Source of the DNA: Hyaloraphidium curvatum SAG 235-1
Lineage: Eukaryota > Fungi > Monoblepharomycota
DNA: 64,000 nucleotides
Assembly: GCA_025558095.1 (NCBI GenBank)
Contig: JAIVFI010000032.1
Span: 62,001-126,000 of the forward strand
Reading direction: 5' to 3'
Part shown: positions 1 through 64,000 of the stretch, in pieces
Position numbering within the stretch: the stretch's first letter is position 1
How the letters are laid out: each line of letters starts with the position of its first letter
Made by a program: the position numbers and the translations under genes
Notes under the pieces: model-generated
The model's database searches: none
Told to the model about the DNA's origin: nothing
Seen by the model: the letters and a program-made list of their open reading frames with translations, nothing else

Positions 1-708
1 CAGTCGATGCGGTCATGTCGATCCTCGAAGAGCACCTGGCAAAGGGCCACCACTTTGTCCTCGGCACGCGCACCAGGCCCACGATCGCCGACTTTGCCCT
101 GTACGGCCAGCTTTACCAGATCTGCGTCATGGATACGACCTATTCTTTGAAGGCGCGGGAGGAGTACGCGGGGCGGGCCTTCTTGTACTGCTTGCGGTTG
201 GACGACCTGAGCGGGCTGGGATTTGGTTCTTCCGCGACGCCTGAGGAGCCCAAGGTGCGTGCTTCCTTCATCGAAACAAATAGCATCACACATGCTGACC
301 TCGACCGCAGATCACCTCCCTTCCGCCGACGACTCTGCAGCTGATCCGGCTCGTCGGCCAGCTCTACATCCCCTTCCTCCTCGCCAACGAAAAGGCATGT
401 CGGACGGAGGGTGCCGACAAGGTACCGTTCAAGGTGACCTTCGGCGACGACTGGGCGAGTTACACCGGAGTAAGTGCTCCCATGCGGCATGTAGATGGTT
501 GCTAAAGGTTCTCCATCGGTGCTAGAATGCGTTCAGGTATCAACACAAATGCTTGCTATGGCTGCGAGAGCACCTCGCGCACGCGCTACGGACGGCGAGC
601 TACGAGAACCGGACCGCCCTCGAATCGATCCTCAAGGACGCCGGATGCTGGGACGCCCTCGTGTACGGCGAGGAGGGGATAATGGAGGGCGAAAAGGTGA
701 AGCTGTGA
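1..708 (+). CDS. Glutathione S-transferase-like protein, C-terminal part (5' end outside window)
   Basis: GST C-domain-like segment FVLGTRTRPTIADFALYGQL. Predicted introns at ~256-310 and ~470-525 give ...LYIPFLLANEKA...NAFRYQHKCLLWLRE...GEKVKL* with TGA at 706-708. Confidence 0.7.
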
Positions 709-734
709 TCGTGTATCTACTGTCTAGAGGTCTT

Positions 735-3073
735 CTAGAGCTTGGCACCTGCACCGCCGCCTTTGAGCTGCTCTACCACGCCCTCTGAATTCATCCTCCT
801 GAGAATCTGTTCCCGTAGCTCTGGAAAAGCTCGTGAGATGTAATCCGAAACGTTGATGAGCGAGGGAACCAACCATTCTTCTTGAGCTTCCCGTTCTGAT
901 TCCGAGGAAGCCCGGCATCGTCTCCCTCGCCGATCCTCACGTCCACGTAGACCGGGACGGAGAACGCCGGAAGCAGCGTTCGGCAGAACTGCCTGATCGA
1001 TTCCGAGGTCGGCAGAGCCGTCGTCCGCCTGACCACGACGGCAGCGACGGGGAGCTCGCCGAGGGTAATGCCCGGATCGGGGATACCAATCGCGCCCTGC
1101 AGGCCCGGCGTCTCGTCAAATTCTGAACAGTCAGTTGACAAGCAGAACACTCACGGCATCCCAGACTCCGGGAAGCCTGTAAAGGGCTTCTTCGATCGAC
1201 ACAGTGTAGATGTTCTGGACGGGTTCAGTTAGTACAAGCCGTTCCGAATAAACGGAAGCCTCACCTCGCCCCCTCGCACTATCATCTCCTTGCTTCGATC
1301 TACTAGGTACACAAAACCCTCCTTGTCGATGTAGCCGACGTCCCCTGTCGAATCGGGGCGCATCAGATGCTCCAAACAAGATCTGGCGCAGATCCACCCA
1401 CCCGTGTGGAACCAACCGCCACGGAAGGCCCGCTTCGTCGCCTCGGGATTCTTGTAGTACTCCTGCGAGGCCCGTCAGCCGCCGTCCCATGCTCGGTACC
1501 TCTTCTCACTAACCTTGATCACATTTGCTCCGCGGAAGCACAGCTCACCAACTTCACCGACGGGCACCTCGCGATCCTGGTGATCGGGGGAGACAGAGTC
1601 CCAGTCGGTGATCTCGACGACTGCGAGGAGGGAGTCTTCAACGAACGGCACGTAAGCTTGGCCTGTTGACTCACTCTTCATCTCCGAGACGGGATTGAGC
1701 TTTCCCACGGAGCCTGGGTGGGTCAGGTAGTCATCTCCAGCGATCGAAACATTGTTCGAGCTCTCGGTCAGGCCGTCTGTCACGGACGATGGTCAGCACG
1801 TCCAGCCAAAAGAAGATCTTTCAGACCAACATCCTTGTCCAATTGAGCAGCCCGGGAAGACTTCGCGCAGCTTGTCAACGAGCGCCGCAGGGCAAGGTGC
1901 GCCGCCATAGCTGAGGGAGGTCACGCACGAAAGGTCCATCTCCTGTCCAGAGCGCTTGGCCTTTTCGATCGCGTCGAGGATGTTGTAGAACATCGTCGGC
2001 ACCCCGCCAATGGAGTTCACGCGCAAGTGGGATGTGACTCGCAAGCAATCAGCGGCGTTCCATTTGTAGAGGAAGACTACGGTTCCGCCGGTGAAGGTGG
2101 AGCCACCCAGGCGCGACTTCGTCGCCGTGATGTGGAACAGGGGCGTTGTCAGCACCTGCGCCTTGACGGGATCCGTCGCCTTTGGCATGGGCGGCATTCC
2201 CGCGAGGCCCCCAGCCTTCTTCACGGCCGCATGCACGCCGCGGTACAGGGCCGTCAGGGGAGTCTGACAGTAGCTCCGGTTGGTCCCCAAACATCCTTTC
2301 GGGAAGCCGCTAGTCCCAGAAGAAAAAAAGAGCGTGGTCGCTTCGTCCGGATCCATCTCCGCAGGGCCCGGTCCCAATGGCGCTGGCATACCGCTCCGTC
2401 GAGCAGGCTCAAGGTGCGGAGCGACGAAGCTTTGAAAGTCCGAGTAGAATGGAGACGACGGCAGTGCCAAGCCATCGAGGAAGGATTCGGGGAATATGGA
2501 TATGATCTTGCGAAGCCCGTGCTTCTCTCGCAAGCGGTCGAGCGAGCCTGCAGCTATGAAACGCGCCAGACGCTCGCCGTCGGCGATCAGAATGACGGGC
2601 TCTCCGACGGTGAGGCAATACTCCATGTCCTTCGCAGGCAGCCAGGCGTTGATGGGCGAGACAACGCACCCGATCGATACGACGGCCCAGAACGAGACGA
2701 TCCATTCGATGCAGTTCCTGGCCGCAATGGCAACTCGGTCTCCACGCTGCAAACCACTCGCTTTGAAGGCGAGCGCAAGAGCCGCGCTCTGCTCGTGTGC
2801 CTCCCGGTACGTGAGCGTCCGAGGATTGAGAAGTCGCGGATCCGAAGGTCCCGAGAGGGAAGACGCAGAGTTGTCGATGAACGTCAAGTACGGTTTGTCT
2901 CCGTTCGCCGCCGAGTCCAACCAAAGGCTCCTCATTGACCGGTTCGCGTGCTTCCACGCGTTCATTTCAATGCCGCGGACAACGACGCGCGTGATCTCGA
3001 ACGGGCTCCCCGAGCCCGGTGCCGTGAGAAGACGACGCACGTCATTGTCGGTGAGCGCGGGCGGTCCAACCAT
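735..3073 (-). CDS. AMP-dependent acyl-CoA synthetase/ligase (FadD-like), multi-exon, C-terminal AKL
   Basis: Adenylation motifs [30 protein letters not shown] and [11 protein letters not shown] spread over ORFs 1793-3160, 1475-1783 and 791-1150. The last exon splices to ...GGGAGAKL* (TAG at 735-737). Confidence 0.9.
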
Positions 3074-3414
3074 GTTGCCAGAAGCGAGAGGTGGACGGTG
3101 GGTCGTCTTTGCAGCTGGGAGACACAGTTTCCCGTGCCGCCCGCGATGCTCCCAGACCACTACGCGACGCTACCGCCGCGCCCCTCTCTCGGGTCTCTGG
3201 TCGCTTAATCGCCTCTCTGCTGCCGGTGCACCACCCCTACGGACCGTTGGAACGGCTGGCGGACCGATTCGGGCCTTCTCGCACCCCCGGTTCGCACATC
3301 GGGAGACGCCACCGCGGACGTCCTCGGGACGCTCCGAGCCCCTCTTCCACAACATTGTCGCCCATTCGAAGACCCGTGTCGTGGTTCTCGGTGGATCTAT
3401 TCTGCTAGCGCCCG

Positions 3415-4712
3415 ATGGTCGGTGGCTCGAAGGCTCCGGACATCCCACGTTGACCCTCTCTCGTCGACCGGAACCGTTCAGACGATCTTCCGACCCTGCA
3501 TTGATATCGACCAAGGACAGGTCACCGTCCGGCAGTACCTCTACGATGCCCCGGGGGCCACGGTGCACCACGGCAAGCCCGTCGACCGCGACATCAAGAA
3601 CGCGGGGCACTACGCCGCGTTGTTCAAGTCGTACGACCTAAAGGTACGCCGCACGGCCTGCGCGCACCATGCTGCGCCCGCTGAACCTAGCATTGCGGCC
3701 AGCACGGGCACGTGTACAAGCACTCGGCCAACTGCGACGAGGCCGCCCTCGAGGCGCTGCGAACCTGGCCAAAGGCGTTCCAGCTCGGCGGCAGCATCAA
3801 CCTGCAGAACTGCCAGTCCTGGTTGGACGCGGGGGCGTCCAAGGTGATCCTGCGGAACGAGCTGTACCCCGATGGGCACTTTGACGAGGACCTGCTCCGG
3901 CGGATCTCGGAAAAGGTCGGGACGGAGAACTTGGTCGTTGACGTGACGTGCAGGAGAAAGGGCTACGAGGACTACTGGATCGCGCTCAACAAGTGGACCT
4001 CGTTCGCGAACCAGAAAGTCACGGAGGACTCCCTGACCACCCTCTCCTCGTACTGCTCCGAGCTCATCTTCCACCCCGCGGACGAAAGCGGCCGCCAGAC
4101 CCGCGTGGACACGGACTTCATCGAGATGGTCCACAAATGGACCGGCGTCCCCTCGCTCTACGCGGGAGGGTGCCGGTTCAAGCAGGACCTCGTGCTGGTC
4201 GAGCGGGCCTCGGACCAGCTGATGGACGTCACCTTCGGGTCCGCGCTGGACGTGTACCGGGGGACGACCGTCACGCTCGCGGAGCTGGTGGCGTGGAACA
4301 GGGACGTCATGTCGGGGAGCCACGAGAAGAAGAAGGACGCGTACCACCGGCCTTCGCTCTCGGGGGACGAGCTGGAGATGGAGCTGACGAAGTTCAGGGC
4401 GGGCATGAACTCCACAAAGGGTTGGTCCCGCTGTGCAAGCTGCGAATGGGCCTTTTTGACCCTCCGATCGCCAGGTTCGGGCCTCTTGGCCGCACCGGGG
4501 GCCAGCCTCGCGCACGCCGCGACCGCGCCACCCGACGTCCACCTCACGATGCAGATCCCCACCCCGAACTCTTCCCAGCCGGCGCTGGCGCCGCAAACGC
4601 AGGCGAAGGTCCCCGCGCAGGCGGCGCCTGCCGCACCGAAACCCGGCTCCGAAGATCGCGCAAAGATTCTGACGATGACGATTCCGACACGGACTCCGAC
4701 ACGGATGCCTGA
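3415..4712 (+). CDS. HIS6-like: Divergent His6/HisA-type ProFAR isomerase homologue with C-terminal extension
   Basis: ATG at 3415 followed by intron 3418-3481 gives MTIFRPCIDI. Motifs QLGGSINLQNCQSWLDAGASKVI, LVVDVTCRR, NKW, HPADESG, YAGG and DVTFGSALD match the fungal His6 layout. The final exon 4555-4712 is predicted from a phase-compatible GT at 4421 and AG at 4553-4554. Confidence 0.8.
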
Positions 4713-5420
4713 GTGCACGCGGCTTCAAGAGGTTGGTAAGCCAAGTCGCCGAGATCGGGATCCATTCCTCCTGACACAGTTGAAGCAATCTCGGTGGATA
4801 GACGATGGACGGATGGTGCGGTGCGGAGTATAGAAATGATGGCGATAGTCATGGATTCGCGATGATGGACGGTCTCGTCCCAGTCGCGGTGAGGGTCCGA
4901 TGTACTCTCGCTGTCCTGAAGAGTATCATCCCGAAGGCTAGCTCCAAATGAGCTGACCTCACATCCCACGGCCTTGTTCTGCAGTCACACCGAGGTGGAA
5001 TCCAGGGAGAAATCGACCGGTAGCAAATCAAAGCCATCTCCAAAGTGCAAAGGGCACTTGTGTCGTCCCACGATCGCCGCGGTTGTCGGACAGCAGGCTG
5101 CGCGCGCGGACAGTCCATCTTAGAAGCAGCAAAACCGTAAGAGCGCGGTCGTTGATCCCTAGTACATCGCCACTGGTGCCAGCGGCCGGCGATCACGTCA
5201 GCTCCTGTCGCGGCATCCCGTCGGCCCCCGCAATCGTGTCCCGTGCGTTGTCCGAGGTGCGAAGGTGATGGAGATTTGGTCTTGTCCGCGAAACTCCGCC
5301 CCGTGGGCCCCGTCGGCCCCGCACGGTCCCCGGCCACGTCAGCTCCTGTCGGGAGGCATCCGGTCAGCCGGAGAAGCAAGAAAACGTCGCTAACACCTAA
5401 CACCAGAAAACAGGGTAAAC
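4656..5420 (+). repeat. Diverged direct repeat, copy A (homologous to 9960-10840)
   Basis: Shared blocks with copy B: TCGCGCAAAGATTCTGACGAnGACGATTCCGACACGGA, GAGTGCACGCGGCTTCAAGAGGTTGGTAA, TTCCTCCTGACACAGT, CGGTGGATAGACGAT, CGGTCGTTGATCC, TCAGCTCCTG and the terminal CCAGAAAACAGGGTAAAC. Confidence 0.9.
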
Positions 5421-6640
5421 CGGAGGTAACCGAGGAGCGAGGGACAGATTCAGTGTTCCAAGGGTGCGACTTCTTCAGTCATTGGATTCGCGGTTTCGCC
5501 GAACAGCAGCACCCGACTTGAATAAGCCGCTGGCCTAGGAATGGAGGGCAAAAAGGCACGAGGCGCTAGCTAAGTCAGCTTCGGGAGCGAAGCAGGCTAG
5601 CGGCCTGGATATAGCTTCGCAGAGCGGTTGGAAGTGTGTCGACCTTGATCCCGGCCCGCCCAACGAACCCCGCTGCAGCAAAGCTTTCCTGCAGTGCGGA
5701 TCCGAAATGCCGACCACCGCGGCGGAGGTACAAAGGAAAAACGCAGCTGGAGGCTCCGAAATTGATTGGCGGCCTCGAGGGCCAGTCGCCTCCATCGTCG
5801 GCCTCATCGTGCAGCCTTCCCCGCGGCATCGTTTCCGAGCTCCATCGCGGCACGCTGGCGACTTTCGACGACGCGCTCGGCAGCTCGAGGGACATTTGCA
5901 CATGTACAGGCGCTGATTAAGCGTCTTGGAGGTCCCGGGGCAAAGCGAAAAGAGCGCGAGGATCCAGCGCAACAGCGGGCCAGTGCCTTGGGACGCGGCA
6001 GCGGCAGCAGTATCGCGGCGACCGACCGCAAGGGGTCCGCACGGCCCATGGCGGACGCGATTTTCCCGTCGACGCGCGGTCCGCGATGTTGGTATCGCGA
6101 AGCCGGTCTTCGGATGAGTGTTGACGTGCCACGGGTCGCGGGTGACACGGCAAAACATCGAAGCCCTCCTTTGGCCGAGCCCGCCCGGCTCGCACTGGAG
6201 GATTCCATAGACACGAAAGTCTTTGAAGCAACCTCGCGACGCGACGACGATGGGGCGGCTTCGTTCTCGAGCGCGGTCAAAAGGTGTTGCGGATGTGGCT
6301 CGCTCGATCGGCGCCGTCCGCTGTTCGCGAACTATCCTTTCTCGACCGCGCGGCGGGAAAGGACGCAGGACACATCGCGCGGCGGAACGCGGCCCGTTCG
6401 GACGCGTCGGGACCGCTGATATTTCATGCCGTGCCCGAGGCGCTGAGCGGACGCCTTTGACCGCCTGGGCGCCGCCGCGGGACTCGCGCCCCTCTCTGCC
6501 CGCCCCGCGCGGCACGAGCTCCTTTCCTCTACCCGAAACCGACTCAGCTCCTTTTTGTACGTCGCTCCCGAGCGCGTCGCGTGCCGGGTTCGCCTTTTCC
6601 GCGCGGATCTCGCTGACCCTGCTCTTCCCTTCGCAGCACG

Positions 6641-9600
6641 ATGAAGCCGGCCGAGCTGGAGTCTCTGGGCAAGGGGAACCCGCTCGGGGATAGGGATGAA
6701 CACACCGAGGAGGAGAACTACAACGGTGGGGGCGTGCGAGGGCGCAGATCTCTGCCCGAATCTCATGACCGCCCGACGTTCTCGCAGGGGATGCCGCGGG
6801 CGGGAGGCGATTCAAGAACCTGAGCAATAAGAGGCCGAGCAGCTGGGACGAGGAGGACCACGGCACGACCAACATCGTGAGCAGCGCGGGGCTGGCCGTT
6901 CCAGTCCGCTGATCGGACCGCTGCACACCGCAGGAGGAGTCGATCGTGCAGAACATGGACGTCAAGGCCCCCGAGGCCAAGCTGCGCTTCAACAAGAAAA
7001 GGAAGTCGGAGATTGTCGACGAGGACGGGGACAACTCGGTTCGCTCGTCGCAAGCTTCGCCTTCGTGCTTGCCCTCACTCTCCGATCCCAGGTTTCGATC
7101 GCTTCTATTGCCGAGCGTGTGACACCGCAGGAGAAGGTTTCAGCAACAAAACCGAAGTCCGAGCCCATTGCGGGTGAGTTTGTCCGCCACGATCAAGGAT
7201 CTAGCATCGTGCTCACGGCCGCGTGGCCCCAAAGATTCAAGCGCCGGCGAGGTCAACAAGGTGCAGAAGTCCAAGGAGAAGAAGTCGAGGGAGATCGCCG
7301 CCGACGACGACCAAGGTGGTAAGGTTGGTTTGGCTGCATCGCACGTTCTATTCCAGCTCTGACTCTTTGTGCAATCCAGTACTCGAGCGACTCGAGCGCC
7401 AAGAAGAAGCCCGATTCGTCCGCGCCCAATCGCAAGGCCGTATACGGTAGGTCTGGTGCCGCACGACCGTGCATCGTGTTCACGCCAGTCCCCGCCAAAG
7501 GTTCGATCACCGACGAGGCCGACAGGAGGGATCAGTCCAAGTCAAGGCGCGCCGCCGAGGACAACGACTTCGGAGACGACGAGGTGGGCTTTGCGTTTGC
7601 AATGCTCCCTTGCTTGCCCTGACCCTTTCTCCGCGATCCAGTACTCGAGCGACCCGAGCGTCAAGGCTGCCGCGCCCAAGAAGAAGCTCTCGGTATCCGC
7701 GCCCAAAGCCAAGGCAGCTTCCTGTGCGTTGGATGCGAAACGATCGTGCACCGTGCTGACGGCCCCTGGCTGCCCCGAAGCTTTGCCCTTGCCGCTGCCG
7801 TCGCGCAAGCCGGGGAGGGCGGCCAAGGTCATCGACGACATCTTTGCCGCATCCGCGCCCTCGCCGCCCGTCCCCAAGCACAAGCCTGCGAAGCCTTCCT
7901 CGCTAAATGAGGAGCTGCTCCCGCCGGGTCGTGCACCGTCCGTCGGAACGGGCGCGCGATCGGAATCGGAGGCGTCTGGTTCGGGCTTCAGCATTCCGAA
8001 GAAGAGGGCTCCAACTTGGGAGGAGGCAACAAGATCGAGGAATGCTCGTCGCACGGCGGAGAAGGAAGCGAGGATCGCTGCTGCCGAGAGTCGCAGTGGT
8101 GGCGACAGCGACGAGGACTCGGACGAGGACGCCGAGGACGCTGACCGGGGACCCCTGACGGCGCAGAGGATTGCGGAGCAAAACGAGCGCTTCGCGATGG
8201 AGGCGCCGCTGGGACCGCATTTCCAGAAGCTCAAGGACGCTCTGAACATGGCGGATCGGGCGGTCCGCGTCTTGCGCACCCAAGCCTTCAAGGTCCCGAC
8301 GCCGTCGCGCCGGCACCTTTACGCACTCGCCGAAACCAAGATGGCCTCAATCGCCCGGGGCCTTCCTCTGGCTTCGGGCTACGCCGGCGACTACGTCTAC
8401 CGCTCTCTGTCCGCCAAAGCTCGCAACCAGTTGCCGTACGACCCGCTCGACGTCGTCAAGGCCGTGGCCGCTGCGCGCAAATTCGACACGGGATCGAGCT
8501 TTTCGATCGAGTCGCTGGACCCGTGCCTCTACGAGGCGTTCTCCGTCGAGTTCGGCAAGTTTCTCGTCAACTTCGTCGCCGAGAACCCCTTCCATCCGGC
8601 CATCATCGATCTTGCCGGGCGCCTGGCGGATGAAGGTTCCCGCGCCGCCGTGCTCGCGACTTTGGAGAAGGCCGCAGCTTCGAGAGGCCCCGTCGGCTAC
8701 TCCTTTGGCCCGCGGGCATCGTTCCCCTCGAACGTCAAGCCTGCCCTTTCCTTCGACGGTCAGAAGGACAACCACGCCAAGGTGAACGGCACCCGATTGA
8801 CGCGTTTGCCTCTGCTAAAGGTCCGCACTCCGCAGGCATCCCATCTCTTTGTCCCATGCAACCCGGCCATCGCCAACGCGTCGAAAGGCTCTCCAAAGGT
8901 GCACGTCATGTTCAGGCGCCTTGATGCGCAGGTCGTCGGCGTCGAGCTCGGAAATCTCGAACTGCTGGCCCTGGCTGAGAAGCTGGTCGTCGGTGGTTCG
9001 CACGAGACGAAGCTCAAGTACGTGGGCTGGCCCTACGAGCTCCTCGTGATCGACGGCACCACGGACGCGAAGGGTCCGTGCTCCGTCCGGCCGATCATCT
9101 CCATCATCCAGGATAAGGTGACTTGTACGTGCTCGGCCCGCGATCGCACACTCATCGTCCATCGTTGCAGGGCATCTCGGCATTCAAGAAGAATGCGAAC
9201 TTGGTCGTCTCGCATGATCTCGGTGTGCGCCTCGGCCAGCACTACATCGTTACGCAGTACGCGCCCGGTCCCGAGGGCTATACCAACGAGCGGTCCGGCT
9301 CCATCAAGGAGCTCGTCGAGTCGCAGCCGGAGCTGGGGATGCACGACGGCACCCTTCGTGCCTACCTCAACAGCCACGAGAGCCTCGAGAACGCGCGGAT
9401 CCTCCAGTACGGAAAGGTCTTCTCCAAGCACTACGTCACGGGATCGCCCAAGTTCATTATGGACGAGCTCAACCGGCTCGAGGGGAGGAGCGAGGCACGG
9501 GGAGATCTGCTCAAGCCCGTGGTTCCAATCGCACGCCAGACGCTCTTCGTTGGACCGCAGAAGCTTACCCGAGCTGAGGCGGAGAGTATTTGGGACGAAA

Positions 9601-10004
9601 AGCTGGGGCAGCCCAAGACGCACGTCCCCGTCGTCGAGTGGGTCTTGACCTACAAAGGCGGCAAGGACCGGAGCCAGGACGGACTGATCCCGACGGGCCG
9701 GTTCGGGATGAAGAAGTACCTCGACAAGGCGGTCGTGGACATGAGTGCCCTTGCCTATCACCTCCAGGGGGACAGGAAGCGGCGCCTCATGGGCGGAGGC
9801 TTCGTGTACGGACATTTCTTCCTGGACGGCGACCTTTCGCCCGCGGAGCGGCTGGCTGCGTACAACGACGCGATCGGACGTCAGGGGGAAGCGCGGATCG
9901 AGCCCCGGGACCTCATCACCAACCAGAACAACGCTCTTGGGAAGGAGCGGTCCAGGACCTCGCGCAAAGATTCTGACGAAGACGATTCCGACACGGATGC
10001 GTGA
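6641..10004 (+). CDS. Large orphan protein: K/S/P-rich multi-exon N-terminus, globular C-terminal half with possible NUMOD1-like HTH motifs (start uncertain)
   Basis: Long open frames with coding-like codon usage (7369-9117 and 9171-10004) are joined by intron 9118-9170 (gtgact...tgcag). Several short introns lie between 6.7 and 7.8 kb. No family recognised. Confidence 0.6.
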
Positions 10005-10840
10005 GTGCACGCGGCTTCAAGAGGTTGGTAAACGAAAGTCGCCGCCATCTGGATCCGCCTGACTTCCTCCTGACACAGTGGACGCAATTGCGGTGGATAG
10101 ACGATTGAAGGATGACACGGGCATAGGAATGATGATATGGATGAATATGGATTCGAATGACGATGGACAGTCCCCTTTCGGTTGCGGTGATGGTCCGCTT
10201 GTGCTCTCTCCCCGGCGGCCGCGGCCGATTCGGACGATGAGCACGAAGTAATGACGGAGCCGAGATATCGGGTACGGAGGCTGATGCCGAATGCGACGCA
10301 GATCTGACTGCTCCAGAGTTGGTGACCTTGAAGTCGGACACTTCCGCGATCGCTGCGCCTTCGAGGAGACGCTCCAGCGATCCTTGCGACCTCGATCTTC
10401 GACCCGAGAAAGATCAGCACGCCTGTCGAGGAAGCGTCCGCCCGAAGTGATCGCGACGACCAAAATCATAAGAGCCGGCAAACGAGCGTTGATCGAAGGC
10501 TTTCCAGTCCAACCAGAGGCAGCAGTGCCGTTCCGAGGTTAAATGCGGCGTCGGGTGGCGACATCTGCGACTGGACAGGCCATGTAGAAGCCAGGAAGTC
10601 GAGAGAACGGTCGTTGATCCAGGTACATCGTCAAACTGGGTCCGGCGGTCAGGCCATCAGCTCCTGCGCGAGGCATCGGGTCGGCCCCGCGATCGTGCCC
10701 CGTTGACTGAGCTGCTGAGATGCCGGAAGTTTGGTTTTGTTCGCGCGGGTCCGCCCCGCCGCCCCCCGCAACCCGGAGACCCCTAGCTGGCCTGGAGGCA
10801 AAGTCAGAACACCCCAAACTCCCCAGAAAACAGGGTAAAC
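9960..10840 (+). repeat. Diverged direct repeat, copy B (homologous to 4656-5420)
   Basis: Same collinear blocks as copy A, ending in CCAGAAAACAGGGTAAAC at 10823-10840. Confidence 0.9.
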
Positions 10841-10995
10841 TTAGGGTATTCGTGACTGTTCTTCAACTTTCTTTCAACGTTGATGGATGCTTACATTACC
10901 AACACTTTGTCGCCTCAATGAAAGCTCCCCAGCACTCGGAATACATACGTGTCGCTGCGCGAGCCTGCAGGCTGGCTGGCCGCGATTCGGGGATC

Positions 10996-11649
10996 TTAGA
11001 ACCACTGAATCTCCGGGAGCTTTTCCTCCTTCGAGATGTTGAAGCTCGGATCACCGTAGCGCTGGAAGATTTCCATAGCCATCAGGTGCGGTCCTTGGCT
11101 GTACTGTTCCACCATGTCCGGCGACTTGTCCAGCTGGTCTGGAGCAAACCTCTTGTGCACCTCGACCAGCCACTCCTTGGCGTAGATGGCCGTGAGGGGG
11201 GACCGCGCGATCCCCGACACGGAGTAGTCCCTCAGCGCGCTCGACTCGACGCGTGCCGGTCCCTCGGCCATCATCCGCACCGTGGCCAGCATCCCGAAGT
11301 ACTTGACGAATCGGAGCAACTGGTCGCGGGGCGACGCCGTAGGGTCCCTCTGCATCTCCTGGAACCACTCGTGAATCTCCTGGACCTTTTCTGCCTGGGC
11401 TTCGTCCAGCTCCTTCCGCCGCCGCTCTTCCAGGACCTTCTGGCGACCCGCCAAGTTCATGGCGGTGGCCCGCTCTTCCTCGTGCAGGCGTCGCTCCTCC
11501 TCTTCTTTCGCCCTCTGGGCCTCCCCGTTCAGGTACCGGCGCTTGTAGCGCTCCCATCGTCCGGACGACGCGGTCGGCGCCTCGTCCTCGGAAATATCGC
11601 CATAACCCGCAGCACCGAGAAGGACCAGCGCCCGCGACGAGAGCGACAT
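10996..11649 (-). CDS. Hypothetical protein, coiled-coil N-terminal half
   Basis: Single ORF with GC3-biased codons, an E/R/K-rich helix (AKEEEERRLHEEER) and a helical C-terminal part (VHKRFAPDQ). Confidence 0.55.
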   Translation of the reverse strand: MSLSSRALVLLGAAGYGDISEDEAPTASSGRWERYKRRYLNGEAQRAKEEEERRLHEEERATAMNLAGRQKVLEERRRKELDEAQAEKVQEIHEWFQEMQRDPTASPRDQLLRFVKYFGMLATVRMMAEGPARVESSALRDYSVSGIARSPLTAIYAKEWLVEVHKRFAPDQLDKSPDMVEQYSQGPHLMAMEIFQRYGDPSFNISKEEKLPEIQWF

Positions 11650-11819
11650 TTGCGACTGCATGCCCAATGACGGAATAAATCGAGGGCGCAGTTCTGAGAA
11701 GTGCCCAAGCGTTGGACGAAGTAACGATTCACACCTCGAGATTGCCCAGTTCGGGCCATTCTTACCTTTCTGGATTGTCTTCATTCTTCCATCTTTGCGT
11801 TCCGTGAGGGACATTCGGC

Positions 11820-12917
11820 ATGGCGACGCAGGACGGACCTGTGCCAGCGACACGCACACTCTACCACCTCAACACTCGCCTGTTCGTTCATGGGCCTGTA
11901 TCCTTGCTGGCAATCGTTGCTGATGGAACAGAAACTGCCTCCAATGTGACCAATCTCCGTGCCGGGGAGCTGGCGGTCGCTCTCGATGAGACGATCTTCC
12001 ATCCGACTGGCGGCGGTCAGGACTCCGATTTCGGCATCATAGAACTTGAACTGCCGAAAAGCGAAGATACGGCGACCGGCCATGGCGACAAACGCTTCGT
12101 GTTTCGCGTCCGCGAGGCCAAAATGGCCAAGGGCGCCGGCACCGTCTTCCATTCGGGCAACTTTGTCGAGCTGGCCGCTTCCGTGCTCGAAGTGGATCAT
12201 CCCGAGGACTCCGAGTCGATCGAACACCCGTCTCTTTCTGCTGCGCGTTCCGCTGCGGTGCTGGCTGCTTCCGAGGACCTGCTTGCGGCGTGGTCAAAGC
12301 CGAATGCTGTTTTCCGGCTCCGAATATCGGCACCCGAGCGTATCAGGAATGCTCGGCTGCACACTGCCGGACACCTGGTGGACCTGGCTATGCTGGACAT
12401 CGGCCTGATGGCCCGAGCCGCAGAGGACGTTGGTTTCCGATCTGGAAAGGCGTCGCACGTTGTCGGCAACGCTTGGGTCGAGTACAGCGGGGCTCCCAGT
12501 GAAGCCTGGGAAGCGCAGAACGGCGCGACGGCTCCTGCCGTCGAACCCGGCCCAAAGGGAAAGAAAGGCAAGGGGGCCGCACAGGAGTCTCCGTTGGTCA
12601 GTGTTGTTCCTCCTCTTCTGGACGCCTCCCTCCACAAGCTCCTTCCCGAACTCAAAGAAACCAGCATTTCCGCGCTCACCGTCCCGTACGCGGAAGCAGC
12701 GAAGCTGTGCGGCGGCTGGCTGCCGGACTACTTGCCCGCCGACTCCGAGCCGAGGATCGTGATTCTTGCGGACGGATGGCCGGGATGCCCGTGCGGCGGG
12801 ACGCACCTGCGCTCCGTCGGCGAGCTATGGGACGCCGAGAGCGGACGGTCGCAGGTCAAGGTGACGGGTGTCCGCCACAAGAAAGGAGTTCTGAAGGTGC
12901 TTTACGAGGTCGAATGA
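11820..12917 (+). CDS. AlaX-type free-standing alanyl-tRNA editing protein (AlaRS/ThrRS editing domain)
   Basis: LDETIFHPTGGGQDSD plus the zinc-binding motifs HTAGH (HxxxH) and CGGTH (CxxxH). Single exon, 365 aa. Confidence 0.9.
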   Translation: MATQDGPVPATRTLYHLNTRLFVHGPVSLLAIVADGTETASNVTNLRAGELAVALDETIFHPTGGGQDSDFGIIELELPKSEDTATGHGDKRFVFRVREAKMAKGAGTVFHSGNFVELAASVLEVDHPEDSESIEHPSLSAARSAAVLAASEDLLAAWSKPNAVFRLRISAPERIRNARLHTAGHLVDLAMLDIGLMARAAEDVGFRSGKASHVVGNAWVEYSGAPSEAWEAQNGATAPAVEPGPKGKKGKGAAQESPLVSVVPPLLDASLHKLLPELKETSISALTVPYAEAAKLCGGWLPDYLPADSEPRIVILADGWPGCPCGGTHLRSVGELWDAESGRSQVKVTGVRHKKGVLKVLYEVE

Positions 12918-13066
12918 GTGGAATGTAGTGCGGTGGAAATGAAGAGCGCGGGAAGGGTCTGATTAGCTTCGTCTTTACATACTTTTCCGAGACACCAAGC
13001 TCGCAAGCCACAGCATCCATGTTCAAGCGATCTCAACCAACCGCCGATCCAGCTCTGAATCCTCGA

Positions 13067-13902
13067 CTAGTCCGCTTTTCGTCGTCCAGGCTTGGAGCTT
13101 TTGCTCGCTGCGATCCTTTCCGCCTCGTACCAATCCCACTCCTTCTTGAAGACGTTCGGCACGTGCGATGAGTCCCGCAGCAGGATGAACTTGGCCAGCG
13201 CCGAGTTCAGGATCCGGGGATAGAGGAAAGGACGCAACACTCGTTCGACGAACAAGTGAAAGACGAGCGCGAGGGCTGCGCCACAGAAGAAGCCGACAAT
13301 GACTTGCAACGACGTGTGGTACGAGAGATACACCCTGCACGGTGCGATTCAGCACGTCAACGCCCCCGAAAGCCCGCTCTCGGCCTCACCTTCCGCCGGC
13401 AACAGCAATCGCGACAGCGTACAGCCCAGCGATGAGCAGGGGCTTCCATATCCATGGTCTATCGTAGTCCAAGCGATCAAGGCAGTAGAGCGTAAAGTAC
13501 GTGGCCAGGAACGCCATGAACTGGGAGTGCGACGACGGCATCCCATGACCGGTACCGACGTTCGCTGATAGGACATGAGAAGACGCGTCTTGCGGGATCC
13601 AAACGCGTCCGATGCTCACGGTTCGGCCTGCTTTCCGCAAAGATCCGCTTCAGCACGGCATTGGCAGCTTCGTTGGCGAGCTGCCCGACCAAAGCGGTAC
13701 AGAGGGCGATCTCCCGCCGAGCCACGATGGCGGTCGCGTACCCAACGATGACGAATATGGGCACGAGGGCAGACAAGGCGAAGAGGACCCCGAGAGGATC
13801 GTTCGGGTCGTGCAGCACGTGCGTCAAGTCCAGCGGCTCTAACGCCGACGGGTCGAAGATGGAGGCCCCGAAGGAGGCATCCGATGCTTTCGTCGTCGCC
13901 AT
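13067..13902 (-). CDS. CAX4: Dolichyl pyrophosphate phosphatase (PAP2 family, CAX4/DOLPP1-like)
   Basis: LDLTHVLHDPND, GQLANE..N.VLKRIF.E.RP, GMPSSHSQFMAF, R(V)YLSYHTSLQVIVG and LLRDS. Two introns. Confidence 0.9.
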
Positions 13903-14120
13903 TGCGGTGGATTTCCGCCAGTCGTCAGGAGCATGGACGCGTCCTGGGGAGAGCGCGACGCCAGCGCCCACTCGCCGCGGCGCCGATCGTCCCGAACACC
14001 CGCTTTCATTTCCTCCGATCCCGCGCTTCGCAGTTCCTGGTCCGGGAGACAGCACTCCTCGGGACGAAACTCGGTTGCCTGCGGGACGAAAGCGGTGGTC
14101 GGCACCCCCGGCGCGGAGCG

Positions 14121-15318
14121 ATGGCCTTCCCGACGGGCGTGCTCGTCGGCCTGCTCTTTGTCTTTGCCCTGCCTTTCCTCCAATGGGCAGTCAACATCGT
14201 CCTCTTCGAACTCTTGTTCCCCCCAAAGACCCCGCGGCCGCACCACCCGGACCCCGAACTTGGCCCCCTGCTGCGGCACAAGGTTGTGCTGGTGACAGGT
14301 GCTTCGCAGGGGATCGGGCGCGAACTGGCCTGTCTGTACGCCGGTCACGGATGCAAGGTGGTGATTGCGAGCCGGAACGTCGGGAAGCTGGAGGAGGTGA
14401 AGAGGACGATGGTCGACGAGTGGGGTGCCAAGGGTGAGCTTTCCATGCCTCCGCGACAACGCCCTCTGATCTGCCGTGTTGTCGACAGAGTCGGACGTCC
14501 TCGTCGTCGGGTACGATGGGTCTAAGCCCCTCGGCACTGTCTCGACGGACTTGGTGACCCGGACCGTCTCGCATTTCGGGCATCTCGACATCCTCGTGCT
14601 CAACCACATTAAGTCCATCTACAGCCCCCTCTTCCCTCCCGATCTCCACCCTTCGACAGCTTCGGCCAAGGATGCTAGCCGGAAGATGCTCGAGGAGCAC
14701 GAGGAGGTCACGCGGACAAACTACCTGGCCTACGTTGAACTCGCGCTGGCCGCCCTCCCGCACCTCCGCGAATCCACGCTCCGCCACGCCAAGGAGCCGG
14801 GCAACTTTGTCGCCCAGATCATCGTCGCTTCCTCGGCCTCGGCCGGGATGCCTTCGACCAACATCCACTCTTACGCGGCGTCCAAGGCGGCAGTGAACCA
14901 GTGGTTCCAGGGCCTGCGCGCGGAGCTCAAATGCAACCCCTACTACAACGGGCTCGTGAAGGTGGACATTGGCATCCTCGGGGCCATCGACTCGGAAGGC
15001 TTCCGGTCGACACCGTTGGTGAACAATAAGACCGTCATGGCGTCGCTGGCGGGGACTCTGGACGCGGCGTGGAGGCTCATTCGGGCAGGGTTCGACGGTC
15101 GGGGCACTTGGTACGGCGGACGCGGGCGGCAATGGTACTTCCCCTTCTGTGAGTGGTGGTCGCGGTCCGTCAAGCTTGCGTGTTGACCTGTGTCTGTGTC
15201 GACAGTTGCCAGTTTGCCCGGATACTTCCTCTCCCTGTTCCAGTTTGGACTCGACCCGTTCGTGGAGCTCCTCTATTCCGAGGACGCCAAAAGAGGACGC
15301 AAGGTCATCCGGACTTGA
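14121..15318 (+). CDS. Membrane-anchored short-chain dehydrogenase/reductase (11beta-HSD1-like)
   Basis: N-terminal hydrophobic helix, TGASQGIG, LDILVLNH, YAASK and ILGAIDSE. Introns at ~14434-14489 and 15149-15205. Confidence 0.85.
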
Positions 15319-15367
15319 GCGCAGAGTCGGGCTTGTGCGTCTATATAGCACAAGCGCGCGACTACAC

Positions 15368-17995
15368 TTATGCAACCTCAACGACTTTGTCCCTCCGGAA
15401 GCCGCGCAGCAGCGCGTCACCCCCGGATCCTTCTCCCTCCTCCGCCCGCAGCATACATCCCTCGTCGAACTCCACCAGTCCCCTCTCCCAGCCCGGCATC
15501 GTCCGGAGGTCGTCCACCACCTTGTCGGTCGCAAAGTACGGGTGCCACGCGACGTTCTTGACCTCGTGCGTGCCGCACACCGTCGAGCGCACGGTGCGGG
15601 GCAGCTTGGCGCCCTTAGGATCGCGGAGCTGGTGCCCGAGGGTGATGCAGCTGACACCGGCAATCACCATGATCGGCTCGTAGCCCTCCACTGGTATGCT
15701 GGTTTCTGCAACGGGAGGGCCCAGCACGAAAGAGTACACGGCTTCCACGGGCCTCCACCGCGGCTCCGCAAGCTCCACAGGGAAACGCCATTCCCCCGAG
15801 TCGTCGCGCACGGGATGCCAGGGCGTCACGAGCAAGCCCGACGGCAGTCGAGACAGCAACGCACGGCCCGAAGTGATCCGGGTGCGCAGAATGCAAACAA
15901 TGGGCGCGGCGTGTCCCGAAGTTGTCCTGATGAGTTGCCCTGCCGCGAGATTCGAGCACTTGGAAGTAGAGCCCGACGCCATGAGCACAGGCGAGTCCGG
16001 GTGGAAACACGGGTTGTCGGCGTCGTAGTACATCCGCATGTTGGCCTGCGGCGCCGGTGCCGAGCCGCCCGAGAGGGATGACGTCCACTGCGTCCGCGGC
16101 CGGCTCGGAGTTGGCGGAGGAAGAGACAGGAAGACCTGATCCGCCTTGTCCCGCTCCCTGCCAAAGACGCTGTCCTCGGGACCGTAGCCCTGAACCCCCA
16201 CGTCCTTGAAGTTGTGAGTCACCTGCAACAGATGTGCACGTGCGAGGCTTGGAAGGTAGTGGCAACCCCATCTGCTGAACCAATCGGAACGTGAGAGCGC
16301 CGGCAGAACTTGAGCGCCAATGTCCTGCGCGATCGGGCTCGTTGGTGGCAAGGCGCCTTGCAAGGACGCAAAAAGCGCGTGGGTGTCGGCGAGGACTGGC
16401 GGCGGCAGATTGGCCTTGACCAAGTCATGGAAGAGAATCCGCTCGTACGTCGCAGCCACGGCAGCATCTGTGGCATCCGCAGCCGCAGCGTTTGCGGACA
16501 CGGTCTTATGATCCACGTCCGCAGTGTGGTCCGTCTTGCCGACGTCATAGTCCAAGGCAACATTGACAGTTTGGCCTTCTGCGCCAGTCCAACCTTCGAG
16601 ACGGAAGAGGAACGAGCGAGGCTGACCATACCCGATCGCCCCGTCCGGAAGCTGGATCTTTGCGCCGCCGTCCGAGTAGGTCACGTTCAGTTCCGGTCCG
16701 CCGTACGCTCCGTTCGCGGCGATCCGAACGCCGCCTGACGTGGTCACATTCAGAACGGGCTTGCGCAGAGGAAGGCGGGAATACAGCCAGGCTGTGAGGT
16801 TCACAAAAGACGTGCCGACCATGCCAGCGTCTGGAATGAACGAGTACTTGATCCGATCCGCGTTAGCCAATGACGAAGTCCACGAAACGATCACGGCCGC
16901 TTACCATCCCCTTGCCCAACTCTGCGATCCCGCGCAAAAGCTTCGACTCGACGTCGTACCCAAACCCAAAGGTGGAAATCGGAGGCAGCGGGTTCGCGGC
17001 GGCGAACCGCACCAAGCTCGGAAGAGTGCCTCGGGGAGGTTCGATGTTGGGCACGCCGTCCGTCAGGAGGACCACGTGAGGCATCCTGTAGGGGTTCGAC
17101 CTCAGAGGCGAATGGATCCGCGAGGCCGTGGTGAGAAGCTCCAGCCCGGTCTTGAGGCCGTCGAATATGTTTGTCGAGTCCTCGGGAACGAGCGCGGCGA
17201 TCTTCCTAGAGGCAAGCGCGAGCCCCTGTTCGTTCATGGCGGTGAGTGGGAGGACGGTGGTGGCCTTGTCCGTGAACTTGACGATTGCCAGCCTGTCGTT
17301 GGGACCCATAGTGTGGGCCATGGTCGACAAGGCGTGGCGAACAATGTCAAGCACCGAGAGGCCGGACGATTCGGTGGTCGTTCCAGTCTTGACGACCGCG
17401 TCCGAACCCATGGAGCCCGAAACATCGACGACACACACGAGGTCCAGCGGCGTACGCTCCGGAGAGTCGGCAGGGGGTTCCAAGACGACGTGAAGAGCGT
17501 GTGCGGGCACATTCGCGTCGCCGGGGAGGGCTCGCGAAGCCAGGGGAACGACGGTCGCGCGCAAGCGGATCGTGGTGTCTAGCGTCGTGATTTGCTGGGA
17601 TCCAGCGGGCCTTGTGGGGGCTTCGGCCGTGCCTGCACCGGCGCGGGCGCCGGCATCTCCGTCCTGGTTCGTCCTGAGCCATTCCTCAATGGCATCCTTG
17701 AGCGCCCGATTCGGAGCGAGCTGACTGGAAGCAAGGAAGTAAGGAAGTAAACGGCACGCCCGAATGAGTTCAGACGGCCCGGAGAAGTCTGGAGAGCTGG
17801 AACCAACCTGATTGCGAGACGTCGCCTGGTCACGGGGGACGTTCCAACTCCGGTTTCGTCGCGCGAGAGCCACTCTTCGATGGCCGACCGCTCGTACGAG
17901 TTGCCTTCCGGGTCGATTACGGGGTCATTCATCACGGTCTGGGTGAGCGGGCAGACGTAGGCCAGAGGTGGCTCCGGAGCATCCTCGGCCGACAT
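15368..17995 (-). CDS. U-box - von Willebrand A - Vwaint - Hint (Vint-family) protein
   Basis: U-box: CPLTQTVMNDPVIDPEGNSYERSAIEEWL...SPVT...PNRALKDAIEEW. vWA MIDAS motif DVSGSM with LLTDGVPN and TFGFGY. Vwaint: WGCHYLPSLARAHLLQVTHNFKDVGVQ. Hint: P/CFHPDSPVLMA...VTPWHPV...VYSFVL...ITLGH, followed by an HPYFAT tail. Confidence 0.9.
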
Positions 17996-18261
17996 TGCGA
18001 CGAGAGACGGGCGAGGACGGAAGCCGATGTTGCGGAGCAAGTCCTTGCACGGTCGGAGAACTGCTTGACACGGCCTAGGACGGAGCTTTTGTGGAGGAGT
18101 CGCAAGGCAAGGCGAGAGCGCACAGCGGGAGTGGCGCAGTCAGCACACAGCACGGGATCTCCCGCCGTCCCTCAACGGACGATGAGACGATTCGAAGCGG
18201 AGCGAGAATGTTAAGAAGACTAAGAGCACAGATGTTATGATGCGATGAAGGTAGAGCTCGA

Positions 18262-20217
18262 TCACTTTCGCGCCTTGTAGGCGATGTAGCCAACGGCTCC
18301 GACAGCTGCCGCGCCAACCAGCGCAAGCGTAGAGGGCCCCTGGCGGTCGTTGAGGAACTTGTTCCTGTTCAGCTTCTTGCCCAGAATCCACCCGAGCCAA
18401 GCCGACTTTTGCTCCGAGTACGGCGCCACGCGAAGGTCGTTGACCATCTCGAGGGCGAGCGGCCGCAGGAGGCACGACTTTTTGTGCGAGAAGTTGCGGA
18501 AGCCCTCAATCCCATGGTACGCTGAGGACGCGTGATCCATGAGGATGGTTCGACGCAGGACAACAGGGAACACGAACCTCCGCAGCCACTGGGCCCGACA
18601 CCGCCGAAAGGCATCTGAGCAACGAGGAAGTGCATGATGACGTCGTTAGCGACGAAGCCACCGGCGTGGATCCTCCTCTTGCAGTCCTCAACGACTTTCC
18701 GGTCGCTCGAAAAGACGTAGGCCGCGAGCGGGTGGTCATTCTTGGCGATGTACGCAATGGCCTCGTCCAGAGACTTGATGGGGATAACGGGAAGGACGGG
18801 CGCAAAGAGCTCTCCCTCCATGAGGGCGTTCTTGGCCGCGCCAGGAAGGCCGGCCTTGAGGAGAACTACCGTGGGCTCGATGAAGAGGTCGGCCTCGTCC
18901 GTTCTGCCCCCGAAGATGAGCTGGGCATCCGGATCCTGCTTGGACTGCTCCAGGATCTTCTTGATCCGACGGAAGTGGTTGCCGTTGATGACACGGCCGT
19001 AGCTGGCGCTCTTCTGAGCATCGGTGCCGTAGAACTCCCCAATGAAGCGCTTGACGAGGCTACAGAACTCTTCGGCGTATGGTTCATAAACGAGGACCTG
19101 TGGAGATTGACATATGCTGAGCACGAGAAGACAGGTCATTAAGCTATCCACCTACGTAGTCGGGAGCAATGCAAGTCTGTCCGCAATTAAAGTATTTGCC
19201 CCAAGCAACGCGGCGCTGCAGATAGGTCGAGCTTTAGACGAGGAGCTGGTTGAATCATGATGGTTAAACACCCACCGCAGCGATAGCCAAGTCCTTGCAG
19301 CTCTTGTCCACAATGACCGGGCTCTTGCCGCCGAGTTCGAGAGTCACCGGAGTGAGATGCTTTGCAGCTGCCGAAGCGACGATCTTGGCCACAGTCCCGT
19401 TGCCCGTGTAGAGGATGTGGTCAAACTGGAGCTCGAGTAGCCGGGTCGTCTCGGCCACGCCTCCTTTGATGACCCGAACCACGCGAGGGTCGAGGTACTT
19501 GGGAACCAGCTCGGCAATGAGCTTGGCGCTGTTCGCCGCGACTTCAGAAGGTTTGAGGATGACAGCGTTCCCAGCTGCCAGCATCCCCATAAGCGGTGCG
19601 AGCGTAAGCACGAAAGGATAGTTCCACGGCGATCTACGTTCGTCGAATGAGCGGCTTGATGGACCGTTGCCCGGCCAAGCGATCTCACATGTTCAGAACG
19701 AGCCCGAAGGGTTCATACTGGACGACCGTCGTGTCCGTCGCATAAGCAAGGTCGGGTTTGACGACGGTATCCGCAGTCCATTGGTCAAGGTGCTCCAAGG
19801 TATCGATCACGTCGCCGCAGAAGGCGGTTCCCTCGAGCTCGACCTGAGGGCCCGACAGATAAGCTTCGTTCAGCTTGACGGCACGCACTTGGCCCTAACC
19901 TCGGCCCTCGGCTTCCGCAAGTCCTTGTACATGGCATCAGCGATGGCATCGATGTTTTCCTTGGAGGAAAGGGGCCCGTTAGGCTCGTCGGGACCGGCGC
20001 GCCGCGGGACGCACCTTGAACAGGTCGTGGAGCGCGACCAGTTGCTTCTTGCGGAAGGCCACGGGCTGCGTGATTCCCGACTGGAACCCCTTGCGCACTT
20101 CCTCGACGATCTGAAGTGCGAGAGGGAGATTTAAGCGACGCTTTGCGCGGGAGACGGCCACTCAACGGAGCTCACCTTGGGGATCTCGTCCACAGGGGTG
20201 AACACGAGGCCAGCCAT
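18262..20217 (-). CDS. Aldehyde dehydrogenase, ALDH3 / fatty aldehyde dehydrogenase type, C-terminal membrane anchor
   Basis: [56 protein letters not shown] and PFGGVGPSG; hydrophobic tail [17 protein letters not shown]. Many introns. Confidence 0.93.
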
Positions 20218-20472
20218 GGTTGATGCTGCCTGTAGAATAGAGGTACCCGCCCGCCTATGGAGGTTCCTTCGCTCGTCAGGCGGGAGCCTGGGGAAGTTGG
20301 AGATTTTGGTTGTTCCCGCCGCCCTTCCCGCGCCGCGGACCCGCACGCACGTGACAATGGATTCGAACGTTCCATGATTATCGATCGGGTCGCGGACTGG
20401 TTCTCTGGCGACGTTGGGCAAAAGCACACTCTCTGGGCAGTTTAATGGCCGTTGAATGGAAGGCGGTCTCGC

Positions 20473-21238
20473 CTACATCTTTCCCGGTCCGATCCTTTCA
20501 TCCCGCGCCTCGAACCACGCGTTGAACACGTCCCAGTGGGCAGGGAAGGCGAAAGTCTCCTTGGGAAGGCGCTCGTAAGCCACCGTCCTTTCCGTAACCT
20601 CCCTGCTTTCCTCGAAAGGGGGCAGGGCAGAGGCGCGGATCGGCGGGGCGATCGAGAAGATCAGCAGGTGGGAGAGGACGGGGGAATCGAGGATCGAGGT
20701 GAGAGTTTGGATCCGGAGCTGGTTCCCCGCGAGCCATGTCAATGCCGGGGTTCGATGTCGCGAGAGACGCGAGATTGCCCACCTGCTCGGGGTTGACCGC
20801 CAATCCCGTTTCTTCGAAGCATTCTCGGGCCGCGCCCTGCTGCCACGTTTCTCCAGTCTCCACGAACCCTCCCGGAAACGCCAGCAGTCCCTTTCCGGGC
20901 GTAATGCCCCTTCGAATGAGGAGCAACCCAGTCCTTTGCGGCGACGCCGCGCCCTCGGGCCCCGATTCCTCTACTGGCACCATGCAAAGCGCCACGGGGA
21001 GCGGGTTCGAGTAGCTAGTCGACGAGCAGCCGGTACAGTTCCGGGGAAAGGCGGCACGCGGATCCGGCCACGGGTTGCCGCAGAACGTGCAGTGCGAGTT
21101 CCGTGCGGCCGGTCTCTGGGCCGGAGCTGCCGTGCCGGCCGGAGCTGCCATTCTCGCTTTCGGAGAACAAGAAAAGCTGCGATTCAGGCTCAGATTCAGG
21201 CTCCGGGTGGCGGGAATCAATCCACGGAATGCAGGCAT
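20473..21238 (-). CDS. NUDIX hydrolase with N-terminal Zn-ribbon and a possible mitochondrial presequence
   Basis: CTFCG...CTGC...YSNPLPVA, Nudix box PGGFVETGETWQQGAARECFEETGL and C-terminal FAFPAH. One intron at ~20714-20782. Alternative start at 21151. Confidence 0.85.
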
Positions 21239-21310
21239 TCGAAGCGTCGCGGCGATCGGACAAACTTGGGACCGAACGCTTCGCCGTCTCCCCCCCAACC
21301 CGGAGCCAAA

Positions 21311-23222
21311 ATGAGCGGCAAAGGACGCAAAGTCTACGTCATTGGGGTCGGAATGACCAAGTTCGAAAGTTGGTCTCGGCGGAGGGCGGGGGACGGGACC
21401 GAGTTGGCCGCCACGGCGGGGGCAGCCCAACGGTTGAACCAAGCCCGCACGGAGTCCGCTGCGGCGTGTTTCTCGGTCCCGGCAAAGCAGACAACAACAC
21501 TGGAGCATGCTCTGACCGCGATTCGCTGCCGCAGAGCCCGGGAGACGCAAGGGTTTTGACTATCAGGACTTCGCCAAGGAGGCCGGAGTCAAGGCCCTCC
21601 TGGACGCCGGGCTGACCTTTGACGCCATCGAGATGTGCGCTGTTGGCTACTGCTACGGGGACTCTACGTGCGGGCAGCGTGCGGTGCGTTGGGACGCTTC
21701 TTGCGTCTGGACGTCTTCTCATTACGCACCCTGTCGACTTCCTGCCCCTCCAACTCATCCAGGCCTACCAGCTCGGCATGACCGGCATTCCGATCATGAA
21801 CGTCAACAACAACTGCAGCACCGGCTCGACCGCCATGTACCTCGGGCGGCAGAGCATCGAGGGCGGGCTGTACGACTGCGTCATGGCGCTGGGCTTCGAG
21901 AAGATGTTCACGGGCTCGCTCAAGAGGTGCGGCGGCGCCGCGGTCCCATTCGGCTGTGGCTGACGGTAAACGCTTCGCAGCTTCTTTGAGGACCGCACCA
22001 ACCCCGGCGACTGGAGGCGCAACCTGATGAAGGACCGCCGCGGCATCGACCCCAAGGCGCCGCCCGCCGCCCAGACGTTCGGTGATGCAGTCGGGCGCCG
22101 CCTAAAGGACCCCACTAACGCCTTGCGCCGCGGCCAGGCAACGCCGGCATCGAGTACTGCGAGCGCTTCGGCGCCACCGCCGAGCACATGGCCAAGATTG
22201 GGGAGAAGAACCACCGTCACTCTGCTCTGAACCCCTACTCGCAATTTCAGGACGTGCACACGCTCGACGAGATCAAGTCGTCGCGCAAGGTGTTCGGTCC
22301 TCTTACCGTGCTGCAGGTTGGTGCTCTGCCGCGAGTTCTGCGGGTTGTTCCTCAACTAAATCCGCCCGATCTCCTCGATAGTGCTGCCCCACGTCCGACG
22401 GCGCGGGTGCGTGCATCCTCGCCTCGGAGGAGTTCGTCAAGGCGCACGGGCTCGAGCCTCAGGCCATCGAGATCGTCGCCCAGGTGCTCGCCACCGACTC
22501 GGCCGACCCGGTCAAGACCAAGTCGTCCATGGACACGGCCGGCTTCCAGATGACCAAGCGCGCGGCGGCGGACGCCTACAGGATCGCCGGCATCTCGGCC
22601 GCCGATGTCGGCGTGGTCGAGCTGCACGACTGCTTCTCGGCCAACGAGCTGGTCACGTACGACGCGCTGCAGCTGTGCAAGCCCGGCGAGGCGCACAAGC
22701 TGGTGGACAGCGGCAACACGACGTTCGGCGGGGCCGGGCCGATCGTCAACCCGTCGGGCGGGCTCATCTCCAAGGGGTGCGTTCATCCGGTTGGTTCCGA
22801 CTGGTGCTGAGTTGGGCTGACCGCTCGAGCGCAGGCACCCGCTCGGTGCGACCGGTCTCGCCCAGGTCTGCGAGCTGACCTGGCAGCTCCGCGGCTGGGC
22901 CGGCAAGAGGCAGAGTGGGTCCTCCGCCGCCCTTTGCCCGTTCCCGTCTGACCTTCCCGCCTTTGCCCCAGTCCCCAACCTCAAGTACGCCATGGCGCAC
23001 AACGTCGGCCTCGGCGGCGCCGTCGTCGTCACCATCCTTCGCAAGGGCTTCCCCGACGCCAAGCCCAAGCCCGGGTACCAGTCCCCGCTGGAGCGCTTCA
23101 AGTACAACCCCGCCGTTGAAGCCCGGATGCTCGCCGAGGGCGATTTGGAGAAGGTTGTGGCCAAGGTCGGCGGGCTCAAGGCCGACGCGGACGGGCTGGG
23201 GCTCGTGGTTCCCAAGCTCTGA
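21311..23222 (+). CDS. SCP2/SCP-x type thiolase without the SCP2 carrier domain, ending in PKL
   Basis: [71 protein letters not shown] and HNVGLGGA. Multi-exon. Confidence 0.93.
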
Positions 23223-23452
23223 AGGCCGAAATGACCCAGTGGTGTACTGTCGAACAAAGTGCCGACTAAAATACGTCTGAACGAGCAGTCGAACAACGAT
23301 CGGCATCGATTATGCTGGTACATAGCTCCGGCCCCGCGGTCGTTCAACGCCACCCCACTTTACTCCCCACTACTTCCCACGTCCCCAACCGTTCGCAATA
23401 AGGGTGTCCGACTGATAAGGTATACAGGATGCGGCGGTTCGCACCCTCGCGC

Positions 23453-24599
23453 TCAGGGCGCGGCGGCAGGCACGGGCAGGTATTCGCCGTCGACGAGGCA
23501 GCCGTACCCGCAGCACAGGGTGCGCCAGGTGTCGGGGTATGTCGTCTGGACCTGGGCAAGGTACTCGCAGACGTCCCACAGGGGGTAGTACGGCTTGCCC
23601 CTGCGGGCGGGGTCAGTTTCGGACCGAAAGGGGCGCGAAGAGGGCGGACGGACCAGTATTTCCCGCAGAGCAGCACGTCGGCACGGCAGTAGCCCAGCTC
23701 GGGGTCGTAGACGGTGCCGTTGGCGTTGCAGTTGATGCGGCCCTCGGGGTAGATCTGGGGGATGCGGGTGCAGTCGCCCGTGACCGGTGGGGGCGGTGGC
23801 GGCGGTGGGGGGCGCGGGGCGACGGTGGTGGTCCGGGTGCGGGTGCGGGTGCGGGTGGCGGTAGCTAGGAAGGGGATTGATCCGGGATCAGTACGGCCGG
23901 CAAGGAAATCACTCGACGGCACACCCACTGGTCTTCCTGCTGGTCAGCATTGCCGTTGCGGGCTGGATGGGCGGGCTCCCCTGGGGCACGATCGTCATGA
24001 TCGCGAACTCGCCCGTGGCGTTCCGGCCCCAGAAGGTGACGCGGCCGCCGTCCTGGATCGAGATGCGCCGGGTGGGGATGCCCCGCCTCGGCCCGCCGTA
24101 CACGCGCATGTTGAACCAGACCTGGTTGTTGCACCTGAATTCGACCACGCCGGTGCTGACTGCGTGGTCGGAGGGCGGGATCAGGGGGCGACCAGTGCGG
24201 CGGCCCGGGAGACGCACCCATCGAGGCCACGAACGTGCAGCCGGCGGCGCGGAGGGGCTGGCTCAGCAACCGCCACGCCACCCAGCGCCGCGCGCCGTTG
24301 AGCGAGTAGACGATCCGCGGGTCGCCGTTGTCGAGGAGGAACGCCCAGCGGCCGTTGGGCGAGCCGAATCCGTCCAGAAGCGTGCGCTGGCCGGCGGCCG
24401 GAGAGTTGACCGACGCGCACAGCGGGCGGCCGGCGACAAAGTTGGCCGCGGCGACGCAGCCGGCCTGGCGCGCCCCGACGGCGTGGGAGTCGTCGGCGCC
24501 GCCCTCGAAAAGGGGCTCCTCGGCCGACGCCGCGGCGGCGAACAGCACGAGGGCCAGCGCCGCCGCGAAAAGGCGCATCAGAAACGCGCGCTCGCGCAT
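23453..24599 (-). CDS. Secreted protein: signal peptide, beta-rich domain, T/R/P linker, Cys-rich C-terminal module (possibly carbohydrate-binding)
   Basis: Signal peptide MRLFAAALALVLFAAAASA; linker ATRTRTRTRTTTVAPRPPPPPPPPP; Cys-rich region CNANGTVYDPELGYC...CGKY...YYPLWDVC...CCGYGC. Several introns are predicted. Confidence 0.6.
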
Positions 24600-25009
24600 G
24601 GTTTTTTCGGCGGGATTCCGCCGGTACGGAGGTGGGAGTAGAGCAAATGAAGTTCAGGTCTGTCGAGTCAGCCAAAGCGGGTCCGCAGTGGGTCGCCCGC
24701 CGCCCTCCGCCACATCCCCGCCACCCGAAAGCAAATGGGGACACACCGGGACGTCGTCAATGTCTCCCGCCTAGTGGGTTGGCGAACGCATGATCGATGG
24801 GTATCGTTCCCCAACGCGTGGCCAGTACAGCCAGGGGACCACAGACGTTCCCCGCCGCGGAGCGGAAGATCCCGTGCCAATTGGCGCCAATCGGTCAAAC
24901 GGTCCATTGCGGCCCCACAACCGGGCCCCGATCCATCCGGACCATCCGAAAGCACATCCAACACCCGCATCCACCCCCCGTCTTCCCGCCCGCCCCCTTT
25001 CCCCTCCCT

Positions 25010-25717
25010 TCAAAGCCTCGCGCCCCCCTCCTCGGCGTAGAACACCCTCCCCGCGATCCCCTCCGCCTCCCTCACGACCGCCAAGCACCCTCCGATCCCG
25101 CCCTCCCTATCCCCGAGCTCCGCATCCTGCAGCTCGAACAGCGCGACCTCGTGCCGCGCGAGCAGGTCCATCCGCCTGGCGTACCCCCCGGGGGCACCGG
25201 GCGCGGCTTCGTAGCGCCGGCCGAAAGCTGCCAGCCTCGCGTAGAATTCGATGTAGGGCGGCAGGATGTCCTCGTGCTGGCGCATCAGCCCCGCCCACGA
25301 ACGGACGTTGTCTCGCGCCCTGTTCCGGCCCAGCGCCTCGACCTCCTCCTGCGGGGACTCCCGCATGCCGTGGAAAAGGACGAGCGGGCGGACGATCGCG
25401 GCGACGGCGAGCTCCTGCGCCGCGAGGATGCGGAGCTTGCGGAGCACCGAGGGCAGCGCGTACGCAGAGACGTCGGGGAACGCGTGCGCGCGGGAGGCGA
25501 TGTCGAGGAAGTAGTAGTACCCTGCACGACGGAGCGGATGTCAGCCGCTGCGCCCGGCGGGGCAGGAAGCGGGCGCACCCCATCGCTCGGCCTCGTACGC
25601 CTTGAGCAGCTCCGCGGCGTACACGCGCTCGTCGAGCCGCTCGGGCAGCCCGTGCATAGAAAGCAGCGTTGGCTGCGCGCCCGTGGCGGGGTAGGCGGAG
25701 GCCACGGCGGGCTCCAT
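25010..25717 (-). CDS. Small all-helical, ferritin-like protein ending in ARL
   Basis: Intron ~25523-25578 joins KAYEAERW-GYYYF. Helical E/H pattern AAQE...ARHEVALFE. C-terminus GGARL*. Confidence 0.6.
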
Positions 25718-26044
25718 CTCGCGGGAGACGGCGGTGGTCGAAGTGGAGGTGCGGCGATCGGGCGATCACCATCCGCAATCCTATCTCGTGCCGATCTCCC
25801 CTTGCAACGGGGCCAAGAATGACCGATCGCGCACCGGCATCGCATGCCCCGCACGTCCATGCACCGCCATCGGCGCTCTTCCCGCCCCCCGCCGGCCCCA
25901 CCCCCTCCCGGACCCCCGCACGCGCATCCGGCCGACGCCTCTTTTTCCGGATGGATATCTACAACCCGCCCCGCAACGGGCGGCGCACTAGCAAGGTATC
26001 GCGTACAATCGGCACGGCAGCACCCCCGACCCCACGCTCCCGCG

Positions 26045-27073
26045 TCACGACCTCCCGTCCAGCAGCAGCAGGCTCCGCAGCACCGCGATCACCCTGTCCA
26101 CGCCGTCCGCGCGGCCGGCGGGCTTGCCGACCACCGGCACCTCCGCCGGCTCCTCGTCCGCGTCGGAATCCGAGTCGCCCGCGGGGGCGTCTGCCTCTGC
26201 GCGCGCGAGGATCGGCGGCGTGATGACGCGCCACCCGCGCATGAGCAGCGCGGGCGCCGACACGGCGAGCTCGTGCGCGTCGAACGGGCTCGCGGCGTCG
26301 GGGATCCATTCCTGCGACGCGCCGGGCGGGAGGTGCTTGCACGGCAGCGGGCTCGGCGGCATGCTCCCGGGGGTCTCGGGGCGGTCCTGCTCGGGGGACG
26401 GGGAGGGCGGGAAGGCGGCGCGCTCGAGGATGTCGACGAAGCGCGGGCGGGGGAGGGGCCGGTGCGCGGATCCCGTTCCCCGGGGGGGCGAGTGCGGGAT
26501 GGGGGCGAGGATGTCCGGGAGCGGGGGGTCCTCGGGGCGCGGGGGGCGCGAGCGCGGCGAGCGGGGGGTGAAGTAGGTGCTCAGCGGGGACGGCTGCCGC
26601 GGGTGGTTCTGCTGCGCCGAGCGGCGGCCGGGCGGCAGGCCGCCGAAGGAGATGGTGCGGCGCGGGCTGGTGGGCCCGGCCTCGTCGCCCGTCTGGAGGA
26701 GCGCGGCCTCGGCGGCGGCAAAGGCGTTGAAGCTGCCCGCGCGGCCGCGGCGCAGGATGGGCGGCGGGGTGTCGGGGCCTTCCATGCGATCGGACTCGCG
26801 GGTCGCGCGCATGCGGCGGGGGGCGGCGGCGGCGAGGCGCGCCTGCGACTCGAGCGAGCGGCACGCGGGGGAGCAGTAAAGCCCGCCCTGTGAAGCCACC
26901 GCGACCAACACCACGGGGCACACCGAGTTAAGGAAGGACAGGGCAAGCAGAGGCAGCAGAGAGGAGGAGCAAGGAGGAAGGGGGAGCGGACGAGTCAGAT
27001 CTCCTCGTTCCCCGTCCCCCGCTGCGCCCACCTGCGTCCGCTTGTCGCACACCAGGCACCAGTCCAGGTCCAT
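26045..27073 (-). CDS. Ecl1/2/3-family zinc-binding protein with disordered S/P-rich tail
   Basis: MDLDWCLVCDKRT...(intron)...GGLYCSPACRSLE matches the Ecl1 CxxC...YCSxxC motif. Confidence 0.75.
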   Translation of the reverse strand: MDLDWCLVCDKRTQVGAAGDGERGDLTRPLPLPPCSSSLLPLLALSFLNSVCPVVLVAVASQGGLYCSPACRSLESQARLAAAAPRRMRATRESDRMEGPDTPPPILRRGRAGSFNAFAAAEAALLQTGDEAGPTSPRRTISFGGLPPGRRSAQQNHPRQPSPLSTYFTPRSPRSRPPRPEDPPLPDILAPIPHSPPRGTGSAHRPLPRPRFVDILERAAFPPSPSPEQDRPETPGSMPPSPLPCKHLPPGASQEWIPDAASPFDAHELAVSAPALLMRGWRVITPPILARAEADAPAGDSDSDADEEPAEVPVVGKPAGRADGVDRVIAVLRSLLLLDGRS

Positions 27074-27784
27074 CCCGTCCTCGTCCTCTGCTTCCCGCTG
27101 CACTCAGTCCCCTCCGGTGCCCGCCGTCGTGCCGCGTGCCTGCAGGGGCGGGGTGTTAGTCACCCTCCTCTCGGAACCTCCCGGCCCCACGGGCGTGCCC
27201 GCCGCCGCCGCCCGCCGCGCCCGGCGACGCCCCCACGCCCCGCGGCCCGCGGATCCCCTTTCCCCCGGGCGCCGGGCACCCCGCGCGGCCGGGGGTCGGC
27301 GGGGCGGGCGAGCTGAGGGGCGGCGGGCGGCCCGAGCGCCCCCCGCCGGCGGCCCTGCGGTTCGGCGCGGCCGCACTCCGACAGCCCGCCGGCAGACGGC
27401 GGCGCGGCGGGCAACGGCGGGGGCGGCGGGCTGCGGCGAAACGCACCTTCCTGGAGCTGAGCTTCCGCGCGGTGGGAGACACGCCGCCCCTTGCTGCTCG
27501 GCCGCCGCGGCTCCCCGCGGACACTCGCCTCCGCGCCTCCTTCTCCTTTCCCGCGGCGTGCGGGCGGCGTCCGGAGCGTCGTCGGGGGGTTCGGGAGAAG
27601 GCCCCTGAAGTCGGCGAAGTCGGGGGTCTGGACACGTCCCAAAATGTTCGGGGCGGGGCCGCCCGTCGAGTCACCCCGGACCGATCGATCGCTTTCCCCC
27701 ATGCAGGGCTTCTTTCCGGGTTCTGGAGCGGTGGCTACATCCCTCGGCCTAATTGCATCCGCCCTCCTGCTTTCCCCCGCCCGG

Positions 27785-28336
27785 CTACCAGCGCCCCCCC
27801 GGGTGGCCGATCGGGTATCCCTGCTGCGGGGGTCTCCCGTAGTACCCCCCCTGCGGCCCCTGCGGCGGCCCCGGCGGGCCGGGAGGGCGGGGGTAGTAGT
27901 ACCCCGGTCCCGGCGGCGGCGGGTAGTACGGGTACCCCGGCGGGGGCATGCCGGCGTACGGGTAGCCGGGCGGGGGTCCCATCTGCGGGGGGCCCATCTG
28001 CTGCGGGGGCCAGGGCCCGGGGGCGGGGTACGGTTCCGGCCCGCGGGGCGGCGGGCGGGGCGGCGGCTGCGGCTGCGGCTCGGGCGATCGCGGGCGCGGG
28101 CGGGCGGCGGGGGGCTGCGAGGGCCAGGCGTGGGGGGAGGCGGGGGCGGTGGCGGCACGGGGGGAGGGGTCGATCGGCTGGCGCGGGGGCTCGGTGCGGT
28201 GCGGGGAGATGGGGGAGGGGGGCGAGAAGAAGGGGCGTTCGGGGGGCGGGGGCGGGGGCGGGAGGGGTTCCGGTTCGGGGGAGGAGTCGGGGACGACGAT
28301 GACGCCGTCGTCCGGGACCTGAAGGGCGGGCACCTC

Positions 28337-28372
<36 letters not shown>

Positions 28373-29794
28373 CGCCTCGGCCTCGACCTCCAGCTCCAGC
28401 ACCTCGACCTCGATCTCCGCCTCCCCCTCCGACTCGCCCGCCTCCTCGTCGTGCACCCCGTTGGCCAGCACCTCCGTTTTCGGCCCCCGCACCAGGCGCG
28501 GCAGGTTGTCCACCTCGCCCACCTCGGGCAAGCCCCGCAGCAGCCCGCCGTACGGGCCGACGCGGTCCCACGAGAGCAGCTGCGGCGGCTTGAACCGCCG
28601 CCTGCGCGAGCGGGGGGTCGCCGGCGCGTCGGGGGGCATGAGCAGCGCGACGAGGTCCGGGTCTGCCGCACGTGTGAGGGGGGAGGCGGTCGGGGAACGG
28701 GAGCGGGACCCACCGATCTCCATGCCGGCCTCGACGGCCTCGTCGAACCCCGTGGCCAAGGACTCGGCGGCGGCGGCGATGCGCATCCAGTTGCGCCCGC
28801 GGACGGCGGAGGAATGGACCGCCAGGCGCGCGTCCCTGGCCCCGGTCTTCAAAAGGTCAGCGCGACGAACCGCCCCGCGCCCGCGCTCGCGGCCCACCTT
28901 GACCAGATCCTCGGCCTCCTTGACGCGCACCTCGAACGCCCTCCCGATCCGCTCCACCTCGAGCCTGTACAGGCCCTCGTTGTACCTCGTCCTCCCCTCC
29001 AGCCTCGCGTCCGCCCCGTCCTCCCGCTCCCGCAGCTCCGGATGCCCCCGCCCGCCGTCGATCTGCAGCAGCTCCTCCTCGGCGTCCACGGCCTCGAGCT
29101 CGAACGCCTTCAGGTCCGCGTTCAGCGCCGCGAGGTCCCTGTGCAGCGCGTCGGCGTCGGCCGCCAGCCCGCGGAACAGCCCCGCCAGGTCCGGCGGCAG
29201 GTCTTCCACGGAGCCGGCGGCGTACCGCCCCGGATACATCGCGCGCCATCCGCGGCCCCGGCCCCGGCCGCGGCCGCGCCAGCCGCCCCTGCCGCGCCCG
29301 CGGCCCCTGCCCCGCGCCGGGGACACCGGCCTCGCGCGGGGGGCGTACGACGGGTCCGGCGGGCTCGCGGGGGGGGAGGGCGTGGGCGACGGCGGCCGGG
29401 TGACGCGGATCGAGGGCAGCGGGGAGCGGGGCTCCTTCCTTTGCTCGTGCGCGGGGGCGGGGCGGGGGGGCGAGGGGAGCGGCGGCGGCGCGTGCCGCTG
29501 CGGCGAGGCGGGCGCGCTCTGCGGGGTCATGTGCGGCGGGGGTGCCGGGGGCGGGTAGTCCGCGTAGCCGTAGTAGGCGAAGCCGGGCTGCTGCGCCGGG
29601 TGGGGCGGGCCCTGCGGGGGCGGCGGGTAGCCCGGCCAGCCGCCGTGCGGCCAGCCGTACTGCGCGGCGTGCGGCGGGTACATCTGCTGCATGTGCTGCA
29701 TCTGCTGCGGCGGCGGCTGCTGCGCCGGCCAGCCGGGTGCCGCGTGCGGCGGCCAGCCGGGATGCGGCGGCGGGCGGAAGCCGGGGTCGCCCAT
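27785..29794 (-). CDS. Pro/Gln/Tyr-rich protein with a central Sds3-like coiled coil
   Basis: Low-complexity P/Q/Y/G ends. Central segment EELLQIDGGRGHPELREREDGADARLEGRTRYNEGLYRLEVERIGRAFE resembles the HPE region of Sds3/Dep1/BRMS1. RGG-like and (EP)n tracts are present. Confidence 0.6.
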
Positions 29795-30872
29795 CGCGAC
29801 GGATGAGGGCGGGAGAAGGCGCCGGCGGGCGGGGAACGCAGAGTGCCGCGCGCGCGGATGCGGCGCGCCGTGCGGAATTGGATTTCCCGCGGCCTCTAGG
29901 CGTCCGGGGGGGCCGAGAGGGTCGCGCGCATGGGGATCGGGTCGCCGCGGTGGCGCCGCGAAAAATGCGCGCGCACCGCGATGCCCGCGTTCGCAGGAGC
30001 GCGGCGGCGGGGCGGCGGCGCGGGGGAACCGCGGGGAGGTGCGCGCCGAACGGGGGAGAAGAGGCCCGACGAGAGAGTGACGAGGTGCCGCCGTCCTCGC
30101 GCAAGAACCCCCTCGCCGCACAAGGCCACCCCACCCCGCTAATCGCGTTCGGAAAATGCGAGCGTTTATTGGAAGCACTGCTGCAAGGCCGCCGATCGCC
30201 GTCCCCGTGCCCGCCGGGCGTCGCTCGCCGCGGTCGCCGTGCCCTTGCGCCCGCAACCGGCACCGCACCCCAAGGCCGCATCCCCACGCATTTCCCGCCT
30301 CGCCGGACGTCGAAACAAACTCTGGCGTGCTCTTTGCCCCCGTCTTCAAGTGGAAGAGGTCGCCGAACCCCCGATTCTGGAGGGACAAAGTCGACTGGGT
30401 CCAGTCCAGGTTCCGCGGCTCCAGCCACCGACGGACCGCCACCGGTGCTTCAGTCCCAATCCGGGGTTCCGTCATTCGAGAAACGATATGATCAGCAGCA
30501 CTGTCCACCACACAGCCCGCGCGGATGGATCCCGATTCGGACCCGGGCTGTGGGCACGTTTGCGGGTCCTCGAGCGGAAGTTCGGGTTGGCCGGCCAAGC
30601 CGCGCGTGGACCCTTGGCGCTCCGGCCGCGGGCGAAAATCCGCACGATGGCCCGGTAACGACAGAAGCGATACGTTTTTCGATGGATGGCGGATTTCGGA
30701 AGCCCGTGGCGGCCACCATCTGCCCAATTGCTTCGGAGGGGATCGGCATCGACGCCGGCTGTCAAGCCTTGTTCGGGGACACAATGCCGATTGCGTTTTC
30801 GAGGCCTTTTTTCGCTTCGCATCATCTTTCTGCATCGCACGCCACGTCGGGCCCTTACGGCATAGATACACT

Positions 30873-33626
30873 TTAGCGCGCACCGCCCGCCGCTTCCCCG
30901 TCCCCCTCCTCCTCGGGGTCGACCTTGGGCCCGCGGTACTTTTCCGGGATATCGTAGTCGATCGCCTCCATCTCCTCCCTCAGCGCGCGGATCTCCTCCC
31001 GCAGCAGCCTCACCGACCTCGCCGGCGCCACCTCGGCCCCATCCCCCGCCCCCTCCCCGCCCGCCGTGCCCGCATCCGCGGCCGCCTCCCCGGCCCACTC
31101 CACCCCCACGTCCGTCTCGAGCACCCCCAACCTCCTCTCCAGCTCCCCCACCCTCTCCCGCAGCGGCGCCTTCCTCCCCTCCCTCCACGCCTCCACCTCC
31201 CTCCGCACAACCTCCCCGACCACCCACGGATGCGCCGCCACGATCCCGTCCGTGCCCACCCTCTCCACCGCCCTCTTCCCCGCGCCGGCATCCCCGCCCC
31301 CGACCCCGTCCTCGGCAAGCCCGCCCCCCAAGTTGCCGGAAAGCACCCTCAAAACCCACGACACCTTGTCCGCCCACCACTTCTCCCACGTCCGCCCGTT
31401 GAACGCCATCACCTCGCTCAGCGGCATCTCGTACGGCAGATGCACGCCGCACAGTTCGGCGTAGCCGCACACGTAGGCCACGCAGTTGGAACTGGTGACC
31501 TGGTACGCCACGGTGCCCCTTTCGCGGTCGCGGACGATCTTGCGGCGCACTTTTTCGGCGTCCCCGGCGTCGATCCCGATCGAGAGGCAGCGCGCGACGT
31601 TTTCCCCGCCCCTGTGCCCCCGGAGTTCATCAGCACGGGCCCCAACGGCACCGGCGCATCCGCAGCAGGCTCACCAGAACTCGCTCACGTCAGGGCTCTG
31701 CACCGCCCCCTGCCTCCTCTTGAGCGGGTACCTGAGCCACTCCCAGTACCCCCTCCCCTCGGGCCTGTACAGCCCCACGCTGACGATCCCCCCCTGCGGG
31801 TCCTTCAGCCTCAGCCAGGCGTGGTCGCCGTTGATCCGCGGGCCCAGGGGGTGCAGCAGCGCGCACACGTCGAGGACGTGCCGCCGGCCCCAGGGGGGAG
31901 GGTGGTCCGCGTCGTCGGGGAAGGTGGGGGTGCGGGTGAGGGAGACGAAGGGCGAGGGGGAGACCTGCGTCGTCGTCCTCGGCGAAGGGGGCGGCGGCGC
32001 GCGCACGCGGGTGAAGGCGGCGAGGTCCCTCCAGTCGTAGAACCCCGAATTTATGATGCCCTTGTCCGAGTACCGGCCCTTCATCTGCATCACCCCGCCC
32101 CTGCCGGGTGCGACCTCGATCTTGGGCTCGGCAAGCGGCCACGGCGTCCACTCCCCGTACAGCAGCACCGACACCTCCAGCTCCGGCGGCGGCCCCACGC
32201 GCAGGCGGTGCCGGTAAATGTACAGGTACCGCCAGAGGTGGTTGTTTGCCGCGAACTCGGCGAAGGATGGGTTGGCGCGGAGCACGCCGGGCGGGACGCC
32301 GAGCTTGCCCGCGCGCACGCGCTCCTCGAGTTCGCGACGGGCGGGATCGGCGTCGGGGCCGCGGGGGGCGCGCTTGGCGACGCCGGATGCGAGCTGCAGG
32401 GTCTGGTCCTCCATGGCCGCGGGGATGGGGGCGCCCTCGCGGCGGGCGAGGATGGAGGTGAATGTGGTGAGGACGGCGACCATGGTGGGCGCGGAGAGGC
32501 CGAGGTGGTTGCCCGACGGGTTGGGTGGGGAACGCGACCGCGGGCGGCGCAGGGGGAGCGAGGGGTCGGCGTCCGAGATGTCGGAAGGGGTGTCCGATTG
32601 GGCGGAAGACATCGAGGAGGCACGCCGTGCGGGCGGCGAGAGCAGGAAAGGGTCGGGCGAGTCGGGCGAGAGCGGCGGGGAGGTCGTGGGAGGGGAATGC
32701 GACGGATCGAGGTCCGGTCGCGGTGCCGCGTCGGGATCCGGCGTACCAGGAAGCCGCAATATCTCCCCCGCCCGTGCGCGCAGCGTGCCCACCAGATCCC
32801 CCGCTATCTTGCGCGCCTGGCGCTGCGTCCGCAGGGCGCGCGAGCGCACGCGCCCGAGGACTAGCACGGGCGCCGAGGGGTCGTACGCGGGGGGTAGCTG
32901 GAACGACGCCTCGACCAGCTGCGCGGGTACCGCGGAGCCGACCTCGGCCAGGTCGTCGAGGAATGCGGTCGGCGGGGGGCCGCCGGGCTGCGGCTGCTTG
33001 AAGTACTCGAAGTTGTGCAGCGGCAGCGAGGGCGTGGCGTAGTGCAGGTAGGCGAGGCAGCGGACCGTCGAGGCGAGCCGGGCCAGCAGCTCGCCGGTCC
33101 CCGTGCCAGCGTCCAGCTGTGCCGCGATGTAGCGCGGAACGGCGTCGGCGAGCAGCAGTCTCAGCGCCGCGCAACTCGCGCTGTCATGACCACACGGGCG
33201 CAGCTCCAGGGAGATGGTCGGCGTCCCCTTCGCCTCGTGCGGCGTCTGCGGCGGCCGGGTCCCCCACGCGGAGCGCAGGAACGGAAGCCACGCGACAAGA
33301 GCGTCGAACGCGTGCTGCAGCATGGTCCGGGCCGAGCGGGGCCGGCGCACGACGACCTCCGTCGCGCTGTCTCCCCCGTCAGCGTCCGCGTCGCTGTCCC
33401 CGCCCCCATTCGGGCCCTCCGCGTCCGACCTCCCGATGAACACGGTCGCGACCTCGTCGCGCGGGTCGGCCAGCCGGTGCTTCCGCCCTCGCCGCGCCGC
33501 TGCCAGCAGGAACGCCGCCGCCGCGTTGCTCGCCGGAGCCGGGGGAGGCGCACCGGCGAGCAGCAGCCTCGCAACCGCCCATGCCAGCAGTGCAGACGCC
33601 AGCACCGCTAAGACGACCGCGTACAT
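30873..33626 (-). CDS. Membrane-anchored hypothetical protein with a permuted papain/NlpC-P60-like C-terminal motif and a coiled coil
   Basis: N-terminal TM helix MYAVVLAVLASALLAWAVARLLL; GDHAWLRL...SVGLY...SPDVSEFW, then an intron, then YQVTSSNCVAYV; coiled coil VRLLREEIRALREEM. Confidence 0.65.
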
Positions 33627-33894
33627 GGCGGCTGCGGCGGGATTCGGGCCAGAGGATCGGAAGTTGTCCACAGTCCAGTCCGTGCGTCTGAACTCCTCTG
33701 CATGCCTTCGATGTGCCCAACATCCTCCACGAGAGCGGGCAAGTAGGATGATGCGACAAGCGAAGCTTCACTCCTCCATATATATCGACAACATACACCA
33801 GTGCCCGGAAATCCAATGGCTTCTCGCAACCGCATACTCTTTCACTCGCCCAGCACTCACGCATACCGACCACATAAAGAACGGCCCCGATTCT

Positions 33895-36333
33895 TCAGGA
33901 AAAGTTGACCCGGCTCTCATCCTTGCCGGCGACGTGCAGGTTCTTCGACACCGGGCACCCCTGGATCGCGTGCGCGGGATCAGCTTGGCCCTGCCAACGC
34001 GGGAACGATCGGCCCACCTGCATCCGCTCCACGATGTACGGCACGTCCTCCGCCGTGGGGCTCCCGCTGGTGAGCTTGGCCGAGAACTCCACCTCGAGGT
34101 CGTGCAGCCCCCAGTCGATCGCCGAGACGGTCATGGTGCCCTCGGCCGCCGCAAAGAGCAGCCCGCGCTCGGCGGCGTTCATGAAGAAGTAGAGGTGCTT
34201 GCAGGTGAAGATGGCGTACGCAAAGATGATGAAACCCGGCGAGTCGATGCTGAGGTCGAAAGGCTTCCACGCGCCGTCGTCGGCAAGCTGGTCGACGGTG
34301 CGGCTCAGCACCTTGTTGTTCTCGCCGTGCGTCGTGGACATGCGGAACTGCCAGGTGCGCGCGGGCTTGGTCACCGCCGTCACGGTCGCATACTGCGCCG
34401 GGTAGAGCGAGGTTTCGAGGGCCTTGAGGAAGGAGTTGCGCCCCGCGATCGGGAGCAGGGCGCAGATCCCGGGCACGTACGCGGACGTGAAGCTCTCGGG
34501 GTCCACGGCGACGATCTTGCGGATGACCTCCTTGGCTTCGGCGGGGGTGAAGCTCGTAGGCAGGATGGGGTTGATGACTTCCTCCTCGGCAAGCTGGTGC
34601 GCCCGGTTGCCGGCACAGAACTTGCGCAGCGCCTCCATGGCGGCCGCAAAGTCCGCATCGGACTCGACGGCCTTGTCTAGGAGGCCGAGGAGCGCCGGAC
34701 GGCCCGTGGCGCTGTTCTTGTGGTCGTCCATGAAGCGATCGGCCATCCCGGCGTGCTTGGCGTTGACGGCGGGGAAGTAGGCCTTGTCCTCGATCGCGGC
34801 GTGCAGCTTCATGAGGAGAAACAGCCGGTCGGCCTCTGCCCGGATCTCGGGCATCTTGTCGCGGCCCTTGGTCTTCGTCGACTCCGCGAGGTCGTCGAGC
34901 GCCTTGAAGAGGGCCTGGTGGCTCTGCACCATGAACTCGAACGGGCTAGCTTCCGCCTCGGCCATCTTCTCCTCGATCGCCGCCATCTGGTGCGCCGGCA
35001 GCGAGACCCGGAGCGCCTTCAGGAAGCCCGCCTTCCCTGCCGGCTCCAGGAGCGCGGAGATGCCGGGAACGTACTGCCCCGCGAAGCCGGCAAAGTCCAC
35101 GTCGGCGATCGCGCGGACGACCTCCCTCGCCTCGGCCCGGGTGAAGCTCGCGGGCAGGTGCGGGTTGATCACCTCCTCCTCGGCGAGCTGGTGCGCCCGG
35201 TTGCCGGCGCAGAACTTGCGGAGGGCCTCCATGGCCGCGGCAAAGTCGGCGTCCGACTCGGGGGCCTTGTTGAGCAGCGCGAGCAGGGCGGGGCGGCCCG
35301 TCGCGCTGTTCTTGTGGTCGTCCATGAAGCGATCGGCCATGTCGGGATGCTTGGCGTTGACGGCGGGGAAGTAGGCCTTGTCTTCGATGCCGGCGTGCAG
35401 CCTCATGAGGAGGAAGAGGCGGTCCGCCTCTGCCCTGATCTCGTCCATCCTGTCGCGGCCCTTGCTCGACGTCGAGGCAGACAGCTCGTCGAGCGCCCTG
35501 AAAAGGGCCTGGTGGCTCTGCACCATGAACTCGAACGGGTCAAACTCCGAGTCCGCGAGCTTTCCGTTGATCGCCGCCATCTGATCAGGAGGCAGCGACG
35601 CCTCGAGCGCCTTCATGAAGCTCTCCTTGCCCGCGGCGGGAAGCCGGGCGCAGATGCCGGGGACGTACTGCCCCGCGAAGCTCTCAAAGTCCAGGTCGGC
35701 GATCTTGCGCACGACCTCCTTGGCTTCGGCGGTCGTGAAGCTCGTGGGGAGGTGGGGGTTGATCACGTCCTCCTCCGCGAGCTGGTGGGCCCGGTTGCCC
35801 GCGCAGAACTTGCGCAGCGCCTCCATGGCGGCCGTAAAGTCCGCGTCCGACTCGGCAGCCTTGTTGAGGAGCGCAAGCAGGGCCGGACGGCCCGTGGCGC
35901 TGTTCTTGTGATCGTCCATGAAGCGGTCGGCCATGGTCGGGTGCTTGGCATTGACTGCGGGGAAATAGGCCTTATCCTCGATTGCCGCGTGGAGCTTCAT
36001 GAGGAGGAAGAGCTGGTCGGCTTCGGCCCGTATCTCGCGCATCTTGTCGCGGCCCTTGCTCTTGGTCGACTCCGCGAGGTCGTCGAGCGCCTTGAACAGC
36101 GACTGGTGGCTCTGCACCATGAATTCGAAGGGCTCCTCTGCGTCGGGAGCATTGGCAGACTTTGCAGCCGCGGCCGCCTGGGGAGGGTCCGCTATTTGCG
36201 GGCGGGGGATGTTGACCAGGGAGACGGGCGCCGCCGCGGCCACGCCCTTCGCCCCCGGTGCCTGCGCCACCGGGGTCGGCTTGGCGACGGGAGCGACGGG
36301 CTCGCGCTCGTTGCAGCAGTTCACGTTGCCCAT
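33895..36333 (-). CDS. Triple hemerythrin-like (HHE) repeat protein with an N-terminal acylation motif and a C-terminal OsmC-like domain
   Basis: Starts MGNVNCC. Three 198-aa units each carry SHQ, HAA/GIED, DDH and HQLAEE. The C-domain reads PGFIIFAYAIFTCKH...YIVERMQ|GCPVSKNL after removing a short in-frame intron at ~33961-34017. Confidence 0.85.
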   Translation of the reverse strand: MGNVNCCNEREPVAPVAKPTPVAQAPGAKGVAAAAPVSLVNIPRPQIADPPQAAAAAKSANAPDAEEPFEFMVQSHQSLFKALDDLAESTKSKGRDKMREIRAEADQLFLLMKLHAAIEDKAYFPAVNAKHPTMADRFMDDHKNSATGRPALLALLNKAAESDADFTAAMEALRKFCAGNRAHQLAEEDVINPHLPTSFTTAEAKEVVRKIADLDFESFAGQYVPGICARLPAAGKESFMKALEASLPPDQMAAINGKLADSEFDPFEFMVQSHQALFRALDELSASTSSKGRDRMDEIRAEADRLFLLMRLHAGIEDKAYFPAVNAKHPDMADRFMDDHKNSATGRPALLALLNKAPESDADFAAAMEALRKFCAGNRAHQLAEEEVINPHLPASFTRAEAREVVRAIADVDFAGFAGQYVPGISALLEPAGKAGFLKALRVSLPAHQMAAIEEKMAEAEASPFEFMVQSHQALFKALDDLAESTKTKGRDKMPEIRAEADRLFLLMKLHAAIEDKAYFPAVNAKHAGMADRFMDDHKNSATGRPALLGLLDKAVESDADFAAAMEALRKFCAGNRAHQLAEEEVINPILPTSFTPAEAKEVIRKIVAVDPESFTSAYVPGICALLPIAGRNSFLKALETSLYPAQYATVTAVTKPARTWQFRMSTTHGENNKVLSRTVDQLADDGAWKPFDLSIDSPGFIIFAYAIFTCKHLYFFMNAAERGLLFAAAEGTMTVSAIDWGLHDLEVEFSAKLTSGSPTAEDVPYIVERMQVGRSFPRWQGQADPAHAIQGCPVSKNLHVAGKDESRVNFS
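34390..36135 (-). repeat. Three intragenic tandem repeats, 594-bp period
   Basis: The anchor CTGGTGGCTCTGCACCATGAA occurs at 34915, 35509 and 36103, each 594 bp apart. Confidence 0.95.
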
Positions 36334-37005
36334 GTTTCCGCCTTTTGGCGGGGTTTGCGTGGGTTCAGGCCGGGCGGGTTTTTCGCTCCGCGCACAGCCA
36401 GCAAGCCCGGCTCGTGAGGAGAGCAAAATCAAGATCTTGCGCCTCCCGCGCATACGGCCCCCCCCGAATGAAAACGGCCACGCAGAGTTGGAAAAATGAA
36501 TGATTGAAGAGCTCGCCACATGGCTCGGGATGCCCGTAGGAAGAGGCGAGGAATAGGCACGCCACTACGCGCACGCTAGCGGCAGTGCGGAAGTTCCCCT
36601 CACTCGATGACGTCGTCCCCTTAACTAGTGCAAGATCGTCGCCAGAACTGCCGCGCCCGCGGGGGTGAAGTCTTCGCTTCCCACTATCACCTCCCTCGGG
36701 ATCGACGACGTGATGTGAAACGATGTGGCACGCTCCAATCGAGGTCGCAGTGCTCTTCGGAGGGACACTTGGCTTCTCCGCGAGGCTGAGCTCGGTCCCC
36801 TGCCGTTGCAGTACGTGCTCTCCAGGCAAGATGAAAGCGTCGTAGATGCGATAAAAATGCTTCGATAGCCCTTCTCTGCCGATCCGGCCTCGGGATTGGC
36901 CCAAGCGTCGAGGGTGTTGTTGACGCGGCGATTCGACGCCGCTTGCCAACCCACGCAAACAACGCCCACCTCCCCGGTCAGGGCCTCCCTGTCGCCGCCA
37001 CCGCG

Positions 37006-38214
37006 ATGCTGCGCCCCTTGGCGGCTGCTCCGCGGATCCCCATCGCCCTCGCCCGGCCCTTCGCCGGCCCCGCGCCCACCGTACCGCGCGAACGACGCGT
37101 CCCGAAAGTTCCGCACGCGGTCCGCCCCCTCTCCACCTCGCCGCGGATCGACCTGTCGACCCTCGGCGCCGGCAGCGTCACCCTGCACCTTCCCACCGCG
37201 AGCTCGCCGACGCCGGGGGTGGCATTCATCGTGCTCCGGAACCAGAAGCGGCGGAACGCGATTTCGGGCCGCATGATGGTGGAGCTGTCCTCGGCCCTTG
37301 AGGAGCTGGGGCGGGCGGTCGACCGGATGGAGAGGAAGGATGCCGGGTTGCCGGCTGCGGACGGCAAGGGGTTCGGGGATAAGGACGGGGAGGTGGTGAG
37401 CGCTGTTGTCATTGCCGGCGAGGGCGGGACATGGTGCGCCGGATTCGGTGGGCTTTGCTCTCCCAAACCGAATGAGGCAGGAATCTGACGCGGTCGGACG
37501 ATAGACCTCTCGTCGGACAGGGAGCTGGTGCTCACGCAGGCCTTTGCAAGGACCATGGCGACGCACATGCACGCGACGCTGCACAAGCTCCGGTCCCTGC
37601 CGCTGCTCACGATCGCCGGGGTGTCCGGCTTCGCCATTGGTGGCGGGGCCGAGCTGGCGACCGCGGCCGACTTCCGTGTGTGGAGCCCGGGCGCGCGGCT
37701 TCGCTTCGTGCAGCTCAAGATGGGAGTCGTCCCCGGCTGGGGCGGCGCGACGCGGCTGGCGGACCTCGTCGGTCAGCGGACTGCTCTGCGGCTCCTGTGC
37801 TCGGCGGAAACCGTGGACGCGGGCAAGGCGTTGGCCCTGGGGCTCGCCGATCACATCGGCGACAACGGACCCGAGATCGACGTGCCCGGCATGGAAGCCG
37901 ACCCCGTAGCCAGGGCCGCTGCAGCCTGGGCGGTGGATTCGTTCGTGTTCCGGGACCCGCCGCCGCCGCCGTCGACTCTCGTCGGGCCCGAGGACTTTGA
38001 CGATTCCGAGCTGGCCTCGCTGGCGAAGAAGGAGGAGCCGCCTCGCGCCCGCAATTCGCCCCTTGCCTTGCGATCGATGAAGCGGTCTATTGCGACGCCC
38101 GAGAGGCTGGCCGCGGAGAGCAAGGGGTACGAGAGGGAGCTCGAAGAGTTTACCCAGAACTGGGGTTCCCACTATAACTTGGAGGCCGTTCAGGCTCTCC
38201 GCAAGCAGCTGTAG
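37006..38214 (+). CDS. Enoyl-CoA hydratase/crotonase family protein (ECHDC1-like) with a mitochondrial-type presequence
   Basis: RRNAISGRMM, WCAG(intron)DLS, GFAIGGGAELATAADFR and FVQLKMGVVPGWGG; Arg/Ala/Pro-rich N-terminus. Confidence 0.88.
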
Positions 38215-38530
38215 CCACATTTGCATCTAATTGCAGTCTTTGTCTGGTGGTGTCTGGACCGAATGCATTGGTTGCCCTCGAGCCCTGTTCCCCATCGAGA
38301 CTGATTGGCGCTCCAGCCCGCGCCGACTCGGTCCCCGTTGCCCGCGACACACCGCCCCAGCGGCCGCCTACTGCTTGCGGCGGCATTTCTGGAATGCCGC
38401 GCTCGGCATCGCAGTGAATCGCTTCGGCGCCCCGGCCGATCGCCCCTGCGACGCCCGCGGCGGCCAGTAAACAAAGCCCGACATGCGCAACACGGGGCGC
38501 GGCGCGACCGGGCGTCGCCTGCTCCCCGAA

Positions 38531-41500
38531 ATGCGTCTCATCCCGCTCGCCGCGGCGGTGCTACTTGCGGCGGCCGCCGGCCGCGTGGCCGCGCAGGCCG
38601 TTGCCGGCGGGGAGGTCCTCGGCCCGTACGCCAGCGTGCAGAACGTCAACGGCTCAAACGGTGGGTTGCTCGGCGAGACGCTGCCGGCCGCCTGCCAACT
38701 CTCCCTCCGCAGCCACGGTGCAGTACGCCTCGCCGCGCATTTCCATCGTCCGCGAGCGCCCGTTCACATGGACGATCCCCACCTCGATGTTCCCCATCGA
38801 CCGCACGCTCGACAACACGACGATCGAGGCGCGCTGGATCGACTCGCTCGATCGGTTGCCGTCGTGGCTGGCGTTCGACAACGAGACGCGCACGCTTTCC
38901 GGCGTGGCCGTGGCCGAGGACGACCCCAATACCGAGTCGGTCTCGGGCTGGGTCTGGTTCGACTTTACCAACCCGGCGCTGCCGAACCAGACGCATTGGG
39001 TCTCGCTGCCGCTCACCGTCGGCGGCAACGACCCGCCCCTACCCTACAACATGACCTGGGTGCCGAACCTGGGCTACACGATGCCCGCGACCACGCCGGC
39101 CGTGGTGGACCAGTACTGGTCCATGCAGCTCAACAACACCAACGGCTCCTTTGTCGTGGACCCGGACGATACCACGTTCAACTTCCAGACGGACGTCAAG
39201 ACCGAGTGGGAAGGCCAGGGCTTCGGCGGACCGGCTTGGGTGCGGTACGACACCCCCCGCCTGCTCCTGGAAGGCAGCCCCAGCCTTTCGGACGTGGGCG
39301 TGCAGCAGCGCATTACCGTCAAGGCCAAGGATCTGGCGCTTTCCGAGGCCCGTTGGAAGATCATCGTGCAGGTGCTGGCCGTGGCGCCTACGGAGTCGCC
39401 CACGTCAATCGTTCCCACCGAAACCGCAACTCCGACGGTCATCCCACCGCCGCCGGACGGAGGCGGTGGCACCAACGTGGGCGCCATCGTCGGCGGCGTG
39501 ATCGGCGGGCTGGCCGCGGCGGGCCTCATCGCCGGCGGGCTGATCTACTGGAACCGGAGCCAGAAGCGCAAAGCCGCGGAGGAGAAACCTCCTTCTTGGG
39601 ACTCTTTCGACGAGAAGGGCGCGAGCCCCACCGCCGCCCAAGCTGGCCCGTCGCCCAGCGCGGGGTCGCCGCCAGGTTCCGGAGGAGTCGCGACCGCCAA
39701 GTCTGTGGCCGTCGATCTGTCGATGCCGGCTCCCGTCCAAATGTCGCAGCTTGTCAAGCCAGTCGCTGCGGCCGGGGTCGCTGCAGGCGCTGCCGTTGCC
39801 GCAACGGAACCCAAGACGTCCACTTCTGCGCTCGCGGACCTCACTTTACCTGCGGTCTCCCTCGGTTCCCCGCTCTCGACTTCTCTGCTTCCCGGCGAGG
39901 ACTTTGCGACTGTGGCGTCTACGTCCCTTCCTGGCGCATCCAGCGCTGCCCTTGTGGGAACCAAGTCGTCGCCACCTGCGACGCGCGCTGTTTCGACCAG
40001 CCGCCCGATGGTCACCCCCCTGGACGTGTCAGCGATCCCTCTGGGCAGCCTTGCGGCATCGGGAAGCCCCACCAGCTCGTCTGCCGGTCGCTCGACCCCG
40101 CCGGTCAACACGCTGGCGGCGAGCGCCGTGTCGCAGGTACCGCCGCAGCAGGCGCCCGTCAAAGTCGAGCCCATATTCGCGCCCGTCAAGGTCGAGCCCA
40201 TATTCGCCGTCCCGGCCACCCCCGCTTCAGCCGCCGCGTCGAGCGCGCAGCAGGCATCGCAGCTGCCCCCCGTGGCGGTCATCATCCCGCCGCAGATCGT
40301 CAAGCAGCAGAGCAAGGACAACCTGCTGGCCTACATCCCCGCGGACCAGCCTCCCCAGCCCCGACCCCCGTCGTCGGCGTCCTCGACCGCACCCGCCGCG
40401 CTGCAGAAGAAGACGTCCAACATCTCGCTCGCCGGGTCGACCGTCAGCTCGAGCCCGTCGCTGCACAAGAAGGCCTCGAGCTCGTCCCTGACGCGGGTTG
40501 TGCCGCCGCAGGTGATCCCCTCGCCTTCGGTGCAGGCGGTGATCGCGGCCCGCGCGTCGTCGCCGGTTTCGGAGCTGGACCTCGCGGCCAAGGAGGCTGC
40601 GATGCGGGAGCAGCAGGCGCGGGAAGCCCAGGCCGAGACGCAGCGGCTCCTGGTCGAAGCCCAGCTCCAGATCGCCGCACAGCAGCAGCAGAGCCAACAG
40701 CCTGCCGGCGGCAAGGAAAAGAACTCGCCCAGCCCCGGAGGTGCCAACTGGAACGACGTGGTCACGCCCCAGTCGGCCCAGAACCCGCAGACGCCGACGA
40801 CGCCCACGTCGCCGACGTCGGCAGGGAGCGACAGGAGCGAGCGGCCGGCGACGTACTCTTTCACGAGGCAGCCGTCACAGACGAGCGCGATCCAGCAGCA
40901 GCGCCGCTCCGAGAACATGTTCAACAACCGCCCGACTCCCGTCACCATGCCTTTGGACGACGAGGCCGACGGCGAGGCAGGCGCGAAAGCGACGGCGCCG
41001 CAGCGCCAGCTCACCGAAGCCGAGATGGCCAAGCTCAGCGAGGTCAAGGCCATGCTCTCGGGTGCCCGCTCGCAGTTCTACGAGCCCGGGGACATGACCC
41101 GTGCGCGGTCGCCGACGGGCAGCATGTCCAACAGCCCGCTCCCGCCGACGAGGCAAGGCTCCGCGCTCTTCGACCTGTCGCGCAGCGGCTCGCGCGAGAA
41201 CTTGTCTACAATCGCGGCGGCGGCGGCGACCTCCCCCGCGATGCCGCCGCGGATCGGCACCGGATCGTCGTTCGGCACGCCTGCGGGGTCGGTTCCGCCC
41301 AGCCCTTCGCGCAGCACCACCTCGTCGTCCTTCCTCGAGGTCGCCGACCCCACCGTGTCGGCTTCTTCGGGCAAGTACACCGTGGTGGACGGCATCCCGT
41401 GCGCCGAGCTCGTCGCCAAGGTCGGCCGGCCCTTCTTCTACCTCCCCCTGACCATCCAGCCCGGCTCTGGCCCCGCGGGAGCGCAGACATACAGCATGAA

Positions 41501-41708
41501 GCCGCACCCGCCGGCACAGACGGCCCCGCGGTGGCTCAAGGTGCACTACCGCACGGGCGGCGTGTCGGGGCTGCCGTACAACAACGACAAGGGGGAGTGG
41601 ATCATCGACGTCGTGCGGACGGAAAAGGACACGGGCAAGGAGGAGATTATGGAGGTGGTGAAGGTGAAAGTCGAAAGTGGGGACGATCAGCCCGCCGGCA
41701 GCGCCTGA
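38531..41708 (+). CDS. Axl2-like type I membrane protein with dystroglycan-type cadherin-like (CADG/He_PIG) domains
   Basis: Signal peptide; ectodomain motifs PFTWTIPTSMF, LPSWLAFDNETRTLSG and PAWVRYDTPRLLLEGSP; TM helix VGAIVGGVIGGLAAAGLIAGGLIYW; long S/P-rich cytoplasmic region; terminal Ig-like unit. Confidence 0.75.
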
Positions 41709-41883
41709 TTGGAGGAGACGTGACTAGAGCTGAATAGCTGTTTCGCGCTATCGATCGATCGCATCATATGTATCTATTTCAACTAAAGATGGTGACACAG
41801 CGTTTGGGCAAGCGACTGACATCATCCGCGATACCTGTGACGATTCGGTCAGCGAAACGCATCGAGATTGACGACGTCCGTGC

Positions 41884-43113
41884 TTACTCGTCCCCGCAGT
41901 CCCCGATGATTGCAAACATCTGCTCCGCGCTCTTGCCCTTCTTGAGTACGGCGTCGATATCCGCATGGTCCGCCGCGTCGAGCTGGAAATCGAACACTCG
42001 AAGGTTCTCCGCGATGTGCTCCGATATGCCAACGCGAGCGCCGACGATGACGCCGCCGACGTACGGCTTGTCGAGGATGTAGCGCGTTGCGACGTTGGCA
42101 ATGTCGACCCCGTTCCCTTTTCGCTTGGCGACCTTGTCCAAGGCGCCCAGCAGTTCCTTCGAACGTAGCTGTCAGCGGCGGCAGCGTGAGCTTACTGCGG
42201 GCCCGTTCACCTGGAAGAGACCCCATCCGCCCCAAATCTGGACCATCTGCAAGTACTTCCTCTGGCTTGGAGTTATGCTCGTCCGAGACGGGTCTGGCTG
42301 TCCGAGGTACTTGTTGGCGAGAAAGCTGGCACAGAAGCCGTGAGCCTTGGATGTGGTGAGGACACGCGACACTCACCCGCCACAGAGCGTTCCGTAGGTC
42401 AGCAGCTTCACGTTGTACTTTTCGCAGACAGCAGCCATCTTGACGGTTGGTCGCAAGTCGATCAGCGAGAACTGGACCTGATTGCTGACAATAGGTATCC
42501 CCGCTTTGCAGAATTGCTCCACATGTGCCGAATCGAAGTTGGTGAGCGAAAGATTTGAGATTACGCCTTCCTTGTGCAGGTCATGGAGGTGCTTCATGGC
42601 GTCCGCAAGCTCCTGCTTCATCTCGTAGTCCCTGACACCCGAGCCCGAATGAGATTCCTTGCAACAGAACGTTTCACAAAACCGCTCACCACCAGTGGAA
42701 TGCCATGAGGTCCAGAGACTGAACGCCCATCCTCGTACATCGCTCCCGGATCGCCGCCTCGACGGTCGCGCGGGACATCTTGCCGGGCCGCGGGCACCAC
42801 TTCGTGCACCCCACAGGCCGCGACGGCCCGGGTATCGACTTCTGGAACTTGGCGAAGAGCAGCTCCGCGTCTCCGTAATGGTCCGCCATGTCAAAGCTGT
42901 TGAATCCCGCGTCGAAGTACTTTCGCAGCTCTTGCACCATCACGTCCGGCGAGGGATAACGGCCCCATGCCTGGGAGCTGACCTGCCAGAGTCCGACCTG
43001 CAAGCTTCGTTGGACGACGTCAGAGATTAAGGGAATGAGGGGAGGAACGAAGCTGGCCCGTGTTGACACTACCGATGGGCGTTCAAAGTTCCCAGAGTCG
43101 TGTACCGCGCCAT
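41884..43113 (-). CDS. Aldo/keto reductase family oxidoreductase
   Basis: GLWQVSS, FDMADHYGDAE, TKWCP, LDLMAFHWW, LTNFD, SNQVQFSLIDLRP, LLTYGTLCGG, VIVGAR and GDCGDE. Multi-exon. Confidence 0.9.
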
Positions 43114-43294
43114 GGTCTCCGCCGGTGCCGCGGCCATCGCGAAACAAGCTAGATGATGTGCCGGACGCGCGAGACGCTGCGATATTGGGTCGTGCAGTGC
43201 GGGACGCGACTGCGGATAGTGGTCGCTTGGGTGTCTCGATCACCAGGCGACGGACGATCGCGAGTCGACGCGCACAGTCATCATCGCACACCCA

Positions 43295-44357
43295 ATGGCG
43301 ACGTCCAGCGAACGCGCGGAGAAAGGGCAGGCCTTTGCCGGAGCCGAGGTAAGCGCCTTTCGTACCAGGCATTAAGCTTGTGACCCGCTTCAAAGTCCCT
43401 TCGCCCAGCAGACTGCGAAAGCCCCGGAACAAGTTGCCCGGGCGGCCGAGCCAAGCGGGCGCGAGGACAGAGTAACGGTCCGAGTGAGGGAGCCAGTCAT
43501 TCACGAGGTCATCAAGGAGATAGAAGAAGGTGAGCCTGTGTGGCGCTCGACCGGGCGTTCGCTGACAAGGAGTGCCAGTTCGCGTGCAGCCCATTGTCCA
43601 CCGAACTATCATTCGGCCGGAGATCGAGCAAATCATTCAGCCGATCCGGGAAACGGTCCGCATGGAGACCGTTGTCGAGAAGCACGTGCTTCCTGTCGAC
43701 ACGCGCACCTTTACGGCCGACGTCCCTCCGATCGACCAGCGGGCAATCAAGGAGGCGATTGCGAAGCTCGAGGCGGAGTCAAAGCTTCGTGGGCAGAAGG
43801 AGGAGCGGTTCATCCAGTTGCCCGCCCAAGTGAGCGAGTCGGTCCAAACGATCAAGGTTAGAGGAGATGTCGACGGCCGCTTCGACATTTTGACACTGTT
43901 CTACGACCGTCAGATTCGAGAGACAATTCCTGTTCGGATCGAAGCTGCGGCAGCTCCAGCCTTGGCCGACCGGCGGGAACTGCATCCGGACCTCTTGACG
44001 GCCTCGGGCCCAAAGGAAGCGCTTCCGACGACGACCGCTGCCGACTTCATCTCTGGCGAGCAGCAGAAAGGCGCTCCGATTACGGGCAGGGTTGAGGATC
44101 AAGTGGTGTCGGCTTCCGAGCGCCAGGACGGCACCGACCAAGCGAGGGCGGCTACGGGCGCCACGACGCCCAGCACGGCCAGCAAGGGCGCAATGGGCAC
44201 GGCCGCGGTGCCGTCGGGATCGGCCGGAGATGGAACTCAGGCCCTCGAAACGAGTCACGCACGCTCCAGCGTGCCTACCGTTGTTTCGGATGCTCCGGCG
44301 GAGGAGATGAGGTCGAGCCAGGGATCTCGCTCGACTCCGACGCCTCCGTCCGAGTAA
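43295..44357 (+). CDS. Hypothetical protein with E/V/I/H/P-rich repeats (fungal 'allergen'-like) and an S/T/A-rich tail
   Basis: EPVIHEVIKEIE...VQPIVHRTIIRPEIEQIIQPIRET...HVLPV. Introns begin at ~43349, ~43530 and ~43857; stop TAA at 44355-44357. Confidence 0.55.
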
Positions 44358-44768
44358 GCTCGCCGGTAATTCACTCTCGCGCACCTGACATTGACGGCAG
44401 GACCGGAAGCTCAAAGAAGTCCGTCGTCAACAAGGTCAAGCAGATCTTTTCCTAGTGATTCTTCATGTTTTCCGTCTTCAGATTCGAACTTGACCGTCTT
44501 GCTTCTCCCGCGGCGGGTGATGACGCAGTCCGGGGTCCCGCCTCACAACTCTAGCGTGAACCGCCACGCGATGGCGGCCAACATGGCTCGTCCAGCTGTG
44601 AGATACCTGCTGTTTATTATCTCCGCCTGCTTCTTGACACGCGCTCTGCTCCGGAATGGACGCGAATCGACGCGTCGAAACCTCCGTCACGCGCCACGAC
44701 TTCTTGACCTCACGGTGTCGGTACGCCGGAATGCTCCGGTCACCTAGGCGATTCTGGATTCTCTCGGC

Positions 44769-47278
44769 ATGCTGTCATTGGTGGACGACTGGGAGCTGGC
44801 CGAGGGAGCCGCTTCGCCGCTAGGGGCGACTTGGATCCCGAAGATCCAAGCATACAACTTCGCCCTCTACTCCAAGCACGCGACTTCCGTCACCCTCCTG
44901 CTGTACCGTGCCTTTGAAGACCCCGTGAATCCCGTGGCGGAGGTGTTTTTGGATGCCCGCGTTAATCGGACCTCCAACGTGTGGCATTGCCTCGTGCCGC
45001 TGACCCAGACGCTAGAGGCGACCCACTACGCGTTCCGCGTGGACGGGCCATTCGATCCCTGGAACGGACATCGCTTTGACATCCGCAAGATCCTGACGGA
45101 TCCCTTTGCGAAGGAACTCTACTTTCCCCCGGACTTTGACAGGGAGGCGTGCAAAGGCCCCGGACCGACGGACGGGAAGGCCCCGCTCGGCGTGCTTCCG
45201 TCCACTGTTCCGGATGACTACGATTGGACGGGGGATATTCACTTGAAGCACACGGGGGACACGATCGTTTACGAGCTACACGTGAGGTGCGGGACTCCGA
45301 GCAACTCCCGGTGACGGAGCCAACGTCGGCCGACGCTCCGCAGAGGTTTCACGGCCCGGGCAAACTCGGGCGTTTCCGAGTACAAGAGAGGCACATTCGC
45401 GGGGCTGATCGAAAAGATCCCGTACCTCGTTGACCTCGGTATCACGGTCGTCGAGCTCCTGCCGATCCACCAGTTCGATCCCCAAGAGAACAACTACTGG
45501 GGATACATGACCCTCAACTTGTGGGTAAAACCCCAGGTTCCTGGGGCCGCTAGCTTCATTTTTGCCTTGCGACAGCTTCGCCCCGCACCAAGGCTACTGT
45601 GCAAACGAGGCCAGACCGTGGGACGAGTTCCGCGACATGGTAAAGGCCTTCCACATGGCCGGCATCGAAGTCTGGCTGGATGTCGTCTACAACCACACCG
45701 CTGAGGCTGATGAGATTGGGCCGTGCTACAACCTGCGGGGGATCGACAACGTCGAGTACGTTTTCCGGTCCCATAGCAGATTGGCTTGGCTCACTCGAAT
45801 TACGCAGGTACTACCTCCTGCACCCGCACTCCCGGGGCCAGTACATAAACGACACCGGCTGCGGCAACACCATTCGTGCCGGGAACGCGTGCACGCGGGT
45901 CCTGATCATGGAGTCGCTCTTGCACTTTGCCCGCAACGGCCGCGTGAACGGCTTTCGCTTCGACCTCGCGTCCATCTTGACGCGCGATCGGCACGGCAAC
46001 GTTGACATTGAGGACCCGCCGCTGATTTCGGAGATCAGCAACTTCCGCTACAACACGGACGTGCGGTTGGTGGCCGAGGCGTGGGACATTTCGAGCTATC
46101 AGCTCGGCGTGACTTTTCCGGGACCCGCCTGGCGGCAATGGAACGGGGTCTTCCGCGACGACGTGCGACGCTTTGTCAAGGGGGACCCGGGCATGGTGCC
46201 GGCAATGATGGCGCGGATCTATGGGTCCGAGGACCTCTTTCCCGACCGGGACGGGTACCGCCCACGCCAATCCGTCAATTTCATAACCGCACACGACGGC
46301 TTCTGCCTATACGATCTCGTTTCGTACAACCAGAAGCACAACTTGCCGAACGGCCACCACAACACGGACGGCACGAACGACAACTGGAGCTGGAACTGCG
46401 GCCACGAAGGCGATGAGGGTGTGCCGGCCGAAGTCATGCAGCTTCGCCGGCGGCAGGTCAAGAACCTGTTTGCGATACTCATGCTGTCGAACGGCACTCC
46501 GATGTTCTGCGCCGGGGACGAGTTCATGAACACTCAGAAGGGGAACAACAATCCGTGAGCCAACCTGGCGCTGCCGATTGAACTGCTTCGTGCCTGACGT
46601 AGTGCCGTCTGCGCTCCTCCGCTACGTGTCGTTTACGTCATGCAGATATAACCAGGGTGAGGCTCTACGTTTCTCAACGAGTTCAGTTTGACGAACTGAC
46701 GACCTGCACAGACAACGAGATCACCTGGCTCGATTGGGACCTTCTGGAGAAGAACGCGGACATCCATCGCTTTTTCAAAATGATGATTGCTTTCCGCAAG
46801 TCCCATCGCACCATCATGAGGTCGGTGTACTGGAGGGACGACATTCGGTGGCACGGTGTGGGACCGCGCATCGACATGAACTTCAACTCGCACACTATTG
46901 CGTACTACCTCCGGGGCGCTACCATTAACAACAGGGATCTCTACGTCATGATCAACATGTTCTGGAAGCCTCTTACGTTTGAGGTCTGTTTGTCCGAGGG
47001 CCAGTTTCTGCCGTCTGACGTCGGCGTTGCAGGTCCAGGAGGACGGCCGCTGGAGGCGGATCGTGGACACGTATCGTTCATGCCCCGAGGACATCGTCGA
47101 CTCGGAGAACGGTGTCTATTTGGACTACACGACCGTTCCGAACGATCCGAACGGTTCGCGAATGGTCTACGAGGTTGGGCCCAGGTCGATCGTGGTCCTG
47201 GAGAAGGACCAGATCCGGGTTGCGCGCCGACAGAGCGTCAACACGCTGTCGAGGCGGGGATCGGGAATGTTGATTTGA
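44769..47278 (+). CDS. glgX: Isoamylase / glycogen debranching enzyme GlgX (CBM48 + GH13_11)
   Basis: [54 protein letters not shown]; catalytic motifs GFRFDLA, AEAWD and FITAHDGF; [18 protein letters not shown] and NNPYNQDNE. About six spliceosomal introns. Confidence 0.93.
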
Positions 47279-47336
47279 TCTCATTCAGCTCTATAGCCAA
47301 TAGACTTAGTAGCAGCGCGCCCATACATGGCCACGA

Positions 47337-49169
47337 TCAGTCCTCAACCCGTTTCACCCCGGCAGCAGCAGCTGCCTGCCGGGCACTCGTCCCCGCAGGC
47401 TGCAGAGCATCCTCCCGGGAGCTCTCGACCGTCACCGTGACGCCCTGATCCGCCTTCAGGGGCAAGTCCCTCGCCATGTCGACCTCGACGTTCGTCTCGC
47501 TCCGGATCTCGGCCGGCGCCGCCGGTCCGACATCTTTTCTCGGCGCCAAGGCCGAAGTTATTGTCCGCGAAGAGTCGACCGCTGGTTCCTTATCTGCGGC
47601 CCCCGACGCCGAAGTTGAAGGACTCGAAGCGCTAGAAAGCGAAGGCGGTTTGAAACCCTGCGATCCCCCCGACGCGGCAGCAAGCGCCTCGGTAGCCTGC
47701 TGAATGAGGGCGGCCGTCTCCTTCGTCAAGGACTGACGTGCTGCCGCAGAGTTGAGGTCTGGGGGAGAGAGGGTGGTCAATTGTGCGAAGGGAAGTTCGC
47801 TCGAAGCAAGCTACCATCTCTCCACTGGCCAAAATGCTTCATCACGGCCTTGATGATGCGAGGCCACAGGCTGGCGCTGAGATGCTCGTCCCTGATGTGT
47901 TCGCTGTCCTTGAACAGAGACTGGCCCTTCATGTACGTGTCGCAGAGCTTGGAGCCGAGGTCCTTGCGCCACGAAAAGGTCATGTTGGCGAGCCGCGGAT
48001 CCCGCGACTTTTGGAGGCATTCGGAGTAGGAGCGGGTGAGGTAGTGGTTGAGGCGGATGGGTTCGAGCACGACCCGGGAACGGTTGTTGTAGTTCCACGG
48101 GTTGTAGATGCAATCGACCGTGTCCTTGTTCTCCACCGGCATCGCGCGGTGGGGGTTGGTGAGGTTCTTCAGGTGCTGGACCATGAAGATGGCCTTGCCG
48201 GCCTGGTCCTGCTCCTTGGCGAACATGACCATCCGGCGCATGTTGTAGCTCTCGATCGTGAGCTTGCCGATCGGGGGGGTGATGTGGGCGCTGGAACCGA
48301 TGTTTGCCCGGTACAGCATGACCACGGCGGCATTGAGCGTTTCCGCCTCGGAGAGGAAGCGGTGGAGGCGGCTGCCCCAGAGCCCCGTCAGGAAGTGTTC
48401 GGGGGAGAACTCGGCAGGAAGGATGGTGATGAACTCGTCGATGTCGATGATGGCGGTCCATCGCGACTCGTCCCGCTTGTTCATCTTGATGCAGTGCTCC
48501 AAGTGGGTCTGCTGGGCCTGCCGCTTCGGTCCTGGCCAGCGGAACAGCGAAACGATGCCCATGTTGACGAACGGCCGAATCCGGGCCGCCGTGCGGTCCG
48601 TCGAGTCGTTGTCGTAGAGGTAAAAGTGGTGCACGCCGACCAAGTAGTGGTACCAAATCCACTCCTCGATGTAGTCCTGCGGGGAGGAGGTTCGCAATCG
48701 GCCAGCGACACGCCCACGACAGCGCAACACTCGCCTCCTCATTCCGGAAGATTGCGCACATCGACAGGTAGTTTTTCGGCGGCTTCGCGAACGGCGAGTT
48801 GACGATGATGTCGACGTACTTTTTGACCATCTCGTCCTTCAGCTTCTCTTGGTCGCTGCTCCGGCCCATGTGCAAGTGCACGTTGGTGGAGACTTTGGAA
48901 ACCAGCTCCAGCGACGCCGTGTCCTGCAGCGGCCCGTCTGCCGCCGCTGGTTGTCCGCCGGACCACGCCGGCATGAGGAAATAGGAGGATCCGAGGAGGA
49001 GGAGGAGGGCGAGGACCAGGATGTTCGAGCGGAACAGTCGCCGCAGAGAGAAAATCCGGGTCGGCAAGAAGCGCATTATCGCAAAGCCGCTGACGGCAGA
49101 GTACGGCGGCGGGTGGGGTTGGTCGTGGTAGCCGCTGTGGCCGCCCCCTTTTGTCCATGGTGCCGACAT
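47337..49169 (-). CDS. Type II membrane glycosyltransferase, GT92/GT2-like
   Basis: TM helix ILVLALLLLLGSSYFLM; YLSMCAIFRNEE(intron)YIEEWIWYHYLVGVHHFYLYDNDSTD; DIDEF DxD motif; RLNHY.TRS. The last exon (47337-47758) joins through a phase-compatible intron. Confidence 0.85.
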
Positions 49170-49721
49170 GGTGCGGGCTCAGCGCCGCGCACGCCGCCGG
49201 CCCCGCGAAGAACCAAGTGCGGGCTCCACAAAAAAGGCGGCGCCGCGCCCCGCCGCGGTGCGTGCAGACGGCGGTGGCGGGGCGCCCGAAGTCGGCTGGG
49301 CCGGCTGTTTGACGCCGCGCGCGCCGGAGCGCCCGGGGGCCGCCGCGAGAGCTTGAACCCGCGTGCGGCGCCTAGAGCCCGGCCTCCATGCCGTCGCGCG
49401 GGCCGATTACGCAGAGACGCGGGAACCGGTTCGTGCGGGCGTGTGGGGGTCCTTCGAAGGAGGATTCTCGGTCGTCGAGAGCAAAAGCGATCAACTGCAC
49501 CAGCCGACCGACAGATTCGGCCGGCGGATTAGGCCAAGCTGCTTCGCCCCCGCCGGGCGAAAAATAGCCGCAAATGATTGCAGGATGGCGCGTCTGTAGA
49601 TCGAAGGCGGGGCCGGCGCCGCCGATCCGCGCCGGTGCGGCCGAGTGAAGGATGATCAAGACCACCGCGGCAAGAGTCAAGACAACAGAGCTTGGGTATG
49701 TTTTCCTTCTACAAGAAAGCC

Positions 49722-51289
49722 TTACTCGGCCGTATCCATCTTCTCGCCGTCCACGGCCTTGTCCTTCTTGGCCGCCGTCGTCTTCTTCTTGGTCTTCTTG
49801 ACCCCTTCCCGGAGAAGGGCCTTGGCCTGGTCGTTCTTGACGGCCTTTTCGCTTTGGACGATGCCGGCGTCGTAGTAGGGAATGCCGGTAATCTTGAGCG
49901 GTCCGGTCGGCATGAGCAGGGCGGTGAACATGAAGTGGGCAATGTGCTCGCCCTCCTTCTCGTGGAGGACCTGGTAAGGCGTCACGAGGCCGTGTGCCTC
50001 GCACTCCCGGATGCCGAGCCGCGCCTTGCCCTGCTCCTCGAATTGTCTGGAGGGCATCCGGGACGAAACGCCGGTCAGGGGCATGACGACAGGGTCGCGC
50101 CGCCACGAACCGCAACGAGAAGCCGACCGTGCCAAACTTCTTCTGAATGTCGCTGAGCACCTCCCTGCTGGCCTTGACCTTCAGGTTGTACGTCTGCGAC
50201 GAATTCCGCTTGTAGATGTTTGTCCGCGTCTCCCCGACCCTCGGCTTGCCGTCCCCGGTCGAGACCAGAATGTCGATGCACCACGCGTCGCCGTCCTCGA
50301 ATGTCACCTTCTCGGTGTCCTTCCGGCTCGCCTCGGTCGGGTTGAGGATGATGGTCTTGGGCCCGTCGATGACGTTCCGCTTGACCGAGTGCGACAGCAT
50401 GTTCTCCACGGGCTTGCAGCCGAAATCCTCCGTGATGTTGGCCACGAGCTCCGTGACGTCAAAGTTTGTCGCGGTCTCGGACTTGAGCATCCTCAGCGTA
50501 GCCTCGGCGGCGTTCTGTGCTGCAAGAAGCACGTCGGCCTGCCTGCCCGTAATCGGGTTCTCCTGGAGTGGACGAATGGGGTCACTCTGGTTGCCCCCGG
50601 AATCCAGCAACAGTGGCGCGAACCTTGTCGGCCCCGATGACGATGGTGTGCGCGACCTGCGCGACGTAGCCGTCGATGTGCGTGCCGAGTTCGACCTTGA
50701 CCATGTCGCCCTTTTTCAAGGTCACGTTGGCCTCCGGATCCGAAGGCACGGGGCTGAGGTGGCAGACCACGTTTCCAGGCGAGACGCACGTCGGGAAAGC
50801 GATGCCTTGAAGCGACCGAAAGGCCGGTGAGGGCGTGGTGGCGGCCGACCCGGTTGGAATCACCTTTCAGCATCTTCCCCTTGTTGTACACCTTCTTCGC
50901 CTCATCCTCGATCGTCTTGTCGCCGAGTTGGCATAGTTCCAGGACTTTGGCACCCTCCACGCACCCGTCCAGCACAGCCTTGATGGCTTTCTGTTGGCCC
51001 ACGGGGAGAAGGTCCTGGTGAGCCACACGCCCGCTCAAGCAGCCGGACGCGCCGAATCGCGTACGTTGGTAATGTCAGCAGCAGTCTTGTATTTGGTGAC
51101 CTTCGGGAGTTTGAATTCATGGTCGTCGTCGCGATGAGGCGGGCGTGAGACGGCCTCCGGAACGAGGCGCGCGGCGCTCACGATGTTCTGGTCCTCCAGG
51201 AACGACTTCTCCTCCTCGGCCTCCTCAGCACCTTCCTCGACGTCGGAAATCTCCTCCTCGACGACCTTCTTCGCGCCCTTCTTCGACAT
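49722..51289 (-). CDS. PA2G4: PA2G4/EBP1 (Cdb4-like) M24-fold ribosome-associated protein
   Basis: VTKYKTAADI, GIAFPTCVS..NVVCHLSP, GDMVKVELGTHIDGY, KPVENMLSH, DILVSTGDGK, ARLGIREC..HGLV.PY and a Lys-rich tail. Confidence 0.92.
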
Positions 51290-51382
51290 CGCGAAATGGT
51301 CTTTGTTTTTCAGGCCTCAAGACGGCTAAGCACCGCGTTCCCTTTTGGCGCCACGCGGATCCGACGTTCCTGGCGGCCTGTA

Positions 51383-51634
51383 ATGGACGTCGATCGCGAA
51401 GTGGAGTCACTGCTGAAGCACATCGAGCGGCTCGGCACCCCGCTTCCGGAGGGCGGCTTCGAAGTCGCGTACGGAACTCTGTTCCGGGATCAACAGGTCA
51501 CGGACGAGTTCGAAGCGCTCTTGGGAACACTCAAATCTTCCAAGAAACGGGGTCTGATTTCGTTCGAAGGACAGTTGTTGCTCAGTCCCACCCACGACCA
51601 CGTCAAGATCCGTACCCTGGCCAAGGCAACCTGA
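51383..51634 (+). CDS. Costars family protein (ABRACL-like)
   Basis: MDVDREVESLLKHIERLG...VAYGTLFRD...FEALLGTLKSSKKRGLISFEGQLLL...HDHVKI, 83 aa. Confidence 0.9.
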   Translation: MDVDREVESLLKHIERLGTPLPEGGFEVAYGTLFRDQQVTDEFEALLGTLKSSKKRGLISFEGQLLLSPTHDHVKIRTLAKAT

Positions 51635-51638
51635 AGAG

Positions 51639-52956
51639 ATGCCCTCGGAAGATCTTGCCCTTTCCGGACCGCCTCCGGCACTCGGCCGCAGCCTGCACGC
51701 GTCCCATTTCGGACACCGGCCCATAGATTTCGCCCACTATAACCAGGGCTCGTTCGGCTCGTCGCCCAAGGTCGTGCTGGACGCGTCGGACGAGATGCGG
51801 CGCCGATGGATATCCGGCCCCGACCGCTTCTGGTACACTACCGTGGAGCCCGCGTTCGTTCGTGCGAGGGAAGCCGTCGCGCGAACCGTGCTGGATTGCG
51901 ACGTGGATCGCGTCACGCTCGTGGACAATGCAACGACGGCGGCAACGATCGTGGCGCAGAAGATTGCCTGGGATGTGATTGAGCGTGCCAAGTCGGGCTT
52001 CGTTGGCGGCAAGCCCGTCGTGCTGCTCTGCAACACGACCTACGGCGCCGTCCGGCTTGCGTTCCGTGCGTACTGCGAGCGGGCTGGTGCCGAGATAGTA
52101 CAATACGTGTTGCCGTTCCCCGTTTACCAAACTGCCGACATTGTAGAGGCGTTTCACACGAAACTACGGGAGCTGAAGGCCAGGAAGGCGGATGTCGTTA
52201 TTGCGGTGTTTGATCACATCGTTAGCGAGACCGCGCTGGTGCTGCCGCTGCGCGAGTTAGTTGGCGAAGCGAGGGCGGCCGGCGTACGCGAGATCTTTGT
52301 CGACGGCGCGCACGCTCCGGGCCAGATTGACCTTCGCGGCCTGCCCGAGGAACTGGGAGTGGACTACTATACTGGGAACCTCCACAAATGGGTGAGCTGA
52401 TTCCTCGTCGCTGGCTGCTGTCTATGCTAAAGAAATTGTTCAGATGTTCTGCCCGACGGCGTGCGCCTTGTTCTATTTCAAGGCCGGTAATGATGCCCCT
52501 CTGCACTTCCCCATTACGTCGCACAATCATGGCGAGGGATTTGCGCGCGAGACGTGGATGCTGGCGACCCGGGACTACACGCCTTTGCTGGCCGCCCGGC
52601 TGGCGGTGGACTTTTACGGCTGGATTGGACCCGAGCGGGTGCAAAAATATGTCCGTGATGAGGCGTGGAAGGCTGCTGAGCTGCTGTCGGGCATGTGGGG
52701 GACCCGGATCGGACAGTCGAGGGACCTGGCTGCCGGCATGTGCATGATTGCGATGCCGCATGGGATCAGGAGGTTCAAGGAACCAATGGACCTCAGAACG
52801 CTGCTACGAGACAATCACAACATGGAGGTATGCACTCCGCTGTCGGTCGATGGCACGTGGTGGTTGCGCATCTCTGTTCCGTGCTGGATGGAGGCCGGCG
52901 AGTTCCAGCTGCTGGGAAAGGTGATCCTCGAACTCAGCGGGCAAGAACGGCTTTGA
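51639..52956 (+). CDS. PLP-dependent class V C-S lyase (Egt2 / cysteine desulfhydrase / isopenicillin N epimerase-like)
   Basis: NQGSFGSSP, VDNATTA, YGAV, FDHIVSETA, VDGAHAPGQ, YTGNLHKW (PLP lysine), TRDY and WLRIS. Intron 52392-52443. Confidence 0.88.
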
Positions 52957-53020
52957 GACGATGTACAAATCTGTGAATGCACACACAACAGAATGGGAAC
53001 TACAGCGCTGACCACAGCGC

Positions 53021-54072
53021 TTACATCTTGGCCTTCTCTATCTTCACCTTCAGCTTTCGCTTGGCCGGTTTCGGCGTCTCTGACCCCGGTTCCGGCCCGG
53101 CGGCACCGGAATGTTCGCCGGACTTTCCGTTTGCTGCAGACGATCCTTGGCCGTCCTTTCCGTCCTTGGCAGATCCCTCTGCCGACGGCGAAGATGCGGT
53201 GGCTCCAGGCTTTGGCGCGCCCTCACCAAACGCCCCGAACTTGCTCGGTTTCGCTGCTCCTTTGGCAAACGGGTCTGGCAGCGCTTAACATCGCTGATGG
53301 CGTAGATCCGGCCGCCAGCACTTACCCATGAAGTCCTTGGGCTTCTCCATCGGCCGTGTTCCGTACTTGCTGCCCCACCCCATCTTGAACCCGGGCGGAT
53401 AAAACCCCATCGGATCCTCCGGAGACTGCTCTTCTTCAGCCTGCGGCGGGCCCCCGAACGGATCTCCATCCCAATCGGGGCCCATCCAGCTGTCGCCGCC
53501 GAAACCGCCTCCGAAGCCGCTGAAAGAACCCCCAAACCACGCATCTGGGTCAATTCCCTCAGCCCAAGACTGCCACTGGCGATACGCCCCCATCGGATCG
53601 AAGCCCCTGCCGCCCGAGGGACGGTAGGTGTCCTCCGAGGCGCCGAAGGGCGACTCTCCGGGGGTCCATCCCGCGCTATCGTACATGCGCCGCTTGTTCC
53701 CTGCCGGGCAAATCAATCCTTCCTGTTCTGCAATAGATCGTCGGGCAAGAAGACGTACCGTCAGATAGCACCTCGTACGCCTCGACGATGAGCCTGAATC
53801 GCACGTTCGCCGCGTCAACGTCCCCTCCGGCACCCTGCTGCTTGTCCGGATGCCAGATGAGCGCTTCCTTCCGATACGCTCTCTTGATCTCCGCCGCAGT
53901 GGCTTTCGCCTCGATATTGAGCACCTGCGATCCGGCGTTCACCGTGAAACTCCGGCGAGAAGACCGGGCCATTCAGGGCCACCCAGCGCAGCGGCCGCAC
54001 CTCATAATAAGTCTTGAACATGGGTCCAGCCTTCTTCTTCTTCTTTGCGTCGGCCTTCGGCGGCGGCGCCAT
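53021..54072 (-). CDS. DnaJ (J-domain) protein with a G/F-rich region
   Basis: TYYEVL...EIKRAYRKEALIWHPDK...F.LIVEAYEVLSD..KRRMYD, followed by a G/F/W-rich segment. Ends ...KIEKAKM*. Confidence 0.88.
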
Positions 54073-54370
54073 CCTGCCGGCACGGCCTGGAGGTCAGGTG
54101 GTCCTGCACGCGTCGTGATCGGTTGCGAATCGGAGCCCAACCGCAAAAGCGATTGCAGCGGTGTCTCCCAACGACGATGTCGAAGTCCGCGCCCCTCGAG
54201 CGCCGGCCGTTTCCCTTGGTTGCTCTGACGTCGCAGGGAGGCGGCGCTGCGCGCTTCCAGGATGTCGAGAGGATGTTCACCCACCACCCGACTTGTGAGA
54301 CATCGCGTCCCATTTGGTAGACGGTATCGGGCGAAAACTGACCGGTCGACGCGGCTCAGACGGCGTCCGA

Positions 54371-55312
54371 ATGGGCATGACCACGGGCGACCAGCTTTCG
54401 CAGGCAATCTTTGTCAAGTGGGTCTCCCCGCAACGGCTTCATGCTCCGTCGTTCTGACAACCGACGCTCGCGCTCCTTCGACCACCCAGATTCACGCAGG
54501 AAACTCCCGTGAGCACATCATCTTGCTTGACCGTCCGATTCGGGCGACTCACATCGTCACGGCCAGGTGAACGTCTTTCCGTCCCCGTACTACATCATCG
54601 TGCTGCGCGGAGGCCTCCGGATCACCGGTGGTGTCGGCCAAGACCGCACTTTCGCCGTTGGAAGCTCGCTTGTTCAGATTGACACCGCCAACGGCACAAT
54701 CGAGCCTTGCGCGACCCATGCTCTCGCGCTCATCCTAACGACCAAACCTCTGCCGCACACGGTCGCAATGCAGCCCGTCAAGAAGGGCTCCGAAGAAGCG
54801 TTCAATCTCGTCACGCTCAAGGTGCTGCCGAAGGGTCTATCGGGCATCGAAACCCGCTTCGTCACCCTTGACCGGACCTGGGGCCCCGGTTTGAAGACCA
54901 GTCCCACGATCGACGTCCTCGGTAGGTCACCGACCGTCTGGAAGGAGAACCGAAATGTTCATGCTCCGGATGCTCCCCAGGGATGTCCCTGTGTGACGCT
55001 CACCGCGATCTGACGGCGCCGCTGCATCCTGCGTACAGCAAGTACCTCAACTGGACCACATGGCTGTCGGACGGCCGTGCCGAGTTTGCGACCTCCAACG
55101 GCCAGACGGCGGAGGTCGGCAGGGGCGACATCGTGCTGTTCGACGACAGCGAGGGCGACGGACACGCCTACCGGGTAGCCAACGGGCTGCCGGTGAAGCA
55201 GGTCTTCATCACCTTGGCGCAGGAGGTGACCCGATACGGCACTGGACCTACCGGGTTCGAGGCTGGCTTGGAAGGCCGCGCTTGGGACGAGAAGCCCAAA
55301 GCGAAGCTGTGA
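54371..55312 (+). CDS. Cupin-like protein (two beta-barrel-like halves) ending in AKL; start uncertain
   Basis: LHPA...GRAEFATSNGQTAEVGRGDIVLFDDSEGDGH and an upstream paralogous half YIIVLRGGLRITGGVGQDRTFAVGSSLVQID. Several introns. Confidence 0.55.
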
Positions 55313-55548
55313 AACGTTTGCGGTGACTGCGGCGGGAGGAGTCGTCGTGTGCAAATACAAACGCAATGCTATGGAGTTTCAATTCGGTTAGATCCTGTCC
55401 TTGGTCTCGACGCAGTCGGTCGGGCCGCGATTGTCTTCGGTGGGAACGACGCCTGCGCAAGCTCAGCGCGCGGCCAACTGAATCCCCGTCCCTCGCCGCG
55501 TACCGAACTCCGTGACCGTAACGCATAGCGTTCGCTGCGACGGTCGCC

Positions 55549-56404
55549 ATGTCGTACAATCCTCTGGAATGGATCTTCGGGCGGGCAAAGACGCCCGCCG
55601 AGATACTGCGGACGCACCAGCGCGCCCTGAACCGCGCGATACGGGACCTGGACCGGGAGCGGACGAAAATGGAGCAGCAAGAAAAGAAGCTTATTAACGA
55701 CATCAAGGTCGCGGCGAAGAAGAACCAGATTGTGGGCGCGCCGTCCGGGTCTGCCTTCCGGGGTCTGACACCCCCCCTCCTGGGCCGGTCCTCCCTAGCC
55801 GGCCTGCAAGGTCATGGCCATGGACCTTGTTCGGACGAGACGATATGTTCAGAAGTTCTACGCCATGCGGACGCAGCTTCAGGCCGTGTCGCTCCGGATA
55901 CAGGTGGGACGTCGCAAGCCTGTTGACCGGGCGTCCTTCTGACGCGGTGTACGTAGACCATGCGCTCCAACCAGGCCATGGCGGACGCCATGAAGGGCGT
56001 GACGAAGGCCATGAAGTCCATGAACCGGCAGGTCAACCTCCCTGCCATCCAGAAGATCATGATGGACTTTGAAAAGGAGTCGGAAATGATGGACATGAAG
56101 GAGGAGATGATGAACGACGCCATCGACGACGTCATGGATGAGGAGGGCGAGGACGAGGAGGAGAGCGAGGCCATTGTGCAGCAGGTCTTTGACGAGATCG
56201 GCATCAATTTGGACCAGCAGGTTAGAAGGGAAACTCGTGGTGGGGATTCGACCTTACCAACTTCATTCTCCGCAGCTTGCAGACGCCCCGACGGGAAAGG
56301 TGGGGCAGAAGGCGTCGGCGGAGAAGGAGGAGGAGGGAGATCTCCTTGCAATGTCGGACGATGCCGCGCTCCAGGCACGGCTAGAGAATCTGCGTCGGGA
56401 CTGA
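55549..56404 (+). CDS. DID4: ESCRT-III subunit Vps2/Did4 (CHMP2A)
   Basis: TPAEILRTHQRALNRAIRDLDRERTKMEQQEKKLI, MAMDLVRTRRY, NLPAIQKIMMDFEKESE and the MIM motif DAALQARLENLRRD. Confidence 0.96.
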
Positions 56405-56706
56405 GGGCATCGCGAGATGGTGGAAGCTTGAACCTGGTTGCTGTTTGTATTGATGTCTCGATGTTCTTTCTCACAGCGAGTCTAGTCCAGAGTCTATAGT
56501 CTGGCCGGTGATTGGTGGTCCCCAGTGCTCGGGTTGGACGACCAGCCGACGTTCTTCGCCAATTGAGTGGACGTTTGTTCCCCCCCACCAGCACGCTCAG
56601 GGGCCGCGATTCGGCGGTCTTCTTGCCGCTGGAGGCGACGATTTGGTCGCCAAGCGGATCTTCTGGAGGTTCCCCGCTCTAGAGCCGCTCGGCGGCGACC
56701 GCCGCG

Positions 56707-58229
56707 ATGCCGCCAAAGACGTCGGCAAAGGCCGACCAGAAGGCCAAGGCCAAGATTGTCGAGGACAAGACCTGTGCGTGTCATACGCATCGCTACCGAA
56801 GGCATTTGTTGCCTCGTGGCGAAGGCCGACGCGTCCGATGGCGGCGTGCTGACCTGTCCTTTTCAAGTCGGGCTCAAGAACAAGAACAAGTCCGCAAAGA
56901 TGGCCAAGTACGTCGCACAGGTGCAGCAGCAGGTGAATCAAATGGGCAACAGGAAGGATCAGGTCAGTACCGATGCTCGCGTCGGGGATTTGTCGGCCGA
57001 GCCGCTCACTGACGCGGGCGACCGTTCCACCAGCAAACGGCCGAGCAGAAGAAGAAGGACGCGGATGCCAAGAGGGCTGCGGAGGAGGCCAAGAAGAAGG
57101 AGCTTGCCGAGCTGTTCAAGCCCGTTCAGCAGCAGCAAAAGGTTCCGTTCGGTGGGTTTCTTTCGCTGCCATTGAAGTTCCCGCTTGACCCTTGACGGCA
57201 ACAGGCGTGGACCCGAAGACGATCGTCTGTGCTTTCTTCAAGTCCGGGTCCTGCGAGAAGGGCAGCAAGTGCAAGTTCTCGCACGACCTCAACCTTGAGC
57301 GAAAGTCCGCAAAAGCCGACATCTACACCGATGCCCGCCAAAAGGATGAAGGTTGGCCTCACCGACCGCCAACTAACCGACAGTGGCTGATGTTAGTGTC
57401 TGTTTTCCAGACTCGATGGAGAACTGGGACCAAACGAAGCTGGAGGAGGCCGTGGCCACGAAGCACGGCAAGGATGCGACCAACCTCAACAAGGCGACGG
57501 AGATCGTCTGCAAGTACTTCTTGGACGCGATCGAAAACAACAAGTACGGCTGGTTCTGGGAGTGCCCGAATGGCGGCGACAAGTGCAAGTACCGGCACGC
57601 GCTGCCGCCGGGTTTCGTTCTGAAGAAGAAGGAGACGCCGGAGGAGCGGAGAGAGCGCGAGGAACGGGAGCGGGAGAACCAGATCACGATCGAGGAGTTT
57701 TTGGAGACGGAGGTAAGCGCGCGCTCCGGCTGAAGAATCACCGGAACTCACCATTCTCTTTCTCCAGAGGCACAAGGTGGAGGCCAAGACGCCGATAAAC
57801 CTGGAAACGTTCACCGCGTGGAAGCAGCGGCGAAAAGAGCAGGCCGCGGCGGATGAAGCCAAGAAGAAGAAGGAGAAGGAAGCGGCGTACCGGAACCAGA
57901 AGGCGGGCGGCAAGGCCACCATGTCCTTCTCGGGTCGCGAACTCTTCGAGTTCAATCCCGAGATGGCGGTCGGCCAGGACGCCGAGGACGAGGGTGCCAT
58001 GGGTGCCGAAGAGTACGCCGACCGCTCGGCGTCCGAACACGGGGACTCGGACAAGGAGGCGGGCGGCATCAGCGGGGACGACAGCGACGGCGAGGAGGAG
58101 GAGGACAACGGAGGACCGGTGGACGGGCTGGCGAAGAAGGTCGGCGAGATGGAGGTCAACGAGGAACTGTTTGCCGAGGAGGACGTGGATCTCGGGGACG
58201 ATGACGATGGTGACGATGAAGAGGAGTGA
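56707..58229 (+). CDS. TMA46: Tma46/ZC3H15 (DFRP1) CCCH zinc-finger protein
   Basis: [79 protein letters not shown] and SGRELF. Confidence 0.95.
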
Positions 58230-58470
58230 TCGGTTGTTCCGTGGCATGGGCTCGGTCGACCAAACAGCCATGTGCAGGAGAGCCTCTTGTACAGGGGCAT
58301 CAGTTAAAAGTATGCTTTTCTTTGGCTCGAATGCCGCCTCGGCCTCAACTCGGCCTACAGTTGATGATTGGGCTCCTTTGGAGAAAGAGAACACACCTCA
58401 CCGCACTTCTCGGTCGAACGGCTGATCTCGCCTTCACCGGGTCGTGGGAGCAGCAAACTGTCTCCATTTA

Positions 58471-59871
58471 ATGACCTCCGACGATGCCGCGGCGCCGTCA
58501 CTCTCGACGCTGCCGCACGAGCTGGTCGCCCAGATTCTTGCGAAACTGCCGCTCTCCTCCCTTTACACCCTGTCCCTGGCCTCCAAACACCTCTACTCTG
58601 TCGTGTCTGCCCACGGAGTGCCCCTTCACGTCCGAAGAAGATGGCTGGGTGCCGGACTGGGAGTCTACGTGCCCTTCGTTTTGCCCAAGGACGCCGGTGG
58701 AGGGTTTTGGTGGTCCCTGGCGCGGCGATGCGACTCGTTGGAGCGAGCGGAAGGCAAGCCGAGGGTCATTCACGGCGGAGCGAAGCGCCAGGGGAGGGGA
58801 GGGTCGGGATTCCTGCCCGTGGTGAACCTGGATCCGTCTGGGATCCTGCTCCTTGGCCTCGGCGATGCCGTGGAGGTTTGCCGGCTGTCTGCGGACGGGT
58901 ACGGCTTCCAGACGAGGACGATTGTTGCTCGACCACATGGAAGGGTCGCCCCGGAAGGCGACGTGACGGCGATTGCCGTCGAACGCACTGGGGATGATCT
59001 GGTGTTCTGGACGTCGTGCTTCGACGGCACTATGAGGCGCCATGCACTAAAGTCACCAAAGGAGAAGGCACTTTTGAAGCCCAGTGAGGCGGAACAGCTG
59101 CTCAAGAGGACCAGGAAGGACGCGCAGCTGGCCCTGACTCCTGCGACAGCCGCAGAGACGGCCTGCGACCTCTACCTGGACGGCCACGCCGGCCGGATGG
59201 TGTCTTCCATTGACGTTCGGACCGCAGACTCGTCGGCTTTGTTGCTTAGCGCCGGATTTGACGGCACGGTCCGGCTGTGGTCGGCCCCCGCTTGGCGCGC
59301 AGACGAGAGCGAGTCACCGATCGATCTCCTGGACACGTACCGGTTGCCGTCGACCGGCAGATCTTCCCGACCCTGGGCCGTGCGCTTCCTCTCCCGCAAG
59401 GCCACGGTCGCCGCCGTCGGACACCGGGCACTCGGCCCCCACAAAACCGCCGCCGACTCGCTCACCCTGCTCAACGCTCTTCCCTGCGGCACCCTTTCGG
59501 CCCGCCGCCTATCCGCGCACCGCGGCGCGACCTACGGGCTGGCATCAGCCTCGCTCCCCCACGCTTTTGCGTCGGCTGGGTACGACGGCACCGCAGCCCT
59601 CTGGGACCTCCGCCTCGCCGACCCCCTCGCGCTCACGTGGGACGACCTGGACGACTACCCCCTTTATTCCATCTCGTGGGACGGCGGGCACCGCGTCCGG
59701 GTCGGCACGGGGCGGCACGGCGTGTGCCGCGAGTGGGACGCGAGGATGCTCCGCGAGCCGCGGAGGAGCGTGTTCGCGTTCGGGAAGGACACGCCCGTGT
59801 ACGGGCTGGGGTGCGATTTGGCGAGGTGGTTCGTCGGCGGGGAGGGGTCGATCGCGGTCGTGGAGTTTTGA
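58471..59871 (+). CDS. F-box / WD40-repeat protein
   Basis: F-box LSTLPHELVAQILAKLPLSSLYTLSLASK; WD repeats LLLSAGFDGTVRLWS and FASAGYDGTAALWDLR. Single exon. Confidence 0.88.
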   Translation: MTSDDAAAPSLSTLPHELVAQILAKLPLSSLYTLSLASKHLYSVVSAHGVPLHVRRRWLGAGLGVYVPFVLPKDAGGGFWWSLARRCDSLERAEGKPRVIHGGAKRQGRGGSGFLPVVNLDPSGILLLGLGDAVEVCRLSADGYGFQTRTIVARPHGRVAPEGDVTAIAVERTGDDLVFWTSCFDGTMRRHALKSPKEKALLKPSEAEQLLKRTRKDAQLALTPATAAETACDLYLDGHAGRMVSSIDVRTADSSALLLSAGFDGTVRLWSAPAWRADESESPIDLLDTYRLPSTGRSSRPWAVRFLSRKATVAAVGHRALGPHKTAADSLTLLNALPCGTLSARRLSAHRGATYGLASASLPHAFASAGYDGTAALWDLRLADPLALTWDDLDDYPLYSISWDGGHRVRVGTGRHGVCREWDARMLREPRRSVFAFGKDTPVYGLGCDLARWFVGGEGSIAVVEF

Positions 59872-60030
59872 ACAAAGGACCGCGGCCGTGGAATCTTGAT
59901 CGAAGGCCGGAATACATACAGGTTCTGTCCCTCTTCCTCAGTCAATTGCTCATTGGTCATCGACTTTTGAACGGGTCGGGTCGCGGCCGTCGAGTCTTGA
60001 TCGGGGCCGCAATACATAAAGGCTCTGTTC

Positions 60031-60756
60031 TCATCCCTCGAGTTCAACATCGTGGAACAGAGCGTCGACGACCTCGGCCGCGTGCTCCGCCGCCCGTGGC
60101 ATCCAGGTTAAGAATTCATCCTCAATGTGTCCGGCGTGCTCGAACCTATCGGAGATGGTCTTACAGACCGCCCACGGGATCTTGGCAGTGTCAGCCGCAA
60201 ACGCGATGGCCGCGGCCTCCATATCGACCGCCAGTGCTCCGGGAACCCTGGAAAGAAGGTCCATCTTCGACGCGGTGGTCCCCGCGAACATTGCCCCCGA
60301 CACCAGCACCCCTTTCATGGCCGCCTTTGGCAGCGACGCCAGCAACCCTGCGTCCGCGTTCATCACGGGATCGGGCCTCTCGCCGGGGGAAATGCTGACG
60401 TGCAGCGCCCCGGGCCGCATCAGGGCGGTCCCCTTATCCCCGAGAAAGAGGGCATCGTGCTGGACGACGGCCGTCGCAATGACGAGGTCGCCTGGCCTTA
60501 AGTCGGCATGCAGAGCCCCCGCAACGCCGATGAGCACCATCCGGCGAAGAGCAAACCGCGACAGCAGCACGCCGCAGGCCCATCCCGCCGCGATGGGCCC
60601 CACGCCGGCGCGAGCGAGCAGGATGCCGTGCTTGGGGGCGAGGAAGGCCTCCACGGGCAGGTCCGGGACGCGGGAGAAGGAGCCGGGGGGGAGACGGGAG
60701 CGCACGGCCTGCAGCTCGGTCGGCATCGCGGTCAAGACCAGTGTGAGGGGGTCCAT
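60031..60756 (-). CDS. mtnN: 5'-methylthioadenosine/S-adenosylhomocysteine nucleosidase (MTAN/Pfs, PNP_UDP_1 family)
   Basis: TAMPTE, AGVGPIAA, IGVAGAL...GDLVIA...VQHD, SGAMF, AVDMEAAAIA and KTISD. Intronless. Confidence 0.85.
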   Translation of the reverse strand: MDPLTLVLTAMPTELQAVRSRLPPGSFSRVPDLPVEAFLAPKHGILLARAGVGPIAAGWACGVLLSRFALRRMVLIGVAGALHADLRPGDLVIATAVVQHDALFLGDKGTALMRPGALHVSISPGERPDPVMNADAGLLASLPKAAMKGVLVSGAMFAGTTASKMDLLSRVPGALAVDMEAAAIAFAADTAKIPWAVCKTISDRFEHAGHIEDEFLTWMPRAAEHAAEVVDALFHDVELEG

Positions 60757-61047
60757 GGCGCTAAGGGTAAAGGAGACGCCGAAGCCGCCACCCAAATGCC
60801 GAAGCCGCCAGCCAAAATCCCAAATCGACTAGATACCCTGCTCGGGCGTGCTATCAGACCCAAGAGGCCGGCAACAAGCGCTGCATGCGCCCCTCGATCG
60901 CGCGACTTTGAAGGTGGAGGGTGGGAGACCCTTTGGGTCGTATGACGATCACCACGCTGGGACCCCTGCATCCGACCTCTCCCGAAGCTGTGTCCAGTCT
61001 CCGTGCTGCCTCTCCGCCCTTCGCTCCTGCGTTCCCGCGCACTACGC

Positions 61048-61752
61048 ATGGCGCACTCCGCCATGCCGTCGCCGTCGCCCTCCCCGTCCCCGGTCTCGCC
61101 GGCGCTGCACGGCAGGCCGCACCTGCTCACGCCGCCGGACACGGGCCGAGGCCGCCGGCGCTCGCGGGACGAGGACGCCGAGGCAGCCCTCTTTCGCAGC
61201 GCATCGACGCCGGCGGGCGCCGCGTGCGTCGATGCCCTGCGGCTCGCGACCCGGAGTCCCGGGCTGCTGACGCTGCCGACGGGCGACCTCCGGGTCTCCC
61301 CGCCCCACCGGACGCACTCGCCCGCCCCGCGGAACTTCCAGCGCCGCGATGTTTCGCCGTCGGCCATGTCGCGGATGCTGCACTCGACCGCGCGGAGGGC
61401 GCTGTCGACCCCTCGGTGCACGGCGCCGGACCTGACCGTCGAAGTGGACGACACGCTGGACATTACCGACGTCGTGTACGCGGACATGTCGAACGTGAAA
61501 GGCAAGATGCCGGAGCACCTGGTCACGGGCCCGGGCGCGAGGCAGAAGATCGCCAAGCTGCTGGCGGACGACCTCTCGCACTGCGCGTCAAAGAGCCGCC
61601 TGGCCGCGGGCTTCGCCGCCCTGCAAATGACACGGATGGCATACCAGCAGATTGCTGGCGGTGGTGACGGGCTGCCCGAGGGGTCTTCCTACGAGGGGCG
61701 ACTGGACGACGACATGGTGGTGAAGAAGCTGCGGGAGATGGTCTCGAATTGA
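61048..61752 (+). CDS. Hypothetical protein (disordered S/P/R N-terminus, small helical C-domain)
   Basis: Single ORF with GC3 codon bias, flanked by an AT-richer 3' region. No motif recognised. Confidence 0.55.
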   Translation: MAHSAMPSPSPSPSPVSPALHGRPHLLTPPDTGRGRRRSRDEDAEAALFRSASTPAGAACVDALRLATRSPGLLTLPTGDLRVSPPHRTHSPAPRNFQRRDVSPSAMSRMLHSTARRALSTPRCTAPDLTVEVDDTLDITDVVYADMSNVKGKMPEHLVTGPGARQKIAKLLADDLSHCASKSRLAAGFAALQMTRMAYQQIAGGGDGLPEGSSYEGRLDDDMVVKKLREMVSN

Positions 61753-61978
61753 TGCCATTCGGATGTGGTGTGCCGATTTGATGCTCTTGCCATTCTGATG
61801 TATTAGCCGTCTAGTCTGGTCAGATCTAGATTCTGCTGCAAATTAAACTGTCGCCGACGAGATGCGACCGCGACCTCGTCTTCTGGGTATCATCCGCCAT
61901 GTCAAAGCAAGAAGTCTGCTCCCCTCTGTCCCCTTCCTCTCCGTGCTGGCAAAAGGAGCTCCTGTAGCAACACCTCCC

Positions 61979-63015
61979 TCACTTCTTCTCCAAACTGGCA
62001 TAGTACCGCAGCTTGAACTGTTCGAGGAGCACGAACGCCATCGTGTTCCACCCCCCGATCCTGGCGTCGGACGACGTCAGCCCCCGCCTCCAATCGGCAC
62101 AAGCAGCAGGTTTGCAGCCCACCTGGCAAAGTTGGGGACGAATCCCTTGTAAAATCCCCCCACGCCCTCGTTCTTGAGGATCTTGACGGCGCAGTCCAGC
62201 GCCCCCGAAAACTCCTTCTGCCCGCCGACCGTCCGCGAGTTCATCACACGCGTCTTCACGACGTCGATCGGCGAACCGAGGACGGTCGCCGCGAAGCCCG
62301 CGGACAGCCCCGCCATGACGTGGGTCGTGGCGGTGTTGGGCAGCCCGGCCCCCAACAGGCTTTCCTTGACCTGGTCGAAGGTGGCCAACTCCGTCGCCTG
62401 TCCATAGCGTCAGCCTCGCTTTTGTCGCAGAAAGACCCCCGTAAACCCCACCGAAATGAGCGAATTCCTCAGCAGGTTCGGAACGTACCCCCTCCACAGC
62501 CCGCGGATCCCCTCCGTCGCCGCAATCTTCCGGTAGGCGTCCAAAACCCCGCTGTACAGCCTCGGCACCTCCGGCGGCGCCCTCCCCTGCGCCTGCAGCC
62601 GCACCTTGACCGTGTCCGCGGGGCTCGCCACGGTGATCCCGATCGCCGAGGTCGTCAGGCCCGCCAGGATCTTCTGCGGCAGCGTGGGCAGCAACCCGGC
62701 CTCGACCGCCTCCTTCCCCATGTAAAAGTTGCGCACGGGCTCGTACAGGCCCAAACGCAGGGGCGCAAACACCGCCTGCCGCTGCAGACCGGCCGTGACG
62801 CCCCGCCAGAGGCTCGGCAGGCCCTCCTGCCGGGCCATGGTCGCGAGGCAGTCCGCCAGACCCTTGTAGTGCGCCCGGGCCGTCGAGCCCTGGGATTGGA
62901 GCTGCAGGCGGACCTTGGCCGTGTCCAGGGGCATGGTCGAGAACTCGGAGATGCCGGCGGCGCCGAGGGACAGCCCGAGGGAGACGCCGACGGGAAGGGG
63001 GGGTTGTTGCGCCAT
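61979..63015 (-). CDS. UCP: Mitochondrial uncoupling protein (SLC25 UCP type)
   Basis: Three carrier signatures PLDTAKVRLQ, PADTVKVRLQ and PIDVVKTRVM; UCP-typical GLQRQ..FAPLRLGLYEPV, KILAGLTT and FYKGFVPNFARIGGWN. Two introns. Confidence 0.85.
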
Positions 63016-63273
63016 CCCGGCGGCAAGACGGCCGAGAGAATGAGATCAAAGGGCGAAAGGAACGAGAGCCGGCAAAAGCCGGAGGACGGGAAGCGCCGGG
63101 GGGTGGGGGATTTTGTCGCAGCTTTGTTTACGGCGAACAGCTCAAAGACATCACTCGCTTCTCTGCCAGAGAGAAAGCAAACACCGGAATGCTGTCAATC
63201 TATGATTTTCGAACTACAGGCCTAGTGATATGCGTCTCTGAATGCCTCCGCCCCCTTCCCTTTTGTCCATGCC

Positions 63274-64000
63274 TCACTGCGAAGGCCTTGCTTTGCCCTT
63301 CTGCTTGCTCGACGATGTCTGCTGCGGCGGCTGTATCGGGGGCGGCTGTATCGGCGGCGACGGCTGCTGGGCCGGCATCTGCAGGGGCTGCGGCCGCGGG
63401 GGAGGCTGCCTCGGCGCCTGGGCCGAAGGCTCTCCCTGCCGCTTCGGCGCGGCCCGCCCGAGCGTGCTCAGGGGCAGGTCCTCGTCGCTGTCGTCCACCG
63501 TCGGCTGCTGCTGCGCCTTGAACCGGGACACCGTCGACCGGGGTGCAGCGCTGGTGAACGAACGCACGGTGCCGACCTCGGAAGTGCCCCGGCTGACCCT
63601 CCCGACGGGCACAGGAACGGGGTACATGGCCGGTTGGGCCCACATGGCGGGCTGCACGAGCTGCGGTGCCATCTGCGGCGGTTGCTGTACGTAGCCGTAG
63701 CCGGGAATGAAGACCACCGAGCCCGGAATCAGGGGCGGCATGCTCTGGGGCAGCATGGGCATGCTTTGCATCGCGGGGTACCCCTGCATGGTCGGTGCCA
63801 TCTGCATCGCCGGCATCTGCATCATGGGCTGAAGCGCCGTCTGGATCGGCTGAGAGTACTGCATCGCAGCCTGAAGCTGGGCCTGCGGCACCAGGTTCAC
63901 CTGCGAGGGCGTGTGCTCCAAGACCCGCTCGTGCTGCCTCTGGCGTTCCTTTTCGCGTTCACGCTCGAGCCACGCCATTGCAAGCGAGTTGCGCGCCCGC
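63274..64000 (-). CDS. C-terminal part of a P/Q/M-rich low-complexity protein (5' end outside window)
   Basis: Open frame running to the window edge; QPMMQMPAMQM and QPPP repeats; DSDEDLPL motif. Confidence 0.6.
   Translation of the reverse strand, partial: RARNSLAMAWLEREREKERQRQHERVLEHTPSQVNLVPQAQLQAAMQYSQPIQTALQPMMQMPAMQMAPTMQGYPAMQSMPMLPQSMPPLIPGSVVFIPGYGYVQQPPQMAPQLVQPAMWAQPAMYPVPVPVGRVSRGTSEVGTVRSFTSAAPRSTVSRFKAQQQPTVDDSDEDLPLSTLGRAAPKRQGEPSAQAPRQPPPRPQPLQMPAQQPSPPIQPPPIQPPQQTSSSKQKGKARPSQ

Follow-up and report, generated by a model that had tools for sequence, protein, structure and literature searches.

A Hyaloraphidium curvatum gene joining three hemerythrin-like units to an OsmC-like two-cysteine domain in a putatively lipid-anchored protein

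The minus-strand gene DFJ74DRAFT_359242 of the early-diverging fungus Hyaloraphidium curvatum, entered at NCBI as a 'hypothetical protein', encodes three tandem hemerythrin-like units followed by a two-cysteine C-terminal domain (C-domain) that models with the OsmC/Ohr fold. The architecture is new, and its parts are known folds. The gene lies at positions 33895-36333 of the window, the stretch of 64,000 nucleotides that was analysed, within an open reading frame spanning 33895-36519 on the same strand. Translation of 33895-36333 gives MGNVNCC…, the three repeats and then the C-terminal domain, a product of 793 aa when counted from MGNVNCC. DFJ74DRAFT_359242 is one real fungal gene with all of its parts in a single frame, and the GC3 over its coding sequence is 0.91. 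The features are listed in Table 1.

Table 1 Features of DFJ74DRAFT_359242 and their positions in the window
Feature	Position	Strand	Description
Exon 1	34018..36333	(-)	From the MGNVNCC ATG: putative acylation motif, linker, hemerythrin units 1-3 and C-domain residues 1-123; uninterrupted frame
Spliceosomal intron, 57 nt	33961..34017	(-)	GTGGGC…CTGAT…CAG, in frame, stop-free
Exon 2	33895..33960	(-)	GCPVSKNLHVAGKDESRVNFS plus stop codon
MGNVNCC, putative N-myristoylation (Gly2) and palmitoylation (Cys6, Cys7) motif	36313..36333	(-)	
Pro/Ala-rich linker, ~59 aa	36136..36312	(-)	Read from the sequence
Hemerythrin-HHE unit 1	35539..36132	(-)	Four-helix di-iron-type bundle, then a C-terminal extension of four shorter helices (model)
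Hemerythrin-HHE unit 2	34945..35538	(-)	Pfam, repeat and ligand-set evidence
Hemerythrin-HHE unit 3	34387..34944	(-)	Pfam, repeat and ligand-set evidence
OsmC/Ohr-like two-cysteine C-domain	33898..34386	(-)	Intron-interrupted; Cys codons TGC 34201-34203 (FTCKH) and TGC 33955-33957 (GCPVS)
40 in-frame upstream codons (MRGRRKILILLSS…)	36334..36453	(-)	Coding in the deposited model; probably 5' UTR

Intron and translation start

A short intron immediately before GCPVSKNL had been proposed in a first-pass annotation of this DNA, and the deposited NCBI protein (P0001) is spliced exactly there, omitting precisely the 19 codons in question. The GC3 of the segment is 0.74. No insertion was present at this site in an alignment of 50 members of the C-domain family, and the Pfam OsmC match improved from E 0.06-0.09 to 0.0015 once the segment was spliced out. 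On this sequence evidence the 57-nt intron is real. Searches with the spliced C-domain used P0001, and the unspliced exons were searched separately. The fusion itself is independent of splicing, because the join between hemerythrin and C-domain sits within one exon.

The deposited model starts at an in-frame ATG (36451-36453) situated 40 codons upstream of MGNVNCC. The GC3 of these 40 codons, 0.65, is below that of every 40-codon window of the coding sequence (minimum 0.75, mean 0.91), and the Kozak context is weak at the upstream ATG (CGTATGC) and strong at MGNVNCC (AAACATGG). The only two homologues of the hemerythrin unit from other organisms, P0119 and P0120, begin MGSCTS and MGACLG, respectively, each at the first in-frame ATG. 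MGNVNCC is favoured as the true translation start because of the GC3, the Kozak context and the MGSC/MGAC starts of these two homologues. All three N-termini fit PROSITE PS00008, the motif tested for N-myristoyltransferase (NMT) being G-{EDRKHPFYW}-x(2)-[STAGCN]-{P} at Gly2, and cysteines lie close by: Cys6 and Cys7 in the MGNVNCC protein and Cys4 in both P0119 and P0120. From the MGNVNCC start we therefore infer N-myristoyl/palmitoyl anchoring. The lipid-anchor signature claimed in the first-pass annotation is accordingly retained as a motif, although the deposited model would place it 40 codons inside the protein.

Membrane proteins that are dually acylated, with myristoyl-Gly2 and palmitoyl-Cys, include the Src-family kinases, G-alpha subunits, plant CBLs and Leishmania HASPB. 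The fusion protein shares with them an MG-x-x-x-C/MGxC N-terminus that fits PS00008 and is followed by a flexible linker; we know of no dually acylated protein with hemerythrin or OsmC domains. Pfam returned no family at threshold for the N-terminal 110 aa of the protein.

If the upstream start were used, myristoylation would be abolished: the protein would begin MRGRRKILILLSSRAGLAGC… and its basic and then hydrophobic leader might lead to the secretory pathway or an organelle, or both starts might be used through leaky scanning. This start was chosen in the NCBI/JGI model, and a paralogue in the same genome (L006) has a clear signal peptide. However, the hydrophobic core of the leader is only about six residues long, and the codon composition, both Kozak contexts and the MGxC starts of the two homologues all speak for MGNVNCC; exclusive or shared use of the upstream ATG is considered unlikely.

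The three hemerythrin units

The repeats start at residues 68, 266 and 464, a spacing of exactly 198 aa (594 nt). TRF, run with a period limit of 500, missed the 594-nt repeat, which was found by a separate repeat search. The 198-aa period first described for the three units was therefore correct, but they are not near-identical as claimed, sharing 76-82% identity as protein and 79-82% as DNA. Between units, dS was 0.55-0.69 and dN/dS was 0.16-0.32, indicating that the triplication is old and has been under selection; a recent or homogenised triplication was ruled out by the dS values.

Every unit contains SHQ, HA[AG]IE, DDH and HQLAE, so that the full H…HxxxE…H…HxxxE set reported at first reading was found in all three; the same set is present in the paralogue L006 and in P0119 and P0120. 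The Pfam family Hemerythrin (PF01814) matched the whole protein with an E-value of 5.8e-27 (95.1 bits, against a gathering threshold of 25.3) and unit 1 alone with an E-value of 4.2e-9 (37.4 bits). The AF2 model of unit 1 (pLDDT 95.6) comprises eight helices, four of them long. When this model was searched with Foldseek, the best matches were 6q09 and 2p0n (probability 1.0), and FBXL5 was matched with a probability of 0.94-0.98, all at weak E-values (0.15-1.1). 6q09 was also the best PDB sequence match to the unit, at a marginal E-value of 0.1 and ~18% identity. The Pfam score, the ligand set and the modelled four-helix bundle uphold the original assignment to hemerythrin-like domains. Each unit is modelled as a four-helix bundle with four His and two Glu, followed by a four-helix extension, and is predicted to bind iron. 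A word-indexed protein search with the hemerythrin unit matched P0119 and P0120 only. In the ESM Atlas, all fold matches to the unit had TM < 0.5 and a feature search gave no usable match; a metagenome scan with the hemerythrin alignment found no relative.

The mycobacterial hemerythrin-like proteins Mka HLP (6q09) and Rv2633c provide the best match in both sequence and fold, sharing H…HxxxE…H…HxxxE and an extra C-terminal helix or helices. The ligands in 6q09 are H11/H45/E49/H71/H105/E109 (PMC6993866), and catalase and NO-peroxidase activities have been described for the mycobacterial proteins (PMC6993866, PMC8913304). The Fe2-ligating Tyr of Mka HLP, however, aligns with an invariant Phe in the fusion's units, and its extension is one helix rather than four. 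The fusion unit further differs from these distant relatives in being triplicated, probably acylated and joined to another domain. The units also share their ligand set with E. coli YtfE/RIC, whose di-iron site comprises four His and two Glu (PMC6993866), but the fusion protein lacks a ScdA_N domain, has another architecture and has no YtfE/RIC sequence match listed.

Among eukaryotic proteins, HHE-type hemerythrin domains are found in BRUTUS/HRZ of plants and FBXL5 of animals, and BRUTUS also has three in tandem. In those soluble iron sensors the domains are joined to RING/CHY or F-box/LRR ubiquitin-ligase modules, whereas the fusion protein has no ligase module and is instead joined to a thiol-redox fold and a putative lipid anchor. 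The ligand pattern had initially been called FBXL5/BRUTUS-type. Its H…HxxxE…H…HxxxE arrangement is kept, but the composition is not that of FBXL5, which has four His and three Glu (PMC6993866).

The two-cysteine C-domain

The C-domain is about 144 aa long and carries the two cysteines noticed at first reading, in FTCKH and GCPVS, at positions that are conserved across its family. The word-indexed protein search gave no match to the C-domain and NCBIfam holds no family for it, and an exhaustive phmmer search was needed. At E<1e-3 it returned 108 relatives; apart from the fusion protein and probable gene-call chimeras, every one of them is short. The longer matches P0075 (ATP-synt_ab plus a fragment) and P0091 (TauE plus a fragment) were rejected as such chimeras and have no hemerythrin domain. 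The relatives are ~140-aa stand-alone proteins, mainly gammaproteobacterial. In an alignment of 51 family members, C62 and C125, 63 residues apart, are near-invariant (at least 90%), as is R121, and P126 and N130 are invariant; W40, F52, R121 and N130 are conserved residues of the family's own.

Pfam OsmC (PF02566) scored 19.4 bits on the spliced C-domain, below its gathering threshold of 27.5, and matched 32 of the 51 family members at E<0.01 (best E 7.5e-9). PDB sequence matches were marginal only (E 0.2). The AF2 model of the C-domain had a pLDDT of 97.4. Foldseek assigned it a probability of 1.0 to OsmC entries, and the top 12 matches in VIA were all OsmC-like, the best being 3cje (Z 10.3, rmsd 3.0 over 118 residues). 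C62 and C125 align with cysteines of the OsmC chains 9wo1 and 2pn2. As modelled, the C-domain has the OsmC/Ohr fold with both cysteines at the conserved positions.

Cysteine-based peroxidase chemistry is characteristic of Ohr/OsmC proteins, whose hallmark is a Cys pair ~60 residues apart at conserved helix positions; the strict Ohr and OsmC subfamilies also have conserved catalytic Arg and Glu residues (PMC5384416). In the C-domain family alignment there was no conserved Glu ~10 residues before C62, so the catalytic Glu of Ohr/OsmC is missing, and there was no invariant Arg at either the Ohr or the OsmC position: R15, in strand 1, is common but not invariant, and the near-invariant R121 occupies a different position from the catalytic Arg. 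The OsmC/Ohr signature first proposed is thus borne out in fold and Cys pair, but not in the catalytic Glu or by a Pfam match above threshold. Because the Glu is missing and neither Arg position is invariant, the C-domain appears from its sequence to group with the 'Ohr-like' proteins and not with the strict Ohr or OsmC subfamilies. Peroxidase activity is disputed for this third subgroup of the Ohr/OsmC family (PMC5384416).

The C-domain shares its fold (Z 9.2-10.3) with 'Ohr-like' members 3cje (Jannaschia), 2pn2 (Psychrobacter), 2egt (Aquifex) and 1ml8, a subgroup that also includes Trichomonas TvOsmC (PMC5384416). Further likenesses are the position of the Cys pair at homologous helix positions, the absence of the catalytic Glu and of an invariant Arg, and a predicted dimer with cysteines at the interface. 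The C-domain differs in its marginal sequence similarity to any solved member, in belonging to a distinct, mostly gammaproteobacterial subfamily, and in forming the C-terminal part of a long eukaryotic protein rather than standing alone.

Homodimer prediction for the C-domain gave an ipSAE of 0.80 versus 0.00 for the best control, a value that may partly reflect memory of solved OsmC dimers. Among solved structures, 21 of 30 homodimers and none of 23 monomers reach the mark for a dimer. At least 98% of contacts were shared between runs, and the partner pLDDT was at least 91. The predicted interface is formed by residues 45-62 and 125-133, including 61-62 and 125-127. The C-domain is thus predicted to dimerise in the manner of OsmC, with both cysteines at the interface.

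Origin and possible role of the fusion protein

Among 1.84 billion representative proteins searched with the C-domain, DFJ74DRAFT_359242 encodes the only long fusion that contains it, and the word-indexed search with the full protein found only itself. No C-domain was found by tblastn near P0119 or P0120, and nothing relevant came from searching the literature for hemerythrin combined with OsmC or with myristoylation. The first-pass annotation had not recognised the architecture from the literature, and no second example came to light. Closest to the C-domain are stand-alone proteins of uncultured Gammaproteobacteria, and MAGs of Chromatiales and Thiotrichales are where its family is concentrated. 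A quick, unrooted tree in which most rows were unlabelled supports bacterial nearest kin and no specific donor. At about 14 bacterial loci of the family there was no conserved partner gene and no hemerythrin. A minority of neighbours encode YeeE/YedE-type sulfur transporters, a TauE fragment, DsrC, YgaP-like, FeoB or CDGSH/4Fe-4S proteins; others include kinases, MMPL transporters, an ECF sigma factor, FKBP and FGGY kinases.

The reading that we put forward, at a probability of roughly 0.45 for all of its parts together, combines the MGNVNCC start and lipid anchor, a C-domain dimer, a membrane redox-defence role and a C-domain of bacterial derivation. The protein would be translated from MGNVNCC, N-myristoylated at Gly2 and palmitoylated at Cys6/7, and the acyl groups and flexible tether would hold it at the cytosolic face of a membrane. 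Dimerisation through the C-domain would give each membrane-bound dimer six di-iron sites and two thiol sites, and the protein may act as a membrane-proximal redox-defence enzyme. Thiol-disulfide cycling of the Cys pair would reduce hydroperoxides, plausibly lipid hydroperoxides, like Ohr-family enzymes, and the di-iron units would react with H2O2 or NO, like the mycobacterial hemerythrin-like proteins, or would poise or gate the thiol domain. The C-domain would have come from bacteria and been joined to an acylated hemerythrin gene that already existed, the intron being gained afterwards.

The protein might instead be an iron, O2 or redox sensor, in which the di-iron units report status through conformation or stability and the OsmC-like domain is a regulated output or thiol switch. 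The three tandem HHE domains recall BRUTUS, the fold search also matched the FBXL5 hemerythrin, catalysis may be poor given the missing Glu and the lack of an invariant Arg, and the in-frame intron could give a second isoform. Against this, Pfam recognised no kinase, E3 ligase, cyclase or DNA-binding domain in the fusion protein, the ligand set of four His and two Glu is of the reactive Mka-HLP/YtfE type, and the homologues with one or two hemerythrin units lack any output domain. A sensor is, like use of the upstream start, unlikely, and the 'sensor-effector' role first suggested stays speculative, as the protein lacks a signalling output domain.

The fusion could also be taken as a 'Rosetta stone', with di-iron HHE modules as the direct redox partner of the Ohr-like subfamily. 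In that case the di-iron sites and the Cys pair would exchange electrons or oxidising equivalents, and the protein would be a lipoyl-independent, iron-coupled thiol machine that detoxifies peroxide or NO while a lipid anchor holds it at the membrane. This extension is distinctly improbable; if true, it would also provide the ~140-aa gammaproteobacterial family with a function.

A role in iron and sulfur handling was judged very improbable. The units would then be RIC/YtfE-like iron donors or repair factors and the C-domain would carry or reduce sulfane sulfur or persulfide, in membrane Fe-S repair or sulfur chemistry. The YtfE-like ligand pattern, the sulfur- and iron-related genes that adjoin some bacterial kin and the prevalence of the family in Chromatiales/Thiotrichales are in keeping with such a role, but these neighbourhoods are an inconsistent minority among the loci described above, and the fusion protein has neither a ScdA_N nor a flavin domain. 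An assembly or gene-model chimera, or a C-domain from bacterial contamination, might be suspected from the bacterial affinity of the C-domain and the presence of the architecture in one genome only, but is extremely improbable given that a single uninterrupted exon encodes both unit 3 and 123 aa of the C-domain, that the C-domain has a host-like GC3 (0.91-0.96) and a spliceosomal intron inside it, and that the contig is 572 kb long.

The weight of the fusion is limited, as only one species is known to have it and its function is deduced from sequence and models. If made as modelled, the protein would define, in early-diverging eukaryotes, a small clade of hemerythrin-like proteins with a lipid anchor and would offer an example of a bacterial domain that was captured, bears an intron and was fused in a fungus. 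It would also tie a di-iron HHE domain physically to an OsmC-like domain with two cysteines, a connection that could guide work on eukaryotic HHE proteins outside FBXL5/BRUTUS and on 'Ohr-like' proteins.

Gene model, intron and start codon

The early-diverging fungus H. curvatum (Monoblepharidomycetes) has a genome of 32 Mb (G000; window C32:62001-126000), and a single database entry matched the translated ORF of the fusion gene. This protein, P0001 (833 aa; 572-kb contig), is recorded at NCBI as 'hypothetical protein DFJ74DRAFT_359242 [Hyaloraphidium curvatum]' and carries PF01814 as its only annotation. P0001 was compared with the first-pass model at the intron, where the two agree, and at the start codon, where they conflict. 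The intron proposed in the first-pass annotation corresponds exactly to 19 codons that are absent from P0001. No insertion was present at this site in any of 50 aligned C-domain relatives, and splicing restored the family motif RMxxCPVS[RK]NL of that alignment. The Pfam OsmC (PF02566) match was E 0.0015 for the spliced form, versus 0.06-0.09 unspliced; P0001 was the spliced form in all searches. If retained, the intron would add 19 aa between R121-M-Q and G-C125, directly before the second conserved cysteine, and its retention could give rise to another isoform whose thiol site is changed.

P0001 begins at an upstream ATG, and use of this codon is the alternative to a start at MGNVNCC. GC3 was 0.65 in the 40 upstream codons (36334-36453, minus strand), compared with a CDS mean of 0.91 and at least 0.75 in every 40-codon CDS window. 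MGNVNCC stands in the Kozak context AAACATGG, the upstream ATG in CGTATGC. P0119 and P0120, the sole homologues from other organisms, begin with MGSCTS and MGACLG, respectively, each at the first in-frame ATG. The N-termini of all three proteins agree with the PROSITE pattern for myristoylation, and each has a cysteine nearby. Based on GC3, Kozak context and homologue N-termini, MGNVNCC is likely to be the true translation start. The upstream codons also encode LAGC, which resembles a bacterial lipobox but scored below threshold for Pfam LPAM_1 (E 0.22); the resemblance is probably due to chance because the GC3 of these codons is non-coding-like. Neither flanking ORF, 31671-33671 (minus) or 36943-37488 (plus), had a Pfam match at E<0.01; GC is 0.69-0.70 (2-kb windows) in the region of the downstream 666-aa ORF.

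Features of the fusion gene, its hemerythrin relatives and bacterial OsmC-like loci
Feature	Position	Strand	Description
ORF of fusion gene	33895-36519	-	translated ORF
Intron	33961-34017	-	57 nt, GTGGGC…CTGAT…CAG, in frame, no stop
Start codon of P0001	36451-36453	-	in-frame ATG 40 codons upstream of MGNVNCC, MRGRRKILILLSS…
Own-genome paralogue	L006 (G000:C27:58131-61691), about 1046-2148	+	51-53% identical to the fusion's hemerythrin unit
L006 exon 1	1046-1173	+	reads as classical signal peptide, MARIIALLWALFAVATVAVSPAAA…
L006 intron	1174-1274	+	101 nt, GTAAGA…CAG, joins exon 1 in frame to Cys-rich region
P0119 gene	L010 6001-7310		two-unit gene; short intron between …FIFMD and MKLHARIED…
OsmC-like gene after ECF sigma factor and 233-aa ORF	L027 1721-3757, L028 531-2236		two gammaproteobacterial MAGs, stand-alone gene
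OsmC-like gene overlapping YeeE/YedE-like sulfur-transport genes	L030 308-1633		
OsmC-like gene divergent from FeoB	L013 146-2763		
OsmC-like gene convergent with MMPL transporter	L016, L020, L021		

Hemerythrin units and their relatives

Pfam Hemerythrin HHE matched the protein at 95 bits (E 6e-27) and unit 1 by itself at E 4e-9; with complete ligands in every unit and a four-helix model, this confirmed the claimed PF01814 domains. With starts at aa 68, 266 and 464, successive units lie exactly 198 aa apart. The earlier description of three 198-aa units was correct, but they are not near-identical, with between-unit identities of 76-82% (protein) and 79-82% (DNA). Between-unit dS of 0.55-0.69 rules out a recent or homogenised triplication and, together with dN/dS of 0.16-0.32, indicates at the sequence level an old triplication with purifying selection on each copy.

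The H...HxxxE...H...HxxxE set reported for the units is complete in all three: H(9), H(48)xxxE(52), H(75) and H(116)xxxE(120). This pattern matches that of 6q09, a hemerythrin-like protein of M. kansasii (H11, H45, E49, H71, H105 and E109), in which two His bind each iron and two Glu bridge the di-iron site (PMC6993866). 6q09 ranked first for the hemerythrin unit both by sequence (E 0.1) and by fold; its extra Tyr ligand is aligned with a Phe that is invariant in the units. The AF2 model (pLDDT 95.6; input alignment of 7 sequences) contains four long helices forming the bundle and four shorter ones forming an extension of ~65 aa, which accounts for the unit length of 198 aa. FBXL5 hemerythrin was also a fold match (prob 0.94-0.98).

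Three relatives of the units were found besides the studied gene, a paralogue on contig C27 (locus L006), P0119 and P0120, indicating by sequence a small subfamily. In the paralogue, a signal-peptide-like exon and a region rich in Cys (CPCC…CPCC) precede a single HHE unit; the product is possibly a secreted di-iron hemerythrin-like protein. P0119, from a eukaryotic metagenome contig, has MGSC and two units separated by a short intron, at which a prokaryotic gene caller had cut the gene in two; an RdRP of eukaryotic type and a giant gene containing SH3 are encoded on the same contig. In P0120, MGAC is followed by a long linker of Ala and Pro and a single unit. No C-domain was found in the available DNA of these three, so the conserved core is the acyl motif, linker and hemerythrin unit(s), and the OsmC-like domain is an addition specific to the studied gene.

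Fold, placement and origin of the C-domain

When 1.84 billion representative proteins were searched exhaustively with phmmer, 108 C-domain relatives were returned at E<1e-3, including 50 at E<1e-10. Other than P0001, essentially all are stand-alone proteins of 130-190 aa; the few longer matches contained no hemerythrin and were OsmC fragments beside ATP synthase or TauE sequence. Pfam OsmC matched 32 of the 51 aligned family members at E<0.01 (best 7.5e-9). The claimed OsmC fold was recovered in the AF2 model (pLDDT 97.4), for which the top Foldseek matches were all OsmC/Ohr (prob 1.0); VIA-align gave Jannaschia OsmC-like 3cje as best match (Z 10.3, rmsd 3.0, 118 aa), with matches 2-12 likewise OsmC-like (Z 8.2-9.8).

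Two cysteines separated by about 60 residues are the hallmark of the Ohr/OsmC family; its Ohr and OsmC subfamilies also conserve a catalytic Arg and Glu, which a third, 'Ohr-like' group lacks (PMC5384416). The two-cysteine signature noted in the C-domain is present, with C62 and C125, 63 residues apart, at least 90% conserved in the 51-sequence alignment, as are W40, F52 and R121; P126 and N130 are invariant. This alignment contained no conserved catalytic Glu, and Arg was invariant at neither the Ohr nor the OsmC position. The Ohr-like examples named in PMC5384416 (3cje, 2pn2 and 2egt) were the best structural matches. On these grounds the C-domain belongs to the OsmC superfamily and, within it, to the Ohr-like group, for which peroxidase activity (TvOsmC) has been reported but has also failed to be reproduced (PMC5384416).

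The C-domain was predicted to homodimerise (ipSAE 0.80, best control 0.00; at least 98% contact agreement between runs; partner pLDDT at least 91), by a mark that was reached by 21 of 30 homodimers and by none of 23 monomers of solved structure. Because the modelled interface comprises residues 45-62 and 125-133, both cysteines would face the same partner segment. OsmC dimers have already been solved, so the prediction shows likeness to them and does not prove dimerisation independently.

Every genomic context retrieved for a C-domain relative was bacterial. A genome scan with the relative P0003 (48% identical to the fungal C-domain) found 13 loci, 11 in Gammaproteobacteria MAGs (Chromatiales, Thiotrichales and Arenicellales) and 2 in Halobacteria-labelled bins. 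A quick unrooted tree paired the fungal domain with P0004, from a bacterial operon with YeeE/YedE-like transporters, and placed this pair beside the gammaproteobacterial clade. Contamination was ruled out by the host-like GC3 (0.91-0.96), the spliceosomal intron and the exon shared with hemerythrin unit 3; an old transfer followed by fusion is the simplest explanation. The OsmC-like genes of L017 and L021, contigs from bins labelled 'uncultured Halobacteria archaeon', were 57-72% identical to P0003. In the quick tree L021 lay only about 0.1 changes per column from gammaproteobacterial L020, and L017 grouped with P0003 and gammaproteobacterial L018, which suggests that the bins are mislabelled or that the genes were transferred recently.

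The bacterial neighbourhoods retrieved were heterogeneous, with no conserved functional partner. At L027 and L028 the preceding ECF sigma factor and 233-aa ORF, which had no Pfam match and could be an anti-sigma factor, suggest stress-regulated expression.

Architecture and putative role

Architecture, conserved ligand and cysteine sets, folds and predicted dimer were obtained computationally, and the feature described from sequence proved real and correctly read. The first-pass annotation knew of no such architecture in the literature, and no second hemerythrin fusion occurred among the 108 relatives; more distant OsmC domains may be fused to hemerythrin elsewhere. The literature search found no paper on hemerythrin and OsmC in one protein, or linking hemerythrin with myristoylation. 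The fusion combines known parts in a new domain architecture; it was seen in a single species, and its function is putative.

Dual acylation would hold the protein on the cytosolic membrane face, where a tethered dimer would have six di-iron and two dithiol sites. The protein might instead be a sensor, or handle iron plus sulfur. Membrane-proximal redox defence is favoured by analogy: proteins of the Ohr family use Cys to reduce hydroperoxides (PMC5384416, PMC5962072), and both catalase and NO-peroxidase activity are known from the nearest relatives of the hemerythrin units (PMC6993866, PMC8913304). The substrates would be peroxide or lipid hydroperoxide and possibly NO.
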